The notes beneath the pieces are model-generated. The model was not told the DNA's origin, did not search any database, and saw nothing but the letters and a program-made list of their open reading frames with translations. Source: Trichoplax adhaerens (Eukaryota > Animalia > Placozoa). Taken from it: a stretch of 64,000 nt of DNA. Numbering within the stretch: position 1 is the first letter of the stretch; every line of letters starts with the position of its first letter. The DNA is taken from assembly GCF_000150275.1 (NCBI RefSeq), contig NW_002060948.1, positions 124,001-188,000 of the forward strand, written 5' to 3'. Of this stretch, positions 1 to 64,000 are shown piece by piece. Both the position numbers and the translations under genes were made by a program.

Positions 1-130
1 GATAGTCATAAGTTGCTGCTACACTTATGGCTCATAAACACTAGCAATGAAATCAATATAAAAACTTTCATCTATAATACAATATCTACGATGATTAATG
101 CAATATCTGTTTCACTCAATATTAATTTAG

Positions 131-3100
131 GCTGTTGCTCAAAATCCATTTAATATCAGCGAATTTTTGGGCCCATGGGTTTACCAGATGGGTTACCCAG
201 TGGTTAATGTAACTCGAGATACACAGAACAATCAAGGTGTTATGACTCAACAAAGGTAACGTGTAGTTCTTGAACTATCTATATTCTATAATGTTGATAA
301 GAATATGATTTACTAATATGATGATATCATTCCTGAAGCAATCTTGTCCGTTAAAATAATTCTGTTATGGTTATAGTAATCTGCCTTTACTGAAAGTATT
401 TTATAATAGCTTAGTTCAAATTTAAAAAATTTTCCTCTTCTAAAATCATTTGCATCGATTCATAACAGATATCTTAATAACAAGGACGCAAATCCAAGTC
501 AGGAAGGAACTGGATCTCCATATGTGTCACCATACCAGTAAGTAATAATTATCTGCTATATCTGTAAATTGTAGGACATTTTCATAGAGTTAATCCTAGG
601 GATATAGTAAATTATTTAAAAAGCAATTATAATCTTCTTGAGTTTGTGCGATCTCAATCTAATTTCATAAGGAATTTCCAATTAGGAAGAAATAGATAAC
701 ACTAATATATTAATTGATTTTTGATATGAAGCATCTGAAATCTATTTATGATAAAAATTAATTCATATTATTGATAATTATTTCCCTTGACAGATACAAA
801 TGGACAATCCCAGTAAACTATTATGATCAAGCATCATCTAATGTCAGACGAGTTGTCTTTGGAATGAATGATGGTAAAGCCTATATACTGAACAGTTCTA
901 TTGAGGAAGTAAACTGTTCATAGATCAACATTTCTAACATTGGTATTTGATTATATAGCTCAAGCTGTTGTTCCTTGGCCTGCAAATAGCTGGATCAAAT
1001 TGAATGCTAACCAAATGGGATTCTATCGTGTTATGTATCCAATCGATAACTGGAATCGTCTAGCTACTGCTTTGCAAAGTAATCTAAATGTAAGTGCAGT
1101 AATTAATAAACTAAAATTTTAATGGCCAATATTATATTCGTATAATGACAGCTTCGTTTATGCCCCCGAAATCGAAAAATATTATATCCTAGCATATTAA
1201 TCTCCTGTAATCGTATCTCTTTCTAAAATAATTATAGGTGTTGCTGAATACAGACAGAGCTAATCTGTTAGATGATGCTTTCACTTTTGCTTTGTACGTA
1301 TAACTTATCAACAGCCTTGAAAATGCACGATTTTCATAATCTTAAAGAGTACGCTTTAAATATCATAATTACTAACATTATGTATCTTCCAACCCGATTC
1401 TATTAGGACTAAGCGCCTCGATATTACTGTACCTTTAAGTCTTACCAAGTATATGTCAAATGAGGTCGACCATCTGCCATGGACCGTTGTTTCCAATAAC
1501 TTTTTCAACTTTCGGTTACGACTTTCCAACAGACAGTCTTTCCAACATTTTGTGGTAGGTTTTCCAATGAATATTGTGATAGCAGTAAAATGTTAGATGT
1601 ATTTTATTGTTAGTATATTTTCCTATAGAATAAAAAGTGATTGATATTAGCAATAAATTTATAAGCTTAGCTATCGGATATTTATTTAAATTATGAGTCT
1701 GCTTATTGCTTTTACTTATTAAGCTTGCGATAGAATTCAGTTACAGGACGTAGTATAATTATGAGAACATAGTTTGCCATGGTTATAGTTACATGTAGAT
1801 TTAATTGACTTATATTGTTGATCACTTGTAAGCTGGGCTGAAATCTGAATTAGAATGGCGCTGCTACATTAACTCACGAAGGATGTTAGGAGTAATCAAT
1901 TGTAGATATCAGACATTAGTATTAACTTTGTATGATGCCAGACATGTATATGATATTGTAATGATCTACTAATGTTAAAAGATTAATGGTTATATTCTAT
2001 TGTGATACTTTTTATAACAGAAATATAATTTAAAGATCTCTGGTCCTCCAGCCGATAGACTCCAATTTTTGGATACCGGAGGCTTCATGGAAAAGTAAGT
2101 ATGAAAATAAGGAGGAGATATGTAGCAGATATTCCTAGTTAACTTTTACAAGTGTTGTCAAATTACTAATATAATCATCGTTGCCAACAAGCTTCTTTTG
2201 CATTAACCCAATTAATATTTATTATCACTTCATTTAGGAGCGCTCGATACACAGTTTTGAACACTGCCTGTGGTGCTGGTTATGTTCCATGCATTAATAA
2301 TGCTAGCGCTATATTAGCAAAATACATGATGAATAAAGTGGCTAACAAGTTAGTTCTATTTCTTTTCATTTCTTTTTAATTACATATGCAATATACCCAT
2401 ATGCACTAATTTACCCGAAGATCAATAGTATTTGATACTTTGATTACTTTGTAAGATGTATTAGAGATACACCTATAAGATGAGATCTGTGATTTTTAAA
2501 TCAGTTTACTTCTAATCGTATAGTGTTCCAGCCACATACAGAACCATCGTCTTTAGATATGGTATTGCCTATGGTGGTGTTGCAGAATGGGATGCTCTCT
2601 ATAATGAGATGAGACAATCATTGGATATTACTGATAGAGGACGAATCTTAAATGCCTTATCCTATGCTCGTCAACCATGGATTTTGAGAAGGTCAATAAT
2701 CAAATCCTGCTATCTAAACCGTTCTAATTTTAATCAATTTACAATATCCTTTCACGATGGCATTTATGAGAATGTATTCTATTTTGACATTAAGCAACAT
2801 TAAATTTACTAATAGTTAAGGATCATAGTAAATTTGTGATCATTCTGATAAATGCAATAGTGGATCAATTCGAATCCAAACGTATGATGTTCGTATACAA
2901 TATTATTCTTGAGATGGCGTTGCAGTATGGCACTGATCTGTGTCAATGACCGAGGATATTTTGATGTGCTTAATTAGCGTTGTTTTAGAGTATCAAGAAT
3001 ATTGAAATATAAATCTATGCTATAGCTATTAGAAGAACAGCAAGCATTACATCACAATTTCATGAAGATTAATTAATATTTATAGTATCCATTTATGATG

Positions 3101-4113
3101 GTATTTTCGAGATGGCATTCTATTTCGAAATTCAGTAACATTAGATTTACTAATAGTTCAGGATCATAGTGAAATTACGACCATTCTGTTAAATGTAATA
3201 TTAGATCAATTCGTAATCTAAATGTATGATATTCGCGTACAATATTATTCTAGAGAAGGAGTTGTAGCATGGTTTTGATTTGTATCAAATGATTGAAGAT
3301 ACTATTGATTCACTTAATGAGCTTTGTTTTGGAGCGTCAAAAATATTGAAATATAAACCTACATTATAGCTATTAGAAGAGTCGTGAGAATTATCACAGT
3401 TTCGTAGAGATTAATACCCTAAAAAAATGAGTTAGTAAAAACACTTTGGCTAGGAATAGCAGAATAATCCTTTTACTAATTTCTTTACAGATTCTTGAAT
3501 TATTCCATGGATCCAACCAAGATTTCTGCCTCATCTACTTTCACTGTCTTTACCTTTGTCAGTCGTAATCCTGTTGGACGCTATCTTGCTTGGGATTATT
3601 TCCGTGAAAATCAAGCTTTCATCAAGCAAAGGTAATAAGTTACTAAAGTTTATATTCAATGCGATCATATATCCTAATTTGTTATCAAGGCATTAATAAC
3701 TTACGCTCTCTTTTGACTCCATTCAGGTATGGATCAACAAGAACTTTATTAAGTATTGTCACCCAATACTTTAATGATCAATTCAGGCTAGACGAGGTAA
3801 GTTTTCTGATATGAATCATTGATCTAATCAATGTTAATTTGACATAAAGCCGATCTATGACGAAAATTCTTTAATTCAGTCATGCTACAAGAATAATATA
3901 GGCCATTCAGCGATCGGTGCAACCTTCTCTAATTCTATGTTTCCAAATCATTTCCTATAATATCTCTAGGTCAGGAAATATATTGCTGCCTATCCGGAAA
4001 CAACATTAGCCGCTAAAGCTACAGAAAATGGCATCATTGCTCGTATCCAAAACAATATGCGATACTTGACTGATTTCGAGTCAAAAATGAGTACTTGGTT
4101 TTCACAAAATTAA
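131..4113 (+). CDS. M1 family aminopeptidase (APN/APA-like), paralogue 1; 3' part only (domain III and ERAP1_C-like domain IV), 5' end lies upstream of the window
   Basis: GT-AG exons spliced by hand in one frame: 131-255, 469-537, 794-873, 959-1089, 1238-1293, 1407-1554, 2021-2094, 2238-2348, 2524-2691, 3491-3631, 3727-3796, 3970-4113 (TAA). Motifs: PWVYQMGYPVV, YKWTIPV, WIKLNANQMGFYRVMY, DRANLLDDAF, NPVGRYLAWDY. Confidence 0.93.
2745..3415. repeat. Intronic tandem duplication, 2 x ~340 bp, diverged
   Basis: ~2745-3075 and ~3086-3415 align along their length, e.g. ATTTACTAATAGTT.AGGATCATAGT, ACAATATTATTCT, ATATTGAAATATAAA, TATAGCTATTAGAAGA. Confidence 0.85.
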
Positions 4114-4771
4114 GATGGCAATGTGATTAATAAAAAGGAAACAGTGAATAATCGATCATTTTCACTAGTAACACTAATAATATAAATGGTAGATTAAATT
4201 AAAAGTTTTACTTAGTATCAAGCGGGCCATCATTTAAAAATGCTGTAGAAAATAGAGTGTTTGGTAATATATTGATAATTTTAAATATTTTATGTTAGCT
4301 TATTGGGCGACTTCATCAGTATTGATCTAAGCTTATGCACCGCATAACTATTATATTTTGCCAATATGCAATTTGCAGTCTTCTCTATAGTCAAGGCGAG
4401 CTACAATAATCAATTCTAGCAATGATATGCTGAAATCGGTACTAAGACTTCATGGTGTAATGTTATTTTAGTTTAACTTTTAATCACGGCAATATTCAAG
4501 TATTGATCATGATAAAATAGCAAATGGATTGTTTAAGAATAGTTCAGCTCATTTTTTATTTGGTATGATTTCCAAACCTAGACCATAAGATGTTAGTTAA
4601 CCGTAGTACCTCTTTCGCTAGATTCGGTTATTTGCAATGATGAAAACTCGGTTGTACCACAATTTCATCGTTGTTGTCGGTAATTGTTGTATTTTTACCC
4701 CATCGATTGTAGGAATAAAATGATCTTTTAGAGCTAAAAATACAGGGTGTTGGTTTCTTATTCTTCTTTAT

Positions 4772-4980
4772 TTCTTCAAAATAACACTAATATATCACAA
4801 GACATAGCGCCAAAGCTAATTGCTTTAAACATGAGTAGATAATTATCTCACTATCAGATTACTAACTATCTTACTGTATTAGCTACTTTTTCTCCCTCAT
4901 TTCCTCAAAATAGCACTACTATATCACTAAGATCAATTACCTTTAACATGAACAGATGATTTTATTTCACTATCGGATAT
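4772..4980. repeat. Degenerate direct repeat, 2 x ~85 bp, intergenic
   Basis: TCAAAATA.CACTA.TATATCAC...TTT(A)AACATGA...TCACTATC.GAT at ~4772-4860 and ~4901-4980. Confidence 0.65.
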
Positions 4981-7480
4981 CTGATGCTGTAGTTGAAGAT
5001 TAACAGTGATCGTATGATTTATAGTTTTGTAAAGAAATTCAATCTAATAAGCAATAAGATGGAATCAAAGCATGAAGTTATTCAATGATTATAAAATTGA
5101 CTATATTGAAATATACCATCCTAAAAAATGATGATTCACTAAATTTAATGAGGTGCTGCTAACTAATTTTAGGAGTGCTATAGGGATGTCCAGGATGGAC
5201 TTATTGATTGCTTATTATAATATTGCTTATTAGTATACGATCAATTAGCCGACGAGTTAACTTTAAAATACAGCGGTCAGACATGAACTACTGAGCTTAA
5301 TTATCTTAAAACCGATGCTATCAAATGCAAATAGTATGGCGATATTGAAGTTATAATAGTAGTAAAATATTGATGATGCATCATAAGCCATGACTGCAAG
5401 CCTTAGCATAGAAATTTAAAATCTTTCGCATTCAGCGAGTAAATGAATTGTTTATTATTCGCAAATAGTCATCAACCTATCGATCTAACGATAATAGAAA
5501 TCTTTAAAATGATTCGAGAATCGAGAAAAAATAACCGGTATTCTATTCTTTTAAGGTATTAAACTAAATAGAGCAACAATTATGTAATATTATAGCCTCG
5601 CTTGACATGTGATAAAGTAAGAAGTGAAAGATTCAATTTAGCCGTAAGTAAGATCAGTTTTAGTGATGTCGAAAGTGAAGAATAATAAATGTACTCGCAA
5701 TTAATAAAATATTAGCGAACCTTAATTATAATCTGTAAAGCATAGGCTAGAACGGAAGTAATGCTATAAATGAAATACTACTTTTCTGTTACGTAGCTAA
5801 TGGAAATTTGGAATAGTAGATTAGTGTCTGCTTTTTAAGTATAAATTAAGCAACAGTAATAAACTTTTAATTCGATTTAAGAAAGGAAAGAATAGGATCA
5901 TTCAGTGTAAGAAACTAGAGAGATCTCTTGATTAGCTATAGCAAATTGAGTATTTACATATCACATTGATGCTTAAATTATCAATGTTACTGCTGCTTGC
6001 TCCTATAGTAGCCTATAGAAGGGCTCTATCTAATAGGTGTTTTCTCAACTGGGCTTGTTAAATGTTAATTAGATAGAACTTTATTTAAAACAGTAACGAC
6101 GGCATGAAAACTGTATAGAGTTGATGGAGAAGCTGTTTAAATAGGACGGAACGTGTCGTTACCCAAATGGAAAAATGTACTTAAATAAATGAAGAATAGC
6201 GGTCGAGTAGTGCATTTCAGTTAGACAAAGCTATAATAAAATGACTGTTACTAAATTATATATAATCTACTAGTATAGCAATTAAGAATATTGGAAATAA
6301 CTAGCTGTATCAGTTCTTTCGTGCACAAACTTCAAATAATTCAGGTACCGGTATCAATTACTTTGAAATGAAATTGGCACAAAAGCAATCGTTAAAAACT
6401 ATTAACACCTAAAAGATTTCTTTACAATGAATTAAACATATCGTTTTACAGTAAGTTTCCTATTGTCATTTAAAAATCAACTAAAAGTTAATTGCCCATG
6501 CGATTAATTAAATAAGAATCATAGCGTTAATTGAAAGTTTTTACATGATATAAATAGCTTAATAGACAATTTTATCTACCGATACTGAAATTTAATAGTC
6601 TACAAACGCAGAAAAATATGGAAATGATTTGTTATAAATTGTGCAATTAAAAATTAGCCAGATTAAAATATAATTCAAGAGCAATTGAAAAGTCCTTCAT
6701 AATTGGCTCAACTAATACAGGAGTTCTCGATAAATTAATTATTAAAAGCTTATGCTCCAATTCATGCTAAAGTGAACAGTATTGGTTGTGAATTGAAAGA
6801 ATAGCAACATCCTAGAATAGATAGATTTATAAGTGGACACTTATCAGTCAACATCCACCATTTACGTTGAAAATCAATGTACTATAAGTTAGGAGAATAA
6901 ATTTAAGTGATAATTAAAGTAGAAATTGGCAATTCTGACAATGATAAATTAGAAGAGTAAATTTATAACGTTGATCGACCGATATCTTGATTTATATGTG
7001 GCAAGAATGAACGGTAGGACTTGCCCTAAGGCGTTCTAGTCATAATAGGTGTTCATACGAGTATAGTAGCTCTAAAGGCGGACCGATTGAATTTGTAACA
7101 TATGAATTGACTAGACACCTGATCAAACAGTTCATTAATTATGCTTATTAAGAGTATAATTGATTATTTGATTGCGTAAACTATATAACGAAAAACTCTA
7201 CACTTATATTAAAAATAAGTATTGTTCATCGCGTTTACTTTGATCACTGCTGAATTTACGACAAATAAAAATTAAAATTGCTACTATGCAACCTGGAATA
7301 ATGTCAATTTTTAACCAAACGGTTTAATAATTTCCATGATCATGTTGACATAAGCCATTGTTGGCCTGGCTTAGTTATAGAATCAATTCGGTATATATAA
7401 ATTGGTTAACTTAATATCGTAAATTATTGTCATTCTTCCTTGCTGATGGGGGGTGTGCGTGAAAGTAGTTGAAGTTGATC

Positions 7481-10400
7481 ATGTCTGAAAAGAATCATCC
7501 TTCATATCATGAAAATGATCATGCTGAGAAACAAAATGGCATATATTGCAGTCTTGTTAATTTGGTTACTTTTATTGCAGTTTGTGTCATCCTTATCGTT
7601 ACAGTTGGCCTGATTACAGGATTAATAAGTCATCGAATTATAGTCAAATCAACACCTATATCCTCTACCGTTAGGCATACAACTCCTACCATGATACCTA
7701 CAACACTAACAGGACCTAAATATAGTCAGTTAAGTAATCCACGCTTACCAAATACCGTTCGACCGTTGAATTATACATTCCAACTTGATCTCGATATGAA
7801 TCAATTCAAGATTAATGGTATTAATGTCATTGAAATTAATGTTACGTCTACGACGAATATCATTCTTGTCCATGCTGATGGGCTAACCATGTTGGCAGCG
7901 CCACAAGTGGCTAACCATGCTAATTTCAACACAAATTCTACAAATTTTGTAGTCGCTGATCATGGCACTTATGCCAAGAATAGTTATTACTACGTGGTAT
8001 TACGAGAGAATTTAGCTATTGGAGTATATTATATCAAGTTTAATTATGTTGCAGCTATATCTTCCGGTCTTTTTGGACTTTACAAATATCAGTATACAAG
8101 AGCTTTCGATCATGAAGTCATGTAAGTGATTGGAATCCTAATAATTTCAATTCCTAATACGATAGATTGACTACCAATTCTAATCCAATCGATATTCTAA
8201 TTGTAGCAGATATTTTATTCTGCTATAATCAATATATTCCATTTCTATCTTGATTTTTAATTTGAAATATTATGGGCGTCTTGAATGATATGTGACCGCA
8301 CATGATAGCTGGGGTATAGCTAGCCAACTTGAGGCCTCCTATGCAAGGCAAGTTTTGCCATGCTTTGATGAACCAGCATTAAAAGCAAGATTTACTGCAA
8401 CTATCATTATACCCAATAATTATACAACACGATGGAATATGCCTCTACTGAAGAAGGAAGCTATGGCTAACAATAAGAATCGCTACCAGTTTGGCAGTAT
8501 GTGCTACTTATAAATAGTTACTTGAATTAGTCTAGAACGACAGCAGCATGAGATATTATTGACCACATTTAAGCTATTTAGAAGTGATATAATACATTAA
8601 CTCTTTCAAATCTATACTTTTTATATTTTAGCTACAGTTACTAGATCTACTTTTAACTGGAATAACCATTTAAAATGATCTTTCTGCCGTAATTTATTCT
8701 GCTATTGGTAAATAAGTGAATTCTTCTTAGAGCTTTTGATATGCTAATATCATTGCGAATAATTACTATATTTACTCTAACGAAGATTACAATCATGAAT
8801 CATTTTTTGCTGCAATTTATTTTGATTTTACGAAAAAATCATCTTATCTTAGTGGCCTTCACTACCTTACCTACTTTAATTAGGAGAATGATATACAAGA
8901 GGAATATTTCCTAATGTAGTTCGCAATATTTTAACTGATCCATTGATTTCATTCAAGCAACTTTGGTCATACCAACACATTTGCTGGCATTTACCATATT
9001 TACTCGTCTGAAATATTCACGTAAAATAATGATTTCATTATCTTAAATTAATACATTAACTATTTAATTTCAGCAACACTGGTTATGTCGACATATTTGC
9101 TGGCATTTACCGTTGACAATTTTGACTTTGTAGAAGGCAGAACTGCACGTAATACTCGAGTAAGAAAACTTCATTACGATTGCATTTCTATTAGATTAAG
9201 AATAAATGTATAATTTCAAGCTAATTTGATGTTCTTTTTCGAAAATGAGTATATTTATCACCTTAATTAATAGCCATCTTTTCTTAACATTAAAAGATTA
9301 GGGTATATGCTCGCGAATCGGTCAAAAACGATACTTACTTCGCCTTAGGAGTTGCCACAAATATGACGGAATTCTTTGAAAATTTACTAGCTATTCCATA
9401 CCCTTTGCCTAAACAAGGTGCTGGATTATCCTAACTTAATAGTTTTATAAAGAGATCATCTTGCAATTGCTAGATAATTTAGCATCCAAGCCATTATTGA
9501 CTTTTTAGAAATCCTGATAGTGATTAAAATATTAATACTAATGTTGAATTGAATTAATATCAACAAGCATGTGTTCGAGATAGTTATACATATGTTAAGC
9601 ATAGGGATAATGGATGTTTTTAACGAATACAGACCATGTCGCTATTCCTGCATTTTCGTTTACTGGTATGGAAAATTGGGGGTTATGTCTTTATCGGGAG
9701 CAATTTATAATTTATAATTACTATTTGACGACGTTAACTTTCAAAAGAGCGATTGCAACGACCATTACTAACGAAATAGCTCATATGGTAATTGAATATT
9801 ACACTATTCTAATTAAATCTATTTCGCAATATTAGTAATCTTTAGATGTATATATTTGTAATAACAATACGTTTATGTTATACACATCTAATAATTTAAT
9901 AATTTAAAATTATTAGTAATGTAAATGCATGATAGAATCGTTCAGTGTTGCTTATCTTTCTTTCGTTTTACGCTTTTTTAAATCTAGTGGTTTGGTAATT
10001 TGGTGACAATGACATTTTGGAATCATTTATGGACCAAGGAAGGAATGGCTACATTCTTGTCCTCTTACGCTGCTAATACTTACTTACCATCTATGAAATT
10101 GGTTAGAATGAATTTTTTGTTATCATTGATTAGTCTATTCTGAGATATCCAAGGATAATTTTAACTATCTTTGCTACAAAATGTTATTTTATAAAATAAA
10201 ATCTTAATTTTCTGGTGTTGACGATTAATAATCTATGTGTAGATGGAATTCTTTACTGTTGATGAACTACGAAATGGTCTTGTTATTGACTCTTCTGCTT
10301 CTCATCCCCTTGTGCCTCCTGCTCAATATGGCCCTTTCTTTGATGTAATAACATACTCAAAGGTATTTACAAGAGAATATAATGTACAATCTCTCCGTAG

Positions 10401-13400
10401 ACTTTGCCGATAATATTAAGTTGGCTTGTGCTATCATACAGTTCATTTAGAATATTTTCAATGGTAATGTCTTACTAAATTACCTTGCCAATGGTTAAAA
10501 AGTAAAGAAAAAACTAATTTCTTGCACCAAACTCTTACAATAGATCTTTATTCATAATTAAATTTACTTACCAATGCAAAACGCCTTGTGTTTAGGAATA
10601 AAATTAAAATTTCAGACTAAAATATGGTAATTCTTTTCCATTTTGTTTTGGCAAGGGTGGTTCAATTTTTCGTATGATACATAATTATGTGGGAAACGAC
10701 GATTTCGTAGCCAGTTTAAAGGTTTGTAATATGGCAGCTTTTGCTATCTTCTAGATAATTTCATGTAAATTCGTTTATTATTAGCTGTTATTAAATCTCG
10801 ATATTTCATTATTAATCTTATCGGAAATTGTATGCTCATTCTGTTTATTTCTGATCTGATCTAGCATTACTTAACCAAGTTCAGCTATAAAACAGCTATT
10901 ACAGAGCAACTTTTTGCTGTTATGACTACGGTTAGATGATTTTTCAAATCTAAATATTAACAAGTAACGAAGTTCTTCGCTTTCTAGTTATAATCGTTCA
11001 CTATGTAACACGAAAGAATAACAAATTCAATTTGAATATCATTAACCGTTGCTAGACTATCAACAAGTTTAATGTCAGTAATTATTTCGACTGTTGGGTC
11101 TATCAAATGGGTTATCCATTGGTCACAGTAACACGCGATTCAAGCAATACTAATGGCGGAATAGTCAATCAGGCTCGGTACTTGTCCAACACGAATGCTA
11201 ACCCTTCAGTTGATAATCCTACATCTCCGTACAAATCAACATGTGGGTGAGTAAATTAAAGTTTTTATATTTGTCATGGGTGATCTAGTTGTTCTACGGT
11301 ATCTTATGGGTAATTAATGTTATTGACGTAAATATATTTTCTTTAGCTATAAATGGAATATTCCCATCACTTATGTAACAAGTAATAACCCTACAACTAC
11401 AATGAAAGCGAATTTTTACAAAAATACCAGTTAGTATTACAATAATATCAAAATTAAGCTGTACAACTGTTAGTTAATCGTTTGTCTACTGGTATATGGT
11501 TAAGGAATTTTATAAATTTTTCTAATAAAATAAATACATCAGTTATAGTTATACTGTCCAACTCTGTTAGGCAATCTCCAAATATCTTGGCCGAATAATA
11601 CCTGGATTAAAGCTAATATTGATCAGATTGGTTTTTATCGTGTAAACTATGATTTATCCAACTGGGATGCGCTAGCGACTGCTTTACAAATAGATCATTC
11701 CGTAAGGGTTTCTAAGATAAATTTATATATGGATGAGAATCGCCTTTACGATACGATATTTAATAAAGTAATGTGATAATACTCGATCACGAATATTCCA
11801 AATTGTAGAAAATTAGAACTTTATTAGATCTAATACAAAGACTAGCTACACACAGCTCTATTCTAGCCGAATACGACTACTGAAAGACTTCTAGAAAGAA
11901 CAATAAGATAATCTAATGTCTCCTACTTTTATACTCTCCGTAGCCTTCGCAGCTACAATCAGCATAGCAGCATTCTACTATAATTTACACTTAGTCAAAT
12001 TATTATTAGTAACAATATTTTACTGCGGACCATCATTAATCGGATATAAAAACAACTACAGTATTTCCGTAGATATTATTCTTAGTAGGCAAAGTACGGG
12101 AAACTAAGCATATCCTAATATAAGAATTACAGTTCTATTTTTACTTCAAGCCTTAATAGTAACTTAATGACACCTTACCATATATAGTCATCTGTACTGT
12201 AGCATAGAATCTACCATTACAGTCCATAGTAGTGAACTACTAAATACGTCTTAAGATAAATATAGAAAGTTGCGCTTCCGTACATCTTACTAAACATAGC
12301 TAATAGTCTACAATCACAATACTAAGTTTCGTTATAAGTAATTACTCAATTCTAGCTAATATATTTTAGTCATGTGCAAGCCATTACAATTAGACGTAAT
12401 TGTGTAGAATATTTGCAAAAAAATTAAAATTCTACAGTTAATTATTATTTGCGACTACAAATATTTATTTTTAGGTATTATCCAATTTAGATATTGCTAG
12501 CTTATTGGATGATGCTTTCCAGTTTGCGGCGTAAGATAATTAAACTTTTATACGGCAAAATTTTCGCAAAATGCAGAATAGCATCAGTAGTAGAATCGTA
12601 CTCACGTATATTCTAGACTTACAGCTATTTAAAATATATTATTTTTTATTACTTTACTGTTACTCGCAAGTTAATTGTTAATAGTTCGTTTGATGATGTA
12701 CACGTAATGCTTCAATTTATCACTTTAGAAATGATATGGTTGATTATATGGCTCCTCTTAATTTGACCAAGTACTTAAGCAAAGAAATAGATTTCTTACC
12801 TTGGCATACGGCTAACAAGCATCTAGATACTATAGGTGGGCGCCTCGCTGGTAGTAGCTATTATCAAGACTATATTGTAAGTTTACCTGATGATTTATCC
12901 TTTTCCTGAGCATAGAACAATCGAAAAAATATTGCTCATGAAAGGTTATCTGGTATAAAGTATTACCTTGACTAACTACCAAGCTGATAACTAATATGGC
13001 CTATAAAGTAATCTGAAGTTTACGATTATCTTCGCTAATTTATTAGCAATATCACCTCCAAATTTTAAAACCAGCTGTTGATACATTAGGAGTGATAGAC
13101 ATTGGCACTGATATCGAAAAGTAAGTTATTAGCTTCAACTTGATTGAGATCATAGTGCATAATTAAACTGAAGTTTACCAGAGGAATATATATTTATAAT
13201 GATCAATTAAATATTAAATGAAAATATTTATTCGTTGCGACATATTAAAGGCATCACTGTTAGTGATGCTATAGCATACGCTAGGACTAATATATGTTTC
13301 GAACTAGAATGATTGCAAGAAGGTTGCCTTACCTACTGCGATTTTTTTTAAATGTATATCTAACAATATCTAGACCATTTCGATATCTTGGTTCTTGCCA

Positions 13401-15180
13401 CATATTTACAGTAATCATTGGAATATTATAGCATATTGCTAGTAATAATTTTACAATGATGGTAATAGGACACTTAATACAATGCTGTGTTGGTATGGGA
13501 AGCACGATCCAAGCACCGTAATTGTAGTGCCAAAATTTTTATTATTTGATAAAGAAACTATTCATTATGTACCGGAGTAAACGTAGATAAATTGTTGTAA
13601 TTATGCGATAATTATAGCATAGAAATATTGCAGTACGTTCCTAATAATAATTAATTAATATAAAAAAACTACTGAGACCCATAGCTTTGTTTTAATTCCA
13701 TAGAGTAAGTTTAATCTGAAGCATTCAACTTAGAATACATTATATATGAAGTTATAATCAGATAAAAGACATACAGTAAAATTTCATATGCATCTTTTAC
13801 TATTTATAACAAACTATTGTTCAGTGCTATAATAATTATAATGGAATCAATTAAGCTATCATAATTTTGCTCTAATGATATAGAGAAGCTCGGTCTGAGG
13901 TACTCAAGTCGGCATGTACCCTCGGCAATACAGCATGCATAGTTAATACAAGCCGTATGTTCTACGCATATATGCAAGATCCCATCAGAAATAAGTAATT
14001 AACTTTTCATGTGGTGTTCACTCATTATCTGGTTGATAGTATTACCTGAAACTAAATTTCTTCGTTGATTTAGAATACCAGGTAGTCTAAGAGAGGTTGC
14101 ATTCAGGACTGGAATAGAATATGGAAGTGTGCAAGAGTGGGATTTCGTATATAATATTTACAGAACAACTTTAATTCCAACGGAAAGATCTAGCGCATTT
14201 TATGCCATGTCTTTTCCTCGCGATCCATATATTATCAATCGGTATATTGATTATACCATTCCCGTATTATTTAATTTCCGCTTTTCTGCTTTAGAAAAAT
14301 ATTCTCCGATGAAATTGAACTAGCTCAGCACTATTTTTATTACAAATTAATGCTTTCATATTATTTTAGCTATCTACAATTTGCAACCGATCCAACAAAA
14401 ATAGATCCAAGTAATTCTATGACCGTCTTCGTTTTTCTCACTTTTAATCCTGTTGGTAGAGATTTAGTATGGGAATATGTTCGCCAAAATACAGGCTATT
14501 TTATGAATAGGTTGTTATATTATAAATATACGGGATTAAAAATCAACTAATCTTGTAAATTGATAAGAGTAATCTTCCAAAATAATTCCAAGACGCTAAA
14601 ACAATATCAATCCGTCCCTCTACAGATTCAAATCTACGAGGCCAATTGTCAATATTGCTAGCAGACGCTTAAATAGTCAATTTCGGTTAAACCAGGTAAT
14701 GTTATATTTGCATAATAATTTACCTATACGAGTATTACTGTATAACCCAAAGCCGCTTTATAGTCACTACAAATTGCTGTTACCACAGCTAATTGATCAA
14801 CTTTTAACTCTGCTAAGCTAGTCACATCTCTATAATTGGTATCTATGATGCTACTGATGTCCTATAGTCTGCTATAACAGATTTGATATAACAAGGGCGA
14901 TATTACTTCTCTATTTCACTTTTGAACATTCGCCTGATACTCAATGTAGATCTAGTGACTATTTATCGTACTTTATTTATTTATTTTGTTAGACCATTAA
15001 AAATGTTATCGTAATTTGTCGCAGGTAAAACAATTTTTTAAGGATCATCCAGAGTCAGGGCCAAATGCAGCAGCATCTGAAGCTCAAACTATAGCTGCAA
15101 TCAATGCCAATATCAAGTACTTAAATAAATATGGAAAAACGTTTTCGACATGGTTTAAGCAAAATATTAAGATGGATTAG
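7481..15180 (+). CDS. M1 aminopeptidase-like type II membrane protein, paralogue 2; intact 20-exon reading frame with degenerate active site (probable non-peptidase homologue)
   Basis: ATG 7481, TM anchor (LVTFIAVCVILIVTVGLITGLI), S/T stalk, [48 protein letters not shown] at 9662 replaces GAMEN; NEIAH-x18-E at 9770 replaces HEXXH; FDVITYSKG retained. Exons from 7481-8121, 8309-8496, 9074-9159, 9297-9417, 9633-9787, 9988-10101 through 15025-15180 (TAG) keep frame. Confidence 0.93.
11784..12315 (+). mobile_element. ~530-bp interspersed element, copy 1 (intron of aminopeptidase paralogue 2)
   Basis: Colinear with 51794-52314: TTGTAGAAAATTAGAA, GATAATCTAA, ATTATTATTAGTAACAAT, TATCCTAATATA, ATTACAGTTCTATTTTT, CCTTAATAGTA, TATATAGTCATCT, AACTACTAAATA.GTCTTAAGATA, TAATAGTCTA.AATC. 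Confidence 0.8.
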
Positions 15181-15619
15181 ATAATAATACAAATTTTCAC
15201 CAGTAGTTCATTTCAATTTCATGCCAGCATATTATAAATACTTGTCAATGCTTCTTGCTAGTTATAATTTGGAGCAAAAGCTATAATGTTGATGAATTTA
15301 TTAGACAAATACTAATAATTAAGGATTAAAAGATAGAGATACGGGTATATGGTTGCTTAATTTAATTGTAAAGGTTTCTCATAGTCGTAATTACTGTATT
15401 CATTAAAAATTTGTTGTGTTAAAAGCTTTTTGTCATACTTTATGAAGAAGAAATGATCAAAAATAATTACAGTAGTTTGTGCATATTAAGAACTGACCAA
15501 TTCCTGTTGATAACTAGTTTTACAGAACAATTGTATTACACGTATTTTTTAGTAGCGCATGCAATATCATATTTTAATTAAGGAGGTTGTCATAGTTAAG
15601 ATAGATAATCTATGCGCCC

Positions 15620-15862
15620 GTATTTTGTAGCAGCTTACCACGTTGTATCTATATGATACGTGCTTCAATTCGTTGTAGCATGCTGTATTAAAAATTACAT
15701 GATTCATGTATTTATATTTGTAGAAGCCTACTATATTGTTTTTGTGAGATGTATCCGTTAATTCGTTATAACGTACCATTATAGAATCAGATAATAATAT
15801 AGAATTTATTTACGCATATTTCTAGAAGCCTACCGCATTGGATGTATGTGATATATAGCTAG
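15620..15862. repeat. Degenerate ~100-bp tandem repeat, about 3 units
   Basis: TTTGTAGCAGCTTACC / TTTGTAGAAGCCTACT / TTCTAGAAGCCTACC at ~15623, ~15717 and ~15820. The first two units are followed by AATTCGTT. Confidence 0.55.
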
Positions 15863-18174
15863 ATATTGCATGAATCAGTAGCAAGTCTTACGGACAAGAC
15901 ACAATGTGTTGGATATTAAATTGGACCTTTTAACAAATACTCATATTCGCAAGAACTTAAATTGTCCTATTATCACTATATTTATTACTACAAATTAATG
16001 CTATATAAAGAAAAGATTTAAAATTTAAACGCAACACACAGCTTACACGAAATCCTAATTAAAACAGCTAGGATTAGTTAAAGATAAGGACATGATTACG
16101 CATCTAGTATCGAACATGATTTTAACAAGGCCCGCTACTGATACTCTAGGATAATGTGTTCATGAGTGTGCAGCTTAACAGGTTAATCAAGTACTTGAAA
16201 TTAACCAGCTGCATAGATTTAGTAGGCTTTGTTCAAATATGACCAATTTTAAATGAATAACTGTCGTTAAATAATTACCAATACACTGCTGCTTAATATT
16301 TGTTGATAAAATTGATCGATATCAAGTAGATTATAGTATATTTCCGAATCTACATGCTATACCATACCAAATAAAGCATACAAGGTGCACTCTTATCATT
16401 AATTTGAATTGATTGGATTGCATAATATCGAGCAGAGTATGATAAGGATATATATCACATTTACGTTTTTGACTTCAATAAAATGGTACTTTTTACGGAG
16501 AATGTATTAAATTGAGAAACTATAGAACGAAATAATCTTAATTACGCTATAAAATGTTTATATTCTCTTGAGACATCTCGTGCTTATAGTACGGTAGGTG
16601 TTTTGCTTATTCTACATTTAACACGTGATTACATCATATGCGATCATGAGTTCGAAAAGTCATAAATTACTAATTTTTGAAAATATGAGATTATTAACAG
16701 GCTCGAGATTGATATAACTGTAGGCGGGGTAAATACTTTAAACAACATCAATATTATTTTTGTTAGAAGCCCTCGCAATCTTATAGAAAATCATGAAAGG
16801 AAAAGCTGAAACTAAAATTTGAATATGAGAATTTCAGCGTTATTCCAAGTAGCCTTCGTATTATTTTCATTAGTTTAAGTGCTATATTTGTTGGCTTGCT
16901 AGGCGCTAGTTCATCGTAAGAGAAAAAAAATTAAAAATTAATCCTAAAATTGTATTACTGTAAAAACAATACAGTACCATATAATACACTGCTTGCTACG
17001 ACAATTGCAAGGATAGAATGTTTCATTTTAATTAACATATAAGTTTACGGTTATTTGAACAAATGATTGATATTTTGACATCACTGTCCATCAGCTTGTC
17101 AATATCGTTCTGATTCTGATAATTATTAAACACTAGCTGTAATATTTGAAAATACGTATTACTCCGCCCTTTCTTATTTTCAATTGTTTAGTTGATGAGG
17201 AGGATCTAAATCGCTAATTTAAGATAAATTCAACTTATAAGGTGGTACTACCATCATCTATTGTCACTGGTAAGACTTGAAACATTGACGTCGGGCTATT
17301 TTAGTTTCGTACACAATGCTAAATTAAATAAAATAAAGGAGATCAATAGCATATTTTGATTGGCAATCGCCAAAAAAATTCGACATTGGTCTAATTAGAC
17401 AATGAAAGAAACATTCTGGGACTGTAGAGGTTTAACTTGTTTGTTTAATTTACTAGGTTAAATTAATGACTAATAACAAAGTTATTGATGATGCATATGA
17501 TCAAATATAGTGGATAATAGTTTTTGAAATACAATATTGGTTCAATAAGTTGCTTTTCGACGGCAACATCCTAGACTTTACGGCTTATTACAAGTAAAAG
17601 ATTAGCCCTATAAAAGCCTTATTTTGCGTTGCGCATTATCTTAATCTAGCTTAAATTGGTGCAATCATTAAATTAACAGCAAAAATGCTTTTTCAGTTAA
17701 CAGTATTTGGATTATTAGCTATTCTATTAATTTAAGGAAATTAGACTGTTATCATACAGGTGGTATTATTACTCCAGTGATTTCAGTCAATTATAGAATT
17801 TGATCTTAGTGATTAAATCACAATTATAATTTAAATAATGAACTGGCCAATCCCTAAAGGTGAAACCGCAATGGCTCATGCATAAGATAAATACTCGTAT
17901 ATGCAAAATAACGATAGGAAAACAAATTAATTTGCATTTTTCTTTGATGACGGTAATCGCGTGGTTCCACATGTGATTAGAACATACTACGTAGTTTAAT
18001 GGTATGATTTGACCTCAATTATGTTATGCGCTTAACGAGCTCATTAGCATGATCTATTGTAGACAATATTAAAAATTCGATTAAACACTGCCAAAGTTCG
18101 CCGTGATAATCACTCTGGATTCTTTGTAGCACAGCGGCCATTTTACCATTTTTCTTAACTGATTTGAATCCATC

Positions 18175-21100
18175 ATGGCTAGTAAGGACGGAAAAAGTGG
18201 GGTATTCTGCTCGAATACTAAATTAATAATAACAATTCTTCTTGTCATCGGTTTAATTGTCGCAGTAGGCTTAATTGCTGGTTTAACTTCTCGTTCTGGC
18301 TCAACTGGCAATCAACAAAGTACTACTATGACAGTGACGCAACCTGTATCAACTACAGCTCCTCCAAAATATCCGCAATTAAATAACAGACGGTTGCCTA
18401 CTAATGTTAAACCCTTGAATTATACCTTCACTCTGGACATTGATATGACCAAATTAAGCTATAATGGAAACAATGTTATCCGATTCCAAGTTACTTCTCC
18501 TACAAATGTCATCATTGTTCACACTGATGGTATTACAGTAACATCAGCGCCAAAAGTAGCTAGTGATTCCACTTTTAGCAATACTTTCACTGTTTCGGAC
18601 TATGGCGCTCATACCCAGAATAATTATTACTACGTCGGATTGCAAAATAATTTAGCCGCTGGTATCTACTATATCCAGTTTATCTATACCGCAAATTTGG
18701 CTTCCGATTTGAATGGATTATATAAGTACCAATATACCAGAGCTTCGGATAGAGCAGTAATGTACGACTTTTTATGTTATGATTTTATTTTGCACGATTT
18801 CCTCACTCTTAAATTCCAGCATGAAGATAAATACAAAAATATGCATGAGTACATCAGTAAAAATCCAATGATTACAACATTTCACGAGTTTAGGATAATT
18901 TTTAAAATTCTACTACTTTTAAGGGATACTTTATTTTTGGATCAAATTAATACTTAAACTGTATTTCTTTATACTGCAGTTGGGGTGTTGCTAGCCAATG
19001 TGAGGACTTTTATGCGCGAAGAATACTTCCTTGCTTTGATGAGCCAGCCATGAAAGCTACCTTTACTACAACAGTCGTCATCCCAAATAACTATACCACC
19101 CTTACTAACATGCCAGTAACATCTACAACCGCTGTTGCTGGCAATAAGATGAGCTACAAGTTTCAACGTAAGTTACTACTTCATATTCATTCCATATATA
19201 CGCACACACGGCTTTATAATTTCTGGATGACAGTATTTTAATATATTATGTTGCTATTCCAAACATGTATCATATTTCAATATAGTATAGTATCATATAA
19301 GAGTAAGTTGCTTTCTCAATTTAAATTAATATTTACGCTTTTCGTAATGACATTAATGCTCTACTAATATATTAGTACAATTATTAGTAAATTACCTGAG
19401 TTTACAATTACTTACTGATTCAGCAAAATGTGCTGTAGATCTTGATCGTTCGAATACATTTTTTCAACTTATACATAATCAGTTTGCAATAGTATTATTA
19501 GTGACGATCTTAATTTTGTGTAGTATTTATATTTATTTATTTTGTAGTTCAACAATTATTTATATTTAAAAGATGATGCAGTTCAGTGCTATCGCGAAAA
19601 TTAGTGTCACGTTAATGATCCTAAAAGGGTTTTCAATTTGTTTTTGAAATTTAGCAACGGTCGTGATGTCTTCGTACTTGTTAGCATTCACAGTTGACGA
19701 CTTTGAGTCCGTTGAGGCTAGAACTGCAAGAAATACTCTCGTAAGTCGTTAAGAAAAAAATAGTGAATAACTGTAATTCCTATAAATAACAAATCGTATA
19801 GCAGGTTATTTGCAAATATAGAAACAGCAGTTTAAATATTAAAAATAATTCATCTTAACATTTATCTCCAATTATAGGTAAGAGTTTTTTCTCGTAAATC
19901 GATTAAGAATGATGGCATGTACGCTTTGGGTGCTGCAATCAACATTACAGAATTCTTTGAAAATCTCTTAGATGTACCATATCCATTACCTAAGCAAGGT
20001 ATAGCTGAATCTAGATTGATATCAATGTAACAATTATTTACCATTTCTGCTTTAACAAAATTTTGTATATATACGTTCATATATACTATAACTTTATCTT
20101 TCAAAGAAATTGCTAGTGTACATATCCAACGTAAACTTACCGCTATTATAGCTAAATTTTATATCCACGGGATATATTCATTATCTGTAGACCACGTTGC
20201 AGTCCCTTCCTTCGATTCTGGTGCTATGGAAAACTGGGGATTAATTTTGTATCGCGAAGAACTTTTGACTTACAATAAATTTTTGTCCTCAACATCTACT
20301 AAAGAGAGTATTACTACTATAGTAGCTCACGAATTGGCTCATATGGTACGTTTATTTGTAATATAGGTAAAAAATGTACCGCACATGAACTGAGAATAAT
20401 AAAGTAGTGAAATGTTTCCTGTATGCTGGTAATGATGAATTAAGTTTCAAATTTTAAATGCGTGATCTTTTCAACAGTGGTTTGGTAATTGGGTCACCAT
20501 GGAATGGTGGAATCATTTGTGGCTTAATGAAGGATTTGCTACCTTCTTTGCAGCTTATTCCGCTTCGTTTTATGCACCTACTATGAATTTGGTAGATATA
20601 ATTTAAATAATTATTGCAGCTATGATTACCGATCGATATTCATGTCGAAATAATGATTTCGATCTAATCATTTATAGACTTAAATTACTTTTCCATTTAA
20701 GATGTATTTTGTTAAATAGTAGTACTTTGTTATTCTATAACATGCCTCCCTGATTAGAAAGCCATACAGAGTTAAATCATAACGCTAATAACCGTATTGC
20801 GCCCTAGCGATGAAATATTGATCGATTTAATTTAATTTTTTCCTGTAGATGGCGCAATTTACCACTGATGATTTGCAAATTGGTCTAATTAGTGATGCTT
20901 CCGCATTGTCTCATCCTATTGTACCTCCAGCTCAGTATGGCCCATTCTTCGATCGTATAACATATCAAAAGGTATCTACCCGTGTCGATGGATACGCATA
21001 TAGTGCTATCGTTAAAGTTAATGCATTTTGAAATTTAATAAAATTAGTATAACGTTGTCTTTATACCGTAGCCTAAAATTACTGTTTAAATAATACATTT

Positions 21101-24100
21101 TGAAATATTCTTTATATCTACTAAATACTTCTTGGTGCCTCACTGAAAATGATTACGTCCTTCTATGTATCTAAATTATCGCTTTTTGATATTACATATA
21201 AAGTATGTTACAATATTCTAGATTTCGATGTCGAATAGGGGATAAGTTTTTTAATCTACCTAGCTTATGGTTGTGTAGTTATACCAAATCTCTAAAATAG
21301 ATATCTTAAACGATTCAATTGTACATACCGTAGCTTTGAAATATTGATACTGATTTAAATTGCAGTATATCATGATTATCTAAATTGACTGCGCAAAGTC
21401 TTGCACATTATCTAAGTATCGTATGAAAAGTTACGCATTTTGTGCACTGTAGTTACGGGTCAATTATGATTGGCAGGTTTTTGAGCTTATTTTAATTCAG
21501 TTTAATCTAATCTAAAATATGAATACAAAAGGAAGGTACCTCTAATTCAATCTTATACCATAGATGTAGATACTTGGCGTCAATTTCATTTATTGTAAAT
21601 ATTAAAGCATTTATGCAAGCGATGTTATTGCCATTTTTTGCTAGGGCGGCTCAATCCTTCGTATGTTACGTGATTATATGGGCCACGATGACTTTATTGC
21701 AGGCATTAAGGTTTCTACTGCTAGTAATTGAGCCTAAAAGTAGAAAAGAATTTTATTGTTTTAGTATTCTACAATAGAATATAATTGATATATATATATG
21801 TACATTTAAATTTATAATAATAACAATTAAGTCTTTCATATCACATTTTAGGCTTACTTGAAGAAATATAGTTATGGGAATGCCATTACTGATCAATTAT
21901 TTTCAACTATGACATCGGTAGGCATTTATAACGTTTACGAATTTAGTTTATTAGATGACAATACATGGTCACTAGATTTTAGATAGATCGTTGATCAAAA
22001 AAATCTGTATTTATAGACAATAATAATTTCAAAATGTGAGCTAAGCAAGCTACTGAGGTATTTTTTTTCGGTAGACGATTAATAATAGGATTAATGTCAC
22101 CGATTTCATTAGCTGTTGGATTTATCAAATGGGATATCCACTTATCACCGTTAAGCGCAGCTCATCCGCAAATTCCGGAGTATTTTCTCAAGCTCGCTAC
22201 TTAAGTAATAAGAATCTTGATCCTAATGTGGATCCTCCGTCCAATCCATATAAAGCTACTTGCGGGTAAATAAAATAAAATTATCATATTGATTCGTCTC
22301 ACTTTTGAAAATAAAAATCTTATGAAAACTTGTGGTTGACCATTGCGATTAGATTCTAAACCTTGCAAAAGCAACTTACTTAGCTGTTCATGTCTTGTTC
22401 TATTTGTGTACCCGTAGTTATAAATGGAATGTTCCGGTAACCTATTATACTGGCGATGCCCCATCTACGACTGTACGTAACCTCATGGCTAAAAGTGGTG
22501 GTATGTCATATATAACACTATCGACTGCTGTGACATTTATTACCGTAGATTATTTATAAAACTTGCTCTATAATTGGATGAAAAGCATTTCATTCAAAAC
22601 TGACTGAAGAACGCTTTATAGGAGATTTTAAAAATCTATTTTATTATAATAAGAGCTAAATTTATTTATACCATAAAAATTTTTAATTAGCTGATTTGAC
22701 CGTCAACTGGCCTGGAAATACATGGATTAAGGTCAATGCTGATCAAATGGGCTTTTTCAGAGTTAATTACGAAACCAGTAATTGGAATCAACTTGCTGCT
22801 GCTTTACAGGCTGATCATACGGTTAGTTCAGAAATGTTATTTATTAAATAATTTTATTGGGATAAACAAATAAATAAATAAATAAATAGATGAATCAAGA
22901 AATATAATTCTATGTTATCCTCTATTGCAATGTAATGTTTATTTATGAATCTTATGAGATTTTACTATACGAATACTCCTACTTTTTTATTGGAGAACAT
23001 AACAGTTAAAAATTTAAGGTTTTCTAGTGTTTTATACTTTAGCGTATTCTATTGTCATAAAATAAGTTTGAGAGTTATAGTAAAGTCCAGATTTACCGCA
23101 GACTTTGCTGTGTATGTCTCATGTAAAATGTAGAAGTAGTAATTGAAAAGAAGGTATCTTGTTCAGTATAGAAATGATAAAGTGGTTTATATCTTGAGAA
23201 TAAATAGTTGTAGATATTAAATAGAAGTCTAGATAATAAGTTAATAAAGCAAGTGGACGATTTTTGTACTGCAGAAATTTTCCAAAGCCGATATTGCAAG
23301 TTTACAAGACGATGCTTTCCCATATGCACAGTAAGTCAATATGAATGATCTTTAAAAGTATATTTCGAATAACTGGAAACGTTTTGGTTTGACACCGGTG
23401 TAACGAAAGCGATTAATGCTATTCATTGCTTTGATGTCATCTTATTCAAACTTGCATATGATTATACGGTGTAAAGTGCTACGAAAAAGTGAAAACGGTT
23501 TTATTCTACGAAATGCAAATTTTTAATTCGCTTCTATTTTAATTTTGAATAGAACTGATCGAATTAACTACTCTATTCCATTGAGCTTGACCAAATATAT
23601 GACAAAAGAAACTTCCTATTTGCCGTGGTTCATCACTAATATTTACTTCAGAACTATGGGCCGTCGTCTTTCTGGCAGAAAATCATATCAAGACTATGCT
23701 GTAATTCTAAACGATTGATATTCTACTTCAGATAACTGATAGATGTTAAATTATTTTGATATTTCAGTTAAAAGTGTTCGTAACTATAGCATACGATATG
23801 ATTTATCTGTAACATGTTACCTTTAAAAAATCTTTCGGTTTCTTTTTGATATTATGCTAGTTTAGTAATTTCATAAAGTAAAACTTATCATAATCAAAGT
23901 TTCACTTCGTTTGTATTGCTAGCAATACCACTTGAAAATTTTGTCACCTCCTGCAGATATTTTGGGAATGATGGATAGTGGGGATGATACAGAAAAGTAA
24001 GTTTGTACTGTCTAGATTACTTAAAATAAAATTTCATGTTGATTTAATACGGTAGATCAATCATACAATAGCACTTTTTAACTTACGGTTTTAATCTTAC

Positions 24101-25671
24101 GTAAGTACGAGTATATCGACGAATGATATTTCCTAATTAAAATTGTTTTGGCTAATTAATATTTACTTACTTGTTTTATTATAAATTTATAGAGAAGCTC
24201 GTGTTTCTGTTTTGGACTATGCTTGTTTCTTGGGCTATAGTCCTTGCTTGAGGAATGCAAGTATGATGTTCCAAAAATTCATGCAAGACCCTGTCGCTAA
24301 CAAGTAAGAATTGTTTAAATCATTTTGGATATCTGTGCGGTAGTAGAATAGTTTTAAAACGAAGTAAAATTATGTTATAGAATTTCTAATTAAAGCGATT
24401 ATATAATTGTCTACAATGTAGATTTTTATTTTTTAATTAATTCTATATTTGGATTAATACAGTATACCAGGTGCTATTAGAGAAATCGTATTTAGATATG
24501 GTATTGCTAATGGAGGTGTTAAAGAATGGGACTTTCTTTACAACATGTATAAGAACTCATTGAGCATCGCCGATCGATCTAGAATGTTATTTGCTCTATC
24601 ATATTCCCGCGATGATTGGATTTTGAAGAGGTGACTTTAGCATCTGATTATACTCGTATGCTCAATTTGGTTAATTCGAAGTCATGCATCGGTTAATTTT
24701 GAGATTGGCACCAACGGAAAATATCTAATAGCACAGTATACTAATAGAATTATTTTTTCGACGGTTTGCAACAAAATATAGATAAAACAGAGACAAATTC
24801 AATATATACAGTCTTCCATGTTAATTATTTAGTTTGATATCAGTCATATTTCTTGCCAAATATGTAATACCGGTAATAACTAGCAGATCATGAAGCTCAT
24901 AGGTTTTAGATGATCTTTATGCAGTATCTGTCCACTGTTTGATGAACATGCTAGACAAAGAAATATTTTCGTTCGATATTGCAATGTTTTCCTTGGTGTA
25001 AATTTTAAAAGTTGCTCATTTTCTTGGTAAATTTCTACCATTGGTGATTAGGTTCTTGGATTACGCTATTGATCCGACCAAGATTAATCCATCATCGACC
25101 ACAACGATATTTAGCTCTGTAAGTTTGAATCCTGTTGGTAAATACCTCGCCTGGGATTACGTTCGCCAGAATAAGAATTATTTCATACAAAGGTAAGGAT
25201 ATATTATAGGATTGGTTTTCATATTGCATTGATATAATTTACTTATTCGTATATTCAAGAGTATTGCTAGCCTGATGAAGAAGTTGTAGTTAATTAAAGC
25301 ATGACCATTCTCTCAATCTTGACTTTTCTATGCATTTTGTAATTATCATCTTAGGTTCAGATCTACCAGACCGATTATTCGTACTGTTACTCGTTTCTTT
25401 AATAACATATTTAGGCGTAATCAGGTAAGTTTATAATTATAATAGTTGATAGAGTTATTAGTGTGTTATAATGATTACCATGTGCTGCCAGTACACTGAT
25501 TTCATCACTAAATTATGTCAGGTACAACAATTCTTTGCTGAAAACCCAGAATCTGGTAGTACTGCTACTGCCTTTGAGAACGCAATAACCGGAACTATTA
25601 ACTTCAATATCAATTATCTACAAAAGTACGAAAAGACACTTTCCACCTGGTTTAAGGCGAATATGGCCTAA
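18175..25671 (+). CDS. M1 zinc aminopeptidase (APN/APA-like type II membrane protein), paralogue 3; canonical active site
   Basis: ATG 18175, TM anchor ([21 protein letters not shown]), S/T stalk, [31 protein letters not shown] (20220-20234), HELAH (20328-20342), [18 protein letters not shown]. Intron positions match paralogue 2. Stop TAA 25669-25671. Confidence 0.95.
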
Positions 25672-26970
25672 ATTGTAGTGCATATTTGTTAGTGTAGAGA
25701 TTTTGTTATTTAGGCTACAACTAAAAGTGGTAATTTCGCATTCTTTAAGCGAATAAAGAATAGTCTCGTATGCCCTTACTCTGTTGCTTGATAGGTAAAA
25801 TAAGTAGTCGTCGTTTTGTATAGCTGCTAACTATTTCATTAGTATTTGGAGAATGTAGCCAATGGGTTTGTGTACAGGTTACGCAGCTCTAACCCTAACC
25901 ATCGTATTACTGCAAGAGAGAACATTTCATCTATTTTTGTTACTGATTTAGTTTATTATTAATATGAATGCGATGTGATACAATTATTATACTAATATAC
26001 TCGTACGTTAGTGTGCGTTCAATCTCACTGTCTTCCATTCGAGTTTACTAGGTAGATAAATAGAATAAAGCTTTTAATTAAATCGGTACTATTTATAGGT
26101 ATTGAGAAGACAGAGTTAATAACAAGGGTATAAATTAATCACCTTGTGGGATTATAGTGTCCTATTTTGGTAAGGGTATAGTCTACAGTAATTATCGTTT
26201 CATAACCTTAATTCATAGTCTACGAGATACGAGAATTTATAGCAGTTTGATTGGAGCCGGGCATAGTACGAATTATCATGTTCCTAATCTAAACTAAAAC
26301 GATAGTACAATATACACTATCTGAGATGTATAACCATCGTTAAGCTACAATCGACCTAGTGAATCACTTACTAGTCACTAGTGATGGCAGTCCATGCACT
26401 AGTGCAGTCGATTCGTACAGCCGGATTCCCTGCCTAGGTAGTTTTATTTGAAAGTGCTGGAAGTTCCAGCCTTTCACCGAGCAGAGGATTTTACTCACAG
26501 TCATGAGCTCAAGTGGTAGAGATAGCCGTAAAGAAATTACCAATCATCTTTCCACTTTAATTTAATCTGAAATTACTTTCGTATTCACTGTGCAGTAGTT
26601 CAGAAGACTGCATTTTGTTAATCCACTCTACTACAATCTAGGAGTGAGCAATCTGCCTGGCCATGTCAAGTTCGAGATAGTTGATTTTATTGGTAGTTGT
26701 ACAACAGGATTAACTTCGATGGCAAGATAGCGTCGAAAATTTAAAGTGGCAATTTGTTAACACTCTTGTTCAAAATCTATATGTACAGGCTGAGTTATTG
26801 GGCTACATCTACATATAAGATGTAGCCTACTTTGGGCTTGATTTAGCTTACACAGTTTATTTTCCCTAGTGCCACCTAAGCTAATCGCGCTGTACTCATG
26901 ATATTAAGCGCGTGATCTGGCCATCAGTAGCAAGGTGATAATTCAGTCGCTTTCTCCCGACATCGATGAA

Positions 26971-27521
26971 ATCGTGCACTTTCTCTATTGCATTTCTATC
27001 CATGAAGAAGTAACTTGGGTTATTTTATAGCCGAATTCTTCTTTACCGTTTAATCGTGCACTTTCTATTTATGAAGAAGTAACTTGGTTATTTTACAGCC
27101 AAATTCTTCTTTACCGTTTAATCGTGCACTTTCTCTATAGCATTTCTATCCATGAAGAAGTAACTTGATTATTTAACAGCCAAATTCTTCTATACCGTTT
27201 AATCTTGCTCTTTCTCTATAGTATTTCTATCCATGAAGAAGTAACTTGGAGATTTTACAGCCAAGTTCTTCTTTACCGTTTAATCGTGTACTTTCTATTT
27301 ATGAAGAAGTAACTTGGTGGTTATACAGTTTAATCGTGTACTTTCTATTTATGAAGAAGTAACTTGGTGATTTTACAGCCAAGTTCTTCTTTACCGTTTA
27401 ATCGTGTACTTTCTATTTATGAAGAAGTAACTTGGTGGTTATACAGTTTAATCGTGTACTTTCTATTTATGAAGAAGTAACTTGGTGATTTTACAGCCAA
27501 ATTCTTGTTTACTACCGTTTC
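26971..27521. repeat. Minisatellite, 8 units of 50-82 bp, most units with an internal inverted repeat
   Basis: Core ATGAAGAAGTAACTTG at 27002, 27071, 27152, 27233, 27301, 27351, 27419 and 27469. Units begin with AATCGTG(C/T)ACTTTCT or a close variant. Confidence 0.95.
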
Positions 27522-27559
27522 ATGTTTTGATCGACCTAAACTTGATGATGTTCTTACAA

Positions 27560-28357
27560 GATGACGTCATCCGATGGAAATATGCAATTCTGCACGGCTG
27601 CTAGAATGAGTCATCATGCAAGCTCCATGCGCCAAGCCTGTAGTAATACGACGGAAACATCCTGTAGTGAAGTAGAGTATAGTATAAAAGCGAAGAATGG
27701 AATTTTTGGGTACTGCAAATCACCAGAAGTGAAGATTTGGTGTAGGAGTGATGTGACTAGTGCCATACGGTACGCAAACTCAGTCATGCACAGTACATTG
27801 TACAGTAGTATACAGTGTACACCCACTAGTAACCGGCATTGGAGTACTGTAGAGTACTGTACAGTGTACACTGTATAGTACTGTATAGAATTACAGTATT
27901 TTACTGAGAGAGAGTGTCCTGTAAGGTAGGTGCAACGCCCAGTTTAAAGTGTACAGTACTAGTAATCTCAATGGGTCCGTACCGGATCACTACTAGCAAT
28001 CTCAACAATGGGTCCGTACCGGATCACCAAGTTGATGTCAAGCGCTCAACTGTACGTACCCCACAGGATGATGAGTGTACTGTATATTGGCGTCATTCAT
28101 CACCGTCTGACCTAGTGCAAAACAACAAAACAACGGCTCACTCTCTTGGAGAGTGAAACTAGGGACATTTCATGCTCTGACATCAGCAATTCACAGAGTC
28201 GTTTCACAAGATGGCGAAAAGTATCTAAGAAAGGAAGCAAGACGTTGCCACCAACTGCTGTTCGAAAATAGGAGAAGCTTGGTAAAAGCCAACTGCTAAC
28301 ACGATAGAAATCGACTGAGCCAGGGAAATCCATTCAGGATCAATCTATTTTGCGCAA
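27560..28357 (+). promoter_or_regulatory. Putative KCTD3 promoter/5' region: GC-elevated, GTACAG/CTGTAC-rich island
   Basis: Perfect CRE palindrome TGACGTCA at 27562-27569; dense TACAGT/ACTGTA words at 27790-27960; duplicated 22-mer at 27969-27990 and 28006-28027; YY1-like AAGATGGCG at 28208-28216. Lies immediately upstream of the first coding exon. Confidence 0.65.
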
Positions 28358-31300
28358 ATGGAATCGGTTAGCTTTTCGCCTTATTCACTGTCAGTTGGAG
28401 ATACCATTATCAAGCTCAACGTTGGTGGTAAAAGGTGATGTAGGATATTGTAGGCATGAATATAGAAACTGCATGGGGTAGCTATCGATTGCCAGAAAGC
28501 GAGCTATTACCTTGGTTAACCTTGATCAGCAGTAACGGTGATCAAAACTGTTTAATCCATATAGTAGTTCGCGTGTGATGACATGCAGAGCTAGCTTGAG
28601 GACAATCCTAGACGCGTACTGGTAATTGACGAGTAGAATAGTGGAAGCATAATTTATCCCTTTACCAGTCAACAAGATCGCCTACAATCATCATCAAAAT
28701 TTTACTGTACATCGTTACCATTACTATTTCCAGTTAATCTTATTGGTAACATGATATTATAATGTCTATGTAATACAGCAGTATCTGTCAAGATAAACTT
28801 CATGCCATTGGTACTGTCGTTCTGCTTGGGTCAGACATTACAACTTGATCACTTGACTTGAAAACAAAACATTTTCCATGATACATTTAACGATCTTGAT
28901 GATATGATGGTATTATAGCTCAATACCCATTTCTCAAGGATGATGTAATAACACTAGAGGAGAAAGTTCTTTACAACCACCAAAAGACTCTTCTTACACG
29001 TAGTTTGATTTCAACATCGGCAATGTCATTATCATTCAATCCCTATACCTTTTCTCAATGTCAGTATTCTCTTTCTCTTATTTTATCCACAAGTCGCTGG
29101 TATACTGTACTAGAATAGAGTCAGTTCGCTGACTCGATCAAAAAGGTTATTGTTGCACACAGCTTCATGGAATATCCGTTTTCAATATCACTCATTGATA
29201 AAGCCTATACATCATCCCATGATTACGTCTATTTATAGTCCAGTCCTGGATTGACTAGATCAAATGGTTGTTATTGCATGTAGTTTTACCGATATACGCC
29301 TTGCAGTACCTATTTTTCACTGATAATTCTGGTATTCTCGTACATAAAGCAATAGGTACTTTACACTACGATTTGATTCACTAGATCAAAATTCTGTTAT
29401 TACACCTGGTTTAACTTCTACTGAATATGGGAAATATTAGATGATCGCCACAATGTCCGTCATGCTTACTAATTTATGACTAAACTGCCTTCTTTAAACT
29501 TGTACAATAATCACGTACATCAGTTAGCTAATGATACCCTACTAAAATAAGAGCATGATAGACGGGTATGAATTCATTTTTCGAATGATATTGCCGAGCA
29601 TACTCGTATTTCTCCTTCGTAAAACAGCTCGTCACATTAACCTGCAGCTTAAAAGTAGTTCTTGTTTACTCATGTTTTGACTTGCATATTGTTACTCAAT
29701 CATTTCATTATCTAAGATTTAGTGATTGCCTAGTAGCACAATTTGTAGTAAAAAAATGTTACATTCAACAAGAAACTAATCTACCTACTTCTTTGGTTCG
29801 TGTAGACTCATAGGTTAGGTAGTCCGTGATTAACCCTACCTACGTATGATGTCATGATTCGAGTAAATGGATTTACATATCAAAGCTATACGAAAGTACA
29901 ATATGGTAGTTTCATGGTCTTCTTTATCCTATTATATTTCGTTGCTAGATAATCTTCACATCCAAATACTGTTCGTATACTGTAGTTACTCGATAGTGAT
30001 TTTGTACGAGTATCACTACATGATACCAGTACAAATAAAGAAAGGATTATGGCTATCGAAAGCATTTGTCATAAAGTTCAATAACAATCTGATTGTTTAA
30101 CGTGATCTTTTTATAATGTTGTGAATATTCTGTATTCATAAAAATCATCAGTGGATTGAAAAATTACGTAATTGAATTTAAGAATTATGACTCTACGTCC
30201 TATAGTGCTGAACATTAGCAATTAATCACTGCTATTATATCATTGATTGTATAGATTTCAGACCTCCAAGCAAACTCTAACGTGGATTCCGAATACTTTC
30301 TTTACATGGTTAGCAGGCTATGTAATTATGTACTCGTCTATATTAAATTAAGGATTCTTTCTATATACATTTATAATTATGATTGGATTTGGTTATGGCA
30401 ATGATATAGATGAGCATAGTAATAGCCAGTATAGATAGCATTATTACAAATTATGATTTGGCTAACGTCATATCTTACTGTTCGATGGACTTTATTTCAT
30501 GTAGTATACCAGCTACAGAATTGTTATTATAATTGTAACACAATCCGTTATGGCAAAATGCTTCTTTTGGAAGTAATATTGAGTTTTGGCTATGATTGAA
30601 ATTGCAATTTCTCAGTAGTTTCTTGAATAAATTTTACGTACATCATAGCCTTCGGAAAGATGATATTCATTTTATGACGTTACTATCAATATCGGCTGGT
30701 ATCTTAATATTTCCAGCAAAGTCGTTCTGTAAGATACAGTTACAATCACTTTCCAAGAGTGTAATAACCACCTAATCCTAAATGTTGTCTTTACATAATA
30801 AAAAAAGTTTGCTGGATGGTAGAATACCAACGCTGAAAGATGAAAATGGCGACGTAAGTTTAGTACTATAAATCTATCTAAGTAAATACATATGCCTATG
30901 CTATTTTGAGATCCAATGCAACATTGATCGCGCTATTTATGATCAGATATTTATCGACCGTGATCCCGATGCATTTATACCAATATTAAATTATTTGAGG
31001 ACGAAGGAAATTGATTTACGGTAAGGTATAAGAAAACCAGTAAAAGGAAATACTTATTTTTTAAAGCACTGAGTGTGTAATATACACGAATATGTAAAAC
31101 TTATTATGGATATCTTGGAAGACTTTCTAATATCCCCATTTATGTTTGATAGTAATATTGGTCTATCAACGGTAAAACATGAGGCGGAATTTTACGGCAT
31201 CACGCCTTTAGGTAAGCCACATAACTGCTCTAATGATCTCATTCTAATGACAACAGATGAATATGACTGCCACGCATAATAGCAATGAATTTTACAGTAT

Positions 31301-34300
31301 TTTCAATTTTATTCATGATATTTTCATAGTGAGACAATTAACCTTGTGCGAAAACAAGTCCGACTCCGGTTGTGGAAGTTTGCATTTCAGCGCCTACTTG
31401 TCTTCACCAAGTAAAGCTTTTCCTTTGTAGCTAAAATAGATTGCATTGATTGATATTAAAAATAGTTGTCGTTCTCTGATAATTATTATTCTATTTTTGG
31501 CTGTTCACGATGTTTAATGGCTGTTTTTGTTATAATATATCTTTTAACATTTATAGCGCTCCCTATACCCAAATCTCATAAATTTAGTAAGCAACGTTAA
31601 AAATTTTAATTTTGATGATAAGATTACATATATGTTATTAGCCCGAGTTACTTACATACTGTCGTCCATTTCATATGTAGTTGAAAGTTAATGATATTTA
31701 CTAATCGAAAATACTGTCTATTGTGAATTGCGCACACGTTATTAATATAGATGATGCAAGTATGAAGCGTGTTTTATCAGTTACTGGACATTACAACTGG
31801 ATTGCAGTTTCATTTGCTCACTGTATTTGCTGTTATAAGTAAGTATTTATTCGGGCGGTACTTAAGTGAATGCTATAATTCTATAAATTGAGATCTTGTC
31901 GAAAACGATATTTATTAGATTGACAGAAACATCAGGCTGGCAGCTAGGTTTTACTAGTCCTTATCTAGCAAATTTTGCTGAGAAAATGGCATTAAACGTT
32001 CGAGTCATTGGTGGATCCCTCGGAGATAAGATGATTGCGGTGGCTTCAGGTTAGATGATGTGCATAGATATTTTTTATATACTGGTTATTGCGTATTATG
32101 ATGGTATTACATTATCACTTTAAGCAATTTTATAATACTAGTAATATGCAGCATAATGAAATTAAAACTCTGATACGTACGGTATTATTTCATGTCCGTA
32201 TAGGAAGCCAAATTCGTTTATGGAGCTTTGGTTCTATTCCTGTAACTCAAATAGGTATGGTGCATATTACCCCTTCGCATGAGTACTGCTGTCTGTTGTA
32301 TGCTATGCCAAAGCTCCTGATTCATTAGTTATTATTCATTTATAATTAGGAACTTTTGAGCTATATGTTAGCGTGGATGCATTGTTTTTCGTTGGTAGCC
32401 ATCTTGTTGCAATAAGTCATACAGGGAAGATTGGTGTTTGGCATTCTACAAATCAACACTGGCAGGTATCATCTTGAGCTACTAACAACTCCAGTAGTTA
32501 TTTTAGTAACGAAAGGTTGTTCATTTCAGAAACAAGATCTAATGCCTATAACTAGTTGGGATGCTGCAGCTGAATTTCTTTTGCTGGGTTGCAGAAACGG
32601 TTGTATTTATTATATAGGTATGATAATCCTACTTACAGCATTTCTAAGAATATCTTAATTCCTTAGTTGTAAATATATTTTAATGGGTATGTAATATTTA
32701 AATATACTTAATATTTACTTTTAAATACTTTGTGTATGACACTTCCGTAGATACTCAAAAATTTCCATTAAGAATGAAAGACAACGATCTTCTCGTTACC
32801 CAATTATATAAGGATCCTGAGAACCATGCGGTCACATCTTTAAGTGTTTACTTGACACCTAAAGGCAGTATGTTACATTAATGATATTTATGACAGTATG
32901 AAGTCATTGGCGTTGATTTATTCTTAGACATCTTTATAACTTATATCATTAATTATAGATTTTGGAGGTGGTGGTAGCGGTAACTGGATTGAAATTGCTT
33001 ACGGTACGAGTTCCGGAATTGTTCGAGTTATTGTACAGCATCCTGAAACTGTTGGGCAAGGACCACAACTGTTGCAGACATTTACTGTTCATCGGAATGC
33101 TATTACTAATGTTATGTTAAGTGAAAAAAATTTAATATCCGGTAAACGATCAATACATTAGTAACAATCATCCTTTGCTACTAATCTTCTAGTAATGCTA
33201 TGTAATATAACCTTGACTGATTACTTTCATTTATTGTAGTATGCACCGAGAAACATGTTCGCACATGGACTGTAACTCGATTTCGTGGAATGATTTCTAC
33301 TCAACCCGGATCAGTGCCGTTAGCGTCATACCGTGTCCTAACTTTATCGAATGTTCAAGAACCATTCTATGGTTTGGAGGCAGGAAATCAAATTGGTAAA
33401 GAAATTAATATGATATAATAGGATTTGCAATGGTGAAATATTTACTGTCTGTAGTGGACTAATATTCTTCTTAGTAATACTATTAAAATTAATATCAAAG
33501 GTCCATATGGTCATCGTGACGGCGAGCAAATCTTTATTCAAAAAGTTATACCGGAAATAAATTATCTTTACGTTCGATTGGCTTCTACAGGGAAAAGGTA
33601 AAGTTAATAATAATCGTACAGATTTAACTTCGATAACAATGTGAATTGTTCTGTATCCTAGAATTCTTGTTGCATTGAGAGTTAAAAATATTTGTATTGT
33701 TAAAAATAGGGTTTGTAAAATACGCTCCGTAGATGGTTCAAATATCACATGCCACAGTGTACATGAATGCGAGGGAGTTGGTAGACTGAGTTCAAGGCTT
33801 CGAAAGTTCTTTTTTACTGGCCATGAAAATGGAAGTATTCAGGTTATTCTCACCAATGTTGCAAGTAGTTTTAAGCTAAATTACAGTATTTCTTGACTCT
33901 ATAATCAACTCTTAATAGGTTTGGGATTTATCGACTGCACTTGATGATGCACAAAAGTTCTCTGAAAGTAAGCTTTTGAAGATTCTTGTCAAAATTATTT
34001 ATGCATATCACTTAACGTATTTCTTTATTTAGCAAACGAAGCATCTGGTGATGGTGGTCCAAGTGAAAGTGAGTTACAAAAAATCTTGGAACAGTGCGAT
34101 CTTGCAAGTCAGTCAGCACAATCAACTCCTATTTATGGTTCACTTGTCAGTCTCACAAATATCGCCTCTTCACCTGTACCTCGTCGGCTCAATTATAACC
34201 GTACTATATCTACAAGTCGTATTTCATTGACAACAGGTGATGCTAGAAGCAGTTGGCATCGTGTTCCTGACAACAACAAAAGACATGAACCTGTAGAGAA

Positions 34301-34349
34301 TGAGGAGATTAGAGTTGGCTCTCCTAAAGCAGTAATTTCTGATTGTTGA
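28358..34349 (+). CDS. KCTD3: BTB/POZ + WD40 protein of the KCTD3/SHKBP1 family
   Basis: Spliced peptides [150 protein letters not shown]. These match KCTD3/SHKBP1 as I recall them. The start could alternatively be ATG 28211. Confidence 0.93.
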
Positions 34350-35334
34350 TATGGATTCAATAATAAATGACCTTAAAGTTTTATATATCTATATTCATTT
34401 ATAGTATGTTTTTTTGTTGTTTTAGTATGTTTATCTCGTGTTTCGATATCGTATCTTAATGGTTAGAGAGTTTTGTAGTACAGTAATTTTTGTGTGTATT
34501 CGCAAAATTTAATTCGGTATTGGTATTACTGAGTTCTATCGCCTGTAAATCTTTGTCGCGATCAATCAACTCAGGATACGATATTAACGTGCCATTGTAA
34601 AGTACCGTTTTACAGAATCATAAATAACCATTTTATAAATGCTGTTGATCGATTGATTTGGACTATATGTTAGTAATGACTAACACTACTGCTAAATTAT
34701 TTTGATGAAATCAATAATGCTAAATTATGATATATCATATTGATTACTTTAGGTTGTACGAATTAACTATTAAAGTGTTACTTAACTAATCTTAAAATTT
34801 GATATCAAATTCAAAACAGACATGCTCATTAAGTAATTATAAACATGCATATATATATATGAATATTGTCCACATATAGTTACACCTGCAAACCCGATTT
34901 TTAAGTTTAGTAAGATTTATAATAATTTTTATCTCAAGCATAAAATGGTCTAAAATAACTATATTGTCAAACCTGCTAATAATATAATTCATATTACTAA
35001 TAGATTATTTACAAAGTTTCATTGCGCTTAAAATTTCTATCGAATGATTCTTTTGTAACATAAATTGAAATAACTTTTTCCGGCATTTTTATGGTCGCTT
35101 TGGCTAAAATTTGTGATAACATCACAATAATGCTATCGGTCGTAAATGTTCGTATATCACGACAGATGAAGCTAAATAAAATACGCATCTATGTGAAACT
35201 GTTTTGCAACAATCTTACCGTTGTATGGTACTGTAATTTGTATGTCGTTATATATACACCCATTTCATTTGAAAGCGTACGTAATAATGTGTAAAAACAG
35301 TATTGTGACTGGATAGTGGTTTTATCATTTCCAA

Positions 35335-38300
35335 TTATGATTCCTTCAATTGCCATATTTGCTTTTCATTATCGTCTTCGCAGGGATCAGCGACAATTTC
35401 TCCGCTTGACGAGATGGTTAAGCATCGTTGTATAAAGTTGTTTCTAATCTTATCTTTTGTCATGTCCCATGCCTATAATACCGTAGATAAGTAATCAATG
35501 TTAACATATATTAAACATGGTCCATGGTATAATGAAAACTAATATTATACCATGAGCTTTGCGTCCCCTTCACAAGGCATTAATGTTACAGGAATATGCT
35601 GGCCTTTGGTGTCACTCAAATATAAGCAAAGGTCCCTTTGTCTAATTTGCTTGAGATCGAGGCTATATATCCATTCCTAAGTGTCAGTAAAGATAATTAG
35701 TCTACGGTAATAAGGACTCAAAATTACTTCAGTTACTACCTGATTTCCGCCGCCGCCATGGCAAGGGAAAGTTGAAACTCTATCGCCCGGCTTACCACCA
35801 ATAGAGTCGAGGCATTTGCCCCCTTGGCGCAATTCGCCAAATTTATCATTTACGCCTTCAGGAACACTATTACATATTTATCAGTACTTTAATGACATGA
35901 AATATTTAAGAGTAAGAGTGTACATTAATATACACATGCTCCAGATTCTTACTTCAGTTCTGGGTAGACATTGCGCATATACCATTTAAATGATCTACAC
36001 TTCAATTTCTCTCTTAATTTCAGGCGATCGCTAATACTAGTGTAGTAAAAATTATTAAAAAATTGTAAGAGTAAAATTTTTGCAGTCGGATAGTTATTTC
36101 CGCATACTCTCCATAAGGAACGCCCCTGGCTCCAGGTTCTCTTTTGTAATAAAATTTTGCATATCCATCCATCCATGCTTCCGCTGCTCTTCTGGTATTC
36201 CTGAGAACGGAATACGTAATATTACGATTGAATCAGTATACTACTATACTTGCTTGCTATCACATGCAAGCAATCATTTATGTATTTACTTTGCAAATAC
36301 GAAGCCACCACCCCCAGGGAAGGTATACGGATGCCGTTTGCGAAATACATGACCAACTCGGGAACATGGGACAATCTCAAGGCTTCCCCCACACATCCAA
36401 ATACGTAAAGATATTTCTTTATTTGCGATCACCATGATATTGTCGTCAAGATTTATTTTGTGTAAAAGAATGGAACAAATAAGAACTCTTTTGCTACATC
36501 TTGTTATTGATACTGATAGTCTTACCAAGATTTTCTCCTCCCCAAACGTCCATTCCCATATCATACTTTCCACTTTTTATGAACCAATTCTTACTGATAG
36601 AAAAGAGGCCTCCTGCAATCATTGGTGTTCTAAGTGTAATCATATAGTGGTTAGTGATTGCATACGCGTATAGCAATGATCTTGCATTATTCTTAGTAGC
36701 GCTAATATCTTTACTTTATAGGTCGTGTCGGGTGAGCGGCCCGCTGTGATTGCTCTTCAGATGTCATGCTGTCCCACTTAAAATTAAGATTCCATCCAAA
36801 TCCTAGCATTTCCGAAACACAGCCAATTAATGATATTATTAGAAATCATCAGAGTTAATACATCATTTCATATAATACGAACAATCTTTTTACCTCCTTT
36901 TAAATCTGCGGAGCTACCTATGTAATTAAACGTATCCATGTGGATAACATCGATTATAGGGCTAACAACTATAGTTTCATTCTGTAAATGTAATACCGAT
37001 GATAAATTTAGCGTGTTTATTACGAAGTAGGCGAAAATATCGTTTTATTTATATCGAACCTGTGCAACTCGACTTAATAGAGGTTCCAACCAACGTTCAT
37101 TTACTTCGCAGTGGCTGTCTAAAAATGTTAACACATCGCCTTTTGCTAGATCAGCACCTCTCACCCTAGATCGAATTAACCCTGTAGAAATATGAATTCT
37201 TGAGTTTGTGCGTAAGGTATATTTTCGAATACAATTTCTATCGCAATAATTGCAGCAAAGACAATAGGAGAAGAAATTATCGCTCCGTGCAAGTTGGAAG
37301 CTAGTCTATCGTAATGATATCATAATTATTCCTTTATTGCACTAACCTTCTCGTTTATTATTTCGCAAAGTCTTCACTTTCGGTAAGATTTTTAAGAGCC
37401 TGCCATCGTTTGCTAGATAATATTTATTTCAGTACTTTTGTTATAAAAATTTACTATTGTGCAATAAACCATCACCATTGTTAGCATAGAGATTTTATAT
37501 ATGCAATAGTTTGTGAGCGTACCATTGTCACTAAAGTCGTCGACAAGAATAATTTCTTTTAATAGCTCGGATGGACTACGGTTTAGAACACTATCACCAA
37601 AGATGAATGGATATCGTATTAATAAAAACTCAATTAATCTTAGAATCAATATAAAGCATATCTCCTATAATAACGGTCAATTGAACAAAATTTGTCGGCC
37701 CCAAGTAATGTTATTTTAAGGCAGTACTTCGATTACACTACATACCTGCGAATTGTTCTAAGTAAAGCGGATCGAGCTTCATTATGAAATGTAATGATAA
37801 CAGAGGTTGTGGGCAACTTGTGCTTGTATTCTAATGATCTGCAGCTGTTAAATTAATTATAAAGAAAGTATAATTACGTTATCAGCGCAAACATCGTAAT
37901 TTTAATCTCTTTTAGTCACTGCTATCCTGTTCAGTAAAATTAACATAGATTGACAGTTTCCGTTTGATAAAGAAAATTAATTAAAAAAATAAGCACATGT
38001 CCTATGGAGAATAATACTTTAGAGATTTAAAAGAAAAATCCTTGAACGGCAAGAATATCAACAATAAATATCGTTGCTTCGTGATTAAACTTTGGTTGTT
38101 AATTAATAGTCGACAAACACTCAAGTGTTTCGTATACGATTGTATGATTCCTCCTTGTCTTATTGCAGTACTTGGGAGTAGAACAAGTAGACCGTACAGT
38201 GACAGTTGAAGGAATAGTTTAACCTCTAAAACTTGCAATTTTTTAATTCGGTACTGCTAGCGACAACTCTCATTTCAAGCTTAATTTTATCGTAGTAACT

Positions 38301-40325
38301 GGAAACTTCTCTCACACCTGTACTTGACGAACTTTCAGCATATTCATTATTATTTGAATACTAACACTTGTGAGTACTGATATTGAGATTGCCTAAATCA
38401 AGCTCGTTTAGGGGCTTCGGCTAATGACAAAATCACAAGATACCAGAAATAAAAAGGATGGAAATTAAAAACAAAAGTTCATAAAAGAATTTGAATAGAA
38501 AAGGGACGATTTTCCCATACAATCAATTAGTGCTTTCCCATATCTTTTATATTATCACCCAAGTAGATCCGTATCCTGTATCATTAGCCAGTAATTCAAT
38601 AGCTTTTGCATCTAAATATATTCACTAACTACACTAGTCCACTAACAAAAATATTCGAGATATTACGTAAGACAATCATTACAATTATTAGACATTAAGC
38701 ATTGTCTTTATCATATGCGATATCTGATGATTCAATCGCGTCCGATATACAAAAATGCGTTCAACTATGAATAAACGTAAGAACGATTTAAATATAATAT
38801 AATTTAAATATAATTCATTGCCTATTATCATTTCAAATTAGCTGTTAGCACTAGCGTTAATTTGGCAAAAATATTTTCTCTCACATTTCGACTACTGTAG
38901 AATGAAAATGTTGCTCTATTGCTTTCAAGTTAATTTTGTAATTGTATGGATGAATTCAAATTATAACGAAATTGAGTAGTACCTATAATCACGCGTGTCC
39001 GGTACACCTCGATCAGTAGGCAATTTATCGCATTCCGCTTGATTGAAAGCATTCCGAATATAAGCATCTTCGCCTTGTTTTAAAGCAGTTGCACCAATGT
39101 AAGCTTTTTCGTCAAAATTGGGATTCCAACGGATGTTATCTTGCATCTCCTGTTCGGATTGAGGCTCCAGTAATTTAACTTCATGGTCACCTTCATCATT
39201 TGACAAGTCTATAACTTGCTGAGCATGCTGTTCAATCTTTTCCCTTACCTTTCTATCATGAGGATCTTTATCATCCTGCTGTATCTTTCTGTCCTTATTT
39301 GATCTAGCATCGTTAGCTGTTTTTGACTAGTATCAAAAAGAGATATTAGATAACTTTACTATTTTATCGATAAAAAATCTAAAATCTAAGAGATGCATTG
39401 TTACATAGAATAACCAATAATTTATACTGCAATTAAAGAACTAGGAAATGAAGAACCAGCTAAAACAGACTCAAACTTGATAGGTCTAATGAATTTATTT
39501 GCAATGTAATTTACTGGTGTGATAATGGTATCTAAATGAAATAACGAATAATTAAAGAATGGATATTTTAAGTACTGCAATTAAAGCTGATTCGTTTCTG
39601 AAAGGCCCATTGAAATTATTGGGAACGTAAAGTAGTTTACCATTTATTTCTATCCTTTGTGTAGTTCAATGAAGAAATAATCAGTCATATTCGAGTTTGA
39701 GTAGACGTATGATTCAAGGAAAAAAATAACCCAGTCAATCACTACAATATTGATCATCACTTTTACTACATCACTATTTATGTATTGTACGCTCGTATAG
39801 CACGATTTATTCTATAACTGCTTGAATCGGATAAATTATCCATTTCTCTTGCAATACTTTTATACAGCTCTATATGAAAATTATTTCATTATAAGCCCTC
39901 TTATGTGAAGGATAATGACGATGATATGAAGTAACTGCTATAGCCTGTTAGATACTACAGTATTGTATATTGTTATGGCACTGTCTGAAGATTTTTATTC
40001 GTAATTTTTTTTGAACAGCTTCAAAGTATCTTAATAATTTTAACTTTATGAGTTCTCCGATGCAATCTTCTTGTATCGAAGTCATTGGATATTAGAAAAC
40101 TATTACTGCAAGGATTTACTATATCAACGTAAGGCGAGAAGAAATCAGTCATTTCCAATATCCAAAATATAGACAATAAACGGGCAATCTTGATACATAT
40201 ACATATAATAATACTTATGCATTTTCTACCTCGTCCGAACGTGATAGGTCACGAGTATAGATAAATACCAAGGTAAGCCAGATAAAAGTAAATATGATCA
40301 AAAAACTTATTCGTTTCCACCTCAT
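35335..40325 (-). CDS. GALNT2: Polypeptide N-acetylgalactosaminyltransferase, GALNT2/14/16-type (copy A)
   Basis: First coding exon 40325-40230 is [23 protein letters not shown] (type II anchor). Motifs: [36 protein letters not shown] (DxH), [49 protein letters not shown], ricin lectin GKCLDSIG...GNQEW. Stop TAA at 35337-35335. Confidence 0.93.
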
Positions 40326-41199
40326 TTTCTTTTCATCTACATAAAAGTCAAGCAGCGGAGAAAAATATACAAATAGAAAAAATTGATAATATCATGTTTT
40401 ACTTATTGGATGTTTCTCAATTTACAATAGTGAGTAGTTCATTAATTAAAATAGTCATTGATACTGGATGTTCTAGACTAGTCATTGCGTTCAAAATGCA
40501 GCCTATGCGTACGTCTATTAAGTGATGGAATGGCGTGAATCATTGATCCATTCAATTAAATTAATCGTGCAGAATACTAAAGAATAGATGGTAGTCCTTG
40601 TCTATTAATTATTCTCCAAGCATTTGTAAATGCGTTATTAGTAATGGTAACAGCACGGTTGAATAGAATGATTATGTTGATTCACTTTAGCATCTAATTG
40701 ACATCCTTCGTTCACTACCGTAGATTGAGTTTTACGAACGGTAGCGCGATATGACGATGATTATGATTTGCATACTGGTTCTGTAATGTTGTGTAATATT
40801 TGCAAGATTACAAAATCAATAAACTAGCCATGCAACGAAACTAGTAATGTGGTCATTTTATTGAATATGGCAAGGATTAAATGGTACTGTACTTTTATTG
40901 AGGATTGATTCTGTGTATCTAAGTTACCAAAATGGAGATCGTGGTCCAATGGATGATGATAACAATCTACGAGCATGCAGCTACAATATCTTACCATGCG
41001 ATTAAACGATCCAAAATGCAAATACAGTAGAGCCAATAGAGCTGTTTGGTTGAGGGTAAGGATGTTGAATGGAAGAATTGATTTCACTGTCAAGGCGAAG
41101 ACGAAATGAATACAATTCTACAGAATAATGGTAGCTGAGTAAGCAGACAGCTGGACACCACCACAGGCGCAAATCTGTAAGCTGCAACGATAATGGGGC

Positions 41200-42311
41200 T
41201 TTCCACTTGACACGTACAGTAGGTCAATCTGCGGTACATCAAGATACAATACTGTACTGTATAGGATTGCAAGTTCAGCGATGTGTCTATCAATCAATGT
41301 ACTGTATTCTGTACCTTGTACAGCGTGACGTCGAGATCGTCATTAATGGATTGATGAATTGATTATTCGTTTAATTTGATCTCTAAAAATACCAAGAGAT
41401 TTATACAGTAGTCACTTTGTTAGTGGAGAAGATGAGGACAGAACTGCAGCCGCCGGTGTCTGTCTGTCAGTGTCCGACAGTGTCAGTACTGCATTCATTT
41501 GGCTGCTGTTTCGTGCATGCCCAGTATGCCCTACTCTATTTGCGTCCAGTATTGACGCGACGAGGTCCAATAATGAGTGTTTTGGCGCACGTGCGTGTAC
41601 CTTACTGTACACTGTTCTCATCATGTCCTCTTTTTAGGTATGGAGGTGTTGAAAAGTCCCTGCCACGGTGTACTCTACCAGTCTGCTCTCCAGTCCAGTA
41701 CTATACACTGTATCGTACCGTGCTACATACTGTAGCCAGAAACTACACTACCTATTGTACTGTACGCCAATGGGTGTGGACAAACTTCTGTGTGGGTTCC
41801 TAATCAGTGCTACCCACATTCACTATGGTAGTACCAAAAATGTACTCACGACCCAGTCTAAGTGTACTGATTTCATTTACGGTACACTAGAGTATACTGA
41901 GTGTACAGTGTACAGTGCACAGTGTACAGTACTGTAGGCCCTCCATGGTACTGTGCTGTGCTGTACAGTGTACAGTGTACAGTATGTGCTGTACAGTGGA
42001 CTCCTCCAGTAGAAATACTGTAGACAGTACAGTACAGCGCTCTATTTGTTGACGTGTCCAGTTCTACTGATGATACCATGTACCATACATGATGTCATAA
42101 AGTGGTCTGAAGCCCTATGAAACAGACACAATACGCTTGAGTACTCTACTGTATTACGCATGACTGAATGGATGATGAACTACTGTATACCATGCAGTAC
42201 TCAACTATCCATACACGACACACTGTTGCATCAGCACGATAGCGTACTAGACGCTTTCGACTCGATCAATTCATTCTACAAATCGTGCCCACTGACTTAC
42301 CCAAGCTCAAA
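41200..42311. promoter_or_regulatory. Putative bidirectional promoter for GALNT copy A (-) and SLC39A9 (+); GTACAG-rich island
   Basis: Lies between divergent start codons (40325 and 42312). Contains 7-bp TGTACAG tandem runs at 41900-42035, CRE-like TGACGTCG at 41326, palindrome CGCACGTGCG at 41586-41595, and YY1-like AAAATGGCGG overlapping the ZIP9 ATG. Confidence 0.7.
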
Positions 42312-45300
42312 ATGGCGGATATAACGGCAGTATTATTTTTATCCTTGGCAATGTTCGTAGGTTGCTATTTGGCAGGCCTTATTCCTCTGTCAATGAATCT
42401 ATCTGAGGTAGGTTATTCTATGTAGAAAGATACATTGAACCAATAACATTCAATGCAACAGTCAACAAGCTTTACCCAATGAAGACTAACTTCAGCAGAA
42501 ATTTTCAATCATGGCCAACTTAATGTACTGCAGAGTCAATCGATCCAAGCAATTTTCCACAAAAGACCACCGCACTTGCTCTATATTAGGATATTGGCTA
42601 TTTCTTGAATCGTCAATTATTCAATTTCTATCCTGTAAATGATACTTTGCCTCTTTGAACAGAGAATCAACTTTTTTTGTCTCATTCCTTCAATACTGTA
42701 CAGTGTACACTGTATAGTATAGCTAACGTAATGATAGCAATGCTTTCCACCATGGGATTCATTTCATGACAAGGAACAGATTGAGAGTGAGCAGACAGTA
42801 GAGTCGATAGCCATTTATTCTAGACTTAGACCAATGTAGTTAATGGAGGAATAATTGCATACTTTACCTCTTATTTTATAATATCCCACGGTATCAATGC
42901 TCACTTACTATTGAATCGTAAGTGAATTTATTGAGCCCAATAAATTTTAATAATTTGAAATCATTCCCATCAAGTTGACATCTACCGTAGTAAGCAATGG
43001 CTGAATACAATATTTAAACTCAAGGCAGATCAAATCAAGAAAGGATTTACCGCTATTGGAAGGACTCCACGGTATCTTTTCCAAAGTGGTCATGCAAATT
43101 ACTTTAATGTCTTTCATTCATCTACTGTACTCTACGAATATATATAAAAATACGATATTTGCACTCAACTATACTAAATTGAAATGCCAAACTATCAAAT
43201 TTAAAAGATTGATTATCGTAATTACAGAATGAATTGTACCAGCAATTAGAAATGAATTCTGCTAACGATCAGGACACTGCTACCATTTAAAATGAAAAAT
43301 AATAGTAATCATAATAATAATAAATAAATAATTACAGTAATAATGAATGGGAGGTACTTGGACGAGATTTTACGATGAAACAGCGTATATGTACAGCACT
43401 GTAGCAAATAGCTTATAATTCTTTCAATGCATTTTTGCTCACAGCATAGCTAAATCGTACTCCTAAATACCAACTTATCAATATCACAAATGAATATACG
43501 GTACTACTGTAGAATACGGTATATAGAAAGCTTGTTAATGGTCTGTAGTTGAGATCGATGTACAGTAGTAACTAAAGTTGACTTTCGGTTAAGTTTTGAC
43601 ACACTAATAAATTTATTGTAAATTGCAGAAATCACTGAAAATTACGTCATGCTTGGGTGCTGGGATGCTCGTGGGCACAGCTTTGGCAGTTATCATACCA
43701 GAAGGTATTGAGGCCATCTATTCCATCAATCAAAGACCTTGCCCTATTCCACGTCAGCTAGTAAAAGGTACACAGATACAGAACATTACCTACTCATCTT
43801 CTACTGGTGCAGCTACCATGGCAAAACATTCACATAGTCATGGGAATGACGTGCATTCTTTAGTTGGTATTGCGTTATGTTTCGGCTTTGTTGTAATGTT
43901 ACTTGTTGATTACTTAAGTGGTTTGGCTTTTCATAACCAAGGTAATGCGTATGGCGCCTTATGAAATGATATAGGAATATTGTAATTTTTCGCTTATCCT
44001 ACCATTCTGTACGAAGTTGCTCAATCAATTTATCATAAATAGAGTATTCAACATAGTTAAAGGTAACTTGCCTGTTGTAATCGCAATTATTATACTAAAG
44101 ATACTATCTCTTAAAGTCTACTGTATGTCTCGTTATTTCGTAGCATGCTTTCGTGGATTATCATTATTATTCATCGCTAGTGATAATAATGTTTGCGGTA
44201 CTTTTAATGCTTGCATTAGTAGTAATTACTGGATTGACCAATATAAATGGAGTATCGCTGAAATTGGAGGTTGATGACTTAGAGAATTACTTATTGATAC
44301 AATAAAACTTAATTCGAGTAGTACAGTTACGTATGGGGCATTGACCTGGCCCAATGATGTAATATAGTCTTATAATATGAGTGACTTGTAAATAATTTCA
44401 AACAATGACGTAAAACTGGAAAAAAGTTCCCTTTACAATATTTCACGTCAATATACTGTGCTGTTGTTATAATACGTTGATATTATAATGTAATACGATA
44501 TTATATGTTTGGTATTGTATTTTATAGACATACTAATAATAGAATATATATATTACTCTGCCAGTCAGAAGTGTACACATAAACCTTTTATACACGGATA
44601 ACACATTAAATCACTCTTTTTACAGTAAACCGTTGAGATATTCCATGGTTTCGTGTTATGTAATTAGCTGAAGAAGTACTGTTGTGTCGTCTATGTATTG
44701 TAACGCGTACCATATTCATTTGTAAATATATAATACTGTTACTACAAGTTATACCTAGGTATTAAGACACCATTTTCAGATATAAAGATATCCAACTAAT
44801 TATTCTTCCATTGATATTGTAGATCCAGAAGGTGGAAATAGAGTTGGAAGGGCTGGAATAACCGCCACAATTGGTTTAATTGTCCATGCTGCTGGTAACT
44901 AGTGTCTTTTGTTTCGCGATACCACGTCAGAATACTGTTGGTATTCTGACATACTCATTCCACATCTTTATTCAATATTACACTAGCTGATGGTGTAGCT
45001 CTAGGTGCTGCAGCAGCAACGTCTAGATCTGATGTCGAGACCATCGTTTTTATCGCTATTATGTTACACAAGGTCAAGTTACAAGAGAAAATGCATAACT
45101 ACCCCTTCTTAAAAATTATATCAGTCCAAAGCTTACCTTAATTTGTCGCAACGTATAGTAGAAACTAACGTTAAAATTTCCGTTATATCTAATGCAGGCA
45201 CCTGCTGCTTTTGGTTTGTGCTCATTTCTATTGCATGAAGTATGTATTGTGTGCTGGTATATTTCGAAATTTTTTTCGCACATTATGGTGATCTGCAATT

Positions 45301-45909
45301 GTTGTAGTGTCGTTTCAATTGTTTCTGAAAGGGTAGCATAGTTCAAAACTTTTTCTATTGACAAATGAATCACTAAACTATATATATGTATTATATTGTT
45401 TAACAGGGTTGCAATCGTTACAGTATCAGAAAGCAATTATTAGCATTTTCACTAGCCGCTCCCGTAATGGCAATCGCGACATTTTATATCCTTACCAAGG
45501 TGATATGAATTTATCATGCACAGATTTAAAAGTCATGTAACAACTATTTATTACGTACTAGACCGGCCAAAGTTCTTCCACAATGGAAGGAACTGGACTT
45601 GCAATGCTCTTTTCGGCTGGGACGTTCTTATACGTAGCTACTGTTCACGTCTTACCAGAAGTATCTTCTCAAAAGGAAACAGAGGTATTCTACCAATTAA
45701 TGTAGCAAAAATTATGATGATTATAGAAAGTACTTTTCTTTGGTTATATATTTAAGAGATTTACTGTATAATATTAATGTATATGATAGGATAATTCGAA
45801 CAATTCTAACCATGGTCCGCATATGAGTAAGCTATCAAAACTGGAAATAACTGTAATGGTCTTAGGAACTTTCCTTCCAATACTCTTATCCTTAAATCAT
45901 CATCACTAA
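42312..45909 (+). CDS. SLC39A9: Zinc transporter ZIP9
   Basis: Eight exons, from 42312-42407 and 43629-43941 through 45790-45909. Peptides: [35 protein letters not shown], His-rich loop [52 protein letters not shown]-terminal HHH. All are ZIP9 signatures. Confidence 0.96.
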
Positions 45910-47728
45910 AAAGGTAATGGAAGCAAACGTACATGTATTGCATGGGTTATAATTTTATATACAGTAAAATGAAGTACATAACTAGAGCTTGATTTTTATA
46001 GATACAAGAGCCCTTCAAATAATGAAGCAAGATGATATCCATCAATTAAAGCTTAACATTGCAATCTCTCAAAGGTGTTATATTCATTAAGAAATTTTTT
46101 AATTGTTATGACAGATGCAACCCAGTTCAAATCTTTATTCTAAACTTTCTCCAAGCTCTTACATGGAAAGATTTTTATTTTACTATCAAATCTGATGACA
46201 ATTTTAGTGTTTAAATTGTAATGTGAATTTTTATATCTTTATGAGGATAAAAATTGTACCTAAATGATGATAAGTGGTTGATGTATTATAAAAGTGAAGG
46301 GGTACAATGCTTAGCATGTGGTTGAATCGTGTTAATATTGATCTTATTTAGAATAGCATGTATGATCCTGAGTTATATTCTAGGTAAAATTTTTACTTTG
46401 TAATATAACATGAAGATTCCTATTACTGTATTTACATAATAATGTTATATTTTATCTAGTTAACTGTTTCTAATGATAAGCAGCTATATTTCAACTATAT
46501 TGCTTCCGATCTTCCTTTATACTGTTTATATACGATTGGGTACTGCAGTAAGTAATCAATTACTGTATGTGAATACCGTTATAGTCATTTCGTTTATACG
46601 GAAATGCTATTATAAAATTTCGCTATATTATTATAATCAGCATATCACGCCAGAAATCATACAATGTCATAAACGAGGCATCTACTCATAATACTGTATT
46701 TGGACTATGCATAACAATAAATAGACTTAATTTTATTTTTGGAATGTCTTAAAAAGTATAAGCTATTTCTAGTCTCATTGTCATAATGGGGTTCACAATT
46801 TAAGGAAATTTGGGTAGCAACGGAAATTTAATGATACATGCTATTAGGCTATAGCGCTAGTGAAGTATCTTCAGTTGCTATTGCCCACTACTGTCAGTTA
46901 GTCAGTTTGTCGAATATTTCTACGAATTACTACATTAACTGATAGTGATAAGGCAATAGTAGGAATACAGTACCTAAGTATTAATAGGTGTGAATAAAGA
47001 ATGTTAAATAATTTAATAATTTAACAATGCACGGTTAAATAGTTACAAATCTACCCCTAATCTAAGCCATATTGGGCATACCTGCGCCATAATGTACATG
47101 TAATAGCTACAAAGTGTACAGTTGTATCGCACACTATGACAATATGCTGCTTTAGGTCAGATAATGTAGAATGAATATCGCTTGGTTGTGAAACTCTATC
47201 TATTATTTTCCCGCATTTTAACATGTGCAAGGCTAACTATTTATCTTTTTCAAGGAACATATGGTTCAGTATGGAGTACTTAAAATGATGAATTAATTAG
47301 ATTTAGAATCAAACACTTCTACAGTGTTATACTGACATTTTTACATTGAATATGCTAATATTATGAAATTAGATAATTAATTAAAATTTTACTTGGTCAT
47401 TTATTACTAGTTCGTTGTTATATGTACATGCAATTAATTAAAATCAATGAGGATGTCTATTCTCGACACAATATGAGATTTGATAGAAATGCGTTTATAA
47501 ATATAGTTATATTCTATTGCCAGTGCGTGATACAAAACGTCCCAGCTCCATTCCTATAAATAAAGACTATACAGCGATTTACAGAGAAGATCTTCATCAG
47601 CAGTAATATTCTTAATCAGTTATAAAAGCTAGCAAGTTATATTTTATATATTTATGATCCATTGGGATGCCACGGAGTTTTAATGGCGTACAGGCTGATA
47701 ATTATAATTTAACCGAAGTGAAATCATA

Positions 47729-50700
47729 ATGTTGTTGTGGACAAACGTAACGCGTTTAGCAAGGATGGCTAAGATTATGGTGTATTTAGTAGCGATAATA
47801 ATATTATCATTGATCTATAATTTTATTATTTATGATAAAATTAACACAGAAGTAAGTATAGGCCTCTTTAATAATTAATTTATTCGTTCATTTCTCGAAA
47901 TTGAATACGGAGTATCGATATTCATCCATTCATATACATCATATTAGTTTATACATACAGTAAATTACTGCATTATGAGTCCTTGATATTAGATTTTACA
48001 AGTCTGTTCGTAGTTTCGGGTAGATTTTTGGAAAAGTTACGTGCAAACTTTACTTATAGCAAAATGTAATCAAACATTAAATCTCATAGCAAGTAATGTA
48101 CTGTAGTTTTTGCCGGATCCTGATTGTTACTGCATAAAAAACACACAAGCTTAGCACACCGTAAATCATATTAAAATCAATGACCTTAGATATCAAACTC
48201 TTTCATGTCATTTTTAATATAGCCTCGGGAATCAATTTATTCACATGGAGCTAATCAAACGTTTAATGTTGAGAAATACATTTTTAAATCAAGAGGATCT
48301 AAGGATGAAGGCTATGAAAAACATCAATTTAATCAATTTGAGAGCGACATAATTGGAGCCTATCGACGTGTACCAGATACTAGGAATCCTCTGTGAGTGT
48401 TTAAATAAATATTATTGTAAAGTCTTTAATTTTGTAGCACTCAACAGCATCTCAGATACGACATTTTAAAAAAAGTAGCGTGATCAATAAGATCATTGAA
48501 ATCCTTTCCGTTATAACAAGTTAATGCATTGGAAAGCCAAGTCAGTAGTAAGAATTTCAGTTAATTATTTATATTAAACCGATATAATCTCTACTGCAAT
48601 AGCTGCAAGAATAAAATATACCGGCTTAACATGCCATCAGTAAGTGTTGTGATTATTTTTCATAACGAAGCCAGATCAACATTACTAAGGACTGTTCAAA
48701 GGTTACAACTATAATCATTATTATAATCATTTTTTGGGCGATACCTTGACATAATTAATAAATATAACTACTACGGAAGTATCTATAAATACCGTGGACA
48801 TTTGGTTAGAAAAATTATAGTCTGACTACAACTTTCTTGTGTATAGCTATAGTATTTCATAGTGGTAAATGATAATATAGCATTTACAGCCAATTTGTGA
48901 AGTAGATTCTATTTTAATTGGTTATGCAAGAAGTTAAATCACTCAAAATTCCCCATCCTATATTAAATTAGTGTTCTAGATCGAACTCCTCCTCATTTGC
49001 TGTCGGAAATTGTGCTAGTAGATGATAATAGCGATGATGGTTAGTGATTTATCTAAACTAATCTGTTTGGATGTTGTTCAAAAGCCAACATAATAAATAA
49101 AATTCTCTATTTCAATAAATTAGCTACTCTAGGTCAAGAACTTCTCACCTTGCCAAAAGTCAAGCTTATCCGAAATAAAAAAAGAGAGGGTATGAGTTTA
49201 AAATCTAAAAGTAGTGCGTATACTTGTGATACATTAGCTATATCTAAATATTTGCCATAATTACTTTGGATAACATAGCTAAGTTTACATAATGTTTGAT
49301 AATATAATTAATCTCATATTTCAAATTCAAGATTGCGGTATTGCTATATTTACTGTTACCATTTATCACTTATCTTTAGAGTTCATTTGATATTACCTTG
49401 TTCTATAACAGCAGATTGTCATTATTCCATATTACCTTAAGGTTTATTGAATTTCATTACATTTACCGAATTGATGAAAATTTTCTCCCTCTATGCTAAT
49501 TATAATAAATACATCAGTCCTATACTAGTATATATTAATGTGAATTTCAACTAAGCTATGCATTTATTTAATACTAATTTACTTGATGATATATGATTCT
49601 ACCAACATTTCAAGGTATATTAGTAATCGCTCGCCTAAAATATACATAACAATTAGTTAGAGCTTAGTAGCATAATCGTATAAAGAATAAGAATACCGTA
49701 TAAAGCTATCTTATATTTCTAGCCTTTCAGGGAATTATGCTTTTAAAATGACTTCTACTAAGAAATGCAATTAATTTACTCTAATTTCTATCCTATTCCA
49801 ATTATCCTAAAAGATTCACATACATATTGTGCCATAACTTTTTTTAATTTTTGAGCTATAGTAGGATTATCATCTACTGTACATTCTGACAATAGTCATA
49901 CTAATCTAAACCATGAAATTTGTAACTAATTTATAAAGTAGATACTGTACTATTTATATGATCACAATAATAACTTTAGTTAAGTGTCTTCCGCAAATGA
50001 AACAAAATACTTTGCCTTAATGACGTAGAATATAACTGCAGCTGTATTAAACTTAGTTGTATCCTCGCAGGGCTGATAAGATCTCGAGTATTTGGTGTAA
50101 AAAGTAGCCAAGGCAAAGCAATTATATTCCTTGATAGTCACTGTGAAGTCAATCAGCAATGGGCAGAGCCGCTACTAGAACAGATTGTATTGGTAAGCAA
50201 TTGGAAACCGTGAACTAAACGGATTCTTTAACTTAAACAGAAAATTTATAGCTTCCACATTTAATGATTAGAATCCTAAAGCGATTGTTAGTCCTGTCTT
50301 GGATAATATTGATATGAATACGTTTGAATATCAAGAAGGCACTGAAGATGTTCGTGGAGGTTATACGTAATGTTGTTTTCCCTATATATCGCTAATAATT
50401 AGATTCAACTAGATAAATTGTAACTACTTCAAGAAATTGATATTAACAAGTTCAAATCAAAGTACGCCTGAACTGTTACTTTAGGGTTTGACTGGAGTTT
50501 AACATTTCGCTGGGACTACATGACAGAGGCTATGATAAATCAAAGAATAGATCCTACGTCACCAATTAAGTATAAAACAGCATACGATAGTCATTAATTC
50601 TGGTTCAGCAAGTAGATTAAGAAATAGCGCCATAAACTGGAGATTTTATTAACACAGGACGCCGACCATTGCTGGTGGTATCTATGCCGTTTCTAAGCAA

Positions 50701-53313
50701 TGGTTCAACGACTTAGGAGAATATGATATGGGACAAAAGATCTGGGGTGGAGAAAATTTAGGTCCATTTGCTACGCTAACAATCAATATTGCATATTGAA
50801 ACTATAGCTTCTGTGAATTGAAACTGTTTTCTACGAATGCTAACAGTGATTGAAATAATTTTATTTCTCCATAACATTAGAGTTGTCATTTCGGGCGTGG
50901 ATGTGCGGTGGATTTATGAAAATAATACCTTGTTCTAGAGTTGGACATGTCTTTCGGCTTCAGCACCCTTATATCTTTCCTGAAGGTGCGGGTAGAACAT
51001 ACTACAGGTATAATATTATAAATGTAGTTCTACTACTGAATTAGTTAATTCGTAAGATAACCCATTTCAACAACGTAAATATATTTCGGAGTGTCTTATA
51101 AGAGTGAAATTACTGATTTATATTTCAACTTGCTTAACATCTTAATAGAAATTTGCGACGTGTTGTTGAAGTTTGGTTAGATGAATATAAGGTTTATTTT
51201 TACCAAATACGAAAAATTATTAAGAGTATAGACTACGGAAAGTAAGTCGCTTACTGAATGGAAACACGTTTATGCTACAAATTTTGTTCACATACGGGGG
51301 CCTATTTTACACTGATTTTGCTTAATAACCTATAAAATATAGCGTTAAATCAAGGAAACAGCTACGAAAGAGGCTTCATTGCCAAACTTTTAAGTGGTAC
51401 TTAGACAATGTGTATCCTGAACTTCAGTAAGTAAAGAATTTATCTTGGTTATTATCATATTTTTACTGGTAATTGCATTACACTGATAAATTACTTCAAT
51501 GGATTCAGCTACGGAATATTAATCTTATAACCTCTATTTTAGTGTCCCAACTCCTTATAAAGCAGTATATGGTCATTTTAAGCAGGGAAGATTGTGCTTA
51601 GTAACAGGCATAGAGAGAACTATTGTAGCCCTTCTTCAAGTCAAGCCATGCAGTAACGTTACAAACACTCATGTTAGTATTTATTTTAGTTATGAAATAA
51701 TTTAATTACTATCGATTTTTCCCAACTGTGCTAGTATATCGCATTAATAACTAATGTATAAAATTTAAATTCTATGCAGCTTTTTAATATGACCGATCAC
51801 GGAAATTCAAAACTTGTAGAAAATTAGAAGTTTAATAGATCCTTATACAAAAAAGATAGATGCTTAGTTCTACTGTAGTCGAATATAACTAATAAGCACT
51901 TCCAGAAAGAACTACTGTGATAATCTAAGTTGCCAGCTAGTATACTTTTCGTAGCATTTGTAGCTATAATCACCATACAATATTGTACATTAATTTACGC
52001 ATACTCAGATTATTATTAGTAACAATTTCTTAAAGCCGAGTATTATTAATTCAATATGGAAACGACTACAGCATTTACGTAGAAATTATTTCTACTAGCA
52101 AGAGTATGATGAACTAAGTATCCTAATATATGGATTACAGTTCTATTTTTCACCTCTAACCTTAATAGTACTCGATACCTTACTGTATATAGTCATCTAT
52201 ACTCTACCATAGAATCTTCTTCAACAGCCTATGGTTATAACTACTAAATATGTCTTAAGATATAGAAAGTCATGCTAACGTACATCATACTAAGCATAGA
52301 TAATAGTCTATAATCTAATAATAAGATACTCTATGCCCTTTTATGGCATATTGCTGTTGAAAATCGTTATATTCACTAAAATTTACGAAATCACCTAGGA
52401 TATTTTTGATAGGAGAAGATAGCATAATTTTTCTTGAAATTCAAGTGTTGTAGCAAATTTTCTGTATGATTTTACATTTGGACATTGAAATTTATAAATA
52501 TTATCAATTTTAGTTTATAACTGATCTTATCCATACGTACAGTATGAAATTCCTACTATAGATATAAATTTGAAAGTTCATTTTGATACTTTGCTTTAAT
52601 TTCGATTCATGAGTTGCTTAGAGGATAGAATTAAGTCGTAATATTTATTATTCAAAGAAAACTTAATTTAATTTTTTAGACGCTAATAAATTTTACTAAA
52701 AAACTAAATACCATTATATGCGCTACATAACATTTGAATATTTTTCTGTTGTGGCTATTTTCAACATCTAGAAGTGGGCTATCGTTAGCGCAAAGCTTAT
52801 TCGTCTATATGACTTTTGCATAACATTAGACAATTATCGCGCAACAAAAGCACAAGCCGTTAATTTACAAAGTTGCCGTAATGATGATCCTCGCCAGGTT
52901 AATATACTGTATACTTATAATTTCATACTGATAGTATAAAGTAAACCTGATCTTTACGTCAGAACGAGAATTCAACATCATATTTTCATTATGACTGTTT
53001 CTATAACCTCAGAGTTCAGTTTATGTATTAATAGTGTAATTTGTTTAGAGCGCATGTGATGGTATTACCTAGTTTAAGATTAGGAAGCCAGATTTACACA
53101 TAAATGGAGTACTTTGATATTGATATGTATCCAGATATATAATAAACTTATATTTAACAGGAATGGGAATATTCTGATACTGGACACTTAAGACATCGAA
53201 TGACTGACATGTGTTTGGAAGGAAGAATGCAATCACATGAGCTGGAAACTTTGAAGACAGCACAATGTTCAGATACTACATCTCAACGTTGGCAATTTAT
53301 TAAATCTTTGTAG
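47729..53313 (+). CDS. Polypeptide N-acetylgalactosaminyltransferase, divergent paralogue (copy B)
   Basis: Exon 47729-47851 carries the TM anchor. Motifs: [95 protein letters not shown], three ricin-type subdomains. Last exon 53161-53313 (TAG). Intron positions match copy A. Confidence 0.92.
51794..52314 (+). mobile_element. ~520-bp interspersed element, copy 2 (intron of GALNT copy B)
   Basis: Same-orientation diverged copy of 11784-12315. No ORF, TIR or TSD recognised. Confidence 0.8.
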
Positions 53314-54450
53314 ATGTGATATAGTACCAAAGATTAGATAGAAAAATTATGATTTCATTGGAAAAAGCATAATTAGTGAAGATTCATAGTACCCTCACAG
53401 AAATGACGAAATTTTATATAAATTGAGCGGACACTATTAATATCGGGTTTCTTAAATGATAATTATAATTAGTGATAACATAGCAGCGTAATTTATTTTA
53501 ATCATTAAAAAGTATGTTTAATTTAAAATCTGTATAGAGTAATATTCGGACTAAAGATTGTTGATAACAACGACTAACGTATTTTTGGCAGTTAATTTTC
53601 ATGTAATCTGATAGGAACCCCAAAAAGTTACTCTTATATCAGATTCAAAAACGTGTAGATGATGTAAATTGAATACATTTTTAAGCAGCCCTAGCCTAAA
53701 GCAATGATTACCATTGCAAGAGCCATATTAATTATAACGATAGTTTGTATTCTGATAGTCATAAGCTTGAAATGAAGTTAATAAATACGTACGGTAATTG
53801 TGTCTCACTATTACTGATTTAGCGATCGAACCATCGAAAGTTTGATTTTAAGCAAATGTTTAATCATTTAAGCGACTCCATTTATTAGCGCTCTACTAAC
53901 ATATCTCATAACCAGCTTCTGAATTACCAACCGAATCTAGTGCCACTCAATAGCTGTAATAATAGTAGATTTATAGAATATTATTTACTCGAAAATAATA
54001 TTGAAATTTTCATCTTGTCACGTTAGAGAGTCTTGTACGTATATGATTTTCTACACCTTTCAAAGTTGAGGAATTTCTTCTGCTGCAGAGTAACGATAAT
54101 CATATCATTTGATATTTCTTTACTACTAGTCTAAATCATCGCATAATAATAACGGAAATAATTTTATACTTATTCAAATCATTTATCAGGTAGCAAATTA
54201 ATGATCTCAAATCAAAACACTTGCTACTTTAGTGGATAAATGTAGCCAATAAAATTATAAACAATAACCACTTTAATATTAATCTTCTGTATGAACTATA
54301 CTAGAGTATCATTGAAACATGGGTACTTTCGAGTATCGCCTGAATTTATCTTAAGCTTATCATACCTCAGTTTTATTGATCTAAGGGTTCCGTTTATTTA
54401 TTTATGAAAGCTTTATAAGCCTTCGAAAGTATTTGGCGATAAATCTCTTA

Positions 54451-54920
54451 CTTTGCTCGTTGAGTTGGGCAATCTGTAAGAAGCATGTTGTGAAGTCTAT
54501 GTGTGCATATTATATCTGTCACATTGCCCGGTGACTTGGGCAATCTATAGGATGCTCGGGTAATCTATGAGAACGTGTGGATATGATGCTTCTCTCTCAT
54601 ATTGCCCGGCTAGTTGGGCATTCTACAGGTTGACTGGGCTATGTATCTGATACAGGCCATGTATGCTAAACGGGCAATGTAGAAAATACAAAAGACGTCT
54701 AATGCCAAAACTACTCTAACCTATCCTGACTGAAACTAATAAACCGTGATATATCTGATACCATGGATATCTGCATCTTCTCTTACATTCGAAATGTTTT
54801 CGTACTTTGGCTTACTTTGCCCGTTAGTTCGGTCATCGTACAGATCGCCCTCGCCATCACGGTCAGCGTAGCGTATACGATATCTTAGTAACATAGCTAG
54901 ACCGTAACAGATTGCCCATC
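54451..54920. mobile_element. Foldback/MITE-like non-autonomous element
   Basis: TGGGCAATCTGT (54466-54477) is the reverse complement of ACAGATTGCCCA (54907-54918). An inner inverted pair lies at ~54666-54682 and ~54812-54827. The mini-palindrome TTGCCCG-N4-5-TTGGGCAAT recurs. GC content is higher than in the flanks. Confidence 0.6.
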
Positions 54921-57461
54921 CGTGTATTATGAATTTATCGTACGCGCAGATAAATATTATAAATTATTTTTATTATCTTAATTACTTCTTGGTATTGGAA
55001 ATTATTGATAACATAGACAGAAAGTAACGTACCTTAATTACTGGTGCAACAAACTACGTATACTTCGCTCATATTAATAGTTATAAAATTGAATTGCATA
55101 TTCACTAAATATATTTTTTTAAACATTAGTCTTTAACAGCTCAAATTATGCTTTTATAATCTGTTAAGTAACGAAAATACATATCGCTTTCTTTCTTAAT
55201 ATTAATGGTTAATGACTGAATTTTCTTCTAGACAATGTATGAAACTAAAGTTATCTCGTCGAATCATTGATCCGAGACATGTGTATAGTTTTAGTGGCCA
55301 TACTTGTATTAAATCTAGTTTCATTTGGTGTATTCAAGTTCTTAATGCCTTTAAAATGCATAAATTAATTCTTTTAGAATGATATAGATTGCTTATCATT
55401 TACTTTATAAACTATTCAAAATAAGTTTTCATGATATTTAGATGCAAAAAAAACATGTTAAGACGGCAAATGATACTAGAATCACAGACTATTGAAGATT
55501 AATAAACATGTTCTATAGCTGAATATGACCGCTTCGGGAATTTTAACTATTAACAGTTTAATAAAGGTACCACCAATTCATCCTATTTATTATAGATTAC
55601 TTTAATTGTTACCATAGAAACTGTTTAAAGAAAAATTACTATAATATCTAATTAGGCGTATTAAAAGGAGATATAAATGAAACCAGAATTATGAGATTTC
55701 CTTATATTTGTGACGGAGTGTATGCATAGGGGGGTTTCAGTAAGATTATAAATACGCATGATCCGTTAAAACAGCCTTAATCTTACCCTATCAAGCAGGA
55801 TACAGAATACTTTGATTTATAATACAACAATTTTAGTATTATAAAATGATTTTTGTGTTATCAAGATCGATAAAGGCCATATTAAATGACAGAAATTGAA
55901 GCTTAATTAATCCCATTCATTAAAATACCAAAAGACTTATTTTGTATGAGTTTACAGCCAGCTCTCGAAACTCTATCCTAATCAATTAATCCAATCCTTG
56001 ATCGTTTTAAAAAATACAGTAATCATAAATTATTCATGAAAATCACAAGGATTACGCTAGTTATGATATAACTAAGCACATTAACTTCAACCAGAAAGAC
56101 AATAAGCTATCTCAAGTTTACTTTACTATTGTGATTAACAGTATTATTGTCAAGATTACTCAATCAGCCTTATGCTTAAGCTAAGAAAACAGTCATTTTA
56201 CTCATTATCATGCTAATATAACTATGATCTATTCTACCACCTACGGTCTCTATTCTGAACAGAAATGATGACGCCTTCGCTATTCTAAAAATATTCTTCA
56301 AACTGATCGATTCACAACCATGACCTTTATTTTCTTCATATGCTAAGCAATAGGACATCTGTTGATTCAGTAAAGGAGCGGTTACTAACTTTTTGTCCTG
56401 TCTGGGCTGAGTAACCAAGTCACCTTACAGAGATAATAATTGATTTCAGTTAATTAGTCTCAAAATTATTTAATATCTTATAAAACTTCACAAGAGCAAG
56501 TGTAACTGATATATCATTTATATCTTAAAAAGTTTCTAGGTAATTTTCAATTGATAACGTCATTTATATTTCACGTACAGAGTTTTTCTTCGGGAAATAT
56601 CGCTACATTCGCTAGTACTTCATTGGATTGCTATAACTCGATTTCAATTAGTTTAACTACTGTCAGTGATCTGCGTTCATTATTCATTATTTAGTACTTT
56701 ACTCCTAGGATTTTAACGATTTTCCTATATTTTTCTCTGTTATTTAATCAATCATTGCGATTATTTTCGATTTAGTATCTATTGAAAGATTTATAAATTC
56801 TAAAACTGACCACCAAGACGAAAAATATCAAGAACGATAGAAACTTGCTTTTAAAAAGTAAATTGATTATTTGCCTCTCGTTAAACATCGAAATAAAATT
56901 AAAGATTATTGCGAAGGACACTGATCGCTATCAAGATTCAAACAACTTTAGTAGAATGCTCCAGTAGTAAAAACTGCTTTGGAAATGTCGCCGGTATGAT
57001 TTCATTTAATTTTGTAAGTTTAGCTTGTTACATATAAACTCATCTTATAGAAAATTTCTTAAACTTGATTAAAACTGTCCTTAATTATAAATAATTCCTT
57101 ATTTTTGTTCAAAATTATACTACTATTAAAATTAGGATTTATCGCTATTTATGTGATTGGAGAAGGCAGTAACACGATGCTAAGATATCTAATAGTGATT
57201 GGCCTGTAATTCTTTTCGAGACACTTACATTTATTATTGACTGATAGTTATCAATCATGTTGAGAACATTAAAGGTATCTCGATCAATCCGAATTCTCTC
57301 CATTCTCACGGTCCTAATAATTTTAAATCAGGCAAGAAATAATCAACTAATGTACAAACCAGAGGCAGTTTTATTGCGATTTCATAAAGACTATTCAGAT
57401 ATTTCTTCAATACTATATATTCAAATCGACTAAATTCAAATCCACTCTCTTTCTGCTTAAT

Positions 57462-60400
57462 ATGATTACGTTTACCATATTTTTCTTTCAGATCTATTTT
57501 ATAAGAATTAGTAGTGTAGAAGCAAACGATATTAATTATGCCCAAGGCACATATGTAATATCAACTTCGACCTGCGGTAGTCCTCCAACTGAGTTTTGTT
57601 CCCCGGATGGTCAATGTTCCAATATTTGTAACGAAACATGTCCACAAACTTCGAAATTAACATTATTAACAACGGCAGCCACGGCGGCTTCGGCGGTAAG
57701 GAATAATGAAAATCTCTTTACTTAGCATTAAAAAATTAAGTAATATAAAGGAAGTCTATAAGTTATCATTTTACGAGTATTCGTCCCATGATCGATTTTA
57801 AAAGATACTTTTACCTGTACTACTCGTGCAGGTACCAACATCGTCTTCTGCTCCTGGTAGCTATACATCATCTTATAATTTTGACGGATCAACATATTAT
57901 ACAGTACAACAAAAAGATGAGCCGACAACATTGCAAGTTCAAGGTGGCTTCTCTATAACGATTTGGACCAAACCACAGACAAGTAGTGTTGGGTAAGTTG
58001 AAGTAGATGATACACTTACTTCTCTAATAATACGGGTAGTAAAGTCTAGTATACCAATCCTCTAGTATCTAATTATTGATGACAAACATTCGAATTTAAA
58101 GGTAAAAGACTTTCTTAGAAAAATTAATATACTGTACGGTAGTAATAGCGATAAGATCTCCTAGACTATAAGAATCAAAGGGGTTTCTGCAACTACGTTA
58201 GCCGAAACTAAATCTCTTAAGAATACGCTACAATAGCTCTAATCATTATTTTAAATACAATTTCATCATATCTCAATTGATAATGAGTTTAAATCCGTCA
58301 TAATCCATAAATTTAATTATCATGGCTTGTATGCGATATTATGATGTTTATAGTCATAATACTGCGAAATTCAAGTTTATGTCGCTAACACCATGATTCT
58401 CCTAATTATACTGTATACTCACGCTATTTTGCAATAAAGATAGTGTAGCTAATATTGATTATTCCATTTGCTTTTCGATAGACGATTTTTTATGAAAGAA
58501 GCTCAAGGCACTTCCAATGGTATTTACATGTCGTTAGTTACCAATACAACTGGTCCTAATAAACATTTATCCTATTGGTATCAAGACGACAACAATCAAC
58601 TCAGTTCCGTTACTTTTTCTAATATTGCCCTCGATGATAACTTGTGGCATCTAGTAACAATTATTATATATAATGAAGGCGGATTTGATATTTTTACCCA
58701 GCAGTATTCTAAACCGTCGATATCGCTTTATATTGATAAGACGCTGAGATATGCTAATTCTCGCTATGGGGGCAAGCCGAAATATGGATTGGGAACTTTT
58801 ACTATCGGTAAAGGCGTCCAAACTGGCGATAATTATAAAGGTATCAATATACTTATAGATTAGTAGTTCGTGGTTGATTATCAGAGCGTGGACGGTCTTG
58901 TTCCATTATCAATAAAATATGAAATTTATGCTACCAGTTAAAAGCGGTGAAAACTACAGCTTTTATTCGTTTTTGTATCCAGTTATCGAAGTTCTATATT
59001 CAGTGATTCAATCTTAATTATTTAAAAATATTTTGGGTTATATATGGCGTCAGACTTTTAGGATCAATTCAGTAATTAAAATCAACATTATAGTATTTAG
59101 GGCCTAATATTCCACAACGCCTAAGTTTTAGTAGTTTGTAGCCAGTTTTAAATTCAAAGATGCTCAGCTTTGTGCTATAATTTAACAGATAGATAAAGAA
59201 ATGATGCCATAACATAACTAGATTGATGTTACTTATTGTGTCATATTTTAATACAGTAGATAAATTTCAGAGTTAAATTTTAATAATTTGCGGCAACGTT
59301 ATTTAAATAATATTACCGGCTATGATTAGAGAGGATATTGAAGACATTCTGCGAAAATTAAGTATTCACTACAGTATGTAAAATAAATTAATCAAAATAG
59401 CAGTTATCAGTTAAACACGATCTTACGAGAATAAATTCGATTACTTCGTGATTGAAATGAAGATAGCTTCGCGGTATATTCTAGATTATGCGTAGCAGTG
59501 AACTTTCTAATACATATTTTTATGAATGAATTGCAAAAAGTAGTTAAAAAATACTTCAGTAATAATCAACTAATTTTTAAAAGTTACATTTTAAAGTACA
59601 TCAATTTATTAAGCCGATAGCAATTTTACTAATGTCATTCATATTGTTTACATATATAACGTCAATCCAGAACTCTATTCTTACTATAGCTACTGCAACT
59701 CGTACTATAACAAATAATCAAGACTGATAGAATCTAATGATAATATATTAGTCTTATAAGTGCTCCGAAATTTCATTCTCATAATTGCTACAGCAAATCC
59801 AAATTTGTTGTAATAAGTAATTAAGATTAATAACACAGATTTGAGGATATAGGTTCTATAAAAACAGTTAGAAATGAATTCATAATGGTTATATAGTTAA
59901 ACAATATCAGAAGCTTCAATTGTCATTGTAATATCTAATTAGATCTTTATACTTTGTTACTTACGATAAATTGTCAAAATAAGTATACATTCTATCTTGT
60001 TTACTAGGTCTTATGGCTTCTCTACAGTTTTATGACATCCAGCTACAATCGAATCAAATTAACAATTTAGCTAGTGGTTTATCTTCCATTTATGCATCCA
60101 AAGTATATCCATATCCTCGATGTTTGTGTAAAGCTAACTCTCAATTAGTACCAGACGCGTACATTATTTCCAGATGCCTGAACGCAAGCACTGGAAATTA
60201 TTTCGATAGGTAATAAATTGTAACTAATACTATCTACTATCGTAACGCAAATATACCAGCTATACGAATAAATCATTTTGTTTAAAATAAAATCAGTTTA
60301 ACTAGTTTTGCTAAGAGACTATAATCTAAGTGCTCTGGCAACTGGATCACCGTAACATAAGATTGAAGATCGAATCCATATCAACTTAACAGTTACAGAC

Positions 60401-63400
60401 GAATAATATTATATTCCAATACTCTAGATAGATATTATGGTATTACTACGTTTTATAAGCACTACCGATATATCTTTAAATAAAGATATTAAAATTCTTA
60501 GTATTTTCTATCTAATTCACTTGTAACACGTTAGCGCACGTTTTCCCCATCTGTAGAGCACATAACTGCTATAAATATAGTTGGCAACTGCAATTGTTTG
60601 ATTTATTCCACTTTCCGTACGCTCAGTCAGTCATAAAATTTACGCTCAGCATTTAAATTAATTTAATCCCTTAGAATTAATCCCGATTCGCATCCAGCTG
60701 CTTATGCTAATGATGGCAATTTGAATACATTTTGGCTTGCCGCTAATGGGACATCAAGTGCAAATCTTACTCTAAACTTATTCAATACTACAACTATAAC
60801 CTCTTTAACTATTCATTCCGTCTACCTACCAACAACCGTAGTCGTTGAGAAACTTTCAGCATCAACTGGCCAATGGCAAATTCTACAACTCTTTGCCGAT
60901 AATTGCCAATTACGATATTCACAAGGAAATAATTCAAAGTTTGTAAACCTTTTAAATTTGCTTGATTTTAAGTATAAATCCATGCAATGGTCTGCCTAAA
61001 TCCGTTTTATCACTATTTACATACAGATTAGAAACAATCAATTCAATAAATTGCATAGAATTCGATGAAATGAATAAGCAGACAGCCAATTTCACCTTTT
61101 GGGTATTAAATCATGAATAGTAAATGAAAGCGTAAAACCTGATTTGTATCGTACATTGAAATTAAACTTATTCTCTATCCCAATTAGGCAGCAGAAGGAA
61201 GACCATTTACCAACGATGTTCAGTCCATCGCTCAATTGACTAATTTTAGATCTTCGAATAGCACTCGTTTTCAATTTCAATATTCCAATAATCAATCTCA
61301 GACGTACTTTGGTATTAAAGAAGTCATCGTCAATAGTGGCAATAGCTACGATCCTATTTTCGTTAATAGTACGTTGTATTACCAAATTGAAGAAAATTTG
61401 CCAAACAATACTTTGATTGGGAAAATTATGGCCTATGATCCCGATCATGCTAAAGTTTATTTCACCGCAGTAAAGAATGATCCAACGGATACAACATTCG
61501 GTTATTTTAACATTGATACCAATGATGGCAACATAACTACCATAAATAATATCGATTATGAAACAATTCCCTCTAATCCTTACATTTTCAACGTTACTGC
61601 TCATGATTATGGGATAGATAATAGTCGTACTCAAACAAAGCAATTAATTATCACTATTGCCAATGTACCAGAGACACCACAATTTGTCAATATTAATGGA
61701 ACTCCAACTCAAGGATATCAGTTTGAGGTTAATAAAAAAGTTTCTGAAGGAAGCGCAATTGCAGCAGTGCATGCAGTTGATCCAGATGGCTCTGGCACAG
61801 GTAATTTAATCATAACTAAGTTCTAGCAACTTTGCAACTTTACTATGAATGATGCCAATTTTATTGCTACGCTTACATAGACATAAAACTAATTACTTAC
61901 CTACTCATTACTATTATGCTTCTATATTATCATTTTACACCTTAATTACTCCGAGAGTAGCGTGTAAATTTAGTTCTTTTTATTCCGCCACTTGTGCTTA
62001 TACACTTTCATTAATAGCAATATGCCATTATGATAGGCAAATGTTACTAGGAAAAGTTAATTTCGGAACAATGATCTAGATTATCTTATTTTTCATAGTG
62101 GTAAATTCCTATGCTTCCATTTAAGAGTTACAGAAGGATTACATATTAACATATATAGTATATATATCGTTCATATATTTGCAAATTTCACTAGCTATAT
62201 TTAGAACAATGATCTAGGCTATAGTAATTCCATAGTAGTAAATTTTTACGCTTCCACTTTAAGAGTAACAGAAGGATTACTTGTTAACATACACATTGTA
62301 CAAGTAAGCATGCATGCAAACTACACTAGCTATATCTAAGGTAATGATCTAGGCTATATTATTTCACATAATAAACTCTTACACATACATATAAAGAATT
62401 ACGAAACGGTTACATGTTGGAATTTAAATAATTATACGCGAACTTCACTAGCTATATTTTGGGCTATGATCTAGGCTATGCTGTTTTACATAGTAAATTC
62501 TTACACATCCATGTTAAGAGTTTCAGAACAATTTCATATAAATAGTATACACTGTTTACCGTACTCATCTAATTTTACCTTGCAATTATAATTACTTATT
62601 CTTACAATACTGTGTATATCAGTTACTACAGATATGAACGTTACTATTATCAAGGAGCTAATATTTAAAATCCCCTATTTAAAATATATATATGCGATTA
62701 TTGTGAGATATTCTTGGCATTTATGATTATAAAATTTTATTACATTAATTCTATGTTAATGCTTTCGCTCTTATAATCACAAGGTTGTTGGAGTGTTGTG
62801 AGTTATTCTTTCGTTAATGAACTTCAAGTCTTCCCTTTTTCCATCAATTCTACTACTGGTAGTATTACTACTACCATGCCATTATCAAGTATATCCAACA
62901 CATTCTATCAAGTCAATGCTACCGCTCAAGATTGTACAAATTTAACAGATATTGCCTTAGTGAACATTTCTATTGTCAATACCAATGATTATCCACCTGT
63001 TTTTAATTCCAGTCTCTATCGGCAACTCGTTACAAATACTCTTCCCATAGGATCATCTGTTATACAAGTCATGGCTACAGATAAAGACTTAAATCAGTTT
63101 GGAAAAGTATCTTATTCTATCTTGAATCAGACTAATTTATTTGCTATTCACTCAGCCACTGGTATAATATCCACGGCATCGAGCTTACGATTGATCGTTG
63201 AAAATATCACTCTTACTATTTTAGCACAAGATGGTGGAAGTCCACCCTTCAATACAACTGCTTTAGTCGATCTGGATATATATAATCCATGTCAAGATGT
63301 TTCTTTGTGGATTTTGCCGCCTTATAATACAACATTAGATCCATCTGTTAGTTCTGTTGGTTCGTTAGTAATAGCCATTAACGGCTCTGTTCAAGATCCA

Positions 63401-64000
63401 AGACAAAATCAGGCGGTAGACGAGATTATTATGTTCTATCAGATAATGGCTGGTAATAATGATGGTCTTTTTGAGATCAACGGGCAAACCGGTATCGTTC
63501 GATTGGCTAAAGATTTACAGCAATCTGATTTTGGTAAAACTAGAACTTTAACTATCTCGCTTTCCAATAATGGCAGTTGTTCTGTACCTATTACTACGAG
63601 CGATGTTAGTATTAATATTAATTATGAGATTACTACGTCCAAAAACTTTGCTTCATCAGTTCAGCTAGCATTTTCATCGCCTGAAACATCAATCTTGGAC
63701 TCCACAGTTAGCAGTGTGAAACATTCTTCCTTCAACATTCTATCCCCAGAATTATCCCTTCAATTTACTCCCACTTCCATTTCATTCGATATTGCTCTTG
63801 CATCATCGACTACACTTCAAGAATTACTTTCTTCAACACCAATTTTTTACTCCTCAGGCAATAGCATGATATATTCTTCCGATGATAGCTTATTATCAGA
63901 AACATCTTTTCAAGTTAGTTCTACATCGATAGCATCTTCCACACTCGAAATAGAAGCAATACCTTCAAGTCAAAAAATATCTTCGCTGCCATTAGCAAGC
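57462..64000 (+). CDS. Secreted/cell-surface protein: usherin-type LamG-like domain + laminin N-terminal domain + 4 cadherin repeats + Ser/Thr-rich region; 3' end beyond the window
   Basis: Signal-like MITFTIFFFQIYFIRISSVEA (an upstream ATG exon at 57257-57274 is an alternative). Exons -57695, 57832-57992, 58482-58840, 60008-60209, 60674-60938, 61027-61102, 61188-61800, 62784-64000 (open). Motifs: STCGSPPTEFC; FSITIWTKP; LDDNLWHLV; RINPDSHPAAYANDGNLNTFW; WQILQLFADNC; cadherin motifs IEENLP..AYDPD, IDYE, AVDPD, NTNDYPPVF, ATDKD, AQDGGSP. Confidence 0.85.
62068..62537. repeat. Intronic tandem repeat, ~3.5 units of 120-137 bp
   Basis: ATGATCTAG(G/A)(C/T)TAT...TAAGAGT.ACAGAAGGATTAC...CACTAGCTATAT, with units starting near 62068, 62205, 62341 and 62462. 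Confidence 0.85.

What the first reader, a model, noticed from the sequence alone, without database searches (positions are those of the whole stretch)
57462..64000. Usherin-cadherin-mucin chimera: usherin N-terminus joined directly to cadherin repeats
Seen in sequence: the spliced protein has STCG...FC...C...CP, a LamG-like fold (FSITIWTKP, WHLV, ISLYID, YKGLMASLQFYDIQL), then RCLC...RINPDSHPAAYANDGNLNTFW...WQILQLFADNC...LETINSINCIEF...YFGIKEVIVNSG. From memory, this follows human usherin (USH2A) block by block (FVGRMQDFRLY, RLNPEAHPLSFVND, WQYFARNC, LEKPDSVNC, YYAVDEITISG). Usherin then continues into laminin-EGF and FN3 repeats. Here the protein goes straight into NSYDPIF...IEEN...AYDPD, four cadherin repeats and a mucin-like tract. 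LamNT plus cadherin is known in choanoflagellate/sponge lefftyrins, but there with EGF/furin modules. I know of no described family with usherin-type LamGL+LamNT+cadherin. Inference: a possibly novel adhesion or ciliary/microvillar link protein. It combines in one chain module types that vertebrate hair-bundle links place in separate proteins (usherin versus CDH23/PCDH15).
Basis: partly seen in the sequence, partly recalled or inferred. Interest (0 to 1): 0.9.

Follow-up and report, generated by a model that had tools for sequence, protein, structure and literature searches.

The report
Laminin-head cadherin on a serine-rich stalk
A placozoan (Trichoplax) gene, confirmed by RNA, makes one giant membrane protein with a usherin-type laminin head joined directly to four cadherin repeats and a very long serine-rich stalk; the same head sits on cadherins and mucin-like stalks in other early-branching marine organisms, so this is an unusual variant of an old design and not a one-off chimera.

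Summary
Assembled RNA contigs from three studies join every exon I predicted. They carry the laminin N-terminal (LN) domain and the cadherin repeats in one reading frame. The true start is an upstream exon (ATG 57257), not 57462.

The head is a split LN domain. Its first strand and Cys loop come first, then a LamG-like insert and a CxC…C linker, then the rest of LN. Usherin has this layout and laminins and netrins do not. LN runs into cadherin repeat 1 within about 10 residues, inside one exon, with no laminin-EGF.

Downstream lie four cadherin repeats and about 3,000 Cys-free Ser/Thr-rich residues in 122-aa and 71-aa repeats. A membrane-spanning segment follows.

The same head also occurs on unnamed marine eukaryote contigs. 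There it is joined to cadherin plus TMEM132/cohesin modules (sponge/choanoflagellate-type cadherins) or straight to giant Ser/Thr stalks. A 92-column tree cannot place the Trichoplax LN with usherin or against it.

Trichoplax has no canonical usherin. A KCTD3/SHKBP1-like gene lies 23 kb upstream, and KCTD3 abuts USH2A in mammals, so a remodelled usherin orthologue stays possible.

Verdict: real, and a new variant of a known kind. Earlier notes of this scan concern this same stretch only, not other DNA.

The parts
57257..57331 (+). First coding exon (E0): start codon and first 25 residues of the signal peptide. An in-frame TAG lies 12 nt upstream if the exon is continuous.
   Evidence: RNA contigs of X4, X5 and X11 carry ...CTCCATTCTCACGGTCCTAATAATTTTAAA directly before 57488. 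This matches window 57300-57331.
57332..57491 (+). Intron with a GC..AG boundary (GCAAGA donor).
   Evidence: The joint is inferred from loose ends because the laid stretch began at 57400.
57492..57695 (+). E1: end of the signal peptide, then the LN domain's first strand and Cys loop (YVISTSTCGSPPTEFCSPDGQCSNICNETCP).
   Evidence: Pfam Laminin_N positions 6-53, E 0.004. All 8 PDB hits are the N-termini of laminin gamma-1, netrin-G2 and netrin-1 LN domains. Joint 57695/57832 seen in RNA.
57832..57992 (+). E2: start of the LamG-like insert (…GGFSITIWTKPQTSSVG).
   Evidence: RNA joints on both sides. Identified only by motif collinearity with usherin and the L008, L009 and L016 exons. No Pfam hit.
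58482..58840 (+). E3: core of the LamG-like insert (NLWHLVTIIIY … ISLYIDK).
   Evidence: Pfam Laminin_G_3 positions 41-129 of 151, E 0.0017, below the cut-off. Custom HMM of the head's relatives, p 3.5e-4. hhalign and PDB searches were not significant. RNA joints.
60008..60209 (+). E4: last LamG-like strand (YKG|LMASLQFYDIQL) and the CxC…C linker (PRCLCKANSQLVPDAYIISRCLN).
   Evidence: Custom HMM p 1e-4, collinear after E3. The same linker is in Branchiostoma and Patella usherin, P0131, P0134, L016 and L017. RNA joints.
60675..60938 (+). E5: LN domain core (RINPDSHPAAYANDGNLNTFW … WQILQLFADNC).
   Evidence: Pfam Laminin_N 51-138, E 5.6e-10. Custom LN HMM 75 bits. 31-37% identity to usherin, sponge-type and choanoflagellate-type LN.
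61027..61102 (+). E6: LN domain middle piece (LETINSINCIEF).
   Evidence: Custom LN HMM positions 112-128, p 0.002. RNA joints.
61188..61340 (+). E7, first part: last LN strands (…QTYFGIKEVIVN).
   Evidence: Custom LN HMM positions 144-187, p 0.002, collinear after E5 and E6. BLAST to Patella usherin residues 246-294, E 0.004.
61341..61800 (+). E7, second part: about 10-residue junction (SGNSYDPIF), cadherin repeat 1 and the start of repeat 2, all in the same exon as the LN end. There is no cysteine and no laminin-EGF.
   Evidence: Pfam Cadherin at E7 residues 66-157, E 1.6e-15; Cadherin_FAT4_N from residue 60. One exon in RNA contigs.
62784..63652 (+). E8, first part: rest of cadherin repeat 2, then repeats 3 and 4. 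Calcium-binding motifs are partly eroded.
   Evidence: Pfam Cadherin, 3 stretches, E 1.5e-25. Joint 61800/62784 in phase in RNA. Motifs read directly from the sequence.
63653..64000 (+). E8, continued: start of the Cys-free Ser-rich repeat region. The open frame runs on to window-equivalent 70771 (contig C1409:194771).
   Evidence: Open frame of 2662 aa. About 17 units of roughly 122 aa. AlphaFold2 on one unit with 15 repeats as alignment: pLDDT 42, no secondary structure.

Best explanation
This is one real, expressed Trichoplax gene for a giant type-I membrane glycoprotein. I estimate 4,400-4,600 residues; the 3' exons were not checked against RNA.

Order of parts: signal peptide; a split laminin N-terminal (LN) domain with a LamG-like module and a CxC…C linker inserted after its first strand; four cadherin repeats that follow LN directly within one exon; about 3,000 residues of Cys-free, Ser/Thr-rich, probably disordered and O-glycosylated tandem repeats; a short all-beta region next to the membrane; one membrane-spanning segment; and a Ser-rich tail.

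The head is an old cassette. It is shared with usherin, with sponge/choanoflagellate-type LN-cadherins, and with LN-headed mucin-like proteins of other marine eukaryotes. The gene is most likely a placozoan member of this group of LamGL/LN-headed surface proteins, not a fresh usherin-cadherin chimera.

Inferred working: the stalk holds the LN and cadherin head several hundred nanometres above the membrane. There the head binds matrix, glycans or a partner on a neighbouring cilium, microvillus or cell. This would resemble usherin links or the mucin-like protocadherin CDHR5.

Shown here: gene structure, transcript continuity, domain order and relatives. Inferred: glycosylation, extension, binding and location.
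For: - RNA contigs from three studies join all exons in frame.
- Pfam finds LN in two pieces around a Laminin_G_3-like piece, then cadherin.
- E1 matches only LN N-termini in PDB.
- Custom HMMs place E5, E6 and E7 collinearly on LN, and E3 and E4 collinearly on LamG plus linker.
- Branchiostoma usherin has the same order: Laminin_G_3 at 137-283, then Laminin_N from 313, with the ATCG…C…C…CP start before it.
- L008-L010: LN(5-59) | Laminin_G_3 | LN(43-233) + cadherin | TMEM132, cohesin, 12 or more cadherins.
- L011, L016 and L017: the same head running into Ser/Thr stalks of more than 2,600 aa, then TMEM132 Ig domains.
- In the best tree the Trichoplax LN is sister to the LN-mucin group, support 79/75.
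- Stalk: S+T 33%, 0 Cys in 2,372 aa, pLDDT 42.
- Hydrophobic segment VAALAVLTTLEIAGIVCGILLLLVMAVCAVYVY, followed by RK, at window-equivalent 78.2 kb.
Against: - The LamG-like module is below Pfam's cut-off. hhalign and PDB searches did not support it.
- No whole-domain scoring or fold prediction was done, because exons were not joined.
- Tree support for any placement is weak.
- The relatives are unnamed contigs of unknown organisms.
- None of them has LN + 4 cadherins + stalk without a TMEM132 module, so the Trichoplax order is so far unique.
- The stalk is proline-poor and fairly hydrophobic for a mucin.
- FN3 near the membrane was not confirmed.
- Exons beyond 64000 have no RNA support here.
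- Nothing is known of location or ligands.
Confidence: 0.5

Rival explanations
1. Remodelled usherin orthologue. The gene is the placozoan USH2A counterpart. It kept the head, the membrane anchor and its chromosomal neighbour, but its laminin-EGF/FN3/LamG rod was replaced by cadherin repeats and a Ser-rich stalk.
For: - It is the only split-LN gene among four LN loci in the genome. The other three have an unbroken LN followed by laminin-EGF.
- Probing the genome with Patella and Branchiostoma usherin finds no canonical usherin, although usherin is reported from sponges and cnidarians (PMC4942974, PMC3002383).
- A KCTD3/SHKBP1-like gene lies at window 28.3-34.3 kb. Its best PDB hit is the SHKBP1 BTB domain, E 1.3e-6, against 0.007 for KCTD5.
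- KCTD3 abuts the 3' end of USH2A in man and lies next to it in mouse (PMC13704990, PMC4213026).
Against: - The bilaterian usherin clade (95/90) excludes the sequence in the 92-column tree. The union is not rejected (p 0.18).
- There is no laminin-EGF, no FN3 array and no LamG pair.
- Three genes lie between it and the KCTD3-like gene.
- The other USH2A neighbour, ESRRG, is not linked: no nuclear receptor lies on this contig.
- One linked pair found after the fact is weak evidence.
Confidence: 0.25
2. Lineage-specific exon shuffling. A usherin-type head was joined in the placozoan lineage to an unrelated cadherin-mucin gene. Resemblance to the sponge-type LN-cadherins would be convergent.
For: - No protein with the same full order was found in two searches of 5.8 billion proteins or in 1.84 billion cluster representatives.
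- The cadherin repeats resemble FAT- and CDH23-type repeats only generically, at 25-35%.
- Trichoplax lacks the Cys-rich linker that sits between LN and cadherin in L008 and L009.
Against: - LN running straight into cadherin, and LN running straight into a Ser/Thr stalk, both exist elsewhere with the same nested head.
- The LN end and cadherin repeat 1 share one exon. A recent junction of exons would more likely leave an intron at the join.
- Searches were length-limited, and placozoan relatives seem to be withheld from the databases, so the absence of a match is weak.
Confidence: 0.2
3. Artefact: two neighbouring genes merged by eye, a misassembly, or a pseudogene.
For: Nothing found.
Against: - Spliced contigs of 3.9-4.4 kb from independent runs cross every junction with an open frame.
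- There are no stops in the 2,662-aa exon 8.
- Runs labelled as a second organism show the same splicing with a few substitutions.
Confidence: 0.02

Closest known systems
Usherin (USH2A)
   Same: - Signal peptide.
- LN first strand and Cys loop, then a LamG-like (Laminin_G_3) module, then a CxC…C linker, then the rest of LN.
- LN core 25-31% identical.
- Single-pass membrane protein.
- Linkage to a KCTD3-family gene.
   Different: - No laminin-EGF repeats after LN.
- No FN3 arrays or LamG pair.
- Cadherin repeats and a Ser-rich stalk stand in their place.
- The C-terminal PDZ-binding motif could not be checked.
- Not placed inside the usherin clade.
Sponge/choanoflagellate-type LN-cadherins (lefftyrin/coherin class of Nichols et al. 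2012, as described in PMC6030884 and PMC12221298; here contigs L008-L010)
   Same: - Identical nested head.
- LN followed almost at once by a cadherin repeat.
- The intron after the 'W.K…G' strand and the intron after the LamG core fall at the same places.
   Different: - Those genes have a short Cys-rich linker, a TMEM132/cohesin module and 12 or more cadherins.
- Trichoplax has four cadherins, then a Ser-rich stalk.
- Trichoplax shows no TMEM132, EGF, furin or phosphatase modules.
- That L008-L010 are lefftyrins proper was not verified.
LN-headed mucin-like genes on unnamed marine eukaryote contigs (L011, L016, L017; proteins P0124-P0129, P0135, P0137, P0140)
   Same: - LamG-like plus CxC linker plus LN head.
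- Exon limits of the LN core match E5.
- LN is followed by a Ser/Thr-rich single exon of more than 2,600 aa.
- Nearest group in the tree, support 79/75.
   Different: - No cadherin repeats between LN and stalk.
- A Cys-rich linker after LN.
- TMEM132 Ig domains after the stalk.
- Organisms unknown.
Mucin-like protocadherin CDHR5 (MLPCDH) of the brush-border intermicrovillar link
   Same: From general knowledge and PMC4942974: four cadherin repeats, then a mucin-like tandem-repeat region, one membrane span and a tail. This is the same layout as the part of this protein that follows the LN head, and it suggests a link-forming role.
   Different: - CDHR5 has no LN/LamG head.
- The stalk here is roughly ten times longer and proline-poor.
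- No specific sequence similarity was seen; homology was not tested.
Laminin and netrin LN domains
   Same: The fold family of the LN pieces (Pfam PF00055; PDB hits to laminin beta-1, laminin gamma-1 and netrin-G2).
   Different: - LN is unbroken in laminins and netrins and is always followed by laminin-EGF. This includes Trichoplax's own three laminin-like genes.
- Similarity is only about 16 bits, against 50-55 bits to usherin-type LN.

Membership tests
Usherin | LamG-like module followed by an LN domain at the N-terminus | tested here: met
   Pfam per exon shows LN 6-53 | Laminin_G_3 (E 0.0017, sub-threshold) | LN 51-138. Custom HMMs are collinear. Branchiostoma usherin has the same order. 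The LamG part is only moderately supported.
Usherin | About ten laminin-type EGF repeats directly after LN | tested here: not met
   The last LN strand ends at E7 residue about 50, and the Pfam cadherin match begins at residue 60-66. The junction has no cysteine.
Usherin | Long FN3 arrays with a LamG pair | tested here: not met
   Exon 8 and the next open frame are Ser-rich repeats. The C-terminal pieces give only Fn3_Dep-1_3rd at E 0.027. The membrane-proximal model is all-beta at pLDDT 50, with no fold match. The usherin probe finds no FN3/LamG array at this locus.
Usherin | Single membrane span and a C-terminal PDZ-binding motif | tested here: inconclusive
   A hydrophobic segment followed by basic residues lies at window-equivalent 78.2 kb. 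The true C-terminus is not defined without RNA for the last exons.
Usherin | LN sequence groups with usherin in a tree | tested here: inconclusive
   In the 92-column tree the usherin clade (95/90) excludes it. Forcing the union is not rejected, AU p 0.18.
Cadherin superfamily | Tandem extracellular cadherin repeats above Pfam's cut-off on a membrane protein | tested here: met
   PF00028 scores 57.7 bits (E7) and 89.9 bits (E8), against a cut-off of 28.8. There are four repeats. DXD and AXDXG motifs are kept, while DXNDN is lost or partial (read).
Lefftyrin (LN-EGF-furin-FN3-tyrosine phosphatase cadherins) | LN domain together with cadherin repeats | tested here: met
Lefftyrin (LN-EGF-furin-FN3-tyrosine phosphatase cadherins) | EGF and furin-type Cys-rich modules, and a TMEM132 module (PMC6030884) | tested here: not met
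   There are 0 Cys in the 2,372 aa of exon 8's repeat part and 0 in the first 560 aa of the next open frame. Pfam finds no TMEM132, EGF or furin in the scanned pieces. The repeat region itself was not scanned with Pfam.
Lefftyrin (LN-EGF-furin-FN3-tyrosine phosphatase cadherins) | Cytoplasmic tyrosine phosphatase domain | tested here: not met
   The open frames after the membrane span (116 and 70 aa) have no Pfam hit. No open frame long enough for a phosphatase domain follows.
Mucin-like protocadherin (CDHR5) | Four cadherin repeats, then mucin tandem repeats, then a membrane span | tested here: met
   The layout is met. This is a resemblance in design only. Orthology was not tested, and the extra head is absent from CDHR5.

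The most novel reading that the evidence does not exclude
The gene is the placozoan orthologue of USH2A, still linked to KCTD3, whose laminin-EGF/FN3 rod was exchanged for cadherin repeats and a glycosylated stalk. Usherin, the LN-cadherins of sponges and choanoflagellates, and the LN-mucins would then be branches of one ancient family of LamGL/LN-headed surface links. In that case the usherin-plus-cadherin partnership of hair-bundle and microvillar links would trace back to proteins that carried both module types in one chain.
Probability: 0.2. Interest if true: 0.75.

Novelty: new variant of a known kind. Interest (0 to 1): 0.55.

Why it matters
Usherin and the Usher cadherins build the links of sensory hair bundles and photoreceptor cilia. 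Related cadherins link brush-border microvilli. How these link proteins arose is unclear.

This gene shows, with transcript evidence, that usherin's distinctive head can sit directly on cadherin repeats in an animal without nerves or sensory hair cells. The same head is used on cadherins and on mucin-like stalks in other early-branching lineages.

This gives a concrete set of sequences for testing whether usherin and the old LN-cadherins share an origin. It also gives a candidate for the surface links or coat of Trichoplax's ciliated, microvillus-bearing epithelium.

An LN domain that lacks the laminin-EGF repeat it normally packs against is a further, testable structural oddity.

Tried and rejected
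- **Joined protein.** InterPro-style whole-domain scoring, AlphaFold of the head and a whole-head phylogeny were therefore left out.
- I re-ran it by reference only.
- **The search for homologous proteins, first search.** Exon 8 cadherin part against 1,460-4,660-aa proteins gave only FAT, CDH23 and dachsous-type cadherins plus the window's own 2,647-aa frame.
- **The search for homologous proteins, second search.** The same part as a 1,000-aa query gave no spliced transcript protein and no orthologue. P0160 was checked and is unrelated.
- **The search for homologous proteins, third search.** The L016 TMEM132 region gave six unnamed ENA proteins, so the organisms of the relatives stay unknown.
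- **Discoidin lead.** P0004 and P0025 (F5/8-C plus cadherins) are true discoidin inserts, not LN heads.
- **ESM Atlas.** It gave only generic LN or cadherin clusters.
- **LamG tests.** hhalign of E3 against the LamG exons of relatives gave E 0.08. E3 against PDB gave nothing.
- **Tree of the LN core.** It was unresolved, and AU tests rejected nothing.
- **Membrane-proximal 119 aa.** AlphaFold gave pLDDT 50 and Foldseek gave no match at E 0.001 or better, so FN3 is not confirmed.
- **ESRRG linkage.** None of the four nuclear receptor genes is on this contig.
- **KCTD3-like exons.** Pfam and NCBIfam found nothing. Only the PDB search identified the family.
- **Papers not held.** Nichols 2012 and Hulpiau & van Roy 2011 were unavailable. 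The lefftyrin definition and any earlier description of this Trichoplax cadherin rest on secondary sources and memory.
Full report
**What the window is**

The window is G000:C1409:124001-188000 of a 105.6-Mb, 1,414-contig, AT-rich genome. Earlier notes of this scan call it Trichoplax. Size, base composition and intron structure fit that.

**Gene structure**

I read 57400-64000 and derived exons from reading frames and splice signals:
- E1: ?-57695
- E2: 57832-57992
- E3: 58482-58840
- E4: 60008-60209
- E5: 60675-60938
- E6: 61027-61102
- E7: 61188-61800
- E8: 62784 onward

I then laid four RNA-type runs from four studies on 57400-63300. Three runs (X4, X5, X11; two organism labels) contain spliced contigs with exactly these seven GT..AG joints. 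Single contigs of 4,433 and 3,867 nt run from E1/E2 into E8. The LN part and the cadherin part are therefore one transcript with one open frame.

These contigs carry at least 255 further letters upstream of 57488. Those letters match window 57300-57331. The first coding exon is thus 57257-57331, joined by a GC..AG intron to 57492. The N-terminus, MLRTLKVSRSIRILSILTVLIILNQ|IYFIRISSVEAN…, reads as a signal peptide.

**Domains, exon by exon**

No joined protein was used anywhere. Pfam gives:
- E1: Laminin_N positions 6-53 (E 0.004)
- E3: Laminin_G_3 positions 41-129 (E 0.0017, below the cut-off)
- E5: Laminin_N 51-138 (E 5.6e-10)
- E7: Cadherin (E 1.6e-15)
- E8: Cadherin, 3 stretches (E 1.5e-25)

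Against PDB, E1 hits only the extreme N-termini of the laminin gamma-1, netrin-G2 and netrin-1 LN domains. The LN domain is therefore split after its first strand and Cys loop, and a LamG-like module sits in the gap.

I built an HMM from seven LN domains of relatives. It places E5 at positions 21-106 (75 bits), E6 at 112-128 (p 0.002) and E7 residues 9-49 at 144-187 (p 0.002), all in order. LN is therefore complete and ends at '…YFGIKEVIVN'. The cadherin match starts 10-15 residues later in the same exon. There is no cysteine and no laminin-EGF between them.

A second HMM, built from the LamG-plus-linker region of Branchiostoma usherin and four contig exons, places E3 and then E4 in order (p 3.5e-4 and 1e-4). 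hhalign and PDB searches with E3 alone were not significant. The LamG-like identity is probable, not proven.

**Downstream of the window**

I fetched the rest of the gene from the contig. Exon 8 is an open frame of 2,662 aa.
- The first ~290 aa hold the rest of cadherin repeat 2 and repeats 3 and 4.
- The remaining 2,372 aa have S 24%, T 9%, P 3% and no Cys. They are organised as about 17 units of roughly 122 aa.
- AlphaFold2 on one unit, with 15 repeats as the alignment, gives pLDDT 42 and no secondary structure. This is consistent with a disordered, glycosylated stalk but does not prove it.
- After about 1.4 kb of broken repeat copies, a further open frame follows (72203-74443). Another note of this scan reads the broken copies as an intron; I did not test that. 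The frame holds 71-aa near-identical repeats and then an all-beta piece that I could not assign to FN3.
- A hydrophobic segment followed by basic residues lies at 78.2 kb, and Ser-rich tail frames follow.

**Relatives of the head**

HMMER with E5 against 1.84 billion cluster representatives gave only 22 hits. Among the ones I characterised there is no classical laminin or netrin. The named hits are usherin of Patella and usherin of Branchiostoma. A third cluster holds a Bicosta (choanoflagellate) protein with LN + laminin-EGF + GF_recep_IV/furin.

Branchiostoma usherin has Laminin_G_3 at 137-283 followed by Laminin_N from 313. Before these it carries '…ATCGLAGRSSHC…C…C…CP'. This is the same order as here, including the CxC…C linker.

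E5 scores 50-55 bits against these proteins but only about 16 bits against solved laminin and netrin LN domains.

**The head is not confined to usherin**

*Group 1.* Four unnamed proteins (P0131, P0134, P0143, P0144) come from large ENA contigs. On those contigs (L008-L010) the called genes and my Pfam scans show:
- LN positions 5-59
- a LamG start exon
- Laminin_G_3
- LN 43-233, followed in the same exon by a short Cys-rich linker and the start of a cadherin repeat
- the rest of that repeat
- a TMEM132 cohesin-like domain, TMEM132 Ig domains and Cohesin
- at least 12 cadherin repeats

PMC6030884 reports that the TMEM132 module sits inside the lefftyrin, coherin and hedgling cadherins of choanoflagellates and sponges. 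PMC12221298 appears to place the EGF/LamG modules of lefftyrins at the N-terminus. These contigs therefore look like that class. I could not verify furin or phosphatase modules, or the organisms.

*Group 2.* Seven exon-sized proteins (P0124-P0129, P0135, P0137, P0140) form a well-supported clade (97/97). On L011, L016 and L017 they show a LamG-like exon with the PQCLC linker, an LN core exon with the same limits as E5, and an LN end. That end runs, after a few cysteines, into a Ser/Thr-rich single exon of more than 2,600 aa, followed by TMEM132 Ig domains.

LN-to-cadherin and LN-to-stalk junctions therefore both exist elsewhere. Trichoplax combines them and lacks the TMEM132 module.

**Placement**

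I built a maximum-likelihood tree of the E5-equivalent region (17 rows, 92 columns; Trichoplax's own laminins as outgroup).
- It recovers the bilaterian usherin clade (95/90) and the LN-mucin clade (97/97).
- The Trichoplax sequence falls in neither clade. It is sister to the LN-mucin clade at 79/75.
- AU tests reject no alternative: with usherin p 0.18, with the sponge-type p 0.45, with laminins p 0.28.
- Rows left out: P0143, P0144 and P0145 (near-duplicates) and the third Trichoplax laminin-like gene, whose LN core is split over two exons.

**Is it Trichoplax's usherin?**

A Pfam Laminin_N scan finds only four LN loci in the genome. Three have an unbroken LN followed by laminin-EGF. Ours is the only split one. 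Probing with Patella and Branchiostoma usherin finds no canonical usherin. Papers report usherin in sponges and cnidarians, and homologues in choanoflagellates (PMC4942974, PMC3002383).

Following a lead from another note, I checked the gene at window 28.3-34.3 kb. Its BTB exon hits the SHKBP1 BTB domain best in PDB (E 1.3e-6, against 0.007 for KCTD5). It continues with propeller-like exons. It is therefore a KCTD3/SHKBP1-family gene.

KCTD3 lies directly beyond the 3' end of USH2A in man: a 324-kb deletion of USH2A exons 57-72 removes all of KCTD3 (PMC13704990). In mouse the genes are listed in the order Esrrg, Ush2a, Kctd3 (PMC4213026).

This linkage is suggestive but weak. Three genes lie in between, it was noticed after the fact, and the other neighbour, ESRRG, is not linked. 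I keep 'remodelled usherin orthologue' as a live rival at about 0.25.

**How it probably works (inference)**

- A signal peptide and a single membrane span put the head outside the cell.
- A Cys-free Ser/Thr stalk of about 3,000 residues, if O-glycosylated and extended as in mucins, would hold the head several hundred nanometres from the membrane.
- LN domains mediate protein-protein assembly in laminins and receptor binding in netrins.
- Four cadherin repeats followed by a mucin region and a membrane span is the layout of CDHR5, which forms intermicrovillar links (PMC4942974 for the role).
- The calcium-site motifs are partly kept (DXD and AXDXG present; DXNDN lost after repeat 1 and partial after repeats 2 and 3).

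I therefore expect an adhesive or link-forming head presented far from the membrane, on the ciliated and microvillar epithelium or in its surface coat.

**Verdict**

The exact order of domains is so far unmatched, so this is a new variant of a known kind. Interest is moderate to good for people who study the origin of cell-surface links.

Noticed in passing
window 28319-34349 (+): A multi-exon KCTD3/SHKBP1-family gene: a BTB domain whose best PDB hit is SHKBP1 (4CRH), then propeller-like exons ending …[12 protein letters not shown]|VWDLSTAL. It lies 23 kb upstream of the LN-cadherin gene. KCTD3 is the direct neighbour of USH2A in man and mouse.
   Followed up: partly
window 57332-57491: The first intron of the gene uses a GC donor (CAG|GCAAGA … TTTCAG|A) instead of GT. 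It is seen as identical loose ends in three RNA runs.
   Followed up: partly
window 62060-62620 (intron 7): About four head-to-tail copies of a ~120-bp element (…GATCTAGGCTAT…TTACACAT…). RNA contigs from all four runs match parts of it and then run on into unrelated sequence (loose ends at 62434, 62470, 62600). It is probably a dispersed repeat that is transcribed elsewhere.
   Followed up: no
L007:1856-8026 (window-equivalent 64556-70726) and window-equivalent 72203-73900: The stalk consists of about 17 units of ~122 aa, 38-95% identical to one another, with a nested 41-aa sub-repeat. The next open frame holds seven nearly identical 71-aa units. Some copies are 91-95% identical at the protein level, so the arrays have expanded recently.
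   Followed up: partly
L016 (ENA ERZ28747376 ctg1750), L011, L017: An undescribed-looking gene type in unnamed marine eukaryote contigs: LamG-like plus CxC linker plus LN head, then a Ser/Thr-rich exon of more than 2,600 aa, then TMEM132 Ig domains. Relatives found with its TMEM132 part carry dockerin (PF00404).
   Followed up: partly
L008 5169-6107 (-): In the sponge-type LN-cadherin gene, a rhodopsin-type receptor gene (7tm_1) sits on the opposite strand inside the intron between the LN start exon and the LamG exons.
   Followed up: no
P0141 (Branchiostoma usherin model) residues 332-414 and 490-572: The database model repeats the LN core and the preceding linker almost exactly. This is probably a gene-model or assembly duplication, not biology. 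I used only the first copy.
   Followed up: no
window 57400-63300, runs X4/X6 against X5/X11: Runs labelled with a second organism name show the same splice joints, with about 1% substitutions in the exons (for example 5 in 519 nt of exon 8). The gene and its splicing are therefore kept in a second placozoan strain or species.
   Followed up: no
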